Assembly: GCA_965206845.1 (NCBI GenBank)
Contig: OZ242221.1
Coordinates: forward strand, 1,056,001-1,120,000
Reading direction: 5' to 3'
From: Cenarchaeum sp.
Lineage (GTDB): Archaea > Thermoproteota > Nitrososphaeria > Nitrososphaerales > Nitrosopumilaceae
Length of the DNA stretch: 64,000 nt
Shown: piece by piece, positions 1 through 64,000 of the stretch
How positions within the stretch are numbered: the stretch's first letter is position 1
How the letters are laid out: each line of letters starts with the position of its first letter
The notes under the pieces: model-generated
Database searches by the model: none
Seen by the model: the letters and a program-made list of their open reading frames with translations, nothing else
Told to the model about the DNA's origin: nothing
Position numbers and translations under genes: made by a program

Positions 1-1358
1 ACGTTGTCCTCCGAGTCCTCGATGACTATGATTATGCGCGATGTCTCCTCCTGCGCGTCCATGTTCAGTATGTTCAGCCCGGCCTCGCCGACCCGGGCGC
101 TTGCCCTGGATGCCACCTGCTGGACGCGCCACATCTCGTCGCCGATCAGCGTAACGACGCCGCGGTTGTACGTGATGGCCGCAAGCGGATCAAAGCTTCT
201 GATGTACTTCTCGCTCCACCGGACATAGTCCGCATCCAGAAACAGGAACCTTGAGAACTCTATCTCGTCCCTGACGAAGGGCGACAGCGTGACATACTCG
301 CCGTAGCGCCTGTCCTGCTTGAGGGAGCTCTGTAGCCTCTGCGACGCGTTCCTCTCGATTCTTACTATCGCGCAGTTCCTCTTTCCGGTGACGATCTTCA
401 GCGGGTGGCCGTTCCGGCTGTCGGTCTTGCGCTTTATGACGGTGGTTCTTTCGGGGTTCTTCATGTCCGTGATTGTGATGGGAATGTCCACGCCGTTCTC
501 CAGGATCTCCTTGATTGCGATGGGATCAAGGATCTTCATGCCGAACATTCCCGCCAGCCGGGCCTCGTTGTACGACAGCTGGTGAACGGTCCCAAGCCCG
601 TCCTGCACCGTCTTTGGGTCTGCAGACGCAACCGAGCTGTCCTTCTCAAAGTCGATCCGGGTGTTGTACTTGCCGTGGAACAGGATGCCGATGTCTGCGG
701 CGGTCCGGTCAGAGCCCCCCCTCTCATACGTGGTGACCGTCCCGCCGGCAGTCCTTCCGATGAATCCGCCGATGGACACCACCTCGTTCTCGCTCACAAG
801 CCTCTCCATGCCTTGCATTCTGCTGACAGACTGGGAGTACAGAAAATTGGTAAACTCGATGTTGTCGTCGGTGATGATGGGCCACATGTCCAGGTCCACC
901 GCCTCGGCGCCGATTCCCCGGCCCTTGATTATGTATGCCATGATGTGCGACATGAGGATCTCCCCGGAGTATGCCAGCGCCAGGGAGCGGATCTCGCCGG
1001 CAAATCCCTGCCCGGCTGCCTTCAGGAGGCACTGCCTCGCCTTGCCCAGATACGAGTCGACCATGCCGCGGCATTCCGCCTCATACTTCTGGCCTACCAT
1101 CTCGAGAATCTTGTCGTACGCCCCCCGGACCGTTCCCATCTCGGGCTCCCGGCCAGACCCCGCGTTGCGGCCCATCTCCAGAACCACGTCGGTAAGCGAG
1201 CGGGGCCGGCCATCGTATACGGTCAGCGGGGCGGAGAAGACGGCCACGACCTTGGAGTCCCTTCTCATCTCCTCGATTCGCTGGAGTACGATGGGTATGG
1301 ACAGGCCGTCAGGCCCTATCGCGCTGCCCCCGAACTTTGCCACAACCAGATTGTTCAC
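1..1358 (-). CDS. lysC: Aspartate kinase (3' end runs off the window)
   Basis: Minus-strand reading from GTG at 1358: VNNLVVAKFGGSA...GGFIG...TTYERGGSDRTAA...LSYNEARLAGMFGMKILDP. Absent from the ORF track because it has no stop inside the window. Confidence 0.9.
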   Translation of the reverse strand, partial: MNNLVVAKFGGSAIGPDGLSIPIVLQRIEEMRRDSKVVAVFSAPLTVYDGRPRSLTDVVLEMGRNAGSGREPEMGTVRGAYDKILEMVGQKYEAECRGMVDSYLGKARQCLLKAAGQGFAGEIRSLALAYSGEILMSHIMAYIIKGRGIGAEAVDLDMWPIITDDNIEFTNFLYSQSVSRMQGMERLVSENEVVSIGGFIGRTAGGTVTTYERGGSDRTAADIGILFHGKYNTRIDFEKDSSVASADPKTVQDGLGTVHQLSYNEARLAGMFGMKILDPIAIKEILENGVDIPITITDMKNPERTTVIKRKTDSRNGHPLKIVTGKRNCAIVRIERNASQRLQSSLKQDRRYGEYVTLSPFVRDEIEFSRFLFLDADYVRWSEKYIRSFDPLAAITYNRGVVTLIGDEMWRVQQVASRASARVGEAGLNILNMDAQEETSRIIIVIEDSEDN

Positions 1359-1388
1359 TGCAGTATATCCTGCAAACCTGTCAGTCTA

Positions 1389-2414
1389 TTAATTATTGGT
1401 TTTCTGCGCCAGCACCCCGGAGATGATTCCCGCTGCCGCCGCGGCGCCGTCTGATGCCGCGGGTTCCCTCCCCTGGGACAGCTTCTGCGGCACCAGGGAC
1501 TCCAGCCTGTATACATCATCTGGGGAGAAGCCCATCTCCCTTGCGTTGTCCTCCTGCTCGAAGTGGTTCCTTATGGGAATGAAGATTCCCGGGGTTCCGT
1601 AGACCCTTGCCTCGTCGATGGTGGACTTGCCGGCCAGGGATATGACGACATCGGCGGCACAGATCACCTCGTGCATGTCACTTACAAACCCCATGCACCT
1701 GGCGCTGTCGTACTCTGCCTCCATCGCTGGGCCGGACACCACCACCGCGTCCAGGCCCAGCCTTGCGACATCCCGCACCGCCCTCTCTATCAGGAACCTG
1801 CCCGCATCGGTTCCACCGGCGCTGATCAGTACGGTCTGTCCCGTAAAGCCAAACTTTGCCCGCAGCTGGCTCCTAGTCTGCCCGGTCTCCCGGACTATGG
1901 GCCCGACGCGGCTGATGTTTCCTTGGCCGGCCCCGTCCTCTGGCAGGATCACCGCGTCGCACCTTGATATCATATTCTGCATGGAGCGGTTCATCCTCCT
2001 CTCGAGTATGGCTGCCAGGCCCCGGGTGAAGTCAGTCTCCAGTATGTCTGTTATCAGCACCGTGGGAATGCCCATCTCCTGGCCCACCACCAGCGCGGCA
2101 AAGTCCTCGTCGCTCACTATGACGCGGGGGCGCTCCTCTGCGATTATCTTCCGCGCGATCCGCTTGCAGTCCTTGTAGTACCTGTAGTACCTCCACAGCC
2201 ACCTCAGCGGTCTCTTCAGCGAGCCATCCTGCACCGCAAAGTTTGGCGGATGGTACGCGTCGCGCACGTCAAGCCCGTACCGCTCAAACAGCCGGGCCGC
2301 CCCAGAACCCGTGACAAACCCCACCGCCGGCCCCTTGAGGCGCCTTGCCACCGCATAGTCCCGCGTGGCGTGGCCCAGTCCGATGGGGCTTGTAAAGAAC
2401 AGGATGTCCCTCAT
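1389..2414 (-). CDS. GT-B glycosyltransferase (MurG/GT28-like)
   Basis: MRDILFFTSPIGLGHATRD N-terminus; C-terminal ADVVISLAGKSTIDEA...HFEQEDNA motif. Confidence 0.8.
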   Translation of the reverse strand: MRDILFFTSPIGLGHATRDYAVARRLKGPAVGFVTGSGAARLFERYGLDVRDAYHPPNFAVQDGSLKRPLRWLWRYYRYYKDCKRIARKIIAEERPRVIVSDEDFAALVVGQEMGIPTVLITDILETDFTRGLAAILERRMNRSMQNMISRCDAVILPEDGAGQGNISRVGPIVRETGQTRSQLRAKFGFTGQTVLISAGGTDAGRFLIERAVRDVARLGLDAVVVSGPAMEAEYDSARCMGFVSDMHEVICAADVVISLAGKSTIDEARVYGTPGIFIPIRNHFEQEDNAREMGFSPDDVYRLESLVPQKLSQGREPAASDGAAAAAGIISGVLAQKTNN

Positions 2415-2753
2415 GCCGGTGTGCGGCGCTTTTTTAATTTCTACTTTTCGGTGGGACGCGAGACCGGATCGGCAGCGCGGGAATGTGGGGGGCTGGCATG
2501 CTTCATGCATACCGGCACGACGCAAAGGGGAACCCGACCTCTATTGGGAGACGGAACGCATCCTGCAGGCACAGGCCCGGTCTGCGCCGGGCCAAAACGC
2601 GCACCCCACCATGGCATATGCTCAGGTCGGCAGTCTGTCTAGACACAAAAACACACGACACTATGCAAAACCATGCCTAGCATCGAGCGGAACCTGAGTA
2701 TGTGCCCACCCTGGCATGCAAAGTTTAAATGGATTTTACCAAGGTTGTTTGCT

Positions 2754-2828
2754 GGGCCCATAGTCCAGCTCGGTTATGACGTCGCCTTTACACGGCGAAG
2801 ATCCAGGGTTCGAATCCCTGTGGGCCCA
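2754..2828 (+). tRNA. tRNA-Val(TAC)
   Basis: GGGCCCA acceptor stem, anticodon arm TCGCC-TTTACAC-GGCGA, GGTTCGAATCC T-arm; TATA-like TTTAAAT about 25-30 bp upstream. Confidence 0.97.
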
Positions 2829-2858
2829 TTTATCGTGGCGTGCGCAGCCCACACTGCG

Positions 2859-3395
2859 CTAAAAGTCGATCCCGCGCCTCGCCTTGATGCCTGACCTGAA
2901 TGGGTGCTTGATCTCCCTCATCTCCGTGACGAGATCCGCCAGCTCCAGCACTTCTGGCGCCGCATGGTTCCCAGTGAGAACCAGGTTCAGCCTGCGCGGC
3001 CTGTTCCTGATGAGCCCTGCCACGTCGCCTGCCTCCACCAGCCCCAGCTTCACCGCGTAGTTTATCTCGTCCAGTATCACCACATCGTACGCGTCTGACT
3101 GGATCTTCGCGCGGCTCAGCTTCAGCGCCTCGCCTGCGATCTCCTCATGCGCCTTCCGGGGGCTGGTGTCGTCAATTATGCCCACAAAGCCCCTGCCCGC
3201 GGCTATCAGCTCAAAGCCGGGCTCCAGCCTCTTTGACGAGTCCATCTCGCCGTAGTGCCAGGATCCCTTTATGAACTGGATCATGCACACCCTGTGGCCG
3301 TATCCCGTGGCCCTGAGCGCAAGTCCCAGCGCCGCCGTCGTCTTTCCCTTACCGCCTCCGGTGTAGACTATCACCAGTCCCTCTTCGGGCATCAT
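2859..3395 (-). CDS. cobO: Cob(I)alamin adenosyltransferase (CobO/BtuR)
   Basis: VYTGGGKGKTTAALG, QFIKG, ILDE, KHPF..GI.AR.GIDF motifs. Confidence 0.95.
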   Translation of the reverse strand: MMPEEGLVIVYTGGGKGKTTAALGLALRATGYGHRVCMIQFIKGSWHYGEMDSSKRLEPGFELIAAGRGFVGIIDDTSPRKAHEEIAGEALKLSRAKIQSDAYDVVILDEINYAVKLGLVEAGDVAGLIRNRPRRLNLVLTGNHAAPEVLELADLVTEMREIKHPFRSGIKARRGIDF

Positions 3396-3475
3396 GGTGT
3401 GTGGGTGCGCTCCCGCTAAAAAGATTGGCAGTCCAACAAGTCGGTTTAAATTAAAATCCGACCAACCAAGACGGG

Positions 3476-4828
3476 TTGAGGATCCCAAGGGTCGTGATCG
3501 CCGGCGCCGCAAGCGGCGTGGGCAAGACCTCCATCACTTGCGCCGTCATACACGGCCTGATGAGCCGCGGCTACTCGGTGCAGCCCTTCAAGGCGGGCCC
3601 CGACTACATCGACCCGACGTTTCTCTCCGCCGTGTCCGGCAATGCGGCGGGGAACCTGGATCCCTGGCTGATGGGGGGCGGCGAGCTGAAGAGGAGCTTT
3701 GTCGCAAACTCGACGTCTGATATCTCTGTCATCGAGGGCGTCATGGGATACTATGACGGCTTTGCCGGGGACTCGAACTTTGCCAGCACGTTTGATGTGG
3801 CGACAAGGCTCAGGTGCCCGTCCATCCTGGTGCTTGATGCGGCCAGGGTGGCCCGCTCCGTTGCGGCAGTCGCCGCCGGCTTTGCAGGATTCCACAAGGA
3901 CTCTCGGATCTCGGGGATAATCCTGAACAGGATAGGGAGCAGAAAGCACGAGCTCCTGTGCAGGGCGGCGCTGGCGCCGCTGAAGATACCCGTGGTGGGC
4001 GTCATACCCCGCAGCGAGTCCGCAAGGCTCGAGTCCCGGCACCTGGGGCTGGTTCCCGCCGTGGAGCGAGAGACTCAGGCAGCGGCAATCCGGGATATTG
4101 CAAGGACGTTCTCCGATTACCTGGACTTTGAGGGGATAGTCGCGATATGCCGCAGTGCCGGGCCGCTGAAGGGCGTGGAGCCACCAAGGGCCGCAGACAG
4201 GCGCGCCGTACTGGGCGTGGCGCTTGACAGCTCGTTTAACTTCTACTACCGGGAGAACCTTGACGCCCTGCGGCGCTGCGGGGCGGAGATCAGGTTCTTC
4301 AGCCCCCTCGCAGACGCAGAGGCTCCACCCTGCGACGGCCTCTACATCGGGGGAGGGTTTCCGGAGATCCTGGGGCCGCAGCTTGCAGGGAACCGCAGCA
4401 TGGCCGCATCCATAAGGAAGGCCGCAGAGGACCACACCCCGGTGTATGCCGAGTGCGGCGGCCTGATGTACCTTACAAGGTCGATCGTGTATGGCCAGGA
4501 GAGGCACCCCATGGTGGGCCTCCTTGATGCAGACACCAGGATGACCAGGCAGATGACGCTGAACTACACCCGGGGCCGGACCATGCACGACAGCATAGTG
4601 TCCGGCCCGGGCAGGGTGGTGCGCGCACACGAGTTCCACTACTCCCGGCTCGAGTCAGTCCCGTCCGACGCCAGGTTTGCCTACCGGCTGTCTGTCGGCG
4701 AGGGGATAGCGCAGGGCCGCGACGGGTTGCTCGTGTACGACACCCTGGCCTCCTACTGCCACCTGTACCTTGCGGGCGAGCGGGCGGGAAATCTGGTGGA
4801 CTCCTGCGTCAGGCACTCAAGGGGGTGA
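3476..4828 (+). CDS. cbiA: Cobyrinate a,c-diamide synthase
   Basis: SGVGKT, FKAGPDYIDP, IEGVMG, SRHLGL, GGFPE, AECGGLMYL, HEFHYS. Confidence 0.95.
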   Translation: MRIPRVVIAGAASGVGKTSITCAVIHGLMSRGYSVQPFKAGPDYIDPTFLSAVSGNAAGNLDPWLMGGGELKRSFVANSTSDISVIEGVMGYYDGFAGDSNFASTFDVATRLRCPSILVLDAARVARSVAAVAAGFAGFHKDSRISGIILNRIGSRKHELLCRAALAPLKIPVVGVIPRSESARLESRHLGLVPAVERETQAAAIRDIARTFSDYLDFEGIVAICRSAGPLKGVEPPRAADRRAVLGVALDSSFNFYYRENLDALRRCGAEIRFFSPLADAEAPPCDGLYIGGGFPEILGPQLAGNRSMAASIRKAAEDHTPVYAECGGLMYLTRSIVYGQERHPMVGLLDADTRMTRQMTLNYTRGRTMHDSIVSGPGRVVRAHEFHYSRLESVPSDARFAYRLSVGEGIAQGRDGLLVYDTLASYCHLYLAGERAGNLVDSCVRHSRG

Positions 4829-5452
4829 CTCCCTTGCCAGCCGCAGCAGGGCGTTTAGCATTGCCGCGGCGGACGGGCTTCCACCCTTCCTTCCGATGTT
4901 GGTGATGTACTCGGTGTCGGTCCCCGCAAGCTCCGCCTTTGACTCGGCAGCAGAGATGAACCCCACCGGTATGCCTATGACCAGGGCGGGCCTTGCGATG
5001 CCCTCACGGATCATCCGGATCACCTCCAGGAGAGCCGTGGGGGCGTTGCCGATGACTACTATGCCTCTATCCATGTCGTCTCTTGCCGCGCGCATGGATG
5101 CCTGCGAGCGCGTCACGTCCTGCTGCGCCGCAACCCTTGCCACCTCGGGATCGGAGATCCTGCAGATGACCTGGATGCCAAAGTCCCGCAGGGCCTGCCG
5201 GTTGAGCAGCCCGACCACGCCGTCCACGTCGGCTATGACGCGGCAGCCACTCCTTATGGCCCCGATGCCGCTTGCCACCGCGCCGTCTGAGAAGAGTATG
5301 GCGTTGCTTCCCGCAAAGTCAAAGTCCGCGGTCGAGTGAATCACCCGCCTTACGACCGGCCACTCCATCCTGCCGTACCCGTGCGCGCCTATCTCGTCCT
5401 CGATCACGCGCATGCTGGCGTCCTCAATCGACTGGCCTTTTCTTGTTTGCAT
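4817..5452 (-). CDS. cbiC: Precorrin-8X methylmutase
   Basis: RVIHSTAD, IGNAPTAL, PVGFISAAESK, GRKGGS. Confidence 0.95.
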   Translation of the reverse strand: MQTRKGQSIEDASMRVIEDEIGAHGYGRMEWPVVRRVIHSTADFDFAGSNAILFSDGAVASGIGAIRSGCRVIADVDGVVGLLNRQALRDFGIQVICRISDPEVARVAAQQDVTRSQASMRAARDDMDRGIVVIGNAPTALLEVIRMIREGIARPALVIGIPVGFISAAESKAELAGTDTEYITNIGRKGGSPSAAAMLNALLRLARESPP

Positions 5453-6188
5453 TCTCCACCTCCATGGCTCTCTCCAGAACCAGGTCCACCATCATGGCAT
5501 CCGCGCCGATGTGCTTTGTGATGAGGACCTTTGCCAGTCCGGCCTTCTCCAGCGCGGGGTTCAGGTCCTCGTAGATGTCCCTCTTTACGTGGGCCCCCTC
5601 GTGCAGAAAGTAGAAGACGACCACCAGGACCCTGGGCCAGTCCTTCCTGCAGGCCTCTATGCCCTGCGCTATGTCGGGCTTCTCCATCTCCAAAAAGCAG
5701 TAGCTGACGTTCCTGTAACGTGGCCGGAGCCCGCCGGCCACATACTCGATTGCCATCCGGGCGTTGGGATCCTTGCTTCCGTGGCCGACTATCAGCACGT
5801 CCACCTCACCCTCCGGCGTGCCGTCCCCGTCCAGCGCGGCGGCAATCCTGCGGTTCACCAGGTCTATCATGGTCTTGTGCATGCTCATGGGCCTTGTCAC
5901 CAGGAACTTGGCTCTGGTTGAGGACTGGAGCCTCATCACGTCTGTCACCGCCGCCTTGACCTTCCTGCCGGGGTACAGAAAGTACGGCACGATGGTAAGC
6001 TGGTCAAGGCTGTCCTTGAGGGATTTTGCCACCCCCTCCTTGATGAACGGCGGAAGCACCTCCAGAAAGCAGTAGCCGCAGTACTGGTACCCGCCACCCT
6101 GTCTTACCCTGGCGGATATGTCGTCCAGCTCGTCCCGGACCTCCTGCTCCCGGCTTCCCCTGTCGATGATCAGCAGGCCGCGCTTCAA
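5424..6188 (-). CDS. cbiX: Sirohydrochlorin cobaltochelatase (two-domain CbiX)
   Basis: Duplicated (R/H)GS...FLE...F(L) domains, HVKRDI; located within the cbi cluster. Confidence 0.9.
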   Translation of the reverse strand: MKRGLLIIDRGSREQEVRDELDDISARVRQGGGYQYCGYCFLEVLPPFIKEGVAKSLKDSLDQLTIVPYFLYPGRKVKAAVTDVMRLQSSTRAKFLVTRPMSMHKTMIDLVNRRIAAALDGDGTPEGEVDVLIVGHGSKDPNARMAIEYVAGGLRPRYRNVSYCFLEMEKPDIAQGIEACRKDWPRVLVVVFYFLHEGAHVKRDIYEDLNPALEKAGLAKVLITKHIGADAMMVDLVLERAMEVENANKKRPVD

Positions 6189-7243
6189 TGCTCAATCCTC
6201 GCCACTGCCACAGTAAGATCCGGGGGAAACTTTTGCTTCTCTACCACCAGGCCGCCGCCCGAGGCCAGGATTGCCGCGGCCTCCGACACACTGGGGGTTC
6301 CCTCAAAGGCGCTCACCACCCTTGACGGGTTTGGGGTGCTGACTTGGGCCAGATCCTCGCGGTCGATATACTCTATGGGTATGCCGCTCTCTTGGCCGAA
6401 CTGCACCAGGCCCTGCACGTCCTCGGGCTTTCTTATCGAGGCGATCCTGGCAACCGATCCGGGATGTAGCCCGAACCTACCAAGCGACTCTTGGATCCCG
6501 GCCCTGATCTTCTCCTTGCTGGTATCGCCGTGCAGTCCCACTCCCACAACCAGTGTCTTTGGTCTATATATTACAGAGTTCTCCGGGACGGACGCTAGTG
6601 CCACGTCCGATATTATGAGGTGGCCCATGGAGCCGGATCCCGCCAGCTCCTCCATGTCGGAGTACCGGGTGATGTTCTCCGGAAGCGGGCCGCTCCACCA
6701 GTTCCTCTCGCCTGCCTCTTGGAGCAGTCCGATCTTCTCTGCGTTTACCATCATCGCGCTGACCCGGGTTACCGTCGAGTCGTCCTCTATCTCCCAGCCA
6801 AACTCCCTTCCAACCATGTCCACTGCCACCGTCCGGTTTACGTCGGCCGCCGTGGTTATCACCGCAGTCGCGCCCAGCCTGCCTGCCAGGTCCACCGTCA
6901 GCCTGTTGGCCCCGCCTATGTGTCCGGAGAGCACGCTGATCACAAAGTTTGCCCCGTCGTCGATTACGATCACCGCGGGATCCGTCTTCTTGCTCTTCAT
7001 GTGCGGGGTGATCAGCCTGATCACCGCCCCCAGCGAGAAGAGGCACACCAAGGCGCCGCCTGCCTCAAACAGGCTGCCTATCTTGGCCGATGTCGGCTCC
7101 TGATACCACTCTATGCCGGCATCCCCGGTGTCCAGCTTTGCGGGGGCGTAGATCCTGCAGCCCGGAGTGCCCTTCAGCCTAGAGGCGATCTTTACGCCGT
7201 TCTTTGTTATGGCGATGACGGATATGCGATCCACAGGAGACAT
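6185..7243 (-). CDS. cbiG: Cobalt-precorrin-5A hydrolase CbiG
   Basis: KKTDPAVIVID, LSGHIGGAN, ITTAAD, SVSEAAA motifs. Confidence 0.93.
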   Translation of the reverse strand: MSPVDRISVIAITKNGVKIASRLKGTPGCRIYAPAKLDTGDAGIEWYQEPTSAKIGSLFEAGGALVCLFSLGAVIRLITPHMKSKKTDPAVIVIDDGANFVISVLSGHIGGANRLTVDLAGRLGATAVITTAADVNRTVAVDMVGREFGWEIEDDSTVTRVSAMMVNAEKIGLLQEAGERNWWSGPLPENITRYSDMEELAGSGSMGHLIISDVALASVPENSVIYRPKTLVVGVGLHGDTSKEKIRAGIQESLGRFGLHPGSVARIASIRKPEDVQGLVQFGQESGIPIEYIDREDLAQVSTPNPSRVVSAFEGTPSVSEAAAILASGGGLVVEKQKFPPDLTVAVARIEH

Positions 7244-7265
7244 CCGGGCGCAGCAATAAAATATC

Positions 7266-8339
7266 TTACTCTGATGCGTGCCTTGAGAGCAGGCTGCCGT
7301 CAAAGTCAAACAGCATTGCGGTCACGGCCACCTTCTGCTCTGCGTGCCCCCTCATGTGCAGGCACACCCGCGAGGTGACCGCATCAAAGAACCCCTCGAC
7401 GTGGTTCTCCTTTACCATCTCCAGCACGTGCCTTGCGGTGTTTGCCTTTCGTATCTTCTGCACCACGGCCTCCCCGGCGCCGGCCTCCCCGGCAAGCCCC
7501 GCCAGAAAGCCCACGTCCACCTTGGATCCCTTGACATGTGTCTGCCTTATGCCCTTGGCCATCTTAGCCAGCTTTCCGATGAACCCCACCACCGTCACGT
7601 CGGCGATGCCCTTTTTGGCGCACTGCTGGATCGAGTACCCCGCAAAGTCACCCATCTGCACAAAGCAGTGGTCCGGAAGATCCACGATCTTTCTGGCAAA
7701 GTCCTCGCTCCGTCCCCCGGTGGTCAGGACGACACTCGTGTCCCCCATGGCCAGGGCCACGTCCAGACTCTGCCTGATCGAGGCGGCATAGGATGCCGTG
7801 GAGAAGGGGACCACGATGCCACTGGTTCCAAGGATCGAGATCCCGCCAAGTATGCCCAGCCGCGGGTTGTCCGTCTTGGGTGCCAGCTCCCTTCCCGCGG
7901 GAACCGAGACGACGACCCGGATGCCCCTTGCAGAGAGGAGATCCCCGCCCACCCTTGCGAGGTTCTCGCGGATCATCCTTTTGGGAACTGGGTTTATCGC
8001 TGGCCGGCCGATCTCAAGCCCCAGCCCGGGCTTTGTGACCGTGCCGACCCCGTCCCCTCCGTCGATCTCTATCCCAGTCGAGCCGGTAAGCGTCACGTCC
8101 ACCACGATCTCGGCCCCGTGCGTGACGTCGGGATCGTCCCCGCCGTCCTTGATTACGGAGCACCGGGCCCAGTCGTCCCCGAACCGGCAGCTGTGCAGCG
8201 TGATGCTGGCGGTGTCGCCCTTGGGAAGGGACACGTCTACGCTGCCCGTTCCCTTCTGGCTGATTATGGCGGCAAGTCCCGCTGCGGCCCCTGCTGCGGC
8301 GCAGGTGCCGGTTGAAAAGCCGGTCCGAAGTTTGTTCAC
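7266..8339 (-). CDS. cbiD: Cobalt-precorrin-5B C1-methyltransferase
   Basis: LRTGFSTGTCAAA, KDGGDDPDVTHGA, PAINPVP, NPRLGILGGISILGTSG. Confidence 0.95.
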   Translation of the reverse strand: MNKLRTGFSTGTCAAAGAAAGLAAIISQKGTGSVDVSLPKGDTASITLHSCRFGDDWARCSVIKDGGDDPDVTHGAEIVVDVTLTGSTGIEIDGGDGVGTVTKPGLGLEIGRPAINPVPKRMIRENLARVGGDLLSARGIRVVVSVPAGRELAPKTDNPRLGILGGISILGTSGIVVPFSTASYAASIRQSLDVALAMGDTSVVLTTGGRSEDFARKIVDLPDHCFVQMGDFAGYSIQQCAKKGIADVTVVGFIGKLAKMAKGIRQTHVKGSKVDVGFLAGLAGEAGAGEAVVQKIRKANTARHVLEMVKENHVEGFFDAVTSRVCLHMRGHAEQKVAVTAMLFDFDGSLLSRHASE

Positions 8340-8439
8340 ACCTGCACTGTTCCCCTAATCTATTAATTCTTGTTTGTGTGGGGAATTGTGGTATATAGTT
8401 CCCATACGTTTAAAATTCTTGGAGCCCCCCCGGCATCGT

Positions 8440-9276
8440 GTGGAACCAGGGCCTGTGGCGGTAACGGGGGCAAACGGCTTTGTCGCAAGAAACCTGCGGC
8501 GGCTTTTGGATGCCAGGCGGATCCCCGCCGTCGCCGTTGCCAGGCGGGACTTTGTGGCATACCGGCACGAGACCAAGGTCGTCTCCCCGGGCTATGCAGA
8601 GGACGACATACTGCCGGAGCTCCGCCGCTGCTCAGGCCTGGTTCACCTGGTGGGCATCGGGCGGCAGGCTGCGGGCTCCACTTACACCTCGGCAAACGTC
8701 GACCTCACGGGGAGGGTGATCCGGATGTGCAAAGAGGCCGGCACGGGCAGACTGGTGTACTGCAGCGGCCTCGGGGTCTCTGATGATGCGACCACCGACT
8801 ACTTTATCTCCAAGCTCCATGCCGAGCGGGAGATTGCCGGCTCGGGGCTGGACTATGCCATCTTCCGGCCCTCCTACATAATGGGGACAGACGACCCGCT
8901 CACAAGAAACATCCGAAGACAGGCCAGCGCAGGCTCCGTCATCGTCCCCGGCTCCGGCGGGTTTCCCGTCCAGCCCGTATCGGTGGACGACGCATGCCGG
9001 GTTCTGCTGATGTCCGTTGCCGACGGGAGGTTCTCCCGGCGCACCCTGGATCTGGTGGGCCCGCGCACCATGACCTTTGAGGAGCTAGTCCGCCGTATTG
9101 TGTGCGGCAGGGCGCCCGTCAAGAGGATGGATCTTGAGCGTGCGTACCTTGAGGCGATTCGCAACCCCCGGTTCCCCTACGGCATAGACGACCTGAACAT
9201 CCTGGTGGGCAGGTACGAGGGGGACTTTGGGGAGCTCGCCGGGCTGGCCGGCTTTGACTTTACGGCGGTGCCCTAG
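8440..9276 (+). CDS. NAD-dependent epimerase/dehydratase (extended SDR)
   Basis: VTGANGFVA Rossmann motif, YFISK catalytic motif, FRPSYI; start placed at the GTG downstream of a TTTAAAA box. Confidence 0.85.
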
Positions 9277-10439
9277 AGTCCGGCTGCCTGTCTCAGGGTG
9301 TCGGCCCTGTCGGTGCTCTCCCATCTAAAGCCCGCATCGCTTCTTCCAAAGTGTCCGTAGGATGCCGTCCTCTGGTAGATGGGCTTCTTGAGATCCAGGT
9401 GCGCTATGATGGCCGAGGGCCGCATGTCAAAGTGCTTCCTTACTATCCCCTCGATATCCTCCTCGGGAATCTTGCCGGTGTCAAAGGTGTTCACCATGAG
9501 CGACACGGGATCGGCGACGCCGATTGCGTATGCCACCTGGATCTCACACCGGTCCGCCATCCCTGCCGCAACTATGTTCTTTGCGATATACCTGCACATG
9601 TAGCAGGCGGATCTGTCCACCTTGGAGGGATCCTTTCCGGAGAATGCCCCGCCGCCGTGCCTTCCAAAGCCGCCGTACGTGTCGACGATTATCTTCCGGC
9701 CCGTGAGCCCCGAGTCCCCGTGTGGGCCGCCTATCACGAACTTGCCCGTGGGGTTGATGTGTATCTTGATCCGATCGTTCCAGTGGCTGCCAAGCACCGG
9801 CCTGATCACCTTCTCGATTATCTGCTCCCTTATCTCCTCGTTGTCCACCTCCGGCGCGTGCTGCGTTGAGACTATCACCGCCTCCACCCGGGAGGGCTTG
9901 CCGTCCTCGTACCTTACGGAGACCTGAGACTTGCCGTCGGGCCTAACCCACTTGAGCTGGCCGGACTTTCTCACCTCCGCCAGCCTCCCTGTAAGCTTGT
10001 GCGCCAGCAGAATGGGCAGCGGCATCAGCTCCTCAGTCTCGTTTGATGCAAATCCGAACATCAGCCCCTGGTCGCCGGCGCCCTGCTCCCTCGCGTGGGT
10101 TGCGGTCACCCCTTGGCTGATGTCCGGGCTCTGCGCGTGAATCTTGAGTGTTATCTTGCACGAGTCAGCGTCAAAGAGCATGGCGGGATCGCTGTATCCT
10201 ATCTCCCGTATGACCTTCCTCACCAGGGCGTCCTGGTCCCCGACCTCAAAGGATGCCTTTGATGTCACCTCGCCCATTACGGCGACAAAGTCCGTGGTTA
10301 TTGCGGTCTCCACGGCCACCCGCGAGTCCGGATCCTGCCTCAGGTACTCGTCTAGGAACGCGTCGGATATCTGGTCGCATATCTTGTCCGGATGCCCCTC
10401 TGTGACAGATTCGGAGGTAAACAGAAAGCTCTTGGTCAT
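9273..10439 (-). CDS. metK: S-adenosylmethionine synthetase (bacterial/eukaryotic type)
   Basis: [42 protein letters not shown]. Confidence 0.97.
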
Positions 10440-10456
10440 GGCAAGCACCAGAAAAA

Positions 10457-10699
10457 CTAGAGATCGTCTTTCAGCTTGATAAACAGTACGTTGTTTCCGC
10501 GGACTAAGACCCTGCCGTAGTTTGCGACGGTCTTGTTGCCCTGCTGCTCCTTGGCGTCTGTCATGATTAGGTTCATGTAGGAGTCAACGTTGTCTATCTT
10601 GCCCCTGTACTCCACCTCGTTCTTGAGCCTGACGGTGACTATCTTGTTTGTGCTCTTTTGAAGGGTTGTTAATGGCCTTTGAGCGGCTGACTGCGACAT
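10457..10699 (-). CDS. Sm-like (Lsm/SmAP) protein
   Basis: VRLKN..EYRG....D.YMNL.. and VRGNNV Sm1/Sm2 motifs. Confidence 0.92.
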
Positions 10700-10764
10700 C
10701 GTATCTTCACTTGACAGTCAGCGATTTTTTCTAAGATAAAAAGCCTTGCCTCTGCGTGCGGCGC

Positions 10765-11823
10765 TGTATTGTAACAAAACTATGTCCTCCCCAGATCAGA
10801 CGCACTCTGCGCGAATTTATTAGGTTACACTATCCAAGACGCCTGATGCCGGTCAAGCTGGATGACGACAAAATCAAGTACGTCATTCGCGAGAAGGAGA
10901 AAGGGACCCTCAACGCCACAATAGCTGAAAGCATGAAGATCAGCTCACGACATGTGCGACGCCTTTGGGCCAAGTACAGGAGTACCGGCTCGTTGCCGAC
11001 GATCAGCAGTGGAGGCCGACCTGCCACCAAGACAATATCTGATGAGGAAGTCGAGATGGTGCTGGCCGAGTGCAGGAGAGGCTGTTCGGGGGTGGGACGG
11101 GTCACCAAGGCATTGGCGGACAAAAACATAAGCGGCCGCACCGTATACAACATAATGAAAAAACATGGGCTGGTGGAGTCGTGCCCCGCAAAGGCAAAAA
11201 AACGCAAATGGGTGAGATTTGAGCGGCAGTACTCTAACGCCATGTGGCATACGGACTGGCATGTCATGAAGGACTTCCGCGTGAGGGATCTGAACCTGAT
11301 CACGTACCTGGACGATGCCTCGCGATGCGTCACCGGATACGGCGTGTTCAAAGAAGCAACCGGCCTGAATGCTGTGGAGGTGCTCAGGCAGGCAATTCTG
11401 GCGTTTGGCACCCCGGCATCCATCCTGTCGGACAACGGATCCTGCTTTGTGGGCGTGCGAAGCGGCACGCCGAAGGGAACATGGACGCCTACTATCTTTG
11501 AGAGCGAGCTTCTGGATCGCGGCATACAGCTGATAAACTCAAGGCCGTACCATCCCCAGACCAACGGTAAGCTGGAGAGGTTCCACAGGACACTGGAGAC
11601 CGAGGTGGGGCGGCACGACAGTTTGGACGACTTCGTCACGTACTACAACGAGAGGCGGCTGCATTGGTCGCTTGACATAGACAACCACCAGACGCCGCTC
11701 AAGGCGTTCCATGATAAGGCGACGTATGAAACTATAAGAGTAGACAATCCAAACTGGATGGAGGTTGACATCCATGGATGACCGGCGGACAAAGGGGGGA
11801 GGACATAGTTTTGTTACAATACA
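10765..11823 (+). mobile_element. IS481-family insertion sequence, apparently intact (1059 bp)
   Basis: Perfect 28-bp TIRs TGTATTGTAACAAAACTATGTCCTCCCC (10765-10792 and 11796-11823); flanking direct repeat CTGCGTGCGGCGC. Confidence 0.93.
10846..11781 (+). CDS. IS481-family DDE transposase (HTH + rve integrase core)
   Basis: WHTD, LDDASR, LSDNG, RPYHPQTNGKLERFHRT, YN..R.H motifs. Confidence 0.93.
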   Translation: MPVKLDDDKIKYVIREKEKGTLNATIAESMKISSRHVRRLWAKYRSTGSLPTISSGGRPATKTISDEEVEMVLAECRRGCSGVGRVTKALADKNISGRTVYNIMKKHGLVESCPAKAKKRKWVRFERQYSNAMWHTDWHVMKDFRVRDLNLITYLDDASRCVTGYGVFKEATGLNAVEVLRQAILAFGTPASILSDNGSCFVGVRSGTPKGTWTPTIFESELLDRGIQLINSRPYHPQTNGKLERFHRTLETEVGRHDSLDDFVTYYNERRLHWSLDIDNHQTPLKAFHDKATYETIRVDNPNWMEVDIHG

Positions 11824-11990
11824 CCTGCGTGCGGCGCCCGCCCGAGCCTCCATCCGGGCCGGGCGCAGCATGCGGTCTCGCGCGGGGCCTCCTGATGCAG
11901 ATCCGGTGCACGCAGGCACGGAGCCCGCGCCGGGACGGCTCCGCAAACAAAAGGTTATAACCCGTTCGCAGCTCTCTGAAAAGGGTTTCA

Positions 11991-13418
11991 TTGGAGTTTA
12001 GAGAAGGGCTAACATTTGACGACGTCCTGCTTGTGCCCAAACGCTCTGACATCACAAGCCGGATACAGACAGACCTGAACACCAGGCTGTCGCGAAACCT
12101 GTCACTGAACATTCCACTCATATCTGCAAACATGGACACAGTCACCGAGTCGGGCATGGCCGTTGCCATGGCCAGGTACGGCGGAATAGGGATCATTCAC
12201 CGGTTCCTGACCGTAAAGGAGCAGGTGGACGAGGTGCTGAAGGTAAAGCGCTCGGGCAGCATCATGATCGAGAACCCGTACACCGTGGGGCCCGACCAGA
12301 CCGTCGGCAGCGCCATCGACTATGCCCGCGACAGGGACGTGTCGGGTCTGCTGGTGGTCTCCGGCGGGCGCCTGATCGGCATCATGACGGAGCGGGACAC
12401 CGCCTTTGAGCTTAACAGGTCCAGCCTGGTTCGCGACGTGATGACAAAGGATGTCGTCACGGCGGATCCCGGAATTGCCATGAAGGACGCAAAGCAGATC
12501 CTCTACCAGAACAGGATCGAGAAGCTGCCGCTGGTGGACGCGTCTGGCCGCGTCAGGGGGCTGATAACAAGCAAGGACATCAGGAATACCGAGGACTATC
12601 CGCATGCGTCAAAGGACAAGAAGGGCAGGCCGCTGGTGGGCGCCGCCGTGGGGGTGAAGGGCGACTTTATGGAGAGGACCGAGGCCCTGCTGGATGCGGG
12701 AGCCGACACGATAGTGGTGGACATCGCCCACGGCCACAGCGAAAATGCCATCAGGGCCGTCGGGCACATCAAGAAGGGATTTCCCGACTGCGAGCTTATC
12801 GCGGGCAACGTCGCCACCGCCGGCGGTGCGGAGGACCTGATCGGGGCCGGAGTGGATGCCGTGAAGGTGGGCGTGGGCTCCGGCTCAATCTGCATCACCC
12901 GGGTGATCACCGGCTCCGGCGTGCCCCAGCTAACGGCCGTTATGGACTGCGCCAAGGTGGGAAGGGACCACGACATCCCGATAATATCTGACGGCGGCAC
13001 CAGGACGTCCGGCGACGCCACAAAGGCCCTGGCCGCCGGCGCATCCACGGTAATGATGGGAAGCATACTTGGCGGCACCGACGAGACGCCAGGCACGGTA
13101 CTCACAAAGAACGGAAAGCAGTTCAAGGTGTACCGCGGCATGGCATCGCTGGCGGCATCTCTGGGGCGCAAGACAAAGGAGGGCGACGTATCCCCGGACG
13201 ATGACCTCAACGACTACGTGGCAGAGGGGGTAGAGGCCATGGTCTCCTACAGGGGTTCGGTAAAGGACATCCTGCGGCAGATGACTGGCGGAATCCGCTC
13301 GGGGCTCAGCTACTGCGGCGCGCACAGCATACGGCAGATGCAGCAGAACGCCGAGTTCGTCAAGATATCCCGTGCCGGCTTTGCCGAGAGCCAGCCGCAC
13401 GACGTCTCCGTGATGTGA
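11991..13418 (+). CDS. guaB: IMP dehydrogenase
   Basis: LTFDDVLL, SANMDTVTE, CBS pair, KVGVGSGSICITR, YRGMAS. Confidence 0.97.
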   Translation: MEFREGLTFDDVLLVPKRSDITSRIQTDLNTRLSRNLSLNIPLISANMDTVTESGMAVAMARYGGIGIIHRFLTVKEQVDEVLKVKRSGSIMIENPYTVGPDQTVGSAIDYARDRDVSGLLVVSGGRLIGIMTERDTAFELNRSSLVRDVMTKDVVTADPGIAMKDAKQILYQNRIEKLPLVDASGRVRGLITSKDIRNTEDYPHASKDKKGRPLVGAAVGVKGDFMERTEALLDAGADTIVVDIAHGHSENAIRAVGHIKKGFPDCELIAGNVATAGGAEDLIGAGVDAVKVGVGSGSICITRVITGSGVPQLTAVMDCAKVGRDHDIPIISDGGTRTSGDATKALAAGASTVMMGSILGGTDETPGTVLTKNGKQFKVYRGMASLAASLGRKTKEGDVSPDDDLNDYVAEGVEAMVSYRGSVKDILRQMTGGIRSGLSYCGAHSIRQMQQNAEFVKISRAGFAESQPHDVSVM

Positions 13419-13463
13419 CCCTCACCCGCTAGTCTTTTATTTGCGTTCACGCATGCGCCCACT

Positions 13464-13925
13464 GTGCTGACTAAGCGGACCATCATCGGAAATATCGTGG
13501 GCGGCACAATCACCGCGCTGGGAGTCATATCCTTGGTGCTGGCTCTGGGGATTCAGGAATCGCAGCTGGACGAGGCCGTCGTCCCGGGAGCCTCGACGGT
13601 GTACCAGTTTGACGCGCCAGGCGGGACGCAAGGATCCATGGCGGTCGTGGGGAACTCGTTTGACGTATCGCTTCGGGATCCCGGCGGGGATGAGACCCTG
13701 ACGGCATACAAGGGTCAGGCCAGCATAGACTGGACGCTCTCGCAGGACGGCACCAGCAGAGTCGAGGTCCAGAATACGGGCTCTGACGATCTCCGCATAA
13801 CGGGAACGATCCGGTACACAACCGACCCGATCCTCTACACGTACCACATAATGGTGATCGTGGCGGGAATAGTGATAATCGGGTTCAGCGCCGGATTCAG
13901 CATGAGGCGGCCAAAGGGCTTTTAG
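13464..13925 (+). CDS. Hypothetical membrane protein (N- and C-terminal TM helices)
   Basis: Two hydrophobic segments flanking a beta-rich domain; own TATA-like box upstream. Confidence 0.7.
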   Translation: MLTKRTIIGNIVGGTITALGVISLVLALGIQESQLDEAVVPGASTVYQFDAPGGTQGSMAVVGNSFDVSLRDPGGDETLTAYKGQASIDWTLSQDGTSRVEVQNTGSDDLRITGTIRYTTDPILYTYHIMVIVAGIVIIGFSAGFSMRRPKGF

Positions 13926-14734
13926 CCGCGCCCTGCAGCCGGGTACGTGCCCAGCGCCTTGACGAATGTGACGTCATCGCTGATCTGCTCCAGCATCTCT
14001 TGGACCGTATCAGCACTGCCCCCCTCAAAGTCCATAAAAAAGTTGTACTCCCAGCGCGTGTCCTTCTTGGGGCGGGACTCGATCTTCGTCATGTTGACCC
14101 CGTATGCGAGGAACTTGTCCAGTATGTGGTACAGCGCCCCCGGCTCGTGCCTGAGTGAGAATATGATCGATGTCTTGCGGGCGTCTTCTGCCTCGCAGCG
14201 CTCGCGGGCCAGAATCAGAAACCGGGTAAAGTTGTCGGGATTGTCCGCTATGCCGTCCCGTATTACCGGAAGCGCGTACGCCTCCGAGGCGCTCCTGCTG
14301 GCAATGCAGGCCACGTTCCTGCTGTTCATCTCCCTTACGATCTTGACGCTTCCCGCGGTGTCGTACGCCGGGACGACCCTCATCTTGCGCTGCAGCAAGA
14401 AACCCCTGCACTGGCCCAGGGCCTGCGGATGCGAGTACACCGTATCCACCTCATCCAGGTCCCCAGACCCGATCAGGCAGTGCTCTATCCTGTGGTAGAT
14501 CTCGCCGGTCACCTTCAGCGGCGTCAGGTAAAGCAGATCGTAGCTCTCGCCGACGCTTCCCTCGATCGAGTTCTCCACGGGCAGTATCACGAAGTCGGTC
14601 CTGGCAGATACCGTGTGCTCGAGCGCCTCTGCAAATGACGGCAGCGGCACGGTCTCGATATCCTGATCAAAGAATGCGCGCGCCGCGTCCTCGCTGTAGG
14701 CGCCCCGTTCTCCCGGAAAGGAAACCCTGATCAT
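13922..14734 (-). CDS. pheA: Prephenate dehydratase
   Basis: GAYSE, PVENSIEGSV, SHPQALGQC, NFTRF, ACT domain with TKIESRP. Confidence 0.95.
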   Translation of the reverse strand: MIRVSFPGERGAYSEDAARAFFDQDIETVPLPSFAEALEHTVSARTDFVILPVENSIEGSVGESYDLLYLTPLKVTGEIYHRIEHCLIGSGDLDEVDTVYSHPQALGQCRGFLLQRKMRVVPAYDTAGSVKIVREMNSRNVACIASRSASEAYALPVIRDGIADNPDNFTRFLILARERCEAEDARKTSIIFSLRHEPGALYHILDKFLAYGVNMTKIESRPKKDTRWEYNFFMDFEGGSADTVQEMLEQISDDVTFVKALGTYPAAGRG

Positions 14735-15285
14735 TTTTTGCCCAGTTGCACAAATGCGGAGCTCTCAAAGTCCGACGAGATCTTTCTCTCGTCGATCCAT
14801 CCGCACTCCTTGCACTTGATGGCATCCCGGTACCGGATTACCCTGTCGCCGCACTTCCTGCACCGCGTGTGGATCACGCCCAGGTGCGGCTCGCTGAACG
14901 TGGCATGGGTTGCGCCGTTGAGCCGGCGTATGATCTTCAGCACCATGATGTCGTTTACGAACGCGATGCCCTTCCTGCGGAAGCTCCTGGTGGAGCAGAC
15001 GCACTCGACGCCTGAGGTTATCGGCTCTCCGTTGATGTACTTGATTGTTACTGCGATCATCGAGGACATCACCGCTGCCACGATCCCTATTATGGTGTCG
15101 CCCGCCTCTGGAACGGGAACGAGCTTGGGGTTGCTTACGCTTGCCACGCGCCCCTTTCTGTCGATGTCCGTCCTTCCGATTACCGCCGCCCTGACCTTGT
15201 CGCCGTCATCGAAGGTGTTTATTCCTGCCTCAAACTCCTCGATTGTGGCTATCTGATCCCCGGGAAAGGTCATGGCCTCTGACAT
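14731..15285 (-). CDS. csl4: Exosome complex RNA-binding protein Csl4
   Basis: FPGD..EEF N-terminus, S1 domain, C-terminal Zn ribbon CRKCG...CKECG..ERK. Confidence 0.9.
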   Translation of the reverse strand: MSEAMTFPGDQIATIEEFEAGINTFDDGDKVRAAVIGRTDIDRKGRVASVSNPKLVPVPEAGDTIIGIVAAVMSSMIAVTIKYINGEPITSGVECVCSTRSFRRKGIAFVNDIMVLKIIRRLNGATHATFSEPHLGVIHTRCRKCGDRVIRYRDAIKCKECGWIDERKISSDFESSAFVQLGKK

Positions 15286-15398
15286 ACCACAGAGTTTGCG
15301 CCTTTGATTATAATTGTTTTTAACGCATGGGAGAAAAATCCGGCGCCCCCAGGCACGCGGTGGGAATCGATATTAACCGAGCGCGCCCATCACGGGTT

Positions 15399-16466
15399 AT
15401 GAGGGGGCTGGTGTACGAGCGATATGCCAGGGATGACGACTTTGGTGACATCCTGCAGGTAAGGGATCTGCCGGATCCCGTGCCGGGGCCCCATGAGATC
15501 ATACTGCGGGTGGAGTCTGCGGCGCTGAACCACGACGACATCTGGGGCATGAGGGGGAGGCCCGTGCCGGTTCCGCTGCCGCACATATCCGGAACGGACG
15601 CCGCTGGCACGGTCGTTGCCGCAGGCGACCAGGTGAGGGGTATCGCAGAAGGCGACCGGGTGGTCTCTCACGGGAACCTGTCCTGCCGCGTCTGCCGGGC
15701 GTGTACCTCGGGCCGCGAGTACGACTGCCCAAGGCGCACCATCTGGGGCTTTCAGACGGGCCCGCTGTGGGGCGGCTTTTGCGAGCTGACACACCTGCCC
15801 GAGGTAAACGTGGTGAGGATCCCCGACGGGGTGTCCTTTGACGAGGCGGCTGCCGCCTCGATGACCATGATGACCGCGTGGCACATGCTGGTGGGAAGGG
15901 CAAGGGTCACGCCGGGCCAGACGGTGCTGGTTATGGGCGGCGGTTCCGGCATGGGCACCTTTGGAATCCAGATTGCCAAGCTGTACGGGTGCAACGTGAT
16001 CGCCACCGCGGCGCCAGACAAGCTGGGGAGGTGCCTGGAGATGGGCGCCGACTTTGTGGTGGACCACAGGAGGGACGGCTGGCACAGGGAGGTGCGAAGG
16101 ATCGCAGGCGAGATTGCCGCAGACCGGCAGGCCACGGTGGATGTGATATTTGAGCACATCGGGGGCTCCCACTGGGGCAAGGAGCTTGCGCTCCTGGGAT
16201 ACGGCGGCACCCTGGTGACCACCGGCGCCACCACCGGGTACGACGTGAGGACAGACCTCCGTCACGTGTTCTTCAAGGGGACAAACATCCTGGGCTCCAC
16301 CCAGGGAACCAGGGCGGAGCTGGAGCAGGGGCTGTACTGGATGTCCCGCCAGAAGATCAGATCTATAATCGACTCGACGTACCCGCTGAAGCAGGCGGCC
16401 CGGGCGCACGCAAGGATGGCTGCCGGCTCGCTCTTTGGAAAGATCCTGCTCAAACCGCAGCTCTAG
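15399..16466 (+). CDS. Zinc-binding MDR alcohol dehydrogenase/quinone reductase
   Basis: LNHDD, PHISGTD, CRVCRAC...C structural Zn site, GGGSGMG. Confidence 0.88.
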   Translation: MRGLVYERYARDDDFGDILQVRDLPDPVPGPHEIILRVESAALNHDDIWGMRGRPVPVPLPHISGTDAAGTVVAAGDQVRGIAEGDRVVSHGNLSCRVCRACTSGREYDCPRRTIWGFQTGPLWGGFCELTHLPEVNVVRIPDGVSFDEAAAASMTMMTAWHMLVGRARVTPGQTVLVMGGGSGMGTFGIQIAKLYGCNVIATAAPDKLGRCLEMGADFVVDHRRDGWHREVRRIAGEIAADRQATVDVIFEHIGGSHWGKELALLGYGGTLVTTGATTGYDVRTDLRHVFFKGTNILGSTQGTRAELEQGLYWMSRQKIRSIIDSTYPLKQAARAHARMAAGSLFGKILLKPQL

Positions 16467-16467
16467 G

Positions 16468-17463
16468 CTAGAGCCAGTGGGGGATCTGCAGGAACCCCTC
16501 GATGCTCTCCTTTCTTAGCACCTTGAGCAGCGCGTGCCCCTGCGGCGTCGAGAGGACAGGCTTGTCAAACTGGTTGTCCGTGGATATCCTGGGGCATGCC
16601 ACCTGGATGAACGCGTCGATCCCCTTGAGGTTGCGCAGCCTGTCGTTGGTGATGTCGGTGAGCGCGAAGAGCTGGACACGCTTGCCCTCCTTCTCCAGCT
16701 CCCGCCTGAGCTTGAGCGCCGCGGTCTTTGATATCTGGCCCTCCTTCAGGCCCACGATGATGCCAAAGCTGTGCGCGTCGGCCGCCTTGTATATGGACAG
16801 GATGGCCTTCCTCTGCAGCTTTGCGGCAAAGTCCGAGACCTCCCTCACCTCGTTAAAGTAGGGATCCAGCACATACGTCGGAAGGTTCGTTGCCAGCGCG
16901 GCCCCGGCGGCATGAAAGTTGCTCTGCCCCAGAAAGACGTTGGCATCGGCCACGTCCCTCTTCTCCATGGCAGGATAAAACTCGCACCCAAAGATCTGGC
17001 CGTCGTTTAGCTGCCCCTTGCCCTCGCCGATCTCGGTCCTCACCCCGCCCCGCTCCAGCGTCTCCCTCACGTTGTCAATCTCGTGCAGGTGCTGGCTGTC
17101 GGTAAGCAGCGAGACGATCCTGCCCCTGAGCAGCTCGGCGCACTTGGCTGCCACCGCGTCAAACTTTATGTCGTCGTAGGCGTTGATCATGACCACGTTC
17201 CCCTCAAACTCCTCCACGTTGACGGTGTGGCCCACGTTGAAGAGCACCTCTGCTGCCAGCGTGCGGGCGCCGCCGGAGTTGAGGTCACAGGTGCCCCAGG
17301 TGGCATCGGCAATCACATAGGCCGGGATTCCAAACCGCCGCATTACGCTCTCTGCGGCATCCTGAACCTGCGGCAGAATGCCGTCGGGCCCGTTGAGCGC
17401 CACAGACACCGGCCTGCGCTCCTGAATCACGGCAAAGATCCTCTCTAGGTCTACTACAATCAA
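16468..17463 (-). CDS. dph2: Diphthamide biosynthesis protein Dph2
   Basis: WGTCD, GQIFGC, ACPRI Fe-S cysteines; KEGQ. Confidence 0.93.
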   Translation of the reverse strand: MIVVDLERIFAVIQERRPVSVALNGPDGILPQVQDAAESVMRRFGIPAYVIADATWGTCDLNSGGARTLAAEVLFNVGHTVNVEEFEGNVVMINAYDDIKFDAVAAKCAELLRGRIVSLLTDSQHLHEIDNVRETLERGGVRTEIGEGKGQLNDGQIFGCEFYPAMEKRDVADANVFLGQSNFHAAGAALATNLPTYVLDPYFNEVREVSDFAAKLQRKAILSIYKAADAHSFGIIVGLKEGQISKTAALKLRRELEKEGKRVQLFALTDITNDRLRNLKGIDAFIQVACPRISTDNQFDKPVLSTPQGHALLKVLRKESIEGFLQIPHWL

Positions 17464-17604
17464 TTTAGATGTGTGCTGTGTGCGGTTTTAATTTAAACCC
17501 ACCCGTGCCATGACGCCGTCCGCACCTCCCGGGGCGCCTTTGTGCCCGGAACCGCGGACGCTCACAAGGCAACCCAAAAATGTGCCTGGCACGTTGCGTT
17601 ACCG

Positions 17605-18924
17605 ATGGGACACACCACGCTGCAGATCGGACTGGACGACACAGACTCTGTCCGGGGGATGTGTACCACGTTTCTTGCGTATGCTATGGTGGGCATGCTG
17701 AGGGACCAGGGGGCCCGGTTTCTTGACTATCCTCGCTTGGTCCGGCTCAATCCCAACATCCCCTGGAAGACCAGGGGAAATGGGGCCGTTGCGCTAAAGG
17801 TCAGGACCGATGATGCCCCCAGGCTCAAGGAGATGGCCCTGGATATGATGGAGAGTCACGCAGACACGGCAAACGGGGCAAATCCAGGCCTCGTCTTCCT
17901 CGAGGGGGACGACATGCCGGGGGAGATGAGCCGGTTTGGCAGCCTGGCCCTGTGGCGGCTGATAAGAAGGCAGGATGCCAGGAGGCTTGTCCGGCGGTGC
18001 GGCCTCGAGTCGCACCACCTGGGCAACGGCCAGGGGCTTGTGGGCGCCATCGCAGCCCTGGGGTACCGCTTTGGGGACAACACCATGGAGATGCTAAGCT
18101 ACAGGAGGGGCGACAGGTTTGGAACTAGGCGCGACATATCCGCCCCCAGCGTCAGGCGGATGCAGGAGGAGGTGCCGTCCACCTTTGGCAGCTATGATGT
18201 CCGCCGGGACAGGGTTCTGATCACGCCGGGCGGGCCTGACCCCGTATTCTACGGAATCCGCGGCGAGGATCCAAAGTCCCTGCTGCGCGCATCGGAGATG
18301 ATCAAGGCAGGCGAGCCGCTGGCAGGATACCTTCTCTTCCGATCAAACCAGGGCACCGGGGATCACCTGCAGAACCGCCTTGATGCCCGTGACCTGAGGC
18401 CGTATGACTCGGGTGTCATATCGGGCACGGTGGCGGCAAAGCCCGTGACTGGCCGCGGCGGCAACGTGTTCCTTGATGTCGTCTCCGGCGGCAGGAACGT
18501 CTGCTGCGCGGTATACCGTGAGACCGGAATCGCCACAACGGCAGGGGAGCTGATTGCGGGGGACGGCATCCAGGTGGGCGGCGGCATCCGGCGGGCGGCG
18601 CCGGGCCGCCCCAGAACCCTGAATGTGGAGTTCATCAGGGTCCTGAGGCTGGCGCGGGGCACGGTCTGGACCAATCCGGCGTGCCCGCAGTGCAAAAAGA
18701 GGATGAAGTCAAGGGGGCAGAACCAGGGGTACCGGTGCCAGATATGCAAGATGCAGAGCCCTGTCAGGGTGTCCCGGCCGGTGCCACGGGACATCCGGCG
18801 GGACCTCTACATCCCGGCCGTGGGCGCCCACAGGCACCTGACAAGGCCGAGGCAGAGGCTGGGCCGGATCAACAACGCCGCGTTTGACGACGAGCTTCCG
18901 TGGTTTGTGGTGTATCGTAAATAG
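17605..18924 (+). CDS. tiaS: tRNA(Ile2) agmatinylcytidine synthetase
   Basis: IGLDDTD..GMCTT, RLNPNIPWKTRGNGA, PDPVFYGIRG, NQGTGDH, Zn ribbon, RHLTRP. Confidence 0.95.
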   Translation: MGHTTLQIGLDDTDSVRGMCTTFLAYAMVGMLRDQGARFLDYPRLVRLNPNIPWKTRGNGAVALKVRTDDAPRLKEMALDMMESHADTANGANPGLVFLEGDDMPGEMSRFGSLALWRLIRRQDARRLVRRCGLESHHLGNGQGLVGAIAALGYRFGDNTMEMLSYRRGDRFGTRRDISAPSVRRMQEEVPSTFGSYDVRRDRVLITPGGPDPVFYGIRGEDPKSLLRASEMIKAGEPLAGYLLFRSNQGTGDHLQNRLDARDLRPYDSGVISGTVAAKPVTGRGGNVFLDVVSGGRNVCCAVYRETGIATTAGELIAGDGIQVGGGIRRAAPGRPRTLNVEFIRVLRLARGTVWTNPACPQCKKRMKSRGQNQGYRCQICKMQSPVRVSRPVPRDIRRDLYIPAVGAHRHLTRPRQRLGRINNAAFDDELPWFVVYRK

Positions 18925-19028
18925 CGGGGAGTAGATTTGAACTACTGATTTGCGGGTATCTCATCACTGATTATGAGCCCGCCGGGATGACTTTGTCCCA
19001 GATTCAAGTCTGACTTCCCCACCCCGCT
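18922..19028 (-). tRNA. Initiator tRNA-Met(CAT) with a canonical 37/38 intron and a second D-loop insertion
   Basis: Reverse complement: AGCGGGG acceptor (A1-U72), GCGGG-CTCATA[ATCAGTGATGAGAT]A-CCCGC with BHB helix CTCA/TGAG, AGTAG-TTCAAAT-CTACT T-arm; about 18 extra nt in the D-loop. Confidence 0.88.
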
Positions 19029-19255
19029 GATACACAAAACAAAAAGGCCGTATATACGCTTTATCCAACGAATGGCCCTGTCCAAAAGGGAGGAGTTAGG
19101 CCTCCAGCTCTGCCGGCCCGGCTGCCACCGGAACCGTCAAAGCCGGAGACCCAGCTTCTCCTTTCTGTACAGGGCCGCCAGCATCACGTACAATATAGAT
19201 CTGTCCGTATTGTCCAAATATTGTCTAAGCCGATACGCCTGGGATGGTTTGGTTT

Positions 19256-21418
19256 GGGAATTATATAGTTAAGTGAACTGCCGGCGCCGCCACACGGCCG
19301 TGGCCTCCCGTCCCGGCCGATCATGCGGTTCGGCAGACCGGTCTTCCCGGTTCCAGACCGGCCGGCGGCTGTCCGGGTTTTTTGACGCCGACCTGCATCC
19401 CGGGGCAGGCAGGAGCCCCGGAAAGCTACGGCTTTGTTGCGCCTTTCATATAGGCAAATGCCGGATCCATACTTGGGATGCAGTCTCAGACCGATCCGGC
19501 ATTGTAAGACGAGAATTGCATTCAAAAGCGGCCAAAACCCGTCCTTTTCGGGCTTTTTGTTCCGAGAGCCGTTCATGCGCGATGCCGGCCCGGCGCCAGT
19601 GAAGGCCTGAAACGCGCCGGCAGGCGCAGCGGAAATGACGGACGTGACAGTGCGGACGGTCCGCACGGCCGGAGCGGCACCGCCATATCTCCTTTTTATA
19701 TTCGGCAGGTATTTGCATGCGGTAATGAAACCCATCATGGCAACCGCAATTGCGACAACGGTAGCGGCAACAGCAACGGCAACCGAGCCGGCACCAAAAA
19801 AGTGGTCAAAGCGCTCAATAGATGGCACCATGATGCGCACCATAAAGGTGGACTTTGATCAGTCGGCCGAGATGTCGGATCTCATATCGCGCCACATGGA
19901 CCAGCAGAGGTGGGCGTTCAACATGGCCGTCAAGGAGAAGCTGAAAGACCCCAGGACGACAAAGTTTGACCTCAACAACATGCTCACAGGATGGAGAAAC
20001 GGAAAGAAGTGGATGAATGGCGGCTTCCTTGCGCAGAGGGCCGGCCTCCTGCTGGGCTTGGACGCGGTAAAGAAGTTTATGGACTCCAACGGCAAAAAGC
20101 GCCGCAACAAGTCATTATGGAAATACCTGGCCAGGCGCCACAGGGAAAGGGAGGGCATCAATGACATCGACATCAACACAGCGCCCAACCTGCCGTCCAA
20201 CAGGTGGAGCAACAAGAGGAACAAATGGACCCACACCAATGACCTGTTCAAGAGGAAGGGGGAGCAGCTGTCCCTCTCGGTGTTCGCGAAGCCGGTGCAT
20301 AAGGGCAACAACATGGTGATGCTCCCCGACATAGGCACCGTAAAAGTGCACGGCGACGTGGAGGGGCTCGACATGCGATCCTTTCAGCTGGTGGAGACGA
20401 CGAAGAGGACCACGAAGCGCACCGAAAGCCACAACAGGACGTACAGACTCCACATCCAGATCAGGACAAAGGCGCCGGAGCCCGCGGAATCCGACACCAT
20501 ACGCGGCATCGACATGGGAATCGTCCACGGCGCCGCCACCGTCGACCTAGATACCGGCCGCCACGCGTTTCATGACCTCCCAAAGGACTGCAGGAGGGCC
20601 AAGGACGACGACCTGTCCAGGATGTACTCCGAGCTCTCACGGAAGCGCGGCGGGAGGGGCAACCGCAGGATCAGGCAGGACACCAAGGAGGGCGCGGACT
20701 GCGGGAACGGAGCCAACGATAAAGATAACGGTAACGGCGGCGGCAACACGAGCGGCAGCATCGGCAATAACAACACGCACGGCCACAAAAAAAACAAGCC
20801 GAGGAAACCAAAGTCAAGAAGCTACAAGGAACTCCAAAGGAAGATCAGGAAAAAGAGGGAAAAGCTTGCCAACCGCCAGACGAACTGGGAAAGGCACGCG
20901 TCAAAGAAGATAGCCGATGGCGCTGGCACAGTGGTCATGGAGGACTTGGACCTCGTGAACATGACTGCAAGGGCCAAGGGAAAGGGCAGCTCCGCCAAGA
21001 CCGGGCTCAACCGCGAGATGGCCTATTCCCGGCCCGGCACGTTCCAGCGCCAGATCGGGCAGGCGTGCGCGAACGCCGGGGTGACCGTCATAATGGTGGA
21101 TCCCAAGGGCACGAGCATCACATGCCACCAGTGCGGCCGCGAGGACGGGAACTCCCGCGTGTCGCAGGGCAGATTCAAATGCGCCAATGACAACTGTTAC
21201 AATGACGTCAACGCGGACATCAATGCCGCGTATAATATTGCCTCCAAGGCGAAAGCCGTGGCGGCAGGGCGGCGGGGATCGTCGTCTGAAGGCGCGAGAA
21301 GCCAGCGCGGGATTGCTCCCGCGCGTTCCGCAAACAGCACGCGAGAGCCAAGCGTGGGAGGCAATGCAAGAGCGCCAGCAAAAGACATGGGTGCTGTACA
21401 CTCATGTATATAATTCCC
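19256..21418 (+). mobile_element. Putative non-autonomous element carrying tnpB, bounded by 26-bp imperfect inverted repeats
   Basis: Left end GGGAATTATATAGTTAAGTGAACTGC; reverse complement of right end GGGAATTATATACATGAGTGTACAGC (21/26 identical, outer 12 perfect); no transposase inside. Confidence 0.6.
19725..21413 (+). CDS. tnpB: TnpB-family RNA-guided RuvC endonuclease (~562 aa)
   Basis: RuvC-I GIDMG, RuvC-II VMEDL, Zn finger TS..CHQCG...FKCANDNC, RuvC-III NADINAA; ATG 19725 lies about 25 bp after TTTTTATA. Confidence 0.9.
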   Translation: MKPIMATAIATTVAATATATEPAPKKWSKRSIDGTMMRTIKVDFDQSAEMSDLISRHMDQQRWAFNMAVKEKLKDPRTTKFDLNNMLTGWRNGKKWMNGGFLAQRAGLLLGLDAVKKFMDSNGKKRRNKSLWKYLARRHREREGINDIDINTAPNLPSNRWSNKRNKWTHTNDLFKRKGEQLSLSVFAKPVHKGNNMVMLPDIGTVKVHGDVEGLDMRSFQLVETTKRTTKRTESHNRTYRLHIQIRTKAPEPAESDTIRGIDMGIVHGAATVDLDTGRHAFHDLPKDCRRAKDDDLSRMYSELSRKRGGRGNRRIRQDTKEGADCGNGANDKDNGNGGGNTSGSIGNNNTHGHKKNKPRKPKSRSYKELQRKIRKKREKLANRQTNWERHASKKIADGAGTVVMEDLDLVNMTARAKGKGSSAKTGLNREMAYSRPGTFQRQIGQACANAGVTVIMVDPKGTSITCHQCGREDGNSRVSQGRFKCANDNCYNDVNADINAAYNIASKAKAVAAGRRGSSSEGARSQRGIAPARSANSTREPSVGGNARAPAKDMGAVHSCI

Positions 21419-21616
21419 TAGCAAAACGGGTCAAGTCCGAGGGCAGAGCGCCGTGGCGCATCCCACCGGCCATTCCTTTGGGTCGTGCAGTGCAGCAGGA
21501 TTCGCATGATGTGGCTCTGTCCGCTGCTGCCGTCCTTCCGGGATGTCCCTGCGGTTCTGTGGGGCGTCTGGTGAGGGTGCGCGCGCCAGACCGCCTGCAT
21601 GTCATGCCGGAATGGC

Positions 21617-23140
21617 CTACTGCGGCTCGATGGTGGCAGGCGGCTTGCTTGAGATCGTGTATGTCACCCAGGTCACGTCCTCGATCTCGTTGGTGATCCT
21701 GTTGCTGATCCTCTCAAGGGTCTCATGGGAGAGCCGCGTCCAGTCGGCGGTCATGGCGTCGACCGAGTTGACTACCCGGACCATCACTATGCTTCCGTAC
21801 CTCCTCTCGTCGCCGACCACCCCCACCGCCCTGTCGTCTCCCACGGCGGCGTACGCCTGCCACACGTCATCATAGACGCCTGCCTCCAGGAGCACATCCT
21901 CCACTATCCTGCTGGCGGTCCTTGCCACCCGGAGCTTTGCCGGGGTCACCTCCCCGATGATCCGCACCGCCAGGCCGGGGCCGGGGAACGGGTGCCTCCT
22001 GACTATCCTGTCAGGCACGCCCAGGATCCTTGCAACCTCCCTCACCTCGTCCTTGTAGAGGTTCCTCAGCGGCTCCAGCACCTTAAGATCCAGCCAGTCG
22101 GGCAGCCCGCCCACGTTGTGGTGCGATTTTATCACCGCCGCGGGGCCCTTTGACACCCCGCTCTCGATCACGTCCGGGTACAGCGTTCCCTGGGCCAGCC
22201 AGGAGAACGGCCCGTTCCTCTCTGCAAACTCCGAGAAGACTCTGACAAACTCCTCTCCCACCGCCTTACGCTTGGCCTCGGGGTCTGCAACCCCCCTCAG
22301 TCCCTCGAGAAACCTCTCGGCGGCGGAGACCGCCGTAAAGTTCACGTGAAAGTTATCCCGGAAGATCGCCTCGATCTCGTCCCCCTCGTCCTGCCGGAGC
22401 AGCCCGTTGTCGATGAAGACCCCATGCAGTCGATCCCCGATCGCCCTGTGAATCAGCAGCGCGGCGACAGTCGAGTCTATCCCGCCGCTTACCCCGCACA
22501 GGACGCGGCCCTGGATCCCCGATATCTCGCCCACCGCGCGATCCACAAACGCCTCCATGGTCCAGTCCTGCCGGGCCCCGCATATCTTCAACACAAAATT
22601 CTTCAGGATCTCCGTGCCCTTCTGTGTGTGGACCACCTCCGGATGGAACTGTATCCCATAGACTGGCCTGTCGGTGCCTGCGATTGCGGCGGCCCTTGCG
22701 TTGCTTGTGTGGCCTATGATCTGAAATCCCGGGGGGATCTGCTCGGCCTCGTCGCCGTGGCTCATCCATGCCCGGACAGACCGGCCGATGCCGCCCAGCA
22801 GGCTCCCGTCGTCATCCACCGTGAGCAGCGACGAGCCGTACTCCCGGTTTGCCCTCTTTACCCTGCCTCCAAACCTGTCCACTATGACCTGGTGCCCGTA
22901 GCATATTCCAAGGACCGGAAGCCCCAGGTCAAATATCCCTGCCGCGGGGACGGGCGCATCGGCGCTGTAGACGCTGGACGGGCCTCCCGAGAGTATTATC
23001 CCCCTGGGGTTGCGCCCCTCCAGCTCCCCTAGCGTGATGTCGTAGGGGACCAGCTCAGCATACACCGAGAATTCCCGGATCCTTCTGCATATGAGGTGGC
23101 TGTACTGCGAGCCAAAGTCCAGGACCACTATTCTGTCCAT
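21617..23140 (-). CDS. guaA: GMP synthase (glutamine-hydrolysing, fused)
   Basis: LDFGSQY, GICYG, QFHPEV, SGGIDS, KSHHNVGG, KPPATIE. Confidence 0.97.
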   Translation of the reverse strand: MDRIVVLDFGSQYSHLICRRIREFSVYAELVPYDITLGELEGRNPRGIILSGGPSSVYSADAPVPAAGIFDLGLPVLGICYGHQVIVDRFGGRVKRANREYGSSLLTVDDDGSLLGGIGRSVRAWMSHGDEAEQIPPGFQIIGHTSNARAAAIAGTDRPVYGIQFHPEVVHTQKGTEILKNFVLKICGARQDWTMEAFVDRAVGEISGIQGRVLCGVSGGIDSTVAALLIHRAIGDRLHGVFIDNGLLRQDEGDEIEAIFRDNFHVNFTAVSAAERFLEGLRGVADPEAKRKAVGEEFVRVFSEFAERNGPFSWLAQGTLYPDVIESGVSKGPAAVIKSHHNVGGLPDWLDLKVLEPLRNLYKDEVREVARILGVPDRIVRRHPFPGPGLAVRIIGEVTPAKLRVARTASRIVEDVLLEAGVYDDVWQAYAAVGDDRAVGVVGDERRYGSIVMVRVVNSVDAMTADWTRLSHETLERISNRITNEIEDVTWVTYTISSKPPATIEPQ

Positions 23141-23144
23141 GCGA

Positions 23145-23735
23145 TCACTCGATCTTTTCCAGCATGCGCGAGAGTGTCCAGCCGATGGAGCTCCTGATCT
23201 CCTTGGCCCGGTCCTTGGTGCGGTAGTTTCTGACTATGATCCGGCGGAGCTCGCCGCCGTCCTGCTCAAGCAGGCACTCGATCGCCGCGCCCTCCGCGGC
23301 CTGCTCGTCCTTTCTCTTCATGTCGCCTATGATCCTGTCCAGGAAGAATGTCTTCAGGGGCGGGATGTCGGCCTTGAGGCCCAGTCCGCCCTCCAAGGTG
23401 ATGGCTATCTCGTCTGCTGCGGTGTCAAATCTGGCAAGCCTCTTGCCGCCCCGATCTCTTCTGATGAACTCCCGGTCCGACCCGGGCGCCGGTTCCTTTG
23501 GCGGCCGCGTCCCGGCAGTGTCAGAGCCCCCCGGGGCCGGATCCGGCCCGGCTGGCGTGGGCGCCGGCACCTTTAGCGATGATGCTCTGGTGTAGCTGGA
23601 ACTCTTCAGGATCAGATCCAGAACGTGGATGTGTCTTCTGGCATACTCAAGCCTCTCCTCGAGCTTCTCGGCCTCCAGCGTGATGCGCTCCCGAAGCTCC
23701 AGCACGTCCTTCATCTCCTCATCGGGATACTGCAT
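23145..23735 (-). CDS. Conserved hypothetical protein (N-terminal coiled coil, Pro-rich linker)
   Basis: Clean ORF directly upstream of guaA with a TATA-like box; no recognisable motif. Confidence 0.7.
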   Translation of the reverse strand: MQYPDEEMKDVLELRERITLEAEKLEERLEYARRHIHVLDLILKSSSYTRASSLKVPAPTPAGPDPAPGGSDTAGTRPPKEPAPGSDREFIRRDRGGKRLARFDTAADEIAITLEGGLGLKADIPPLKTFFLDRIIGDMKRKDEQAAEGAAIECLLEQDGGELRRIIVRNYRTKDRAKEIRSSIGWTLSRMLEKIE

Positions 23736-23767
23736 GGTGTTACTGTATGTAATTCCCTATTAAAACG

Positions 23768-24496
23768 CTAAAGGACGCTCCGGATCTCCCCGTAGCCGAT
23801 CTTCCTGATTCCCGGCAGGGCCCTTGACGTGGTGCAGATCTCGGCTCTGGACTGCGACGCAAGCCACACCAGAAGATCCTGCGCCGTTCGCATCTTTCTC
23901 AGCTTGACTGGCCTGTCGCGCCTGCGGGTGAACGAGTACCGGCCGATCCTGTCCCCAAAGTCCATGCCCAGCAGGATGATCCTCCTTGCCCCAAAGTGCT
24001 CCGCAAGAAACACGGCCCTGTCCCCGTCGGTAAACCCGCCAAAGTTGTGTATCTTGCCTTGCTCTGTTGCCTGGGTGGTCCCGATACACCTTGTTAGGTT
24101 CTTGACAAAACCCAGCCTGTCGATGTTGTCGCCGTGGGCGTGGACCACGAATATGGTGTCCCTGTCTGCCACCCTCAGGGCCTCCAGGTCACCGTCAAGG
24201 TCAGTCACCACCACGTCTGCCCCGATGCCGTTGCCCGTCAGGGCGGCCAGCACCCCGTCGGCCGCAATCCTGGGGATGTCCAGGAACTCCTTCAGGGGCG
24301 CCATGGCACGGTGCAGTGACGGGCCGGCCCCTACCACAAACACTACCCTGTCCTCTATTGCGTCTGCCAGCAGCCGTACCGGCGTGTGTGTCCCGATGGC
24401 CGCATCAAGTACGCGCGCCGCCCTGACGTCCTGTCCCTCATCATACCCGAACTCCCTTAGGATCTTCAGATACTTGCTGCGCCAACCCGGTACCAT
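23768..24496 (-). CDS. mptE: 6-hydroxymethyl-7,8-dihydropterin pyrophosphokinase (archaeal)
   Basis: GAGPS, AADG, VVTDLDG, HAHGDN, NFGGFTDGDRA, GMDFG. Confidence 0.9.
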   Translation of the reverse strand: MVPGWRSKYLKILREFGYDEGQDVRAARVLDAAIGTHTPVRLLADAIEDRVVFVVGAGPSLHRAMAPLKEFLDIPRIAADGVLAALTGNGIGADVVVTDLDGDLEALRVADRDTIFVVHAHGDNIDRLGFVKNLTRCIGTTQATEQGKIHNFGGFTDGDRAVFLAEHFGARRIILLGMDFGDRIGRYSFTRRRDRPVKLRKMRTAQDLLVWLASQSRAEICTTSRALPGIRKIGYGEIRSVL

Positions 24497-24530
24497 ACAA
24501 CTCAAATTGGTTTACCTTCCCATAAACTGT

Positions 24531-25379
24531 ATGCACACCCTGGGTGGAGTGCGAATCGGCGGCACCGCGCCGGTGCGCATAATGGGCATCCTCAATGTCA
24601 GCCCCGAGTCGTTCATGAAGAGCTCCGTGAGCTCCGCGGCCGGATCGATTGCCGCAGCGGCGGTGCGCATGGAGGATGAGGGGGCCGACTTCATCGATGT
24701 CGGCGGCATGTCGACTGCGCCATGCGCCGGGATCGCGATATCCCAGGACGAGGAGGTACGCAGGGTGACGCAGGCCATCAGGACAGTCCAGGACGTCTCC
24801 TCACTTCCAATATCCGTGGACACGCCGAGATCCGCGGTGGCAGAGGAGGCCCTGGATGCGGGAGCCGTGATCCTCAACGACATCACGGGCCTGCAGTACG
24901 ACTGGGGCATGGCAGACGTGATAGAGAGATACCTGCCCTCGCTCATCCTGTGCGCCCACAGCCCTCTGCCGCTGCGGGGGAACCCGGTGTCCCATGCGCG
25001 GCTCCTCCTGCGGGGCAGCGTGGATGCGGCAGAGGAGGCGGGCGCGGATCCGCGCACCATATCCGTGGATCCTGCCATCGGGTTCTTCCGCAGGCGGCGC
25101 GGGAGGTTCTTTACCCGGACCGATCTGGACTGGGTGCGCAGGGACATCCTTGTGCTTCAGAACCTGCAGGGGATCAAGCAGGATCTTCCCGTCACGGTGT
25201 CGGTCTCAAACAAGTCGTTCATAGGCAGGCTGATGGGGGCGCCGGATCCCGCAGACCGCCTCCCGGGATCCCTGGCGTTTGAGGCGATGTCGGTTCTGAT
25301 GGGCGCCGACGTGGTGCGGACCCACAATGTTGCCCAGACCCGGGAGGCGGTGCGCACCGCAGAGCGGATGCGCCGCTAG
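24531..25379 (+). CDS. folP: Dihydropteroate synthase
   Basis: IMGILNVSPESF, IDVGGMST, ISVDT, DPAIGF, SNKSFIG, VRTHNV. Confidence 0.92.
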   Translation: MHTLGGVRIGGTAPVRIMGILNVSPESFMKSSVSSAAGSIAAAAVRMEDEGADFIDVGGMSTAPCAGIAISQDEEVRRVTQAIRTVQDVSSLPISVDTPRSAVAEEALDAGAVILNDITGLQYDWGMADVIERYLPSLILCAHSPLPLRGNPVSHARLLLRGSVDAAEEAGADPRTISVDPAIGFFRRRRGRFFTRTDLDWVRRDILVLQNLQGIKQDLPVTVSVSNKSFIGRLMGAPDPADRLPGSLAFEAMSVLMGADVVRTHNVAQTREAVRTAERMRR

Positions 25380-25469
25380 GAGCGCGCCCTGCGGGGGAGG
25401 CACCCGCGCCCCGGCGAGTGCGCCGGGACTGGCCGGGGAGCCCCAGCACGCCGGATCCCTGCAGCACAC

Positions 25470-26312
25470 TCAGATCGCAAACCTGCACACCTCGATCCAT
25501 CCGCTCTCCCTTGTCTTGAAGATCGCATTGCCTGATGTCCTGTCCTTCTCCATCCTCATCATGTCGTAGTGCTGCACAAGCGCGCCGCCGAGACTCTCTA
25601 CGCGCGCCGTTATCTCCCTGACGTCATACCTGGTGATGTAGATTAGGCCGGAATCGGCGGCAATCAGGTCAAACGGATACTGTGCTATGTGGTTCCTCTC
25701 CTTTGCGATCGCCTCCGACGGAACCAGGTACTCCATGATGACCTGGTTTGTGTTGGTTCCGGTTCTGAACCTGCCGATCACGTCCCAGAGAATGTAAGGT
25801 GGCAGGTAGTAGGATATTCCCTCAAATATGACAGTCGAGGGCTCGTCGGGGCGCCATCCCTGCTCGACTAGACCCGGTATGATCGTATCCGTACTGTACA
25901 TGTTTGTCGTGATGCACCGGATATGATCCGCGATGGAGGGATCCATGGATCGCATCAGGCTGCTCTTCTCGTCCATGTTCTTGATGTCGATCTCAAAAAC
26001 CCTGCACCGGCCCTGTCGCGCATGTATCTCCAGCGAGAGCGCGTCAAACCCGGCTCCGAATATCACGACCTGCTCGATCCCGCCCTCCGCCGCGGCCAGG
26101 CGCTCCAGTCCGAGTATGCACGACTTTCTGTTCTTTACGATCTGGTCGTAGTGTGTCCAGTATCTGGCAAGCTTTACGTGGAGCCACCTGCCCGAGTCCA
26201 GGTTCAGCATGCCAAGAAACCTCCTTGCAAGGGGACTTGTGTGCACCCGGCCTTCTGCCAGCAGGATTACCGCCGCGGAGGTGGATGAGATGTTCTCTGC
26301 CTTCAACTGCAA
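25470..26312 (-). CDS. Class I SAM-dependent methyltransferase (leucine carboxyl methyltransferase-like)
   Basis: QVVIFGAGFD, FEID, IFEGISYYL; start codon uncertain (TTG at 26312 chosen). Confidence 0.8.
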   Translation of the reverse strand: MQLKAENISSTSAAVILLAEGRVHTSPLARRFLGMLNLDSGRWLHVKLARYWTHYDQIVKNRKSCILGLERLAAAEGGIEQVVIFGAGFDALSLEIHARQGRCRVFEIDIKNMDEKSSLMRSMDPSIADHIRCITTNMYSTDTIIPGLVEQGWRPDEPSTVIFEGISYYLPPYILWDVIGRFRTGTNTNQVIMEYLVPSEAIAKERNHIAQYPFDLIAADSGLIYITRYDVREITARVESLGGALVQHYDMMRMEKDRTSGNAIFKTRESGWIEVCRFAI

Positions 26313-26591
26313 CCAGTTGTTGCTGGTATCTACGGCTCTTTCTAGTTTGCCATGCGATCCGGCGGCCCTGCCACGATCCGGCAGTGCAGGGGCGGATCCC
26401 TTCGCATCCGGCGGATGCCGATCCCAGGCTACTGGGGGGCTCCTGTCCCTGCAGGGGATCGCGCCTCCCCCCATCAGGGGGCGGAGGATCGTGCGTCTCA
26501 GGTGGCTGCTGCGCCCGGTCCGGTGTGGCAGGAGGCCTCGAGTCCCGCATCCATCCCACAATTTAAATAATAAATTGCATTGGTGCATATC

Positions 26592-26807
26592 ATGTTACAG
26601 CCAAGAGGGGCGACCGTATCAAAGTTCTCCGTTCCCGTGCCTGCAATCCTGGTGCTGGCGATAGTCTTTGTTGTCGGCCTGTTTCTTGTGGGGTTCGATC
26701 AGGGCCACGCACTCAGCATAATTCAGGGCCCTGACGCCTTTGAAGAGAACTTACTGCACGAACTGTTCCACGACACGCGACACGCTGCAGGTTTCCCCTG
26801 TCACTAG
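26592..26807 (+). CDS. cbtB: Cobalt transporter subunit CbtB
   Basis: Single TM helix followed by HELFHDTRHAAGFPCH, the CbtB signature. Confidence 0.9.
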   Translation: MLQPRGATVSKFSVPVPAILVLAIVFVVGLFLVGFDQGHALSIIQGPDAFEENLLHELFHDTRHAAGFPCH

Positions 26808-26813
26808 CAGACC

Positions 26814-27539
26814 ATGAGATCAACCATTTTTATCATTATTGTGCTACTGTCGGGCGCCGCTGCTGGCGCCATTCACGGCACGGTAAACCTGGCGATAGTC
26901 GAGCCGTACCTGGATCGGGCCACAAGCATAGAGAACCAGAACCTCTTTGCCGCAGACGAGGCGGACGACACGTTGGAGTTCTGGGTCGAGTACGACTCGT
27001 ACAGGTACTGGCAGAAGGGCGGCCAGGTTCTGGCCAGCGTCATCCTGGGCACCTCCACCGGCGCCCTGTTTGGCATAGTCTACGCCCTCTCCAGGAAGTC
27101 CATTCCCGGGGATCACGACATCCGAAAGGCGCTGGTCTTGGCGGGTGTCATGTGGCTGGCGGTGTTTCTGATACCGTTCCTCAAGTACCCCGCAAACCCG
27201 CCCACGGTGGGTGACGGTGACACCGTGGTGCTGCGCGGGGCCCTGTACTTGGCGTTTATAGCAATCTCCGGGCTCTCGGCTCTGGGCTTTTGCATGCTCT
27301 CAAGGAGGCTGCGGGGTTCCCGCAAGCTGCTGGCCGCTGCGGGGTACGGCATCCTTGTGGGCGCCGTGTTTGTCGCAATGCCAGACAATCCAGACGAGAC
27401 GACGGCCCCTGCCGATCTGGTGGACGGCTTTCGCATAATGTCTGTGGTGGCAGTCTCCAGCTACTGGCTTGTCCTGCCGCTGATTCTGGGCTCGCTCTGG
27501 AACAAGCTCCGGCCGGACAGGCCGCTCGCCACCACGTAG
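26814..27539 (+). CDS. cbtA: Cobalt transporter subunit CbtA
   Basis: EP.LDRA..IE, PFLKYPANPP.VG, multiple TM helices; follows cbtB. Confidence 0.9.
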   Translation: MRSTIFIIIVLLSGAAAGAIHGTVNLAIVEPYLDRATSIENQNLFAADEADDTLEFWVEYDSYRYWQKGGQVLASVILGTSTGALFGIVYALSRKSIPGDHDIRKALVLAGVMWLAVFLIPFLKYPANPPTVGDGDTVVLRGALYLAFIAISGLSALGFCMLSRRLRGSRKLLAAAGYGILVGAVFVAMPDNPDETTAPADLVDGFRIMSVVAVSSYWLVLPLILGSLWNKLRPDRPLATT

Positions 27540-27597
27540 CCCGGGTGCGGCCGCATCTCCGAAAGTAATTAAATGATCTGCGGGCATCCTGTCGGTA

Positions 27598-28692
27598 TTG
27601 GATAAAAGGCTGCGAATCATGGGCATTGCGGCAGCAGTTGCCGCATCGGCGCTGATCCTCAGCTCGCCCTCGGAGACCATCCCGCTGCCGCGACCCACCG
27701 ACCCGGAGCCCGAGGGCAGGCCGGTGGAGATCCTGGCTACCAACCTGGACAAGCCCAGGGGCATAGCGGCCTCCGGCGACAGGGTCTTTGTCACGGAGAA
27801 GGACGGGAGGATTCGCGTCGTGGAGGGCGGCGCCCTGCTGGAGCGGCCCCTTGCCACCCTGAGAACCGCAGACGTCTTCGGCGGCGGGCTGCTGGGGATT
27901 GCCACGCATCCGGACTTTGAGGAGAACCACCTCCTGTACGTCTACTTTACCTATGTGGAGGGCGGCGAGCTCCAGAACAGGATCATGAGGATAACCGAGT
28001 CAGAGAACAGGCTGGTGTCTGCTGAGACCATACTGGACGGGATTCCTGGATCACCCTTCGCCAACGGCGGGTTCCTGAAGTTTGGCCCCGACGGCAAGCT
28101 CTACGCCGGTACCGGCTCCGTCTCTGACTCCTTGCACCTGTCACAGGACGCCGACTCCCTGGCGGGGAAGATACTGAGAATAAACGACGACGGCACGATA
28201 CCAGACGACAACCCGGTTCCCGGCTCCGCAGTGTATGCGTTGGGGTTCCGGGATCCCCAAGGACTGGCTTGGAACGAGTCCGGGGATCTGATCGTGGCAG
28301 ACTTGGGGCCGACCAAGAACGACGAGATAAACGTCGTGCAAAAGGCAGGCAACTTTGGCTGGCCGGACCAGGAGTGCCAGGGGAACCCGGAGTTTGTGGA
28401 CTCGGCCATATGCTATGATCCCGCAATCGAGCCGGGGGGCATAGTGCTCTACTCCGGCGACAGGCTGCCGCTGGAGGGCAGGCTTATAGTGGCGTCCCTG
28501 AGGGCGGTCAACCTCTTCGAGCTGGACATGGAGGAGGGCCTGGGCTCCCAGAAGAGCATCCTCAGCGGACTGGGAAGGGTGCGCGATGTATATGAGGACG
28601 GCGACGGAAATCTCTACGTGATAACGTCAAACACCGACGGAAAGGGCTTTCCGGGCCAGGACGACGACATGCTCCTGAGGATAGTGCGATGA
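27598..28692 (+). CDS. PQQ-dependent glucose/sorbosone dehydrogenase family protein
   Basis: GLLGIATHPDF, FGPDGKLY, GKILRI, GFRDPQGLAW, DEIN, GRVRDV. Confidence 0.88.
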   Translation: MDKRLRIMGIAAAVAASALILSSPSETIPLPRPTDPEPEGRPVEILATNLDKPRGIAASGDRVFVTEKDGRIRVVEGGALLERPLATLRTADVFGGGLLGIATHPDFEENHLLYVYFTYVEGGELQNRIMRITESENRLVSAETILDGIPGSPFANGGFLKFGPDGKLYAGTGSVSDSLHLSQDADSLAGKILRINDDGTIPDDNPVPGSAVYALGFRDPQGLAWNESGDLIVADLGPTKNDEINVVQKAGNFGWPDQECQGNPEFVDSAICYDPAIEPGGIVLYSGDRLPLEGRLIVASLRAVNLFELDMEEGLGSQKSILSGLGRVRDVYEDGDGNLYVITSNTDGKGFPGQDDDMLLRIVR

Positions 28693-29945
28693 GCCGGGAC
28701 TCGGCGATCCCGGGATTCTTTAGGAAGAGCCACCGGGAGCGCCTGAAGATACTGGGCGATTTTGCCGGCCTGTCCGATGACGAGATGGATATCCTGGCCC
28801 AGTCCACCGGGGGGATCGGGTTTGAGCAGGCAGACAAGATGATCGAGAACGCAATCGGGACCTTCTCGCTTCCCGTGGGGGTGGCCACAAACTTCCGGAT
28901 CAACGGCAGGGACCACCTGGTTCCCATGGTGATCGAGGAGCCGTCGGTGGTGGCAGCGGCCTCAAAGGGTGCCAAGACCGCCAGGGTTCGCGGCGGGTTT
29001 GCCGCCGAGGCCGACGGATCCTACAGCACGGGGCAGATCCAGGTCCTGGGCGCCGGGGAGGGCTCGGCTGCCAGGCTCGCCGAGTCCGAGCCGGACATCC
29101 TCAGGGCGGCAAACGCCAAGAGCTCCACCCTCTCAAGGCTTGGGAAGGGCGCCCGGAGCGTCTCCTGCAGGGAGATACGGACCGACTCCAAGGACATGCT
29201 CATAGTCGAGCTGCTCATAGACGTGGGCGACGCCATGGGCGCAAACGTGACCAACTCGATGTGCGAGGCAGCGGCCCCGCTGGTGGAGGAGGCCACCGGC
29301 GGCACGGCCCTCCTGAAGATACTCTCAAACTACTCCACCCGCAGGATGGTCCGGGCATCTGCGGTCTTTGACCGGGAGGCGGTCGGGGGGCCGCAGGTGG
29401 TCGACGACATAATCGACGCCTACCAGTTTGCCCGGCACGACGTGCACAGGGCAGTCACCCACAACAAGGGGGTGATGAACGGCATCGTGGCGGTGGCAGC
29501 CGCCACGGGACAAGACGGCAGGGCCATCGAGGCGGCCGCCCACGCGTACGCCGCCCGGGACGGAACCTACAGGTCCCTCACCGAGTGGTCCAGAGACGGG
29601 GACGGAAACCTGGTGGGAAGGCTGGAGGTTCCCATGGCCGTGGGCACGGTGGGCGGAATAGTCAACGTCCACCCCCTAGCCAGAATCTGCAGCAAGATCC
29701 TGGGCGCAAGATCTGCAGGCGAGCTTGGCTGCATAATCGCCGCGACGGGACTGGCCCAGAACTACAGCGCCATCCGGGCCCTTGCCACCGAGGGAATCCA
29801 GAAGGGCCACATGAGGCTGCACGCAAGAAACCTGGCGTCCGCCGCGGGAGCCGCCCCCGGCAGCATAGACGGGATCGTCGACAGGATGGTCTCCGAGGGC
29901 AACATCTCGCTTAGCAGGGCAAGGGATCTTGCAAACCGGGAGTAG
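28689..29945 (+). CDS. mvaA: HMG-CoA reductase, class II
   Basis: ENAIG, EEPSVVAA, DAMGAN, THNKG, GIQKGHMRLH. Confidence 0.95.
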   Translation: MSRDSAIPGFFRKSHRERLKILGDFAGLSDDEMDILAQSTGGIGFEQADKMIENAIGTFSLPVGVATNFRINGRDHLVPMVIEEPSVVAAASKGAKTARVRGGFAAEADGSYSTGQIQVLGAGEGSAARLAESEPDILRAANAKSSTLSRLGKGARSVSCREIRTDSKDMLIVELLIDVGDAMGANVTNSMCEAAAPLVEEATGGTALLKILSNYSTRRMVRASAVFDREAVGGPQVVDDIIDAYQFARHDVHRAVTHNKGVMNGIVAVAAATGQDGRAIEAAAHAYAARDGTYRSLTEWSRDGDGNLVGRLEVPMAVGTVGGIVNVHPLARICSKILGARSAGELGCIIAATGLAQNYSAIRALATEGIQKGHMRLHARNLASAAGAAPGSIDGIVDRMVSEGNISLSRARDLANRE

Positions 29946-29954
29946 CCTGGGCGC

Positions 29955-31457
29955 CTACTCCCTTCTGGCCGCGACGGCCCTGAGCTCTGCGATCACCTGC
30001 CTGACCAGGTGCCTCGTCTTGTGGTCGGCGGCGTATGTTATCGCAAAGTAGACCCCGGCGCACAGCGCAAGCTGCAACACCATCTGCAGGACATGCTCGA
30101 ATATGTTCTCCGGGTACGTTATGACGTGGTCAGCGGTCACATAGTATACCGCCATAAACGCCAGCGTTGATGCGGCATACACAAGAATTCGCCTCTTTGG
30201 CAGCGGGATCCTTATCGTCCGCCTGACCAGGATCCAGAGGTATGCCACAAACGGAACGGACACCACCGCCGGCAGCAGGGACCAGATCGTTACCAACTGT
30301 ATCTCGGCGGCGCCGCCCAGCAGCAGCAGGATCACGACCAGGATGGCTATGTACAGCGAGTTGTTGATTATGAGCAGGGTGGGCACCATGAAGAGCCTGC
30401 TGCGCAGCATCTTCCTGAATCCTGGATTCTGCTCCACGTCGACCTTCTCAAGGCCCGTCAGTATGTCGTTGGCAGTGGAGATCAGCGCCGTGGTGAACCT
30501 GTAGAACGTCAGGAATATGACGGCCAGGTACGCCTCCTGGTACGCCGAGTTCAGGATAAAGAGCGCTGGCTTGGCAAAGACGATTGCGATGCCTGTCAGC
30601 GGAAGCAGGAAGAAGAACTGCTTGGTCAGGTTCTCTGCGATGTACTTGTGGTTCTTTGAGGCCAGCAGCTTCGGGTACACCGCCTGGGAGACCATCTTTG
30701 CATGCGCCGGGATCTCCGAGATGACCATGGCCGCGGCAAAGTACGCCACCCCCACGACCGAGCCCGTGATCAGCGGAAATATGACTATGCCCGAGCTCCA
30801 GATGTTGCCCCCCAGCCTGCTGTAGATGGGTATCCACGACAGCCTTATCCAGCGGTACAGGAATGCGGGGTTGAACCTCTTGACCAGCCTCTTCCTTGCA
30901 AAGATCATCTGTATGATGATCTGGCCGATATACGCCAGGACGACGGTGACGATCGTCCCGTCTATCCCGAGGTCCAGGAGGTATACCAGAACCAGTCCCA
31001 GGGGAATCTTGGTGCCCTCAAAGGCCAGTATGCTGTAGCTCACCTTGTGGGGCTGGTAGCCAAGGTTGATTGCCTGGAGGGCCCCGTTCACAAAGCTGGC
31101 CGGAATGAGAAGCATGGACAGGACCATTGAAAAGTAAAACTCGGGGGCCACCCCGGAGTAGACGGTTACCAGCGCAAAGTACAGCGGCAGAACCCCCAGC
31201 GAGAGCATCCCGCTGGATATCACGGACGTCTTTGCCACTGCCTCGTCCCTGGCAACCTGCCGCAACGTCCAGTACGAGACTGCAGACTGGGATATTGCGA
31301 CGTAGGACAGCATGGTTCCAAGGATGCTCCAGATGGCAAACTCCTCCGGCTCCAGCTGCCGGGTGACGATTATGACAAAGATGGCTCCCGTGACAACGCC
31401 TATCAGCGACACCGCAAACGCGATCAAGCCGGAATAGGTCACGCGTATGTTGTCCAT
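29955..31457 (-). CDS. Polysaccharide flippase / MOP-superfamily transporter
   Basis: About 12-14 hydrophobic helices; N-terminal TR.L.PEEF..W typical of Wzx-like proteins. Confidence 0.75.
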   Translation of the reverse strand: MDNIRVTYSGLIAFAVSLIGVVTGAIFVIIVTRQLEPEEFAIWSILGTMLSYVAISQSAVSYWTLRQVARDEAVAKTSVISSGMLSLGVLPLYFALVTVYSGVAPEFYFSMVLSMLLIPASFVNGALQAINLGYQPHKVSYSILAFEGTKIPLGLVLVYLLDLGIDGTIVTVVLAYIGQIIIQMIFARKRLVKRFNPAFLYRWIRLSWIPIYSRLGGNIWSSGIVIFPLITGSVVGVAYFAAAMVISEIPAHAKMVSQAVYPKLLASKNHKYIAENLTKQFFFLLPLTGIAIVFAKPALFILNSAYQEAYLAVIFLTFYRFTTALISTANDILTGLEKVDVEQNPGFRKMLRSRLFMVPTLLIINNSLYIAILVVILLLLGGAAEIQLVTIWSLLPAVVSVPFVAYLWILVRRTIRIPLPKRRILVYAASTLAFMAVYYVTADHVITYPENIFEHVLQMVLQLALCAGVYFAITYAADHKTRHLVRQVIAELRAVAARRE

Positions 31458-31760
31458 AAGAAACCAACAGGTCTGAAGTTAATAGTTATTGTGAGCGGCT
31501 GGCGCCCGGCTCTCCTCCGAAGTCCGGTAGCCGGCCGGCACGCTCTGGGCTCGGCGCATGCCACGCTCCCGTGCTGGACCCCGTCCCCAGAGAGTTGCGG
31601 CATCCGCCGCCCGGCCCGTGCCCGTCCTGTCGCGGATTCTGATACCGGCAGGAGATATTGCACCATGTTTGGGCATTTCTGTGATAAATTGCGGCCGGCG
31701 GCCGGCATTCTCGAGAAGTCCCAAGAAAAATGAAATTAATATTAAATTTTCTCGAACAAA

Positions 31761-31781
31761 AAATTAAGCATTGCTTAATTT
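31761..31781. promoter_or_regulatory. Perfect palindrome upstream of thrC, candidate operator
   Basis: AAATTAAGCA-T-TGCTTAATTT, about 10 bp upstream of a T-rich TATA-like box. Confidence 0.45.
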
Positions 31782-31830
31782 GATCTTAGGATTTTTTATC
31801 AATGCCTTAACCGGTATCATGATTAGTAGA

Positions 31831-33045
31831 ATGTCCAGGATACACTTGCAGTGCAGGGAGTGCAGAAGAGAGTACGAGCCCACCTTCCGGTACGTGTGCG
31901 AGGAGTGCTTTGGCCCACTTGACGTGGCGTATGACCCCGTCTCTGTGACGCCGGACACCTTTGCGGGCAGGGAGCAGACCTACTGGAGGTACTTTGAGCT
32001 TCTCCCGATCTTGGACAAGTCAAACATCGTCGACATAGGCGCCGGCATGACGCCGCTGCTCAGGGCCGACAGGCTCGGCAGCGAGCTGGGGATAGACAAC
32101 CTGTACATAAAGAACGACTCTGTCAACCCAACCTTCTCGTTCAAGGACAGGCCTGCGGGCGTGGCCGTCTCCAAGTCCCTGGAGTTTGGCCTGTCCGCTG
32201 TGGGCTGCGCGTCCACCGGAAACCTGTCGTCTGCCACCGCGGCGCACGCGGCAAGGGCCGGACTGCCATGTTACGTCTTTGCCCCCAGCGACATCGAGAT
32301 GGCAAAGATCGCGCAGGCCCTCTCGTACGGGGCCAGGTACACCCCGATCAAGGGCACGTATGACGACGCAAACAGAATCGCCGCATACGTGGGGGACAGC
32401 AAGGGGTATGGCATTGTAAACATCAACATGCGCTCGTACTATGTGGAGGGCTCCAAGACCCTGGCCTTTGAGGTCGCAGAGCAGCTGGGCTGGAGGGTGC
32501 CGGATCACCTTGTGGTTCCTGTGGGCAGCGGCGCGATGCTCAACGCGATCTGCAAGGGCTTTGAGGAGCTGCAGCAGGCCTCCCTGCTGGGAGACGTCTC
32601 ACAGATGAGCGTGGAGGCCGCACAAGCGCGGGGATGCGCGCCTGTCGTGGACGCGTTCAGGGGCAACCACAGGGAGGTGACGCCCGTCGAGCGCCCGGAC
32701 ACCGTTGCCAAGAGCCTGGCCATCGGCGACCCAGGGGACGGCAGGTACGTCCTCAAGCGGCTCGCCCAGTATGGCGGCTCTGCGGATGACGCCACCGACC
32801 AGGAGATCATGGACGCGATACTGCTGCTGGCAAGGACAGAGGGAGTGTTTACCGAGCCTGCCGGCGGCGTGTCTGTCGCGGCGCTCAGGAAGATGGCCGA
32901 GTCGGGCAGAATCGACTCGGGCGACACCGTCGTGTGCTACATTACGGGCAACGGCCTCAAGTCGATCGAGCCACTGATGCGAGTCCTGCCAAGGCCCCAG
33001 GCGGTGGAGGCCGATCTGGGAAAGATCGCGGCGGTGATCAAGTAG
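31831..33045 (+). CDS. thrC: Threonine synthase (PLP fold II, N-terminal Zn ribbon)
   Basis: NPTFSFKDR, CASTGN, EGSKT, VPVGSG, EPAGG, TGNGLK. Confidence 0.88.
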   Translation: MSRIHLQCRECRREYEPTFRYVCEECFGPLDVAYDPVSVTPDTFAGREQTYWRYFELLPILDKSNIVDIGAGMTPLLRADRLGSELGIDNLYIKNDSVNPTFSFKDRPAGVAVSKSLEFGLSAVGCASTGNLSSATAAHAARAGLPCYVFAPSDIEMAKIAQALSYGARYTPIKGTYDDANRIAAYVGDSKGYGIVNINMRSYYVEGSKTLAFEVAEQLGWRVPDHLVVPVGSGAMLNAICKGFEELQQASLLGDVSQMSVEAAQARGCAPVVDAFRGNHREVTPVERPDTVAKSLAIGDPGDGRYVLKRLAQYGGSADDATDQEIMDAILLLARTEGVFTEPAGGVSVAALRKMAESGRIDSGDTVVCYITGNGLKSIEPLMRVLPRPQAVEADLGKIAAVIK

Positions 33046-34382
33046 TGGCCGACGTTACGTTCACGATTCCATCCGTCCTCAACAGCGGCGGCGGCGAGAG
33101 GAAGGTGCCGGTGTCCGCATCCAGCCTGGCAGACGCGTTCAGGGTGATCGCAGATCAGATGGGCGCCGACTTTGCAAGGAGGGTGCTTGACGACGACGGC
33201 TCGCCCAGGGCGCTGATCAACATATACATCAACGGCAAGAACGCCAAGTTTGCCGACGGCATCCAGACCGCCCTCAAGGACGGCGACGACATCTACATCC
33301 TTCCCGCGGTGGCCGGCGGCTCTGGAATGTCAGGCCGCGACCTTGACAGGTACTCAAGGCAGATAATGCTGGAGGAGATAGGCTACAACGGCCAGCTGGA
33401 CATCCGCAGGGCCAGGGTCTGCATAGTGGGCTCCGGCGGGCTGGGAAATCCGATAGCGTCGCGCCTCGTGGCCATGGGGGTGGGAACCGTGAGGCTGGTC
33501 GACAGGGACGTAATCGAGCTCTCAAACCTGCACCGCCAGACCCTGTTTGATGAGGGGGACGTGGGCCAGGTCAAGGTGGAGGCGGCGGCCGCACACCTGC
33601 GCAAGATGAACTCAGGCGTCCTGATCGAGCCGCTGGCTGTCTCTGTAAACATGTACAACGCGCCAGATGTGGTGGACGGATGCGACGTGGTGATCGACGC
33701 GCTGGACAGCGTCAGCGCAAGGTACGCGCTGAACCGGGCATGCGTCAAGAAGGGGATTCCGTTTGTCACGGGGGCCGCCGTGGGGACCTCGGGACAGGTC
33801 TTTACCGTCCTGCCGGGCAGGACTGCCTGCTACCACTGCATGTTTCCCGAGCTTGACGAGGACTCGATGCCCACATGCTCAATTGAGGGGGTGCATCCGC
33901 CGGTCCTCTCGATAGTGGCCGCCATCGAGGTGGCCGAGGCGGTCAAGATAATGCTGAAGAAGAGCCCCAACCTGTCAGAGCGCATACTGCATGTGGATAT
34001 CGAGAACCTTGACTTTTCGTTTACGCGCACGTTCCGGGCCGAGGAGTGCCCGGTGTGCGGCTCCGGCAGGGAGCGGGAGGCGCCAAGGCAGGAGATGATC
34101 ATCGAGGAGCTGTGCGGCCGCAACCGCGGCCGGCGCACGTTCTCACTGACGCCAACGCAGTCAGCGGATCTTGACATGGAGCGGGTCACGAGAATTGCAA
34201 GGGAGAAGGGGTTCACGGTGGACAACCAGGGCGATCTTGGGCTGTCCGTGCGCACGACCGACCTTGCCGTCAGCTTCATGAAAAAATGCTCGGCCGTGGT
34301 GGTGGGGCCCCGGGACGAGGACGAGGCGCTGCATCTCTACTGCTCCCTTCTGGGAAGGCCCCCGCTGGTCAAAAGCCGGTAG
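33045..34382 (+). CDS. MoaD/ThiS ubiquitin-like domain fused to a ThiF/MoeB (E1-like) adenylyltransferase
   Basis: Ubl domain ending LPAVAGG, then RYSRQ, GSGGLG, DRD.IELSNLHRQ, CYHC, catalytic TC, CPVC; GTG start overlaps the thrC stop. Confidence 0.9.
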   Translation: MADVTFTIPSVLNSGGGERKVPVSASSLADAFRVIADQMGADFARRVLDDDGSPRALINIYINGKNAKFADGIQTALKDGDDIYILPAVAGGSGMSGRDLDRYSRQIMLEEIGYNGQLDIRRARVCIVGSGGLGNPIASRLVAMGVGTVRLVDRDVIELSNLHRQTLFDEGDVGQVKVEAAAAHLRKMNSGVLIEPLAVSVNMYNAPDVVDGCDVVIDALDSVSARYALNRACVKKGIPFVTGAAVGTSGQVFTVLPGRTACYHCMFPELDEDSMPTCSIEGVHPPVLSIVAAIEVAEAVKIMLKKSPNLSERILHVDIENLDFSFTRTFRAEECPVCGSGREREAPRQEMIIEELCGRNRGRRTFSLTPTQSADLDMERVTRIAREKGFTVDNQGDLGLSVRTTDLAVSFMKKCSAVVVGPRDEDEALHLYCSLLGRPPLVKSR

Positions 34383-34422
34383 GTTCCCGTTCCGCCGCGC
34401 GCGGCGGGTGCCCCACGGCGGG

Positions 34423-37400
34423 CTACAGCTCCAGATCAAAGAACCTGGCGGTGACCGAGAACGGCTCGGTGAAGTTCCCGCCGCCAAACAGCGTCGAGTG
34501 CATCATCATGCCGTAGGTGCCGGTCTGGTTTATGGGTACCTGCAGCAGCGTGGATGTGGCGTTGAGGCCGCTCACGTGGAAGAAGCCCCCTCCGCCGGAG
34601 AAGCTGGTGGATCCCAGCCAGTCGTTGCTGGGCCAGCCGGCCAGGTGCCCAAAGACCCCCGAGGGCACGTTTGTCTGGATTATCTGTCCCGCGGGATCGA
34701 TTACGAACACCGACATGCTGCTGTTCTCGTCGCTCCAGGACACCTTGATGGCGGCCGAGTCTATGTCGGGGTCGCTGATCTCAAAGTGGTAGTGGCGCCA
34801 GTCCCCGGCCATGTACCTGCTCAGCATGTCAAAGGAGCCCTTGACGTACCCGTTGCCGTACATGACGTCGTTTGTGTCATGCCCCCCTATGCGTACCGTG
34901 ACGTCATTGGAGTCTATGGCCTCCTTTACTACATAGGAGACGGGCGCGTGCACCGCGCTGCGCTCCCCCTCAAAGGTGATCACTCCCTGGTACACGCCGA
35001 CGGCCGCACCATGAGGGGCTACCACCGTGGCAGTCACTTCGGCGGTGCCCCTGCCGGGCACGTACGCCTCCCGATCGTCCACCCACACAGCTCCCCAGTC
35101 GCCCCGGGAGTAGTAGGATGCCGACAGCGTGTAGTCTATTGCCGTGGCGTTGTTCTCGGTGAGACCCAGCCAGTACGAGTACCGGCTCGGCACCGGATAC
35201 ACGCCCACCACCGGCTCGTGCTGGAACTTCGAGTCGGGATCCGTCACCCTCATCTCCTGGACAGTGCCCCAGGAGCCGGCCCGGCTGACCATCGACAGCT
35301 CGTCGCTGGATATCCGGGTGTTGCCGTCTGTGTCGTTCCAGTCGTACAGGTACAGCGAGGCGATCTTCATGTCATCGGCATAGATGACAGAGTCGGTGCT
35401 GTTCATGAAGGCGTCAAAGTCAAACGTGAGGCCCAGGATCATCAGGGCGGCATCCTCGGGCACGGGATACCGGTAGTCAAAGTAGTCTGCCAGCGTGTCA
35501 AACCCCTTGACGTCTGAGAGCCGGATGTAGTTTGGCGCATAGATGCCTGAGCTGTTCAGCACCGGGTCCTGCTCGTGGGGTGAGGTGGTTCCTTGGTACT
35601 CGGTCCTCTTTATCAGCTGCAGCGTCTGCGGCGTGACAGAGACGTTTATGGGCAGGATCGAGGGGTTCTCGATGGTGAACGTGGTCGTGCTCCGCTGGCC
35701 GGCCTCCATGCGCCCGGCAAACCAGGAGGTGGCCGGCAGCGCCGTGTCGGGAAGCACGAACCTCTCGGCCCCGAACCCGGTATGGTTTACCGCTTGCATG
35801 GCCTCGGCCAGTGCAGCCCTGACGTTGCCGTAGGTGGAGTTGTTGTGGACTATGAACTGTCCGGGCTCGCCGCGGGCATACGCCACCGCCCGGGTCGCGT
35901 TGACCAGTCCGCTGCCCTGGGTCAGCGGATCGTTGCCCAGGTCGCTGGCAGTGGACATCAGGATGCTCTTTATCAGAAACGGATCCGCATCGGCTCCGCG
36001 GTCCCGCAGCGCCTCGATCACCAGCGCCGCGCTGCCTGCCACCACAGGGGCCGCCATGCTGGTGCCGCCGTACAGGGAGAACGGGTTGTTCTCCGGTTCC
36101 CGGACCGACTCGGTCACCGGCGCCGGCACAAAGCCATAGGCCCCTATCCCCATGATGTCCGGCTTGGGATCGCCTATGATGCCCGGGCCGCGGCCTGAAA
36201 AGTCCACCACGTGGTTCCGGTGCGCGGTGGTGTTGCCGAAGCGCGGCTCCCCGTCAAAGCTGCTGTATCCCACAAACACGTTGTTCGTGGTGGCCCCGAC
36301 GGTGATCCCAAAGGACGCGGTAGCAGGTACCGACATGGCGCCGTATCCTGGACCGGAGTTTCCTCCGCTGGTCACCATTGTGATGCCCGGGTAGTCCGGA
36401 TGCATGGACTTTGGCGTTACTATGGCGTTGTTGATCAGGGACAGGACATCCATGCCTGGTGCCGCATCCAGGTTGGGAAACGCGGAGACTCCCCAGCTGT
36501 TGGAGACTATGTCCGCCCTGGTCTGGTTCGAGTAGGTCCAGGAGGTGTCGTGGTTGTCAAACCCGGCAGCCCACATCCACGCGTACAGCACGTCACCAAA
36601 CCACAGGACCTTGATGGGGAGTATCTCGACCTCGGACGCCACGCCGGCGATGTTGAACTTTTCACCGGTACCGTAGATGTCGTACTCCCTCTGGCCTGCA
36701 GACGCAACGGTGGCGGCGCTAGCAGAGCCGTGTCCATAATAGTCAGTCATCAGGCCAAAGAAGTTGCCTGCGGGATCCATCGGGGGCAGGAGCGTACCGT
36801 TGACTGCGCCCAGCGCATCCACCTCTTCGGCTGTGTAGTCCGGCTCGATGACGCTGTGGACGTCTAGCACCCACGCGCCCACCGTGCCGCTACTGTAGTT
36901 GTCCCTTCCGTCCCCGTCAGAGTCGTACACCAGAAACTCCTTGCCCTCCCCCAGCTGTATCTGGGTCTCGTCGGTAAAGTCAAAGTCATAGTCCGGACTC
37001 TCCCTGGGCTCCAGATCGAACCTGGTATAGTCCTCCCAAGAGGTGGACATGTCAGGAATTATGGTGTCGTATACGCCGGCCTCCTCTGCGTCCACCACAA
37101 GTATGGGCACCACCTGCGCCGCAAGGAAGATCCCGCCGGGCGCCGGCTGGTATATGACGCCCAGGTGATATACGCCGCTCTGCGATACGATATAGTCGCG
37201 GTTGTCCGTCCCTATCTTCAGGTCGTTTATCATGGTGCCGTTGAGGACCGGACTGCTGCCGCCATACGGGTAAAACGCGTTGTACACCTGGATCGTGGTT
37301 CCCGTGTTCCCCTGGTTCAGGTCCAGGAACACGCCGTCGTCTGAGACGTATACCCGGGAGGTCGCCCCCTCAGGCAGGTCGCCGGTGTAGTTTCGCATGA

Positions 37401-37998
37401 CGCCGAACTCGTCTATGTTGGCAACAAACGTGGCGTTTGTAAGCACGATGCCCTGGCCGTCGGCGTCAAGCATTATGGGCCTGTTCAGCTCGTCGCGGGC
37501 AAGGGAGTCGCGTATGTCGGTGTTTGAAAAGTCCACGCCGGTGTCGGCGATGCCGACTGTAACGCCCGAACCCTGATACCCCAGGGCGCGGTTCACATGC
37601 CTGGAGCCCACGATGTCGCCGATTCCTGAAGCGTCGCCGCCCATCGAGTCAAACTCCAGCTCAAAGTCCTCTATCACGTGGTATCCCATCCTCTCCATGG
37701 ATGCTCTCGCGTTCTCCGGAAATGCGCCCACGGAGAGAAATCCCGTATCCGTCCTTGCCGTGTATGCCATATTCTCCGCAACCTGCGGGAGCCAGTTGCC
37801 GGTGCCTTGGCCAAACACTATGTAGCGTCTGGGAGGTTCGCCCTCCGTCCAGGCGGCCCCGTCCATGTGTATGATGCCTGACTCCGTGGGTGCGGGTCGG
37901 GCCTCCTCGCGGACCTGCGGCAGATCGCCGCCGAGCAGTCCGTAGGCGGTGCCTGATATCAGTGACGCCGTCACGATCACTGCTATCAGTCTGATCAT
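34423..37998 (-). CDS. Secreted S8 (subtilisin-like) serine protease, 1191 aa
   Basis: Signal peptide; catalytic triad motifs ADTG, GHGS, GTSMAAP; oxyanion-hole GNSG. Confidence 0.9.
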   Translation of the reverse strand: MIRLIAVIVTASLISGTAYGLLGGDLPQVREEARPAPTESGIIHMDGAAWTEGEPPRRYIVFGQGTGNWLPQVAENMAYTARTDTGFLSVGAFPENARASMERMGYHVIEDFELEFDSMGGDASGIGDIVGSRHVNRALGYQGSGVTVGIADTGVDFSNTDIRDSLARDELNRPIMLDADGQGIVLTNATFVANIDEFGVMRNYTGDLPEGATSRVYVSDDGVFLDLNQGNTGTTIQVYNAFYPYGGSSPVLNGTMINDLKIGTDNRDYIVSQSGVYHLGVIYQPAPGGIFLAAQVVPILVVDAEEAGVYDTIIPDMSTSWEDYTRFDLEPRESPDYDFDFTDETQIQLGEGKEFLVYDSDGDGRDNYSSGTVGAWVLDVHSVIEPDYTAEEVDALGAVNGTLLPPMDPAGNFFGLMTDYYGHGSASAATVASAGQREYDIYGTGEKFNIAGVASEVEILPIKVLWFGDVLYAWMWAAGFDNHDTSWTYSNQTRADIVSNSWGVSAFPNLDAAPGMDVLSLINNAIVTPKSMHPDYPGITMVTSGGNSGPGYGAMSVPATASFGITVGATTNNVFVGYSSFDGEPRFGNTTAHRNHVVDFSGRGPGIIGDPKPDIMGIGAYGFVPAPVTESVREPENNPFSLYGGTSMAAPVVAGSAALVIEALRDRGADADPFLIKSILMSTASDLGNDPLTQGSGLVNATRAVAYARGEPGQFIVHNNSTYGNVRAALAEAMQAVNHTGFGAERFVLPDTALPATSWFAGRMEAGQRSTTTFTIENPSILPINVSVTPQTLQLIKRTEYQGTTSPHEQDPVLNSSGIYAPNYIRLSDVKGFDTLADYFDYRYPVPEDAALMILGLTFDFDAFMNSTDSVIYADDMKIASLYLYDWNDTDGNTRISSDELSMVSRAGSWGTVQEMRVTDPDSKFQHEPVVGVYPVPSRYSYWLGLTENNATAIDYTLSASYYSRGDWGAVWVDDREAYVPGRGTAEVTATVVAPHGAAVGVYQGVITFEGERSAVHAPVSYVVKEAIDSNDVTVRIGGHDTNDVMYGNGYVKGSFDMLSRYMAGDWRHYHFEISDPDIDSAAIKVSWSDENSSMSVFVIDPAGQIIQTNVPSGVFGHLAGWPSNDWLGSTSFSGGGGFFHVSGLNATSTLLQVPINQTGTYGMMMHSTLFGGGNFTEPFSVTARFFDLEL

Positions 37999-38050
37999 GG
38001 CTCAGATATGCCGGTTCTGTATAAAAGCCATTGTTTGCGGGGCTGCCTGC

Positions 38051-39028
38051 CTACCTGCGGCGCGCCAGTATGGCTATCTGCAGGGCCACTATTATTGCAA
38101 TGGATCCCACAATGGGAAACAGCAACGAGTTGAGCTGCAGTGACGCCTCCACTATGTTGTCGACCGACGCGGACATGAACCTGACGCTGGAATCGATGGT
38201 CTGGTTTGCTCCCTCCAGCGTGGAGCCAAATCCCGCTATCTCCGCCTTGAGTACCCCAAGCTCCGTGGATGTCTCATTGAGGGCGCTGTTGAGTCGGATG
38301 ATCTGCTCTGAGATGCTCTCGATATCCTGGCTCATTACCGTGGTGGCCACAGAGCCGTGGGAGGTTGTGCCCTGATGGAATGCCACCACGTGGAATATGT
38401 AGGTGCCCAGCTGCCGGGGCGTATAGTCCACAAAGTGCAGTCCGCGGTGAAGCGTGTCAAAGCTCTCGGTGATGTCCTGTACGGTTCCGTCGGGCAGGTG
38501 GATGTGACTTGTGTCCAGTATCTCGTCTGGGGATCCCTCGATGAGGAGTCCGTCGCTCGTGGTCTGCACAAAGACTCTCAGCGAGGATCCCAAGGCGGCG
38601 GTCTCGGGCGCAAACACCAGGGTGCTGATGCTCCGCTCGATGGGAACCTGGACAAGATCAGACGAGGGCGCAAACCTGATGTCGATCGACTGTGACAGCG
38701 CCGGGTCTACAGTGCCTATGATCTCGATGGCATAGGTGCCGTAGGGAAAGTCAGTCGAGGCCTGGGGCCACACCAGCAGGACATGGTTGAACGTCCCGTC
38801 CTCTCTTGTGATCTCTATCTGGTCGAACTTGGCAAAGGCGCCATCGGGCGCGCGCAGCCTTATGATGAGATTCTCCCCGGACTCGGCGGTTCCATACAGA
38901 AGGAGCGGCTGGCCGCTGGCGTACACCACGTTGTCTGCAAATATCTCGGCCGCACTGGCGCTCTGGGTTCCGGCGGCGGTTGCCGCGGTGACCATGAGCA
39001 GCGCCATCAGCGGCACGGTTGTTCTCAT
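38051..39028 (-). CDS. Secreted/membrane-anchored protein with C-terminal coiled coil and TM anchor
   Basis: Signal peptide, beta-rich domains, heptad region, TM helix + RRR. Confidence 0.75.
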   Translation of the reverse strand: MRTTVPLMALLMVTAATAAGTQSASAAEIFADNVVYASGQPLLLYGTAESGENLIIRLRAPDGAFAKFDQIEITREDGTFNHVLLVWPQASTDFPYGTYAIEIIGTVDPALSQSIDIRFAPSSDLVQVPIERSISTLVFAPETAALGSSLRVFVQTTSDGLLIEGSPDEILDTSHIHLPDGTVQDITESFDTLHRGLHFVDYTPRQLGTYIFHVVAFHQGTTSHGSVATTVMSQDIESISEQIIRLNSALNETSTELGVLKAEIAGFGSTLEGANQTIDSSVRFMSASVDNIVEASLQLNSLLFPIVGSIAIIVALQIAILARRR

Positions 39029-39133
39029 TCAGATCCCTGATTGGTCTGCTACTAGATATTGGTTCTGTTTTTATAACTCTGTTTCCTAATTATTTCCAGT
39101 CACGCCTAATGGCTCCAAAATCAGGCCAGACTA

Positions 39134-39729
39134 GGCACGCCAACTGAATTTGAGCATCATATCAAGCATTTTCAACAAGAAGCCATATTGATCAGAGAGG
39201 CGTGCCGGTAGTCAGGCTGCGAAACATGACCACAAACACCTCCTCTCCGAATACACCCGACCCACATAATACTAAAAAATCTTTCAATCCGAAAAAATGC
39301 AGGCTCCAGTACGATGACCGCAAGTACATAAACCGTGGTCGGCTGTACGTGCTTCAGATAAGCATGGCGATCCTAAAACAGGGCCTGGAGGAGCTAAATC
39401 ATGGAAAGGTCGGCCGTCCGTTTGGCTTTTCAAACGCATGCTTTGCGGCAGCATCCCTGTTCAGAAACGCCACGGGCATAAAGTACAGGCAGCTGCAGGG
39501 CCTGGCAGAGACAATCGTCGGCAAGGTAAACGCACCCACATACTCGGCATTCCAGAAGAGGATGACAAAACTCAGCTGCACTTTTGATGAGAAAGGCAGT
39601 GGCAATACGGCTGCCGCATGGTTCTCAGATGGCAGCACGAGAACCGAGATAAGCCTGTTTGCCTTTGACTCCACCGGGCTCAAGCCTACAAACCGCGGTG
39701 ACTGGATGACAGCAAAGTGGGGCACGAGG
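39134..39729 (+). pseudogene. Truncated IS5-family (IS903-like) element; N-terminal transposase fragment from ATG 39226
   Basis: Possible left end GGCACGCCAACTG; motifs INRG.L, GRPFGFS, YRQLQG, PTYS, FDSTGLK..RGDW...KWG, then homology stops abruptly. Confidence 0.75.
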
Positions 39730-39859
39730 AACTTTGTTTCCCAATCCAAACATTTCGCACTTTTACGATTAATTTGATCCGTAAACAGCGTCAAGTCGCA
39801 CGAGAATCGTGTTCCTTGTGGCAACTCAGATGCGTTTATCGAAATTGGGAAACAAAGTT
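39730..39859. mobile_element. 130-bp MITE-like segment with 16-bp inverted repeats
   Basis: AACTTTGTTTCCCAAT (39730-39745) and ATTGGGAAACAAAGTT (39844-39859). Confidence 0.5.
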
Positions 39860-39902
39860 TGCAAAGCGCAAAGGATATTAAATAATGCGCCGGACTGATG
39901 GC

Positions 39903-40034
39903 ATGGCACGACGCTCGATACCGGTATGCTTTACCAAGGAGCAGCTGAAGAAGCTGGAGGAGTACGGCAGGCAGAACGGCACACTCAACTCAAGCCAGGC
40001 ACTTGAGAAGCTGATCAAAAACGCTCGGACATAA
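39903..40034 (+). CDS. Small ribbon-helix-helix (CopG-like) protein, 43 aa
   Basis: MARRSIPVCFTKEQLKKLEEYGRQNGTLNSSQALEKLIKNART shows a beta-strand + two-helix pattern; TATTAAATA box upstream; below the ORF-track cutoff. Confidence 0.65.
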   Translation: MARRSIPVCFTKEQLKKLEEYGRQNGTLNSSQALEKLIKNART

Positions 40035-40229
40035 CCACATCCGTCTTTTTTCCCACCCATGCGACGCCGGATCCGCGGATCGGGAGATCCCGGCCCCTGC
40101 GCGCAAGGACCGGCCTGCGGTTGAGCTGCGTCCTACAGACATAGCCAAACGCGCCAAATCGACAGAGCCAATTCCAGTTCACATATGCCCGTAGGACACA
40201 GCCATGCGGTTGCCAAGACTTGAATAGAC

Positions 40230-40442
40230 GTGGCACCCATATGGTGTATGTCACTGGGGATCTACATAGCCGTATTGGTACTGGCGATCGTTGCCGTTGT
40301 GATGGTAAAGCTGATTCGCAGCACCAGCAAGACGAGCGCGCTCTCCATGCAGAGCAGATGCACGACATGCGGCCGCAAAAAGGGGTTCCTAAAGTGCCCG
40401 TTCTGCCATCCGAGCACCGACGACCGGCCACCGGAGTGGTAG
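40230..40442 (+). CDS. Small membrane protein with CxxC...CxxC zinc ribbon
   Basis: TM helix followed by CTTCG...CPFC. Confidence 0.6.
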   Translation: MAPIWCMSLGIYIAVLVLAIVAVVMVKLIRSTSKTSALSMQSRCTTCGRKKGFLKCPFCHPSTDDRPPEW

Positions 40443-40632
40443 CCGCATCCACAAACCGCTATAATCTAATGGATTTTGCAAGATTTTTCATGGATTACCT
40501 AAGAACTATATGTCATCATGTGAATAATCTTATAAAAAACACCATATATGCATAAAATTCATATTAAAATATTAAATACTAAATTTGCGTAGGATAACCA
40601 TGCCGATGGGTCTAACCTCTATCGACTAATCG

Positions 40633-40726
40633 GGCGTGATCCCGCAGGACAAATGGTGAAAACAGACCAACGCGTGTCTGGAAGGGGAGGAAATCTCCCA
40701 TGGTCCTGCAGTTTAGGGATCACGCC
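40633..40726. ncRNA. Candidate structured ncRNA (three-way junction)
   Basis: Nested stems GGCGTGATCCC/GGGATCACGCC and GCAGGAC/GTCCTGC enclosing hairpins CAGAC/GTCTG and GGGAG/CTCCC. Confidence 0.4.
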
Positions 40727-40747
40727 ATTGTCTTGTTCCTGCGGGTG

Positions 40748-41785
40748 TCACCTCTGCGCATCGGCGCGTCTCAGGTCGGCGAGCCTCCTCTTGATAAACT
40801 CTATCGGCTCAACCGGAGTGGGATCCGTTCCTGACATGACCGCCCTGTATATGGTGGAGTAGTCCAGGAGGTAGATCAGGTTGATCATCTTCCCAAGTAT
40901 GTTTCCGTCCACCGAATGGATGTCATTGTGCTCGATGCCCCTCTCTGCAAAGAACTCCTTCAAAACGGCCCACCTCTCCTTGGTCTTCTGGTGGTCATCG
41001 GCCCCGTGGATCAGGATCGGCCTGATGCCGGACGGGCCGCACCAGGACACAATTCCGTTGTGGCATGCCTCTATGACGTCCTCGGTGATGGCGTGCATCT
41101 TTGCGTTCTCCTGCAGCGAGTTCTTGAATCTTGTTGCGGCTGCCTGCAGTCCCCAAGGGTAGTATACCATGGGAATGCCGGTAAGCCACCGGGCCAGGGA
41201 TATGGCCGGGTTCTCCACGCAGAGGTTGGAGGACGAGATCCTCTCTCCTGTCTCCTGTATCTTCTTCAGCGAGTCGGTAATGTCGCGTCTCATTACGGGC
41301 AGGAACGACTCGAGAACCCTGAGTATGGAGAACATGTATGCGGGAAACGACGCCCGCGAGGAGTGCGCCATGGGAATCTTCCTGTAATTGATCCCCTTTT
41401 TGGCGCAGAACTCCTCCATCCTTCCGCCGCTGGAGAACGCAGCCACCTGGCACCCAAGGGATGCCGCCTTTGCCAGCACGTTGAGCGTCTCCTCGGTGTT
41501 GCCGGAGATGCTGGTGGTAACCACCAGGCTCTTTGAGCTGACCGTTCTGGGCAGCTGGTACCCCTTGACCACGTCCACGTGAATGGCGGTCTTGGAGAGG
41601 ATTGCCGAGAACACGTCCCCGATCGTCCCGGATCCGCCCATGCCTGCAAAGACCACGTGTGAGATCTCATCCAGGTCTATGGCGGGCAGATCTGTCCCGT
41701 AGAACTCCGAGGCCGTCTCGGGCCAGGTGTCGTAAGCCTTGTGCATGTTCTGCCTGTCGAATCTTTTTAGCGTGTTAGTATCCAT
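40748..41785 (-). CDS. Bifunctional phosphoglucose/phosphomannose isomerase (SIS domain)
   Basis: GMGGSG, SISGNTEET, SSGG, RFKNSLQENAK, EACHN. Confidence 0.88.
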   Translation of the reverse strand: MDTNTLKRFDRQNMHKAYDTWPETASEFYGTDLPAIDLDEISHVVFAGMGGSGTIGDVFSAILSKTAIHVDVVKGYQLPRTVSSKSLVVTTSISGNTEETLNVLAKAASLGCQVAAFSSGGRMEEFCAKKGINYRKIPMAHSSRASFPAYMFSILRVLESFLPVMRRDITDSLKKIQETGERISSSNLCVENPAISLARWLTGIPMVYYPWGLQAAATRFKNSLQENAKMHAITEDVIEACHNGIVSWCGPSGIRPILIHGADDHQKTKERWAVLKEFFAERGIEHNDIHSVDGNILGKMINLIYLLDYSTIYRAVMSGTDPTPVEPIEFIKRRLADLRRADAQR

Positions 41786-41932
41786 CAAGTACCTGACTAA
41801 TTTGTCGGGATGCGCCCTGACAATATAAAGCAAAAAACCTGGCACCGGCAGGAGTCAGCGGCCCGGCCTGCTTTCTGCCGGAGCCTCCGTTCCGTCTTCC
41901 CGCTGCGGGGGTATGGCACGCCTGCGGCAGGC

Positions 41933-42301
41933 CTACGGCTCGAGCACGACACGGTCGCGGCTCATCGAGATGACGGAGCCGCCGGATCTTTTGACGCCGC
42001 GCTTGAGCTCCCTGTCCATGGTTGCGACAATGCCGCCGTTCTGCTTCACATGCCTGAGTATCTCCCTGTCCGCAAAGTCGCCGTCCATCTCTATGATGTC
42101 CATCCTTCTCGCACGTTCAAGAACCGCAGATATCTCGGGAGCCCTTCGGGGATCGTCCATGAGCCTGTTCAGCTCCGACAGCGCGCATGTGGGAACCGCA
42201 AACCGAACAGGGCCTATCTCGGCCTCAAACGTGTCGATGTTCCTGATGCGTCTGGTGAAAAGGTGGATCAGAAAGCTGGTGTCGCAGATTACCCTAACCA
42301 A
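41933..42301 (-). CDS. PIN-domain protein (Fcf1/Utp23-like)
   Basis: VICDTSFL, EL, AD..I, VATMDRELK; conserved position downstream of aIF2-gamma. Confidence 0.85.
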   Translation of the reverse strand: MVRVICDTSFLIHLFTRRIRNIDTFEAEIGPVRFAVPTCALSELNRLMDDPRRAPEISAVLERARRMDIIEMDGDFADREILRHVKQNGGIVATMDRELKRGVKRSGGSVISMSRDRVVLEP

Positions 42302-43556
42302 TGGTTCCCGCACCGATGAGTCTCCATCTGTCCGCTATGCGCCTGCTGATGGCCACATTGTCTGACTCGAATATGCAGACGGGCCGGCGGAGCTCGACTG
42401 ATATATTCTCGTTTCTTACCTTGGTGACCTTGGAGAGCACCGGGGCGGTGCCTATGTTGAGCCGCAGGGCCTCCCCGTTCTGGATCGGCGCTACCTTGGT
42501 CTCATCGGTGGCGCCCACGACGGCATCAAACAGGCTGACTGTGATCTGCGCTCCCGTGGAGTTCTCGGGCAGGGTTCCCGGCCTGCCGATTACAGATCCC
42601 ACCAGGGAGTCCCTTCTTGCAATTGCAGGATCCAGCCTTGTGCCCACGGCCACCAGGCCGCCGGGCCTTACCGACTCGACGGTTCCGGCAGACGTGCCCA
42701 GCGAGACCACCTCGGTTAGTATGGGTTCGTACGCCCCCCTCTTTGTGGTGACGATCCCGGGCTTGATCTCGATCTCGTCTCCGATCTTAAGGGTTCCCTC
42801 GGTCAGGCTTCCTCCCACGACCCCTCCCTTGATGTCTGTGATCCTTGAGCCGGGCCGGTTTACGTCAAACGAGCGGAGGACATGCATCACCGTGCTGCTC
42901 TTCTCGTCGCGGATCGGCGTCTTGATGGTGGACTCTATCATGCCGATGAGCGCGTCGGTGTTCAGGTTCGACTGTGCCGAGATCGGGATTATGGGCGATC
43001 CCGAGGCGCCGGTTCCGTCCACAAACGCGGCAATGTCGTTGTAGTTTGCCATGGCGTCTGTGTATGATACCAGGTCTACCTTGTTTTGTATCGTGACAAT
43101 CTGTGTTATTCCCAGGGTCTGCAGGGCCAGCAGGTGCTCCTTTGTCTGCGGTTTTGGCACCTTCTCGTTGGCGGCAACAAGGAGCAGCGCGCCGTCCATC
43201 AGCGCAGAGCCGGAGAGCATGTTTGCCATCAGGCTCTCGTGGCCCGGACTGTCCACAAAGCTCACCACACGGGAGAGCTCGCTCTTGGAGCCGCAGCCGG
43301 GACACTCTGGTCTGGTCGAGTACCCCAGGGGATCCTCGCAGCTGGGACACTTGTAGAATGCGGCATCTGAGTATCCGACCCGGATTGTAATCCCGCGCTT
43401 GAGCTCCTGGCTGTGCACGCTGGTCCACTGTCCGGTCAGCGACTGGATCAGGGTGGTCTTTCCGTGATCCACATGGCCTGCGGTTCCAATGTTGACGCAG
43501 GGCTGGTAGCCGTATTCTTTGATGTACCAATCAGGAAGGGACTCTCTCCAGTGCAA
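42294..43556 (-). CDS. eif2g: Translation initiation factor aIF2 gamma subunit
   Basis: GHVDHGKTT, ELKRGITIRVGY, DSPGHE, QNKVD, RWRLIG. Confidence 0.97.
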   Translation of the reverse strand: MHWRESLPDWYIKEYGYQPCVNIGTAGHVDHGKTTLIQSLTGQWTSVHSQELKRGITIRVGYSDAAFYKCPSCEDPLGYSTRPECPGCGSKSELSRVVSFVDSPGHESLMANMLSGSALMDGALLLVAANEKVPKPQTKEHLLALQTLGITQIVTIQNKVDLVSYTDAMANYNDIAAFVDGTGASGSPIIPISAQSNLNTDALIGMIESTIKTPIRDEKSSTVMHVLRSFDVNRPGSRITDIKGGVVGGSLTEGTLKIGDEIEIKPGIVTTKRGAYEPILTEVVSLGTSAGTVESVRPGGLVAVGTRLDPAIARRDSLVGSVIGRPGTLPENSTGAQITVSLFDAVVGATDETKVAPIQNGEALRLNIGTAPVLSKVTKVRNENISVELRRPVCIFESDNVAISRRIADRWRLIGAGTIG

Positions 43557-43582
43557 TATTCCAAAACTATGCGGCTGTTATG

Positions 43583-43972
43583 TTAACCTTCTTTTTTGCT
43601 CGGCGCGGCGTCTGCTCCCCGCTCTTCAGGCAGCTGCCCGTCAAGCCTGCAGTTTATCTGGTATGTCTCTTCGGATACCTGGTTGCCCCGGATCAGCTTT
43701 CTCACCCTCTTGCCCTTCTCGGCATCCTGCAGGCCCACCCCCTTGGAGAGCAGGACGTACTTTCTTGCGCTGCCGTGCACATCCTGCCGCATGGGAACGC
43801 CTGACCTGTCGCTGCCTCCGGTGATCCTCATCTGGCCTGCGAAGCTGGCTACGGCCGCATCCACCTTGCTGCCGATCGTCTGTCCTAGCAGGGCGCTGCC
43901 CTCGTTGTCCCTGAGCTCCTTGGTTATGGATCTGCCCTTGCTGTCGGATATGGTAAGCTTAAAGTCAGTCAA
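43583..43972 (-). CDS. rps6e: 30S ribosomal protein S6e
   Basis: FKLTISD, ITGGSDRSGVPM, RKLIRGN, QIN. Confidence 0.95.
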   Translation of the reverse strand: MTDFKLTISDSKGRSITKELRDNEGSALLGQTIGSKVDAAVASFAGQMRITGGSDRSGVPMRQDVHGSARKYVLLSKGVGLQDAEKGKRVRKLIRGNQVSEETYQINCRLDGQLPEERGADAAPSKKEG

Positions 43973-44127
43973 GCAGACGACAAAAGCGGCGCTCCACTAA
44001 TTAACTTTTGGAGATCAAACGATCCGGCCCCTTGGCCGATTCCCGGCCGCAGGATACTCCGGAATCGGCCCGCATCCGCTCCGGTGTTGATTGGGGCGCG
44101 GGGGTATAATCTCCGCATGGTTTGTAG

Positions 44128-44212
44128 TGCGGGAGATGGGATTCGAACCCACGAACTCCTAGGAGATAAGGACCTGAACCTTACGCCGTTGACCAGGCTG
44201 GGCGACTCCCGC
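44128..44212 (-). tRNA. tRNA-Leu(CAG)
   Basis: Reverse complement GCGGGAG..., TAAGG-TTCAGGT-CCTTA anticodon arm, long variable arm, GGTTCGAATCC. Confidence 0.96.
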
Positions 44213-44554
44213 ATCCCTTCGTCCTAAAAACTGGAATAAGTTTCTTTTTTATTCCGCTGGTCGCGACACCCGAATCAGTCCACCCGTTTCGTGCTTGGGC
44301 GCGTCCTCGGGCCCAAACCTACAACTCCAACCTGTGACGAACTACTTTTGCTGCCCGGCGGCACAGCTGCCGGGCTGATCCCCTGTTGGCGCGGCAACGG
44401 CTGCCAAGAGTGCAGGAGATCCTCGTCATCATGCAGCTCTGGCTTATGCTACTCCTGTGGGCAAGACATAGGCGCAGCTATTCCAGGCTTGAGGGCGCGC
44501 CGTGCGCGATCGAGATAGGTATAATAGTGCACATCTGTTTACCATAAATCGTAA

Positions 44555-45412
44555 TTGTCCAGATACGAGTCTCCAAGAGTCAATGCCGGTGCGGCAAAGG
44601 TGGTCTTAATAGTGCTCATCGTACTGGTTGTGGCGGGCTTGGTGGCTGCTTCTTCGGTAAAGATTGTGGAGGCCGGAACAAGGGGCGTCCTGCTTCACTG
44701 GAGTGCGGTAGATCTGACACAGCCGCCACTTGAGGAGGGCCTGCACTTTGTGACTCCCTTTGCTGATGATGTTATCAATGTCGAGGTTCGGACCCTCAAG
44801 TATGAGAGATCGACCACGTCTGCCTCCAGGGACCTGCAGACCGTCAGAACCACCGTGACCGTAAACTACCACCCGGAGAAGGAGATGATCCACTACCTGT
44901 ACAAGAACCTGGGGCTTGACTACGAGAACAGGGTCATCCAGCCGGCAATCGAGGAGACCGTCAAGCAGGTGACTGCCAACTATAACGCAGAGGAGCTCAT
45001 TACAAAGAGGCCGCTAGTAAAGGCCGACATCCAGGACGAGATCACCGACAGGCTCAACGAGTTTAACCTGGCAACAGAGGTAATCTCGATTACGGACTTT
45101 GAATTCTCACTCCTATTCTCCCAGGCAATAGAGTCAAAGGTGGAGGCAGAGCAAAAGGCATTCAAGGCGGAGAACGACCTGTTAAGAATCCAGGTTGAGG
45201 CGCAGCAGCAAGAGGCCCAGTCCATCGGTATTGCAAACGCCAACATTGCGGAGGCAGAGGGAGAGGCAAAGGCGATCAGGATCATCAACCAGGCCCTGGC
45301 AGAGAACCCGAACTATCTGGAGTGGTTCAAGACACGGGCATGGGACGGAAAGCTGCCGCTGGTGGTCGGCGAGGGCGGAACCCCATTCATTCAGATACCT
45401 ATTTCTCCGTAA
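44555..45412 (+). CDS. SPFH/band 7 (prohibitin-like) membrane protein
   Basis: N-terminal TM helix, EGLHF..P, SRDLQ, AIESKV.AEQ, WDGKLP. Confidence 0.92.
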   Translation: MSRYESPRVNAGAAKVVLIVLIVLVVAGLVAASSVKIVEAGTRGVLLHWSAVDLTQPPLEEGLHFVTPFADDVINVEVRTLKYERSTTSASRDLQTVRTTVTVNYHPEKEMIHYLYKNLGLDYENRVIQPAIEETVKQVTANYNAEELITKRPLVKADIQDEITDRLNEFNLATEVISITDFEFSLLFSQAIESKVEAEQKAFKAENDLLRIQVEAQQQEAQSIGIANANIAEAEGEAKAIRIINQALAENPNYLEWFKTRAWDGKLPLVVGEGGTPFIQIPISP

Positions 45413-45476
45413 CGCTGGGGAATTACATGCCATAGCTTCTGAACAGTTAAAATACCAAAGCAACCCATAGGTAGGC

Positions 45477-45782
45477 ATGGCGCTTGTAATAATCATACCG
45501 CTGATCGTCATTGGGATAGTTGGTACGGCAGGCTACCTGATCTACCGGTTTCTAATTTACGACATGATGTGCAGCAGGACCGTTGAAAAGACGCTCCGCG
45601 AGTACAGCATTGCAAAGACCCAGTCCCAGATCGTCAGGGAGTACCACCATAGCCGGGGAAACGACATGTCAGAGAGGGAGGCCAGGGTCATGGCAAAGCA
45701 CTACCGGCAGCACGAGCCTGATCAGTTTTTGGCCATGTATGAGGCCACAAGGGACAGACTAAAGAGCGACAAAGGGGAATAG
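45477..45782 (+). CDS. Hypothetical membrane protein
   Basis: N-terminal TM helix; TATA-like box upstream. Confidence 0.65.
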   Translation: MALVIIIPLIVIGIVGTAGYLIYRFLIYDMMCSRTVEKTLREYSIAKTQSQIVREYHHSRGNDMSEREARVMAKHYRQHEPDQFLAMYEATRDRLKSDKGE

Positions 45783-45998
45783 GCCACGCTCTGGGCGTGT
45801 CACAGCCTGTCCGTGGAGCTTCCCATATGCCACTGCCCACATCCTGCATCCACGTCGAGTTCGGGGCCGCTTGCCGTACCGAACCTGGCGTGAAGACCAG
45901 AGTCTGGCGCAGATCCAGTCCAAACGAGAGCAGGATCCGACCCCGCCGGTTCTGGCCCATAAAGCAATTAATAGAACAGGGGCGCATGGTGCTATATC

Positions 45999-46520
45999 AT
46001 GTCAATGGGTGAAGTGGATACTCTGGGTATGCTTGCAGAGAAGCTTGACAACCTGTTTACCGACTCCCAAGGGTACTATGAGTCATTTCTGGAGACCAAC
46101 ACCCTCTACAAGAACGGCAAGCTGGACGACAGGGAGTTCTTTCAGAAGATGGGCGACTACATAGTAGCATACTCGGCCCTGGAGTTCCTGTCGATCAAGG
46201 TGATCATGGAACTGAAAAAGGCGCTGGGCAAGATGGCCGGCGGCCAGGCACCGGGAGGCACGCAGTCTGCCGGCCTGATGCCGGGCATGACGCCTGGCAT
46301 GATGCCGGGAATGGCCATGCCCCCAAGAACGGGAACTGCGCAGAATCCGGCCGGCCCGCCGGGTGTGGTATCGACCCAGGACGCATTCGGCCAGCCAGGA
46401 ACCCTTCCAACGCCGGATCCCAGGATGATATCTGCGCCCAGGGCGAACCGGTGCTCCTCATGTGGGGCGGGGCTCGGGGCCGGTGCAAAATTCTGTACAA
46501 AGTGTGGGAACAGAACCTAG
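45999..46520 (+). CDS. Zinc-ribbon domain protein with Met/Pro/Gly-rich linker
   Basis: C-terminal CSSCG...AKFCTKCG. Confidence 0.8.
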   Translation: MSMGEVDTLGMLAEKLDNLFTDSQGYYESFLETNTLYKNGKLDDREFFQKMGDYIVAYSALEFLSIKVIMELKKALGKMAGGQAPGGTQSAGLMPGMTPGMMPGMAMPPRTGTAQNPAGPPGVVSTQDAFGQPGTLPTPDPRMISAPRANRCSSCGAGLGAGAKFCTKCGNRT

Positions 46521-46568
46521 GCCAGACAGGACACCTGGAATCGTGATCCACAGATATTGCAACAGGGC

Positions 46569-46931
46569 CTATGCCGGGTCACACAGTGTGCCGCACTGCG
46601 GACAGAACTTGGCAGCGGATGCCATTTTGGCGCCACAATCGGCACAGAACTTTCCGGTTGCCGCGTCTGACGGCGTGCCGTATATGCTGGTAGACTTGAC
46701 GGCACCGGTGGGAACGTACCTTTCGTCGTCCACTATCTGCACGGGCTCAAAGTCCTTCTCCTCCACGAACGTGTAGAGCCGCGGAACCGTCTGTTTTCTG
46801 TCTGCGGGATCCGGAACCATCTCCCCAAGCCAGAACGCAAACCGGGTTAGCGTCAGATCCGGTGTGGAGAACGCCAGTGTGTGGCTTGACATATAGTCCT
46901 GGGACGCCTTTCTTCCGTCAAAGACCTTCAT
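46569..46931 (-). CDS. Zinc-ribbon domain protein
   Basis: MKVFDG... with C-terminal FCADCG...AKFCPQCG. Confidence 0.8.
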   Translation of the reverse strand: MKVFDGRKASQDYMSSHTLAFSTPDLTLTRFAFWLGEMVPDPADRKQTVPRLYTFVEEKDFEPVQIVDDERYVPTGAVKSTSIYGTPSDAATGKFCADCGAKMASAAKFCPQCGTLCDPA

Positions 46932-47046
46932 GTGGGGTGTATGCCTTTGTGGGTTTAATAATTTGACGTACTGGGAGTCGTGGTTGGTGGATCCGGTTGC
47001 GTCCATGCCTGCCAGGCTCCGGGAGGCGGCGCGCCAAATATGGGAG

Positions 47047-47118
47047 TGGACCGGGGGGGAATTGAACCCCCGACATTCGCGTTGCGAACGCGACATTATA
47101 CCACTAAACCACCGGCCC
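47047..47118 (-). tRNA. tRNA-Ala(CGC)
   Basis: Reverse complement GGGCCGG/CCGGTCC acceptor with G3-U70; TCGCG-TTCGCAA-CGCGA anticodon arm. Confidence 0.96.
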
Positions 47119-47330
47119 CTGCTATAGCAGAGTTCGATCCGTTTTTATTCATTTTCTATTTCTGCCAGTGGGCAGAACATGTTTCTCCGGGTACCGACAC
47201 CCTGACCCGCATCTAAAGCAATACACCAAAGCCAGCACGCCACACGGCGTGGCCGCATTTGGGGTTATTGTATGTAGTACGCAGCTACCATTTGACTATA
47301 TTTATTAACTCGCTAATTCTAGGGTTATAG

Positions 47331-49127
47331 ATGAAGTACGGAATCACCGGCGTGTTTGCTCTTGCAGTAATTGTGGCCGGTACCATGGGCGTCGGCGCGT
47401 ACGCGCAGGACGGCTCCGATTCCGGACTGTCCGGGGAGATCCGCCTTGGCTTGATCACGCCGCTCTCGGGCGACGTGGCCCAGTACGGGGAGGAGAACCT
47501 GGCGGCAACAAACCTTGCCGTAGATGACTTTAACAAGTACCTTGCCGACAAGGATGCCGGCTGGTCAATTGAACTTACGATAGAGGACTCGCAGACGCTT
47601 CCCACAGCAGCGCTGGAGAAGATCCAGTCGCTGCGCGCCAAGGGCATAAGCATAGTGCTCGGGCCCTGGTCCAGCGCGTCGCTGCAGAACGTAAAGGGGT
47701 ACGCCGACTCCAACGAGATGCTGCTGTTCAGCTGCTGCTCCACATCACCGCTCATTGCCATCTCCGGGGACTCCGTCTTTAGGATGTCACCGGACGACTC
47801 CAACCAGGGCACCGCAATAAGCAAGCTCTTCGATGACGCCGGAATCGAGGTCATGGTGCCGGTATGGCGCGAGGACGCATGGGGAACCGGACTCCAGGAC
47901 GCCTCACGGCTGTCATTTGAGTCCCGGGGCGGCATAGTCGACGATGGCTTGGGCTACAACCCGGAGGTCAGCGAGTTCTCAGTCGAGGCCTCAATCCTGG
48001 CAGACACCGTGCAGGGATATGTTAATGATCACGGCGCCGACAAGGTGGGCGTGCTGTACGTCGGGTTCGGCGAGGTGCTTCTGTTCATGCAGGCCGCATC
48101 AGACTACGAGGTGCTCGGCGACGTAAGGTGGTTCGGCAGCGACGCCAACACAAAGGAGTCAAAGCTGGTGGAGGACTCCATCGGACTCGGGTTTGTGACT
48201 GACACAATGTACACCACCGTGCAGGTGGCATCAGGCAAGAACGATCTCAGCCAGTATGTCGACAGCTCCCTGAATGAGAGCATCGGACGGATACCAAGCA
48301 CCTACGCAAGCTCCGCATACGACATGATGTGGCTGATGGGACTGACTATAGAGAGGGAGCAGAGCACCGATGTTGCGGTGCTGACCGCGGCGATACCCGA
48401 GGTTGCAGAGGAGTATGTTGGGGCCTTGGGCTCCTCGCGCCTCAATGACGCAGGCGACCTGGCCCAGACAAACTACGACGTCTGGGACATAAGGGACGGC
48501 TCATGGACGCTGGCCGGGACGTACTTTTCGGCATCAGACACCATAGAGTTTGAGGGCGCCATGATGGACGATGCCATGAAGGACGACGAGATGATGGATG
48601 ATGCCATGAAGGACGACGAGATGATGGATGATGCCATGAAGGACGACGAGATGATGGATGATGCCATGAAGGACGACGAGATGATGGATGATGCCATGAA
48701 GGACGACGAGATGATGGATGACGAGACTGACGAAGCCACGCCTTCCGGCGGCGGATGCCTGATTGCGACCGCCGCATACGGCAGTGAGCTTGCACCGCAG
48801 GTCCAGTTCCTGCGTGAGATCAGGGACAACACGTTGCTCTCGACTGACTCTGGGACGTCATTCATGACGGGCTTCAACCAGTTCTACTACTCGTTCTCCC
48901 CTGCTGTTGCAGACCTTGAGCGCGAGAACGCCATGTTCAGGGACGCCGTGAGGGTGGCGATAACGCCTGGACTGTACACGCTGAACATAATGACGCTTGC
49001 GGACCAGAACTCTGACGCCTCGGTCATCGCATTTGGCCTACTCGCGATTGCCGCCATGGCAGGCATCTACGTGGCAGGACCGGTCCTGACGGTACACGCC
49101 ATCCGCAAAAGAGCAAGGCGCGCATAA
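47331..49127 (+). CDS. Branched-chain amino acid ABC-type substrate-binding protein with acidic repeat linker and CFI-box-CTERM-like anchor
   Basis: Signal peptide, LivK-type PLSG..G / FRMSPDD / AYD; C-terminal GGGCLIATAAYGSELAPQVQFLRE.RD...FN.FYY.FSP + TM helix. Confidence 0.88.
   Translation: MKYGITGVFALAVIVAGTMGVGAYAQDGSDSGLSGEIRLGLITPLSGDVAQYGEENLAATNLAVDDFNKYLADKDAGWSIELTIEDSQTLPTAALEKIQSLRAKGISIVLGPWSSASLQNVKGYADSNEMLLFSCCSTSPLIAISGDSVFRMSPDDSNQGTAISKLFDDAGIEVMVPVWREDAWGTGLQDASRLSFESRGGIVDDGLGYNPEVSEFSVEASILADTVQGYVNDHGADKVGVLYVGFGEVLLFMQAASDYEVLGDVRWFGSDANTKESKLVEDSIGLGFVTDTMYTTVQVASGKNDLSQYVDSSLNESIGRIPSTYASSAYDMMWLMGLTIEREQSTDVAVLTAAIPEVAEEYVGALGSSRLNDAGDLAQTNYDVWDIRDGSWTLAGTYFSASDTIEFEGAMMDDAMKDDEMMDDAMKDDEMMDDAMKDDEMMDDAMKDDEMMDDAMKDDEMMDDETDEATPSGGGCLIATAAYGSELAPQVQFLREIRDNTLLSTDSGTSFMTGFNQFYYSFSPAVADLERENAMFRDAVRVAITPGLYTLNIMTLADQNSDASVIAFGLLAIAAMAGIYVAGPVLTVHAIRKRARRA
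48561..48720 (+). repeat. 30-bp tandem repeat, ~5.3 copies, encoding (MMDDAMKDDE)n
   Basis: ATGATGGA(C/T)GATGCCATGAAGGACGACGAG repeated in frame. Confidence 0.97.
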
Positions 49128-49436
49128 CATCCCACAGGCGCCAGCAGCAGTAGATACCTTCTAGTGCCATTGCCAAACTCGATCCGCACGCAAGAGAGGA
49201 AATGCGCACCAATCAGGACTGGGATATCTGCGGGGATCTGTTGGCGTGTCTGCTTGTACATGCTTGAGCACCATGGCGGCCACACGTCGGCCTTTTAGCC
49301 TGCATGCCGTGCGGCGTACCGGCTTTGGCGGATCGCTTCAGACATGGGTCAGGGTGGCAGTACGCGGAGAGGGCTGCCCGGCCTGCCGTCTGTAACCAAA
49401 ATCAAATATTGGATGACCGCGCAAGAGTTGTAGAAG

Positions 49437-50315
49437 ATGCTGGATTACAACTACCCGCTGTACAGGCCGCCCTCGGAAGCCCGATCTCTGATCTTTCAGG
49501 TTACCTTGGGGTGCTCGTTTAACCAGTGCTCCTTTTGTGACATGTATCGCTCCAAGGAGTATGTGGAGCGACCCTGGGAGGAGGTAAGGCAGGAGATCGA
49601 CATTATGGCAGAGCGCGCCCCGCAGACCCGGAGGGTCTTTCTTGCCGATGGCGACGCGCTTAACCTGTCCACCGAGTACATGATCAAGATTGTGCGGTAT
49701 GTCAGGGACAAGTTTCCCGCCATCGAGCGGGTCTCGTGCTACGCCATGCCCATGAACGTGCTCAAAAAGAGCGCGCAGGAGCTCCAGGATATGAGGCTTG
49801 CCGGACTGGACATGCTGTACCTGGGGGTTGAGAGCGGCTCTGATCTCATACTGCGAAAGGTCACCAAGGGCGCGGTGGCAGATACCATCGTCCGGTCGGT
49901 AAAGAAGGCAAAGGATGCGGGGTATGTGATGTCGTGCATGATAATACTGGGTCTGGGAGGAAAGACGCACTCCAAGGAGCACATACGGGGCACCGCCAAG
50001 GTGATAAGCGCCGCATCGCCCCACTATGTGGGGGCGCTCACGCTGTATCTGGAGAATGGAATCAAGGAAGAGTTTCTCACAAAGTTTGGCGAGGCATTCA
50101 TTCCCATATCGGATTCGGAGGCCTTGGAGGAGCTTGAGGATCTGATATCGCAGATCGACGCGGGGGACGAGATCGTGTTCCGGGCAAACCACGGCTCAAA
50201 CGCATACATGGTTAGGGGTACGTTTCCCCAGGACAAGCAGGCCATGCTGGAGCAGGTTGCATACGGGAGGCAGCATCCGGAGATCGTGCGGCCCAAGGGC
50301 CTTCGTGGATTCTAG
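49437..50315 (+). CDS. Radical SAM protein
   Basis: YRPPSE, GCSFNQCSFC (CxxxCxxC), FLADGD, GVESG, NH.SN. Confidence 0.9.
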   Translation: MLDYNYPLYRPPSEARSLIFQVTLGCSFNQCSFCDMYRSKEYVERPWEEVRQEIDIMAERAPQTRRVFLADGDALNLSTEYMIKIVRYVRDKFPAIERVSCYAMPMNVLKKSAQELQDMRLAGLDMLYLGVESGSDLILRKVTKGAVADTIVRSVKKAKDAGYVMSCMIILGLGGKTHSKEHIRGTAKVISAASPHYVGALTLYLENGIKEEFLTKFGEAFIPISDSEALEELEDLISQIDAGDEIVFRANHGSNAYMVRGTFPQDKQAMLEQVAYGRQHPEIVRPKGLRGF

Positions 50316-50368
50316 TTCGTCCCAAATGTATCCTGATGCGCGCTAAGGCAAAAGGCCGCCTGCCGGTC

Positions 50369-50788
50369 CTAGACCATCTCAAGGGAGCTATGGTACACGA
50401 CCTTGAATATGGTGACCTGATAGTGGCCCTCAAAGATGTTGATGACCACGCCGTCATGCACGTTCCTTACCCTGAACTTGTACTCGTACTCGCCAGCCTC
50501 ATTGACATCTGTCTGCGCAAAGTGCACCGCGCTTCCGTCAAGCTCGTGTATCTGAATGATTACAGGATAGCCAGCAACGTGGTTCGCGATCTTTCCTTTT
50601 ACATATGCCCAGGGAAGAGTGTTGTCCTCAGGGGCATAAAAGAGTAGGCGGGTCTTCTCGATGGCCGTGCTGCCATCAAGCGGAATCATCTCCGTGTCCG
50701 GCAGTTGTCCGTCGTCTGCTGATGCAGAGGTGGCCCCTATGTACAGTGCTGCCAGGGTGAGCAGAGCTGCCGCCATTACCAGTCTCAT
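50369..50788 (-). CDS. Hypothetical secreted protein
   Basis: Signal peptide followed by a beta-rich domain. Confidence 0.7.
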   Translation of the reverse strand: MRLVMAAALLTLAALYIGATSASADDGQLPDTEMIPLDGSTAIEKTRLLFYAPEDNTLPWAYVKGKIANHVAGYPVIIQIHELDGSAVHFAQTDVNEAGEYEYKFRVRNVHDGVVINIFEGHYQVTIFKVVYHSSLEMV

Positions 50789-50963
50789 ACATGTGCTCTG
50801 CGATTCCCCATTAAAATATTTTGCCAGATTTGTATTGGCCATGCCTGCAAAAAAATCTGGAAGTAGCTGCGTTGGTTGCGTACCTGACTGGAGGATCCAT
50901 ACGATCCCCAACCCCGATCCGGGAGCCGCATGTGCCTGCCCCGCAGGGGTGACGTCGACCGGC

Positions 50964-51170
50964 CTACGTTGTCAGCTCTGGTTTTAGGGTCCAGACTGTC
51001 CCCAGAACCACAAACGGGATGGAGATGATTCCGATAATTCCAAGAATTGTGAAGAGGTGCGACTGGGACACGTCGGGATTGTTTACGATCCAGGGCAGGG
51101 GCAGCGACACCACAAACCAGATGCAGGCCAGCAGAATGATCAGTTTGACCTTTCCCTTCTTCTGCATCAT
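50964..51170 (-). CDS. Small two-TM membrane protein
   Basis: Two hydrophobic helices; TATA-like box upstream. Confidence 0.65.
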   Translation of the reverse strand: MMQKKGKVKLIILLACIWFVVSLPLPWIVNNPDVSQSHLFTILGIIGIISIPFVVLGTVWTLKPELTT

Positions 51171-51395
51171 GCCGTTTTAACCGCATACGCGCTATTTATT
51201 CAATTGCCGTCACGTGCCCTATGGGGCTGCCTGCCGCACTCTGCACCCGCAGGCAGCAGGCGCCTATAGCTAAGAGCATAAGTTCGTGTAGAACGCGGAC
51301 CAGCACCTATTGGAATCGTTCACAAATAGTCAAAAAAGCAGTGTATTTCACGAAGGATTTGATCCTATAATCAGATTCTTGAGCGCGCCAGCGTC

Positions 51396-51872
51396 TTACG
51401 GATTGCTTACACCCTGAACGAACTTTGTCGTGTCGCTATAGGGGCGGACGATCATTACGGTTACGGAGCCCAGCGTGTTCCCGTTGGGGTCGATCCAGAT
51501 GGTCACCTCGCGATCCTCTGTGAGATCCAGCTGCTTCTCTCCCAGGTAATCCCACGTAAAGTACCTGGCAGACTCTGTTCCCTGCTCCGTGCCTTCCAGC
51601 TCAAAGCGCTCTGAGAATAGTACCTCGTCACCGTCCAGTATGGTGATATCCAGGATCCGCGGCGAGTCCCCGCTGGGCACAAACCTGAGCTCGTAGGAGC
51701 CCTGTTCCATGTGGCTCTGATCCGAGAACAGCCCGTCTTGGTACAGGCTCGGGTCGGCCAGCCTAGCCTTGAAGAGTACCTGCGGTCCGTCCCGCGGCCC
51801 GCTGTCTGCATAGATCAGGACTGCCGCAAGAACGACTACGGCTGCAAGGACGGCGATAATGCCCCTTTTCAC
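51396..51872 (-). CDS. Hypothetical membrane-anchored protein
   Basis: N-terminal TM/signal segment, beta-rich body (FVPSGDSP, YFTWDY). Confidence 0.7.
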   Translation of the reverse strand: MKRGIIAVLAAVVVLAAVLIYADSGPRDGPQVLFKARLADPSLYQDGLFSDQSHMEQGSYELRFVPSGDSPRILDITILDGDEVLFSERFELEGTEQGTESARYFTWDYLGEKQLDLTEDREVTIWIDPNGNTLGSVTVMIVRPYSDTTKFVQGVSNP

Positions 51873-52135
51873 ACCTTCTGTTCCGCGCAGACGCAATTAA
51901 AGATTGGGCGGCCGGCCCCAGGAGCAGCAGTCTCACGGCTGCTATCTTCTGAATGCTTTGATCGGCGTACATAAGATTAATTCCCCCAGATCGCGCGACC
52001 GCAAGCGAGCCCCATGGCCGCCCAGGCGCGGCTCTGGGGTGAGCATGCCAGGCGGCCTTAGCTAGCAGTAATACTGTAACTAGTGAACCATATTTCACAC
52101 GAAAAATTAAGAACTAACTCCTGTATCTGCTGACA

Positions 52136-52786
52136 TTGACCAACTTCCAGAACAAATGGTCCAAGCCAGCGAGCCCAAGCATCGGAGACAAGATTGTAGA
52201 CACCTTCAGGCCTAGATCGCCCCTCAAGCCCAAGGTTCAGATGGCCATCGCAAGGCTGCAAAACCAGATTGCCAAGCTTGACGGAATGATACTCAAGCTG
52301 AATGAGCGTGACACTAAAATTTTCAAGCGGGTCGTGGATGCGACCCAGATTCACGACGCCGGATCGGCAAGGGTGTTCTCAAACGAGCTGGCGGAGATCC
52401 GCAAGGTCACCAAGGTGCTGGGAAACGCCAGGATGGCGCTGGAACAGATCGAGCTTCGGCTTACGACCGCAAACGACATAGGCGATACGGTAACCACCAT
52501 AGTGCCCACAATCGGCCTCATGAAGAACCTCAAGACCCAGCTGGGAGCGTTCATGCCCAGTGCGGATCAGGAGATCACGAACATGGCAGACATGCTGGGC
52601 GGCATAATGCAGGACACGTTCAGCGGTGACACGTCGTTTGGAATGGATGCCGTGGTGAGCGAGGAGTCCGAGGGCATCCTGAGGGAGGCGGCCGCCGTTG
52701 CAGAGACCTCGGCGGACAGCAAGTTTCCCAACACGCCTGCAGATACCGGCAAGGTCGCAAACCCCAACGACTCCAGATATATCTAG
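52136..52786 (+). CDS. ESCRT-III/Snf7-family protein (CdvB paralog)
   Basis: Helical hairpin with ERD...F..VV.A, A.VFSNELAEIRK, ALEQI.LRL.T and ILREA. Confidence 0.88.
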   Translation: MTNFQNKWSKPASPSIGDKIVDTFRPRSPLKPKVQMAIARLQNQIAKLDGMILKLNERDTKIFKRVVDATQIHDAGSARVFSNELAEIRKVTKVLGNARMALEQIELRLTTANDIGDTVTTIVPTIGLMKNLKTQLGAFMPSADQEITNMADMLGGIMQDTFSGDTSFGMDAVVSEESEGILREAAAVAETSADSKFPNTPADTGKVANPNDSRYI

Positions 52787-52856
52787 CGGCGATACCTGCG
52801 CCCGGCCACGCTGCACGAACTCAGACATATAAAACTGGTTTTAGTCCAAACCTCAG

Positions 52857-52930
52857 GCGGAGTTAGTCTAGCCCGGTATGACGTCAGCTTCCCAAGCTGA
52901 AGGCCGCGGGTTCAAGTCCCGCACTCCGCA
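52857..52930 (+). tRNA. tRNA-Gly(CCC)
   Basis: GCGGAGT/ACTCCGC acceptor, TCAGC-TTCCCAA-GCTGA anticodon arm; TATAAAA upstream. Confidence 0.96.
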
Positions 52931-52931
52931 C

Positions 52932-53891
52932 CTACATCTCCCTTAGGGCCGCCCTGATCGAGGCAGCGTCTGGCGCCCCCGGCGTCTGCTTGAGGTACGC
53001 CTCCAGGTCCTTCCGTGCACCGTCGGCATCTCCCTGCTCTAGGCGCACGATTCCGCGGTTCTTGTACGTCGGGCCGTACCGCGTCGCATTGATCGAGATC
53101 GCCTTGGTGTAGCACTCCTCTGCCTTTGCGTGCTGTTTGGTCTTCAGGTAGTAGTTTCCCAGTCCGCGGTACGCCAGATACGACCTCCCGTTCAGGCTGA
53201 TGCTCCTTTTGTAGTGTCCGACGCATTCCTGGGAGTTCTGCCCGTTGAGAATCCCTGCCAGAAGCGCATGCGCAGTGGAGTTTGAGCCGTCCAGCTCAAT
53301 GGCCTCCCTGAGGGATCCGACGGCGTCTTCTGGGCGCCTCAGCAGGTTCTGCCTCTCTGACTCAAAGCAGAGCCTGTTTGATCGCAAAAGCTCCTCGTCT
53401 GGCAGAGCCAGATCGGTAATCGTCTGAGGCGGCGCAACCAGGATCGCCAGCCTGCCGTCCTCTGACCACATCTCATCAAACCTCTTCTCCGGAATCACAC
53501 CCACTTGGTACTCGCCCTTGCTGTCTGCTTGGGGTATGTAGTGCATGACTGTGCCGTCCTCGTTGTTGTACCCCGATATGACCGATGCGTGCTGAATGGT
53601 GTTGTGGACTCCCGGCAGTATCACAACAGGTGGAATTCCGCAGTCTATGACCCGCTTCAGCTCGGCCAGGGACGAGTGCAGGATCGGGCACGCCAGTCCG
53701 TGCCTCTCTGCCAGCTCCACCCCCTCGATCAGTATGCTGCCGTCCACTGCGGGGTACCTTCGGGCGATCTCCGCTGCCTCTGCCATCGGAAGATCCACAT
53801 CCCAGTATCTCGATACGGCGTTGATCGCTAGGGGGAGGCAGACGTTCTCTTCGGACACCAGGGGCAGCAACAGGTCGTGATCCGATTCCAT
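52932..53891 (-). CDS. C39-like cysteine peptidase domain + TPR repeats
   Basis: ENVCLP (Cys) and QHASVI.GY (His); C-terminal TPR helices. Confidence 0.75.
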   Translation of the reverse strand: MESDHDLLLPLVSEENVCLPLAINAVSRYWDVDLPMAEAAEIARRYPAVDGSILIEGVELAERHGLACPILHSSLAELKRVIDCGIPPVVILPGVHNTIQHASVISGYNNEDGTVMHYIPQADSKGEYQVGVIPEKRFDEMWSEDGRLAILVAPPQTITDLALPDEELLRSNRLCFESERQNLLRRPEDAVGSLREAIELDGSNSTAHALLAGILNGQNSQECVGHYKRSISLNGRSYLAYRGLGNYYLKTKQHAKAEECYTKAISINATRYGPTYKNRGIVRLEQGDADGARKDLEAYLKQTPGAPDAASIRAALREM

Positions 53892-54301
53892 GCATGGGAT
53901 GCCCTGCAGAGTTGTTAAAAACGTTCAGGGTGCCGCTCCCCAAAACTCGGACACATGCCAGCAGCTGGCCGCCATGCGGCAGGCCATATGTTGCCGGATG
54001 ACGCACGACGGCCTTTGACGTATGGGGCCATGGCAATCTGATCATCCGGAGCTCGTAATCCGGCCAGCCGTCGAATCCCACGAGGTTTGGGATGCTGTCT
54101 TACCGATGCACTCAGATCCCGGGACCGCCCCTGGCGCCTTCATGGCGCCTGTCGCCGAGAAAATGCACAGCATGATCAGACACGACGGCTCCGCAAGTAC
54201 CGGCAGGCCAAATCCGGAGATGGGCGCAGGATGCTCGGATCCGGACACAGGTTCGTGCCCAATGCAAGCACGAGGTTGATGCGCGTAGTGCGGATTAACG
54301 G

Positions 54302-54622
54302 TTATTTCGGTTTAGCGAGTTGCTCTGCATGGTCATAGCCCTTTGTAATCCATCTCATGGCGGTGCCGATTGTTGTCTGTTTGGAGTCTAGTTCAATCCA
54401 TCCCATTTTGGCTCCATGGGAAAAGGGTCCGATTGCCTTGTTTTTTATTGCAAGTTCCTGTTGATCCTTGGGGAGTCGTATTATGACCTGAAAATTGTTC
54501 TTGTTGCTAAACCCCACAAAAAATTTCCTGGAGATTGAAAAACACTGATAGCCAAACATGGGTCTGGTTGTCACGTTTTCCATGTCTTCAACCTTGGCTT
54601 TGATTGGATCATAACTGTTCAA
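54302..54622 (-). CDS. TfoX N-terminal-like protein
   Basis: RPMFG...KFF, PFSHGAKMGW, W...Y pattern; visibly lower GC than its neighbours. Confidence 0.65.
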   Translation of the reverse strand: MNSYDPIKAKVEDMENVTTRPMFGYQCFSISRKFFVGFSNKNNFQVIIRLPKDQQELAIKNKAIGPFSHGAKMGWIELDSKQTTIGTAMRWITKGYDHAEQLAKPK

Positions 54623-54964
54623 TGGCGCTCACTTTGGATCAGAGCTTGCGTTCGAGACCTGCATGTAGGGAGCACGACGGTTTCTCTCAACTTGCATCTG
54701 CAGCAACATTATGCAAGCGTTGTGCCAGTAAATAATGCTTCTGACGGGCGAGGTTCTCTCCGAAACTCGGGCGCAGACCTACGCCGACTGCCTACACGCT
54801 GTTCAAGTACTTCCCGACAGCGCGCGAACAGCCTCTGACGCACGCCGGTACATACGCGGCCGTAATCTTTCACAGACGCGATTGTGGCAGCACCCGGGAC
54901 AGGTGGGCTTTCGGACATTATGCTGCCCGCCTGTTGTGAACCGGCCAGTTGCGGCGCCCGCAGT

Positions 54965-56376
54965 CTATGCGCAAAATGCCGCCGCGTGCCGTATCAGTGC
55001 GAACCACTTGTTACACCCGTCTATTGTGGCGCCAGCTGCCTCCGCAGGCGTTCTGCCGCCGAGGCCGCTGTGGGGGCGCACGAAGCTGTGATACACGATC
55101 AGCAGACGGAAGAGGGCCGGATCTTTTGAGCTGAAGCCGCGTATGCGCGCTATGCGATCCTTGATCTCTCCGTTGAAGCGCTCGTACGGGTTGCTTGTGG
55201 CGTGCCTGTAGTGTATGCCCACGTCGGAGATGTGGTAAGGCGGGGTGTTGTGTTCGTATACATCACATCAGTAATCCCAGATGTGCCAGATCTAGCACCT
55301 GTGAGAGTTTAGATCACCTCCACCATGCCCATGAAGAGTTCAATTTGGCATGGGTCAAACCCTCGTATTCTGTCGTATGCGTCGTCATTTGTGTCTAAAC
55401 CTACATGAAATGGCCAAAAATATCTGAGTGGGACCAGCCCCTCACTCAGTCAAATGGTGGCGACTTAACCTCTTACTGGCACATCTGGGATTACTGCACA
55501 TGCCTGTACCCCTTCTCAAATCCCGCAAGGCCGTCGCTTATGGGGACGTCTGGGCGCCCTCCCGCGGTGGCTACCGCGTCCCTGAACAGGCCAGTGGCAT
55601 CGTAGCCGAACTTGATCCTTGAGAAGTCATACGCGACTATCTGTCTTGTCTCTGCGTCCATTACCCCGAACATCCACATTGACTCTCCCTGCGATTTGAA
55701 GTGGATCCCGTCCACATGCCATGTATGCCACACCGGTATCCCCGCCTTCTTGTGGAACCTTTCGATGATCCGGCCGTAATCACTGATCCATTGATGCACG
55801 GTGGATTTGCTGATCTTGATCCCATTCTTCGCCATTCCTTCTACGATCTTGGCCGGGGAGATGCCTGCGGCGCAATCCTGAAGCGCATCCGTGATTACGT
55901 GTGGCGGAAAGTGTTTGCCCACAAAGCCGGGGTTGTGCGTGAACCGTCTTTTGCAGTTCCTACACCGGTACCGGCTTACCTTCCAGCCCTGGTTCCTGCG
56001 CACCTCGCACTCGTAGCAGTCCTTGCTACGGCAGAACCTGCACGCCACGTCGGGCTCCCTGATCAGCATCTCCTCGAGCCCGTCGTCTGCGAGTCTTCGC
56101 TCCCTCATGACCATCCCGGCTACGGCTCTGATGTGTTTGCATCTCCTGTCGCCATGAATGTGGTATGGGCAGGAGCACTGCTAACCCCTCTCCCCGAACG
56201 TCACGTCGTAGTATGTATGGATGACTGACTGGGACGACACGCGGTACCGCATGGAGCCGATATCTAGGATCACGCCGTTCTGGATGGTCTCCTCGGCATG
56301 CGCGTTCAACAGCGATACGGCAGATCCGCTTCCGCGTCCCTTCTTCCTTGCTATGGCAGGCCTGCCGGTTGGCCAT
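54965..56376 (-). pseudogene. IS6-family DDE transposase pseudogene (SWIM + Zn ribbon + DDE)
   Basis: CSCPYH...RCKH (in-frame TAG at 56181-56183), CRFC...CRNC, WHVD, SDG, NPYERFNG.IKDR, Y.SFVRPH.GL.G.TPAE; frameshifts and a MITE insertion. Confidence 0.85.
55269..55496. mobile_element. 228-bp MITE, copy 1
   Basis: 21-bp TIRs CAGTAATCCCAGATGTGCCAG; 5-bp target duplication CACAT (55264-55268 and 55497-55501). Confidence 0.92.
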
Positions 56377-56434
56377 ATTTTGATCTTTCCAATTGGTTAA
56401 ATCTATAAATCGGTGAAAGACAGACCAACGCCAG

Positions 56435-56611
56435 ATGACCACCTGGCAGAAGGATGCGAAAGAGTTTACCGTATCCGTAATCCAAAACCGGAAGAGACGT
56501 ACCAGCTACAGCTACATACCGAAGCCCATACTGCAGATGCTGAACAATCCCGACGCCCTCAAGTTCACCGTGCGCGATGGCTATATCGAGGTGGGGCGAT
56601 CCAACGAATGA
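56435..56611 (+). CDS. AbrB/MazE-like small DNA-binding protein (58 aa) inside IS6
   Basis: MTTWQKDAKEFTVSVIQNRKRRTSYSYIPKPILQMLNNPDALKFTVRDGYIEVGRSNE; a paralogous fragment at 61603-61708 keeps the same reading frame. Confidence 0.7.
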   Translation: MTTWQKDAKEFTVSVIQNRKRRTSYSYIPKPILQMLNNPDALKFTVRDGYIEVGRSNE

Positions 56612-56719
56612 CTTGGTGGGTTGCGCCCGAGTTTCGGAGAGAACCGAGGCGCCGTTAACTTTACAGTCCCCGGGCGCCGAAAAGGTTAGGTGTAAGAACG
56701 CGTCACCACAGTCCGTGAG

Positions 56720-58117
56720 GTGCCAGCGCGGGACGGCCCGTGGCGATGCAGGATGAGGAGCGCCGGCCGGGCGCCGTCCCGCGCTGCTCCCGGCGGGAGG
56801 AGCCCGGGGAAGGTGGCCGAGCACTACCGGAGAGGGATGGACCTGTACGAGCGGGGCAGGTACGCTGAGGCGCAGAAGCGCTTCAGAGACTCGCTCAGGG
56901 CGGATCCCAAGTACGTCGACGCCCACTGGGGCATGGGGCTGGCGCTGCTGCGCCTAGGCGAGGCCAGCAAGGCGGCCGGTCACTTGGATCGGGCCGCGGA
57001 GCTGGGCCCGGCCGACGACCCGCAATGGTACCTGGGCAAGGGTGCCGAGATGATTGGCGTCGGCGATGCCGGCAGGGCGCTGGAGATGGTCGAGCGTGCA
57101 ATCAGACTGGATCCATCCAACCCCCTCGCGTACTGCTGCAAGGGGGCGGCGCTATCCTACCTGGACGCAGGCGACGACACGGTGTTGTCCCACTACGACA
57201 AGGCGGTACGGATGGATCCCGGCGACGCCACCCTGCACGTATACAAGGCGGACGCCCTGAGCGCCCTTGGCCGGGTCGAAGAGGCGCTGGTCTGCTTCGA
57301 CGAGGCGATACGGCTGGATTCAGGCTACCACGACGCGTCCTACGCCAAGGGCGCCCTGTTGGCGGCCGAGGGCAGGGTCGCCGAGGCGCTCGACACGCTC
57401 AGGAGGACGATCAGCCTGGATCCGGCCGGCGCCGCGGCGCACTGCCGCGCCGGGCAGCTGCTGACCAGCGCTGGATACCCTTCCCTAGCCATGGAGTTCA
57501 TAGACGAGGCCATCAGGCTGGATCGGAACGGCTACGAGGCGCACCGCACCAAGTCCTCGACGCTGCTCGAACTGGGCATGTTCGATGATGCCATAGAATG
57601 CGCCGACAGTGCGATAAGGCTGAACCCCGGCGACCCCTATGGCTACTACAACAAGGGGACGTCGCTGATGTTCCTGGGGAGGTACGATGAGGCGGTAAGG
57701 TATCTGGACATGTCGCTGGAGCGCGACCCCCAATATCCCAGCTCGCACCACAACAGGGGCGTATCGCTGATGTTCCTAGGGGACGCCTCGGGGGCGATCG
57801 CGTGCTTCGAGAGGACCGTCGAGCTGAACCCCGAGCACGTCAACGCGCACGCCAACATGGGGCTGCTGCTGCGCGATCTCGGGAAGCTCGACGCGGCCGT
57901 CGAGTGCTTGGACAGGACAACGGAGCTGGATCCGGACAACCCGTCCATTCAGTACGACCTGGCGCTGATTCTGGTGGACTTGGGCGAGTACAGCCGGGCG
58001 GCCGCCTGTCTCAGGAAGGCCACGGAGCTAGATCCTGGCTTTGAGGCGGCCGGGCGGCTTCTGGATAGAATTGGGCGGAACGGCGCCCGGGCGCGCCGCC
58101 ATCCCCGTGGCCGGTAG
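56720..58117 (+). CDS. Tetratricopeptide repeat protein (~11 TPRs)
   Basis: Tandem 34-aa repeats ending A..LDP; start may be ATG 56753. Confidence 0.9.
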   Translation: MPARDGPWRCRMRSAGRAPSRAAPGGRSPGKVAEHYRRGMDLYERGRYAEAQKRFRDSLRADPKYVDAHWGMGLALLRLGEASKAAGHLDRAAELGPADDPQWYLGKGAEMIGVGDAGRALEMVERAIRLDPSNPLAYCCKGAALSYLDAGDDTVLSHYDKAVRMDPGDATLHVYKADALSALGRVEEALVCFDEAIRLDSGYHDASYAKGALLAAEGRVAEALDTLRRTISLDPAGAAAHCRAGQLLTSAGYPSLAMEFIDEAIRLDRNGYEAHRTKSSTLLELGMFDDAIECADSAIRLNPGDPYGYYNKGTSLMFLGRYDEAVRYLDMSLERDPQYPSSHHNRGVSLMFLGDASGAIACFERTVELNPEHVNAHANMGLLLRDLGKLDAAVECLDRTTELDPDNPSIQYDLALILVDLGEYSRAAACLRKATELDPGFEAAGRLLDRIGRNGARARRHPRGR

Positions 58118-58161
58118 CCGCCCCCACGTCCCGCCCGCCGTCCACCTCGGAACCTACATGC

Positions 58162-58235
58162 CCCAAGGGCGCCCCGGAAGATCGATACATTGCGTTTGCC
58201 ACCAATGCCCCGTGGATGGATGTAGAGGAATATTC
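58162..58235 (+). pseudogene. Short ISH3/IS4-like transposase remnant
   Basis: Reads PKGAPEDRYIAFATNAPWMDVEEYS, the segment that normally precedes the Y..RW.IE motif; cut by the IS66 end. Confidence 0.45.
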
Positions 58236-58360
58236 GTAACTGTTTTGGATTTTGAAGCGATATTGGCAGGCGGCCGCATGCGCATGGAAGGGCCACAAGT
58301 CGTGCGCAGCCTCCCCCGGCCTTGCGGCTTTTCCGATTTCCATCCGGCTGCAGCGCCCGT

Positions 58361-59797
58361 CTACCCGTCGCCGGAGGCCGCCAGCACCATGTGGTCAAAA
58401 AAGCTCCTGCCCGCAAGCCAGTCCGTGACCATGTTCGTGAACAGGATCGAGTTTGCCTCCATCCCCTTCCCGGACCGGTTTCCCCCGCCGTCGCTCCGGG
58501 CCGCCACCACCTTCCTGTTTGACCTCTCGACCGGGTTATTGTCGGGCGGGACGCCCGGCACCCGCAGGCAGACGGTCAGGAACCTCGACTCCCTCCTGTA
58601 CCGCTTCCTGTACCTTTCGATGTTGCCGTCCTTGTCCTCCTACCGGCGCCCCATCAGGGCCGCAAGCTCCGCGTCCAGGCGGTCGGCCTCGGCGAGCCGG
58701 ATGCCCTCGTCCCCGTCCCTGCTCGCCTCGTAGATCCCCTTGTGTATGGAGAGCAGCTCCTTGAGGAACGCGGCGGTCTCCCCGTCGAGTCTCCTGTACT
58801 TGAGATCCCACTTTATTAGGCGCATCTGGTGGTATATGCACATCTGGTGGTTCACTCCTATGTGCAGCCAGCCCGTGTACGAGTCCTGCACCGTGATCCC
58901 TTGGAAATCCCCAACGATTCCCTTGAGCGTCTTGCTCGAGCGCGACGTCTCGACCGACATCAGGCAGCCCGTCCTGCCCTGCACGGTTACCACGACCCCC
59001 TTCTTTTCCCCCAGGGGCCACCACAGCTCGTCGCAGTGGAGGACCTCCTCCTTCACGAGCCTCTCCCGGACGGCTTCGTAGTCGGGGCGGAGCGCCGTTG
59101 CCGTGCGCACCTTCCTGCGATGCGAGCCGGAGCGCGAGACGGGAGCCTTCAGAAAGTCCGCGCTCAGCTCGGCGATCCTCCCATGTGAGAGGCCCTTGAC
59201 GTTGAGCCAGGCTAGGAGTACCGAGTGATTTGCCGAGACGCGCGCGTTGGGGGCTACCCCCTTCGGCCTGGCCGTGTACTGCTTTTTGCACTTGCGGCAG
59301 TACCTCCGCCTGACCGTGCACAGCACCTTCTCCGTGACGACGGTCACGCGCTCGTAGCGCCGCGTGTATTCGCCTGTTACGCCGGACAGCTCCCCGCCGC
59401 AGCCGGAGCAGGCGCCAAGGTCGGCCGTCTCCCTCGCGTCGGCCTCCGACTCCTCAAACTGCCTGCTTACCGTGGCCCCCTTCCCCGGGGGCCTGCCCCT
59501 CCTTCCGGACGACTCTTTCTTCTCGCAGGCGGTAACCGCCCGTATGCCGTTTGCGCGCATGTTGAGGCGCCTGTTCAGCTCCGCGTACCTTTGCCTCTCG
59601 GCCTCCAGCCTCGCAACGGTCTCCTCGTGCTCCCGGAGGGCGCGCGCCATCTCGTCCCGCTGCGCAAGGAGCGTCTTGACCATACCAGCCAAAGTATCTG
59701 CAAGATCGAGCGCCCTGACGGCGTATCCCGTCAGCGGCGCGCAATCAGGCCCGTCGCACTGCCGGGTAACGGGTTTGGGCTGCTCGCAGGCGGACAT
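58361..59797 (-). pseudogene. IS66 transposase with one in-frame TAG (58640-58642)
   Basis: Coiled coil, GRPPG, CSGCG...CRKC, LHCDE, VQDSY, HQMC.YH, then PPDNNPVERSNR in the same frame after the stop. Confidence 0.85.
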
Positions 59798-59923
59798 CTC
59801 GATCTATCAGCCCGGGGCGGGGCGATCTATTTCTTCCGACTTGTGGCGGAACGGGGCTTGAGGCGCCGGCATCCGAAAAACCGGCGCAGTTATGTTTATT
59901 TCAGCTGGTCGCGCGATCTATGC

Positions 59924-60178
59924 ATGGCCGGGACAAAACGGAACGCTGCGCGGGACCGGGGCGGGCCGTGCCTCGATCCCAACTGCACATGCTGCGTGCA
60001 GAACATGCAGCTGTACGAGGAGATTGCGCGCGAGGCAGATGCCAGCATTGGACGCATTGCCAGAATCTTTGACGAAATGGGGGCCGATGCTGCCACAATG
60101 GAAAAAGTGCGCCCCATCAGGTCGGCCGCGGATGCTGAGAAAGAAAAGTACAGGAAGATGACGTGGCGCTCGATATAG
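59924..60178 (+). CDS. Small Cys-motif helical protein inside IS66, divergent from the transposase
   Basis: MAGTKR...CLDPNCTCC...helical C-terminus; stop just before the TIR; TTTATT box upstream. Confidence 0.5.
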   Translation: MAGTKRNAARDRGGPCLDPNCTCCVQNMQLYEEIAREADASIGRIARIFDEMGADAATMEKVRPIRSAADAEKEKYRKMTWRSI

Positions 60179-60370
60179 AAAACGGCGCCGAGACCAACAT
60201 CGCTTCAAAACCCAAAACAGTTACCAAAATAGAGCGATTTTCGGCATAATCGTGCAAAATTTGCTTATTTGGAAACATACCCCTGTAGGAGTTGGACGAA
60301 AAAGACTTGATTTTTAATTGCGGATCATGTCTCTGATAGTCTCTTATGTGGGCAGATCCTACGTTTAGGA

Positions 60371-61096
60371 TTGGGCGAGATCAAGGTTTTGGAGGCGACG
60401 GGCCGGGGGACGTGCAGCCTGTGTGGCAGCAGCTGCCCGCACGGTGAAATGTCCGGGCACATTCGGAGGCATTTGGGCGGTGGCGGATCGGAGCCGTCCC
60501 GGACCGCGGAAGGCCGCTTCGTCATCAAGGTCGCCGGCGAAGACGACGGCCTGTTCTGGATGTATCTGGAGATTGCCGGGAATCGAAAACTCTCCGATCT
60601 GGACGAGTTTCTGAGGAAGGAGTGGCTGGAGTGCTGTGGGCACGAGAGCTCGTTTTACATAGGCGAGGCCGAGTACTGCTCGAACAGATATGCCGGGGGC
60701 GCCTTATCCATGGGCCGCAGGCTGGACAAGGTCCTCTGCGAGAAGGCAGAGTTTCGGTACGAGTACGACTTTGGAAGCACCACCGCCCTGCGCCTGACCA
60801 TCGTTGCGGCGGGGGCGCCCGCCCTCTCCGGAAAGCGGAGAAAGGTGGCGGTGCTTGCAAGACACGACGACGTCACGTTCCTCTGCAGCGTGTGCGGTTC
60901 CAAGGCGGTTCATGTCTGCGGCAGCTGCGGCCTTTGGGACGGTGGGGCGCACTGCTACAAATGCGCCCCCAAGCATGATTGCGGCATGGAGTCGATGCTG
61001 GTGGCGGCGCAGTCCCCGCGGGCGGGCGTGTGCGCCTACGCCGGAAAGAAACCCGACGGCAGGACCGGGTACTGGGTGTACACCGGCGGCGACTGA
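60371..61096 (+). CDS. pRiA4b ORF-3-like protein with zinc fingers
   Basis: C2H2-like N-terminus, LSDLDEFLR..WLECCGH.S.F, YEYDFGSTT, Cys-rich C-terminus with SPR.GVC.Y. Confidence 0.75.
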   Translation: MGEIKVLEATGRGTCSLCGSSCPHGEMSGHIRRHLGGGGSEPSRTAEGRFVIKVAGEDDGLFWMYLEIAGNRKLSDLDEFLRKEWLECCGHESSFYIGEAEYCSNRYAGGALSMGRRLDKVLCEKAEFRYEYDFGSTTALRLTIVAAGAPALSGKRRKVAVLARHDDVTFLCSVCGSKAVHVCGSCGLWDGGAHCYKCAPKHDCGMESMLVAAQSPRAGVCAYAGKKPDGRTGYWVYTGGD

Positions 61097-61374
61097 CGAC
61101 GGGTCCGGCATTGCCAGCGGGGATCGAACAGACCGCCCGACGGTCCAAGCGGCCGGCCTTCCGGGAGGTGCGTGGGACCCTGAGAGCGGCATGCCACTGG
61201 TGCTGGCCATGATAGAGATGATCCGCAATAGGCAGTCCATGCGTGGTTGATCCCACAAACCGCTCTAATCCGCGCCCGGTTCTAACTGTGGATCTAACAA
61301 TCCGCTCATTTTGTAAAATTATGACAAGAGCATGGCATGTGCTCTGGCAGCCTCTTTCGCTTTCTCGTCAAGTA

Positions 61375-61602
61375 CAGTAATCCCAGATGTGCCAGATCTA
61401 ACACCTGTGAGAGTTTAGGTCACCCCCATCATGCCCATGAAGAGCTCAATTTGGCATGGGTCAAACCCCCGTATTCTGCCGCACGCGTCATCATTTGTGC
61501 CTAAATCTACATGAAATGGCCAAAAATATCTGAGTGGGACCAACCCTCCACTCAGTCAAATGGTGGCGACTTAACCTCTTACTGGCACATCTGGGATTAC
61601 TG
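61375..61602. mobile_element. 228-bp MITE, copy 2
   Basis: Same TIRs and length as copy 1, scattered internal substitutions; flanks AAGTA and CAGCT are not duplicated. Confidence 0.92.
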
Positions 61603-61746
61603 CAGCTACAGCTACATACCAAAGCCGATACTACAGGCACTGGGCAGCCCGGACGGCCTCAAGTTTACCATCCGCGACGGATACGTCGAGGTTAGCAGAC
61701 CCGACTAGCCACTCATGCCGCTGGCGCCCGAGTTTGGGAGAGAACC
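61603..61746 (+). mobile_element. Terminal remnant of a second IS6-like copy (3' half of the AbrB-like ORF + TIR)
   Basis: SYSYIPKPILQALGSPDGLKFTIRDGYVEVSRPD*, then GCGCCCGAGTTTGGGAGAGAACC (61724-61746), 1 mismatch to the TIR at 56623-56645. Confidence 0.8.
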
Positions 61747-61797
61747 ATCCGCAAAAACCACTTAAATGCTGTAGCACGAAACCCATCCTGACCGCAC

Positions 61798-63780
61798 ATG
61801 AGATCCTACTATTCAAATGACTTGGAAGGGTTTCTGCACGACGATGCGGACAGCGTGTTTGGCGCGCTGGCCGCCGCGTCCGAGTACAGCCCGACCCGGG
61901 AGCAGAAGGATGCCTGGGTGGGCGAGATTCAGGTCCTCAGGGAAGCGATGCGCGGGTTTGCATCCGGGCACATCTTTTTGGAGTTTACGATACCCCGGAT
62001 GGGAAAGAGGGCGGATGCCATCCTGATCTTCTCCGGCGTGGTGTTCGTGATAGAGTTCAAGGTGGGGGAGACACAGTACCAGAAAGCCGACATAGATCAG
62101 TGCGTCGACTATGCGCTGGATCTGAAGAACTTTCACGTGGGGAGCTATGATGTGCCGATCGTGCCGATCCTAGTCGCCACCGACGCGCCCGACAACAGAA
62201 ACGAGTACAAGAAAGACGAGGACGGTGTCTTCCACCCGGTGGCGGTGAACGGGGGAGGACTTGGCGGGGCGGTTTTGGAGATTGCCAGCACGTGCAGCGC
62301 CGACGGGATTGACACAGGCAAGTGGGCGGGATCGGGCTACCGGCCCACACCCACCATAATAGAGGCGGCCCAGGCACTTTACGCAAGGCACGACGTCTCG
62401 GAGATAACCCGCTCTGAGGCGGGAGCCGAGAACCTCACCCGGACGGCAGACACCCTTGATGAGATAATAGACGAGTCCAAGAGACTCAAGAGAAAGTCGA
62501 TCTGCTTCGTGACCGGAGTGCCAGGAGCGGGCAAGACGCTGGCGGGGCTCAACCTTGCAAGCAGGAGGCAGGATCTCGCAAGGGAGGAACACGCGGTATT
62601 TCTGTCCGGCAACGGCCCGCTGATCCACGTTCTGCAGGAGGCTCTCGCGCGCGACGATGTAAAAAATTCCAAGCAGAACCCGGACAAGCCGAAGATCACC
62701 AAGGCAGGGGCCCTACGAAGGGCCAAGGTATTCATACAAAGCGTCAGCGGCTTTCTTGCCGAGTCGATGGAAGATGAGTCGGTACAGCACGAGCGGATTG
62801 TCATATTCGACGAGGCGCAGCGTGCCTGGGACAGTGACGCAATCGACAGGTTCGCAAAGAAGAAGAACAGGGAACCGCCCTGCATGTCGCAATCGGCGTT
62901 TCTGATCAGCGTGATGGACAGGCGCAGCGACTGGGCCGTGATAGTGTGCCTGGTGGGCGGGGGACAGGAGATCAACCACAACGAGGCCGGCCTGCCAGAA
63001 TGGTTCTCGGCCATACGGGACCGTTATCCCGGGTGGAGCGTGTACCTGTCAGATGAGATAACAGACGAGGAGTACGTGCAGGGGAGTAGCGTAGAGGGCA
63101 TGCTTGAGGGCATCAGCCCGAACTACCGCCTGGGACTGCACCTTGCCACTTCGATCAGATCCTTCCGAAGCAAGCACGTCTCTGGTTTCGTCAAGGCGCT
63201 CTTGGATCTTGACTCAAAAGAGGCTGGAAGGATACTGCGCGGGATGGACAAGTACCCGATCGTACTTACGCGGAACTTTGGGCTTGCAAAGAGGTGGCTG
63301 CGAGAGATGGCCCGCGGCAGCGAGAGGCTCGGCATAGTGGCGGCTGCAAAGTCATACCGCCTCAAGCCACATGGGATATACGTGGAGCTTGCGGTGGATG
63401 CCGCACACTGGTTCCTCAATCCCCCGGACGATCCGCGCTCCTCGTACAGCCTGGAGTACGCCGCCACGGAGTTCAAGATACAGGGTCTGGAGATTGACTG
63501 GGCGTGCGTCGCGTGGGATGCAGACTTGAGGTACGTCGGAACCGGATGGCAGCACCGGGAGTTCCGCGGCGACCGGTGGACCAGAATAGCAAAGGTGCAC
63601 AAGCAGAGATATCTGAAGAACGCGTACCGCGTCCTCCTGACCCGAGCAAGGCAAGGCATGGTCATCTTCGTGCCCGAGGGGGATCCCGAGGACGGCACCC
63701 GGAACCGCGAGTTCTACGACGGGACGTACCGCTACCTACTAGAAGCGGGCATAAGGGAGATCCGGGATCGTTCTGCCTGA
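61798..63780 (+). CDS. PD-(D/E)XK nuclease-like domain fused to a DUF2075 (Schlafen group 3-like) helicase/ATPase
   Basis: EF.IPRMGKRAD...VIEFK, QCVDYALDLKNFH; Walker A GVPGAGKT, IFDEAQRAW, TEF.IQGLEID, NAYRVLLTRARQGM. Confidence 0.85.
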   Translation: MRSYYSNDLEGFLHDDADSVFGALAAASEYSPTREQKDAWVGEIQVLREAMRGFASGHIFLEFTIPRMGKRADAILIFSGVVFVIEFKVGETQYQKADIDQCVDYALDLKNFHVGSYDVPIVPILVATDAPDNRNEYKKDEDGVFHPVAVNGGGLGGAVLEIASTCSADGIDTGKWAGSGYRPTPTIIEAAQALYARHDVSEITRSEAGAENLTRTADTLDEIIDESKRLKRKSICFVTGVPGAGKTLAGLNLASRRQDLAREEHAVFLSGNGPLIHVLQEALARDDVKNSKQNPDKPKITKAGALRRAKVFIQSVSGFLAESMEDESVQHERIVIFDEAQRAWDSDAIDRFAKKKNREPPCMSQSAFLISVMDRRSDWAVIVCLVGGGQEINHNEAGLPEWFSAIRDRYPGWSVYLSDEITDEEYVQGSSVEGMLEGISPNYRLGLHLATSIRSFRSKHVSGFVKALLDLDSKEAGRILRGMDKYPIVLTRNFGLAKRWLREMARGSERLGIVAAAKSYRLKPHGIYVELAVDAAHWFLNPPDDPRSSYSLEYAATEFKIQGLEIDWACVAWDADLRYVGTGWQHREFRGDRWTRIAKVHKQRYLKNAYRVLLTRARQGMVIFVPEGDPEDGTRNREFYDGTYRYLLEAGIREIRDRSA

Positions 63781-63833
63781 TCAGGCGCGGTTGCCATTTT
63801 GCGCCTCTGGTAATCTGCGCCTGGGGGTGGGGC

Positions 63834-64000
63834 TTAGAGCTCCAGGAACCTCTCGATCAGCCTTCTGCCGTCCTGGGTCGCCTCGGGGTGGAATTGCGTC
63901 CCAAAGATCCTCGAGTCCCGGAGCCAGATCATCTCGTACCTGCAGATGGGCGAGCTGGCAACGCACACGACGGGATCCGGCATCCTGGCGATCTCAAAGC
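63834..64000 (-). CDS. Class I glutamine amidotransferase, C-terminal part (5' end outside window)
   Basis: ...FEIARMP...VASS...EMI...IFGTQFHPE...G..LIERFLEL*. Confidence 0.8.
   Translation of the reverse strand, partial: FEIARMPDPVVCVASSPICRYEMIWLRDSRIFGTQFHPEATQDGRRLIERFLEL

What the first reader, a model, noticed from the sequence alone, without database searches (positions are those of the whole stretch)
19256..21418. Catalytically intact TnpB bracketed by terminal inverted repeats: candidate TIR-type (DDE-mobilised) RNA-guided element
Seen: a 2163-bp segment whose only credible gene is tnpB starts GGGAATTATATAGTTAAGTGAACTGC and ends in its imperfect reverse complement (21/26, outer 12 bp perfect). 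The right repeat contains the tnpB stop codon. No Y1 TnpA or serine recombinase is nearby. Established: prokaryotic TnpB normally rides IS200/IS605 (subterminal hairpins) or IS607, neither of which has TIRs, whereas TIR/DDE carriers are known for eukaryotic Fanzors. Inference: this may be an archaeal TnpB captured in a non-autonomous TIR element and moved in trans by a DDE transposase. The guide would come from the right flank (TAGCAAAACGGGTCAAG...) and the TAM from the left flank (...GGTTTGGTTT). Caveats: there is no obvious target-site duplication and the perfect core is AT-rich.
Basis: partly seen in the sequence, partly recalled or inferred. Interest (0 to 1): 0.85.

Follow-up and report, generated by a model that had tools for sequence, protein, structure and literature searches.

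The report
TnpB element with DDE-type ends
This is one copy of a family of small archaeal jumping genes that carry only the RNA-guided nuclease TnpB, yet have the inverted ends and 8-base target duplications of an IS1595-type "cut/copy-and-paste" transposon, a kind of partnership described only recently in prokaryotes.

Summary
Window 19256-21418 starts and ends with GGGAATTATATA in inverted orientation (21/26 over 26 nt), and the tnpB stop codon lies inside the right repeat.

The genome holds 15 full-length copies whose homology stops at exactly these ends. Ten have perfect 8-bp target-site duplications (TSDs). The window copy has none. A near-identical strain shows two reciprocal filled/empty sites, each empty site keeping one copy of the 8-mer.

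The genome has no Y1 or serine transposase. It has one intact IS1595-family DDE transposase and one decayed one; the decayed one sits beside a perfect GGGAATTATATAC terminus. IS1595 elements of related genomes carry the same termini, and the two with both ends defined have 8-bp TSDs.

The last ~200 nt form a conserved, covarying ωRNA-like structure. Short, high-depth RNA contigs match this region in two sponge metatranscriptome runs of one study.

A G sits immediately 5' of the TSD, on the tnpB-upstream side only, in 15/15 copies here and 16/21 in a related genus. It may be a TAM.

DDE-associated prokaryotic TnpBs with inverted ends, including solo copies moved in trans, were published in 2023. 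The IS1595 link appears to be new.

The parts
19247..19255 (+). Left flank: G at -9 (19247) followed by the 8 nt (TTTGGTTT) that occupy the target-duplication position. In this copy they are not repeated on the right.
   Evidence: G at -9 is found in 15/15 copies of this genome.
19256..19281 (+). Left terminal inverted repeat (LE), GGGAATTATATAGTTAAGTGAACTGC. The outer 12 nt are family-wide. The inner GTTAAGTGAAC motif is shared with five other copies and with the end of the genome's IS1595 transposase gene.
19282..19724 (+). 5' leader. It is conserved at about 78% in the long copies c375, c972 and c489, and no protein family was found in it.
19725..21413 (+). tnpB, 562 aa from the conserved MKPIM start (the longest ORF starts at 19635). 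RuvC residues D293/E436/D528 and Zn-finger cysteines C497/C500/C516/C521 are numbered on the 592-aa ORF.
   Evidence: P0003 = 562 aa, 100% identical; NF040570, 115 bits against a cut-off of 100.
21201..21418 (+). ωRNA-like scaffold overlapping the tnpB 3' end and the right repeat. Eight helices span 21212-21407, followed by 11 nt (ATATAATTCCC) to the element end.
   Evidence: 50 pairs, 97.3% of cells paired, 11 pairs with compensatory changes, covariation 0.230 against 0.123 shuffled and 0.035-0.082 slid. RNA contigs of runs X19 and X20 both start at 21201.
21393..21418 (-). Right terminal inverted repeat (RE), read inward as GGGAATTATATACATGAGTGTACAGC. It contains the tnpB stop codon (21411-21413) and the 3' arm of the terminal hairpin.
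21419..21438 (+). Predicted guide segment of the ωRNA (the first ~20 nt outside the element, TAGCAAAACGGGTCAAGTCC). This is inferred, not shown.
   Evidence: Inferred from the established TnpB/ωRNA architecture. Weak hint: an X16 contig runs 20 nt past the RE of sister copy c972 and stops.

Best explanation
The segment is one copy of a non-autonomous, TnpB-only transposon family. Its ends and 8-bp target duplications are those of IS1595-family (DDE) insertion sequences.

Shown:
- The family is bounded by GGGAATTATATA terminal inverted repeats.
- It inserts with an 8-bp duplication.
- It has moved recently enough to be polymorphic between two strains whose compared flanks are about 99% identical.

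Inferred:
- An IS1595-type transposase supplied in trans binds the shared termini and moves the element. This genome keeps one intact gene of this type, outside the window.
- The element's own gene makes a catalytically intact TnpB.
- Its last ~200 nt make the ωRNA scaffold, which reads through the right end into the flank. The guide would therefore be the TSD plus downstream flank.
- TnpB-ωRNA would cut the unoccupied allele (G, then TSD, then right flank). Recombinational repair from an occupied copy would then restore or spread the element.
- The invariant G just 5' of the TSD on the tnpB-upstream side is the best TAM candidate. At the occupied site that position is C, the last base of the right end, so the element itself would be spared.

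The window copy has lost its duplication, probably through a flank rearrangement. Its present guide therefore no longer corresponds to its own empty site.
For: Boundaries and TSDs:
- 15 full copies; TSDs are 10 perfect, two 7/8, one 6/8, one 5/8 and one 1/8.
- the close strain's contig L098 carries an element flanked by TAACGTAG, where G000 976878-976885 has a single TAACGTAG.
- G000 copy c972 (TSD AATCACAA) is absent from that strain. There the flanks (99% identical) abut on a single AATCACAA.

Transposases:
- no Y1 or serine recombinase.
- one intact IS1595 transposase (PF12762 8e-34; NF033547 160 bits against a cut-off of 75). It keeps every residue that is invariant among 9 relatives.
- its 5' end reads GGGGCTTATATCGCTGAGTACACAT, matching the TnpB-element repeat at 19 of 25 positions.
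- a decayed IS1595 gene fragment lies about 60 bp inside a perfect solo GGGAATTATATAC terminus at 1467226.
- 13 of the 20 loci whose transposase is at least 48% identical to it have the 12-mer (up to 2 mismatches) about 60 bp upstream of the gene. Two G099 copies are complete 2131-bp ISs with perfect TIRs and perfect 8-bp TSDs.
- 6 of the 7 family genomes with this TnpB clade also have IS1595 transposase hits. These genomes are related, so they are not independent.
- TnpB elements of genus g18 have the same termini. 21 of 29 candidate end pairs show a TSD of at least 7/8.

TnpB and ωRNA: protein; structure and covariation; RNA contigs.

Target signature: G at -9 in 12/12 copies with TSD of at least 7/8 (15/15 overall) in G000, and in 16/21 in g18. 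C at +9 occurs in only 3/12 and 4/21.
Against: - No transposase lies inside any intact TnpB element, so trans-mobilisation is inferred from shared ends and co-occurrence only.
- The one intact IS1595 gene in this genome has a variant terminus (3 mismatches in the outer 12), and no matching right end was found for it.
- Inner TIR sequences of TnpB elements and IS1595 elements differ beyond about 13 nt.
- For most IS1595 loci of relatives the second end could not be found.
- A second DDE IS in the genome (PF01609, 7 copies) also makes ~8-bp TSDs, although its TIR is unrelated.
- No two TnpB copies here are more than 82.5% identical in protein, so there has been no burst of transposition.
- The window copy lacks a TSD, and no reciprocal partner copy was found.
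- ωRNA expression rests on assembled contigs from one study, which cannot show strand, ends or level.
- The G at -9 could be a transposase target preference. Both complete G099 IS1595 copies also have G at -9 on one side only.
- Nuclease activity, guide and TAM are untested.
Confidence: 0.68

Rival explanations
1. The element is a TIR/TSD transposon, but a DDE transposase other than the IS1595 type moves it. Candidates are the genome's active IS4/IS5-like IS or an enzyme encoded elsewhere in the population.
For:: a 1.21-kb IS with a PF01609 transposase has 7 copies at 94-98.6% identity and ~8-bp TSDs. It is clearly more recently active than the single IS1595 gene, and it is nested inside TnpB copy c870. 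The intact IS1595 gene's own terminus differs at 3 of the outer 12 positions.
Against: That IS ends in GGGGTTGGTGCGTAATTCT, which shares only GGG with the TnpB elements. GGGAATTATATAC is found directly upstream of IS1595 transposase genes in 13 loci, including one in this genome. Complete IS1595 copies with these ends make 8-bp TSDs.
Confidence: 0.17
2. It is an ordinary IS200/IS605 (IS1341-group) or IS607 tnpB-only element, moved by a Y1 or serine TnpA. The inverted ends would then be incidental.
For: TnpB normally rides these families. The right end has a subterminal hairpin 11-12 nt from the tip (helix 8), which recalls IS605 ends.
Against: - 8-bp TSDs and empty sites holding one copy of the 8-mer.
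- Terminal inverted repeats in all 15 copies.
- No PF01797 or PF00239 match in a 99.99%-complete genome.
- NCBIfam scores far below the cut-offs for IS607_TnpB (62.5 against 350) and IS200_TnpB (45 against 425).
Confidence: 0.02
3. The window copy, and perhaps the whole family in this genome, is a stranded relic. The ends are fossils, no transposase acts on them now, and TnpB persists for another host or selfish role.
For: The window copy has no TSD. Copies are 57-82% identical in protein. The matching-terminus IS1595 gene is decayed. The window copy's right flank lies at a break in synteny with the same-genus genome G006.
Against: There are two reciprocal insertion polymorphisms against a strain whose compared flanks are ~99% identical. 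10 of 15 TSDs are perfect. Most tnpB ORFs are intact, with an invariant catalytic triad. The ωRNA region is conserved and covaries.
Confidence: 0.12

Closest known systems
DDE-transposase-associated TnpB branches (DDE-1 to DDE-6) of Altae-Tran et al. 2023, PNAS (PMC10691335; section 9 and matched passages read)
   Same: Prokaryotic TnpB lies inside inverted terminal repeats. The TnpB 3' end is within 250 bp of the transposon end. Solo TnpBs are surrounded by ends like those of transposase-bearing relatives, taken to mean mobilisation in trans.
   Different: The main text names only IS630 for DDE-6. A 2026 review (PMC13565253, passages read) lists ISL2, IS630 and IS1031. IS1595 appears in neither main text. 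The supplements, which could place this clade, are closed. Here transposase and tnpB are not found together in an intact element, and an asymmetric G at -9 is documented.
IS1595 family insertion sequences (transposase PF12762 / NF033547)
   Same: The terminal 10-13 nt GGGAATTATA(TAC) and the 8-bp TSD are shared with bona fide IS1595-transposase elements of the same archaeal family. From memory only: ISfinder gives 8-bp repeats and ends 'ggnnatTAT' for the ISNwi1 group.
   Different: There is no transposase gene inside. The cargo is tnpB plus an ωRNA-like RNA. The inner repeat doubles as an RNA hairpin.
IS200/IS605 IS1341-group and IS607 tnpB elements
   Same: The same TnpB protein superfamily. 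The ωRNA overlaps the 3' end of tnpB and the guide is read from the flank. Copies in one genome are many and highly diverged, as reported for haloarchaea (PMC3119063, passages read).
   Different: Those families have no TIRs and no TSDs, and depend on Y1 or serine TnpA. All three features were tested here and not met.
Fanzor1 in eukaryotic TIR/DDE transposons
   Same: A TnpB-type nuclease is carried as a passenger in TIR elements that make TSDs, with the ωRNA running into the inverted repeat (reviewed in PMC13565253, passages read).
   Different: Fanzors are found in eukaryotes and their viruses, and are larger proteins carried by other transposon superfamilies. No phylogenetic link was tested here.

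Membership tests
TnpB (RNA-guided endonuclease, NF040570 / PF07282) | Profile match above the curated cut-off over the full length | tested here: met
   NF040570 115.4 bits (cut-off 100), residues 74-538 on profile positions 5-389 of 389. PF07282 56.1 bits (cut-off 26.3).
TnpB (RNA-guided endonuclease, NF040570 / PF07282) | RuvC D-E-D triad and CxxC...CxxxxC zinc finger | tested here: met
   E436 (MEDL), D528 (NADINAA) and the cysteines align to Cas12f/TnpB chains. D293 (GIDMG) was assigned by motif. D293 and E436 are invariant and D528 is at least 90% conserved in 25 homologues.
TnpB (RNA-guided endonuclease, NF040570 / PF07282) | Structured ωRNA encoded at the 3' end, reaching the element end | tested here: met
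   covariation well above both the shuffled and the slid controls. RNA contigs over 21201-21384 (weak, contig data only).
TnpB (RNA-guided endonuclease, NF040570 / PF07282) | RNA-guided, TAM-dependent DNA cleavage | not testable with these tools
   Needs biochemistry. The candidate TAM is the G at -9.
IS200/IS605 (IS1341 group) | Y1 HUH transposase in the element or genome | tested here: not met
   no PF01797 match in the 99.99%-complete genome. The control search hit 6 of 14 genomes.
IS200/IS605 (IS1341 group) | No terminal inverted repeats and no target duplication | tested here: not met
   TIRs in all 15 copies, and 8-bp TSDs confirmed by two empty sites.
IS607 | Serine-recombinase TnpA; no TIR or TSD | tested here: not met
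   no PF00239 match. IS607_TnpB 62.5 bits against a cut-off of 350.
IS1595 family (as a non-autonomous derivative) | Termini shared with transposase-bearing IS1595 elements | tested here: met
   the 12-mer (up to 2 mismatches) lies next to the transposase 5' end in 13 of 20 loci with at least 48% identity, and in 0 of the 10 more distant loci; a solo terminus beside the decayed gene in this genome.
IS1595 family (as a non-autonomous derivative) | 8-bp target-site duplication | tested here: met
   TnpB elements. IS1595 elements L006 and L015: (2 of 2 complete copies).
IS1595 family (as a non-autonomous derivative) | IS1595 DDE transposase encoded within the element | tested here: not met
   Only tnpB lies inside. 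The transposase is elsewhere, at G000 27524-28453. Remnants of both genes in one TIR pair occur only in a decayed G018 locus.
IS1595 family (as a non-autonomous derivative) | Mobilisation by that transposase | not testable with these tools
   Needs a transposition assay.
DDE-associated TnpB branches (Altae-Tran 2023) | Inverted terminal repeats, with the TnpB 3' end within 250 bp of an end | tested here: met
   the stop codon ends 5 nt before the element end.
DDE-associated TnpB branches (Altae-Tran 2023) | Phylogenetic placement in one of branches DDE-1 to DDE-6 | not tested

The most novel reading that the evidence does not exclude
The invariant G directly 5' of the 8-bp duplication, present only on the tnpB-upstream side, is the TAM of this TnpB clade. 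A DDE (IS1595-type) transposon would then have been coupled to RNA-guided homing, so that only insertions landing behind a G persist or spread. Self-cleavage would be avoided because the element's last base is C. This would be the first natural case in which the filled allele, the empty allele, the guide and the TAM of a DDE-borne prokaryotic TnpB can all be read from wild strains. It would also describe a ~560-aa mesophilic archaeal nuclease with a near-minimal (1-nt) TAM.
Probability: 0.3. Interest if true: 0.75.

Novelty: new variant of a known kind. Interest (0 to 1): 0.55.

Why it matters
TnpB is the ancestor of Cas12. Its biology has been worked out on IS200/IS605 and IS607 elements, which excise without a scar. 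Why a guide-RNA nuclease would help a DDE transposon that makes target duplications is an open question raised in the 2023 survey and the 2026 review.

This family offers a compact natural system for that question:
- many diverged copies with exact boundaries;
- a candidate partner transposase from a family not named so far;
- real filled and empty alleles in wild strains;
- an apparently expressed ωRNA;
- a simple, testable TAM prediction.

It also shows how such elements can be recognised from sequence alone: TIR plus 8-bp TSD plus G at -9.

Tried and rejected
- Empty site for the window copy. The same-genus genome G006 is only ~69% identical. It keeps TiaS-tRNA on the left but has no guaA beside it, so no comparison was possible. 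The near-identical strain's only contig (G101:C2) does not cover this locus.
- Reciprocal partner for the missing TSD. A search for ends flanked by the complementary 8-mers gave only chance hits (noisy and uninformative).
- Second ends of IS1595 elements in relatives. Searches by own-end similarity and by TSD found clear ends only for the two G099 copies, plus a possible 1264-bp element in L016.
- Inverted-repeat search around the genome's own IS1595 gene found no matching right end.
- Rfam scan of 18800-21900 gave only a sub-threshold SAM-III hit (E 0.7). There was no ωRNA family and no tRNA call. ARAGORN also missed the intron-bearing tRNA.
- The sigma-70 promoter/terminator scan is not meaningful for an archaeon.
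- The AlphaFold2 model of TnpB from the 25-sequence alignment had a mean pLDDT of 48.7, too poor for a fold search, so none was run.
- The first related-loci scan found nothing. The second found one locus.
- c870's 342-aa DDE ORF was considered as a cognate transposase. It was rejected because it belongs to a nested, unrelated IS. The 443-aa IS66-like ORF inside L098's element was likewise treated as a nested insertion, by eye only.
- Literature searches: IS1595+TnpB (9 papers, none relevant by title or abstract start); TnpB+TIR+TSD+archaea; ISNwi1+IS1595; Thaumarchaeota+TnpB+insertion sequence (0 papers); IS1595+archaea+ammonia-oxidizing (4 papers, passages of 2 read, neither mentions TnpB). 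"IS1595 link not in print" rests on these searches and on the main texts of PMC10691335 and PMC13565253. Their supplements could not be seen.
- Read laying gaps in cover (for example 19088-19651) are not evidence of silence.
Full report
**1. The observation**

Window 19256-21418 begins GGGAATTATATAGTTAAGTGAACTGC and ends with the reverse complement of GGGAATTATATACATGAGTGTACAGC. That is 21 of 26 matches, with the outer 12 perfect. The only long ORF with a family match is tnpB (19635-21413), and its TAA stop (21411-21413) lies inside the right repeat.

The window is G000:C1:1056001-1120000, part of a single-contig genome of 1.65 Mb and 57% GC. The exact 12-mer occurs 28 times in that genome. 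About 0.2 occurrences are expected for a random 12-mer.

**2. A family with exact ends and 8-bp duplications**

BLASTN of the element plus flanks against the genome gave about 15 full-length and several partial copies at 70-80% identity. Their homology stops at the element's first and last bases.

I listed every terminus with its flanks and tabulated the 15 full copies. Ten have a perfect 8-bp direct repeat immediately outside the ends (for example GTTGATCA, TAACGAAG, TATTTAAA). Two have 7/8, one 6/8 and one 5/8. The window copy has none (1/8). A 706-bp internally deleted remnant (938659-939364) also lacks one.

Twelve of the 15 carry a tnpB open frame of at least 540 codons ending in the right repeat. 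Copies c129 and c1332 are interrupted. Copy c870 has lost its 5' half to a nested IS.

No two copies exceed 82.5% protein identity. With so many duplications still intact, most of the divergence must predate the insertions.

**3. Filled and empty sites**

A contig of a public MAG (L098 = G101:C2) is labelled as a bacterium. Its compared flanks are ~99% identical to this genome and it has 57.7% GC, so I read it as a mis-binned contig of a near-identical strain.

- That contig carries a decayed 4167-bp TnpB element flanked by TAACGTAG. This genome has the uninterrupted sequence with a single TAACGTAG at 976878-976885.
- Conversely, copy c972 of this genome (TSD AATCACAA) is missing from that contig. 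There the two flanks (99% identical) abut on a single AATCACAA.

This shows directly that insertion duplicates 8 bp. It also shows that the family has been mobile since two strains diverged whose compared flanks are ~99% identical.

**4. Which transposase**

The genome, 99.99% complete, has no Y1 (PF01797) or serine-recombinase (PF00239) match. It has one intact IS1595-family transposase outside the window, at G000 27524-28453. It is 309 aa, scores PF12762 8e-34 and NF033547 160 bits against a cut-off of 75. It keeps every residue invariant among nine homologues.

Its upstream end reads GGGGCTTATATCGCTGAGTACACAT...GTAAGTGAACAT. This matches the TnpB-element repeat at 19 of 25 positions and contains both inner motifs seen at the window copy's two ends. 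I found no matching right end for it.

A second IS1595 gene is decayed (residues 5-139, two stops). It lies about 60 bp inside a perfect solo GGGAATTATATAC terminus at 1467226.

In 100 other genomes of the same taxonomic family, 11 have IS1595 hits. One of these, G091, is unpublished and has only a weak hit. Of the 20 loci whose transposase is at least 48% identical to this genome's, 13 have the 12-mer (up to 2 mismatches) about 60 bp upstream of the gene. None of the 10 more distant loci do. Two G099 copies are complete 2131-bp ISs with perfect 24-nt TIRs starting GGGAATTATAG and perfect 8-bp TSDs.

TnpB homologues (33-39% identity over the C-terminal part, ORFs of 382-494 aa in the 21 elements with TSD of at least 7/8) occur in all five sampled genomes of genus g18. 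The same five genomes all have IS1595 transposase hits, and three of them have 12 or more. There the TnpB homologues lie in ~1.4-1.6-kb elements with GGGAATTATATAC ends. 21 of 29 candidate end pairs have a TSD of at least 7/8.

Six of the seven genomes with this TnpB clade also have IS1595 hits. These genomes are related, so this is not an independent statistic.

In G064 a TnpB element abuts a decayed IS1595 copy, 6 bp apart and in the same orientation. In G018 one TIR pair encloses remnants of both genes.

I therefore read the TnpB elements as non-autonomous relatives of IS1595 elements, mobilised in trans. The TIR/TSD mechanism is shown. The identity of the enzyme is inferred.

A rival candidate is a 1.21-kb IS with a PF01609 transposase. 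It has 7 copies at 94-98.6% identity and ~8-bp TSDs, and it is nested in copy c870. Its ends (GGGGTTGGTGCG...) are unrelated.

**5. The cargo**

TnpB matches NF040570 over its full length (115 bits against a cut-off of 100). It falls far below the IS607-TnpB and IS200-TnpB cut-offs.

E436, D528 and the CxxC...CxxxxC finger align to solved Cas12f/TnpB chains. D293 (GIDMG) and E436 are invariant, and D528 is at least 90% conserved, in 25 homologues of 57-82% identity.

The conserved N-terminus across copies points to a start at MKPIM (window 19725, 562 aa). That equals a database protein of that length.

The clade is common in public data: 151 hits, with 54-84% identity among the 120 listed relatives, all unnamed.

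**6. An ωRNA-like RNA**

The last 230 nt of the 15 copies are 85% identical per column, more than the elements overall. RNAalifold predicts eight helices across window 21212-21407.

On that structure:
- 97.3% of cells pair, against 35-49% when partners are slid by 1-3 columns;
- 11 of 50 pairs show compensatory changes;
- 44 cells show double changes, against 15.8 ± 2.9 in shuffles (0 of 500 shuffles reach it);
- the covariation score is 0.230, against 0.123 shuffled.

Several invariant G-U pairs fit only the tnpB-sense strand.

The last helix lies in the inner part of the right repeat, and 11 nt (ATATAATTCCC) separate it from the flank.

Two sponge metatranscriptome runs from one study have short contigs (195 and 213 nt, k-mer depth 549 and 346). 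Both start at 21201, run to 21366 and 21384, and then continue into sister-copy sequence. Listed contigs over the tnpB body have depths of 7-71. A 500-nt contig of a run only guessed to be RNA passes the right end of copy c972 and stops 20 nt into its flank.

These are assembled contigs. They show presence in RNA libraries, not strand, ends or level, so I treat them as a weak hint.

**7. An asymmetric target signature**

With every element oriented by tnpB, the base just 5' of the left duplication (-9) is G in 15/15 copies here. Among copies with a TSD of at least 7/8 it is G in 12/12 (binomial p = 7e-9) and in 16/21 in genus g18 (p = 6e-7). It is also G in L098.

The first TSD base is T in 10/12 and 15/21. 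The mirror position (+9) is C in only 3/12 and 4/21.

Transposase-side ends of IS1595 elements show G at -9 in 3 of 13 (read by eye from the flanks printed). Fisher's test of this against 31/36 gives p = 7e-5.

Under the established TnpB architecture the guide would be the TSD plus right flank. The TAM would then end at -9, so G is a candidate TAM. The occupied junction has C there.

The alternative is an asymmetric preference of the transposase. Both complete G099 IS copies also have G on one side only.

**8. The window copy**

Its left flank fits the family pattern (G, then T...). Its right flank is unrelated, and no partner copy with swapped flanks was found.

The left neighbours, TiaS and an intron-bearing tRNA-Met, are syntenic with the same-genus genome G006. 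guaA on the right is not. A flank rearrangement or adjacent deletion is the likeliest cause, but this is inferred.

**9. Comparison with what is known**

Altae-Tran et al. 2023 (PMC10691335; section 9 read in full, other sections by passages) report six DDE-associated TnpB branches, all with inverted terminal repeats. They also report solo TnpBs with ends like those of transposase-bearing relatives and propose trans-mobilisation. A 2026 review (PMC13565253; passages and reference list read) names ISL2, IS630 and IS1031 and calls such associations rare.

So the kind is known. IS1595 appears in neither main text, nor together with TnpB in any relevant paper found by my searches. The supplements that might list it are closed.

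My verdict is a new variant of a known kind, with good natural material for testing how TnpB serves a TSD-making transposon.

Noticed in passing
window 18925-19030 (- strand): An apparent tRNA-Met (anticodon CAT, A1-U72 acceptor AGCGGGG...CCCCGCT) carries extra sequence after the anticodon loop and in the D region, which would be introns. ARAGORN and Rfam both missed it. It is 86% identical over 144 nt in the same-genus genome G006. I read it by eye only.
   Followed up: partly
G000 870715-871928 and six other places (133006, 1210821, 1351948, 1360634, 99128, 1534089); outside the window: A 1.21-kb IS with a 342-aa PF01609 (DDE_Tnp_1) transposase, TIR GGGGTTGGTGCGTAATTCT and ~8-bp TSDs. Its 7 copies are 94-98.6% identical, so it has been active recently. 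One copy is nested in TnpB copy c870 and replaces the 5' half of its tnpB.
   Followed up: yes
G000, at least 35 places (e.g. 602157-602305, 1481632-1481778); also L098 1134-1278: A ~145-bp repeat at 92-99% identity with inverted ends (AGAGATGTGATTCG...CGGATCATGTCTC). It looks like a MITE and is unrelated to the GGGAATTATATA family. It is nested inside the decayed TnpB element of the sister strain.
   Followed up: partly
window 23746-23757 (- strand) and 8392-8403 (- strand): One-mismatch copies of the terminal 12-mer. The first (GGGAATTACATAC) lies 22 nt upstream of the ATG of an unannotated 196-aa ORF (23145-23735, no Pfam match). The 12-mer resembles an archaeal BRE/TATA promoter, so the element's ends may double as inward-facing promoters. 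Alternatively this is a solo end. I did not test either reading.
   Followed up: no
G000 976525 (= L098 354); outside the window: A solo terminus, GGGAATTATATATTTAAGTTCACAAAACGGGTGAACT, with a small hairpin. It is present at the same place in both strains, 2 kb from copy c972. It may be an old left-end remnant.
   Followed up: no
G000 copies c1049 (1049606-1051551), c1188, c770, c992, c1332: In some copies the left end is an inverted duplicate of 45-115 nt of the right (ωRNA) end. Both ends then carry the terminal hairpin and could in principle read guides outward on both sides.
   Followed up: partly
L098 (record title printed): A 31-kb contig filed under a Dehalococcoidia MAG has compared flanks ~99% identical to this archaeal genome. 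It is the only such contig found in that 2.5-Mb assembly with the two queries searched, so it is probably a binning error.
   Followed up: partly
L015/L006 (G099), element positions 353-2483: The complete 2131-bp IS1595 elements carry ~1.1 kb of extra sequence beside the transposase, including a 93-aa ORF of unknown function. This may be a passenger.
   Followed up: no
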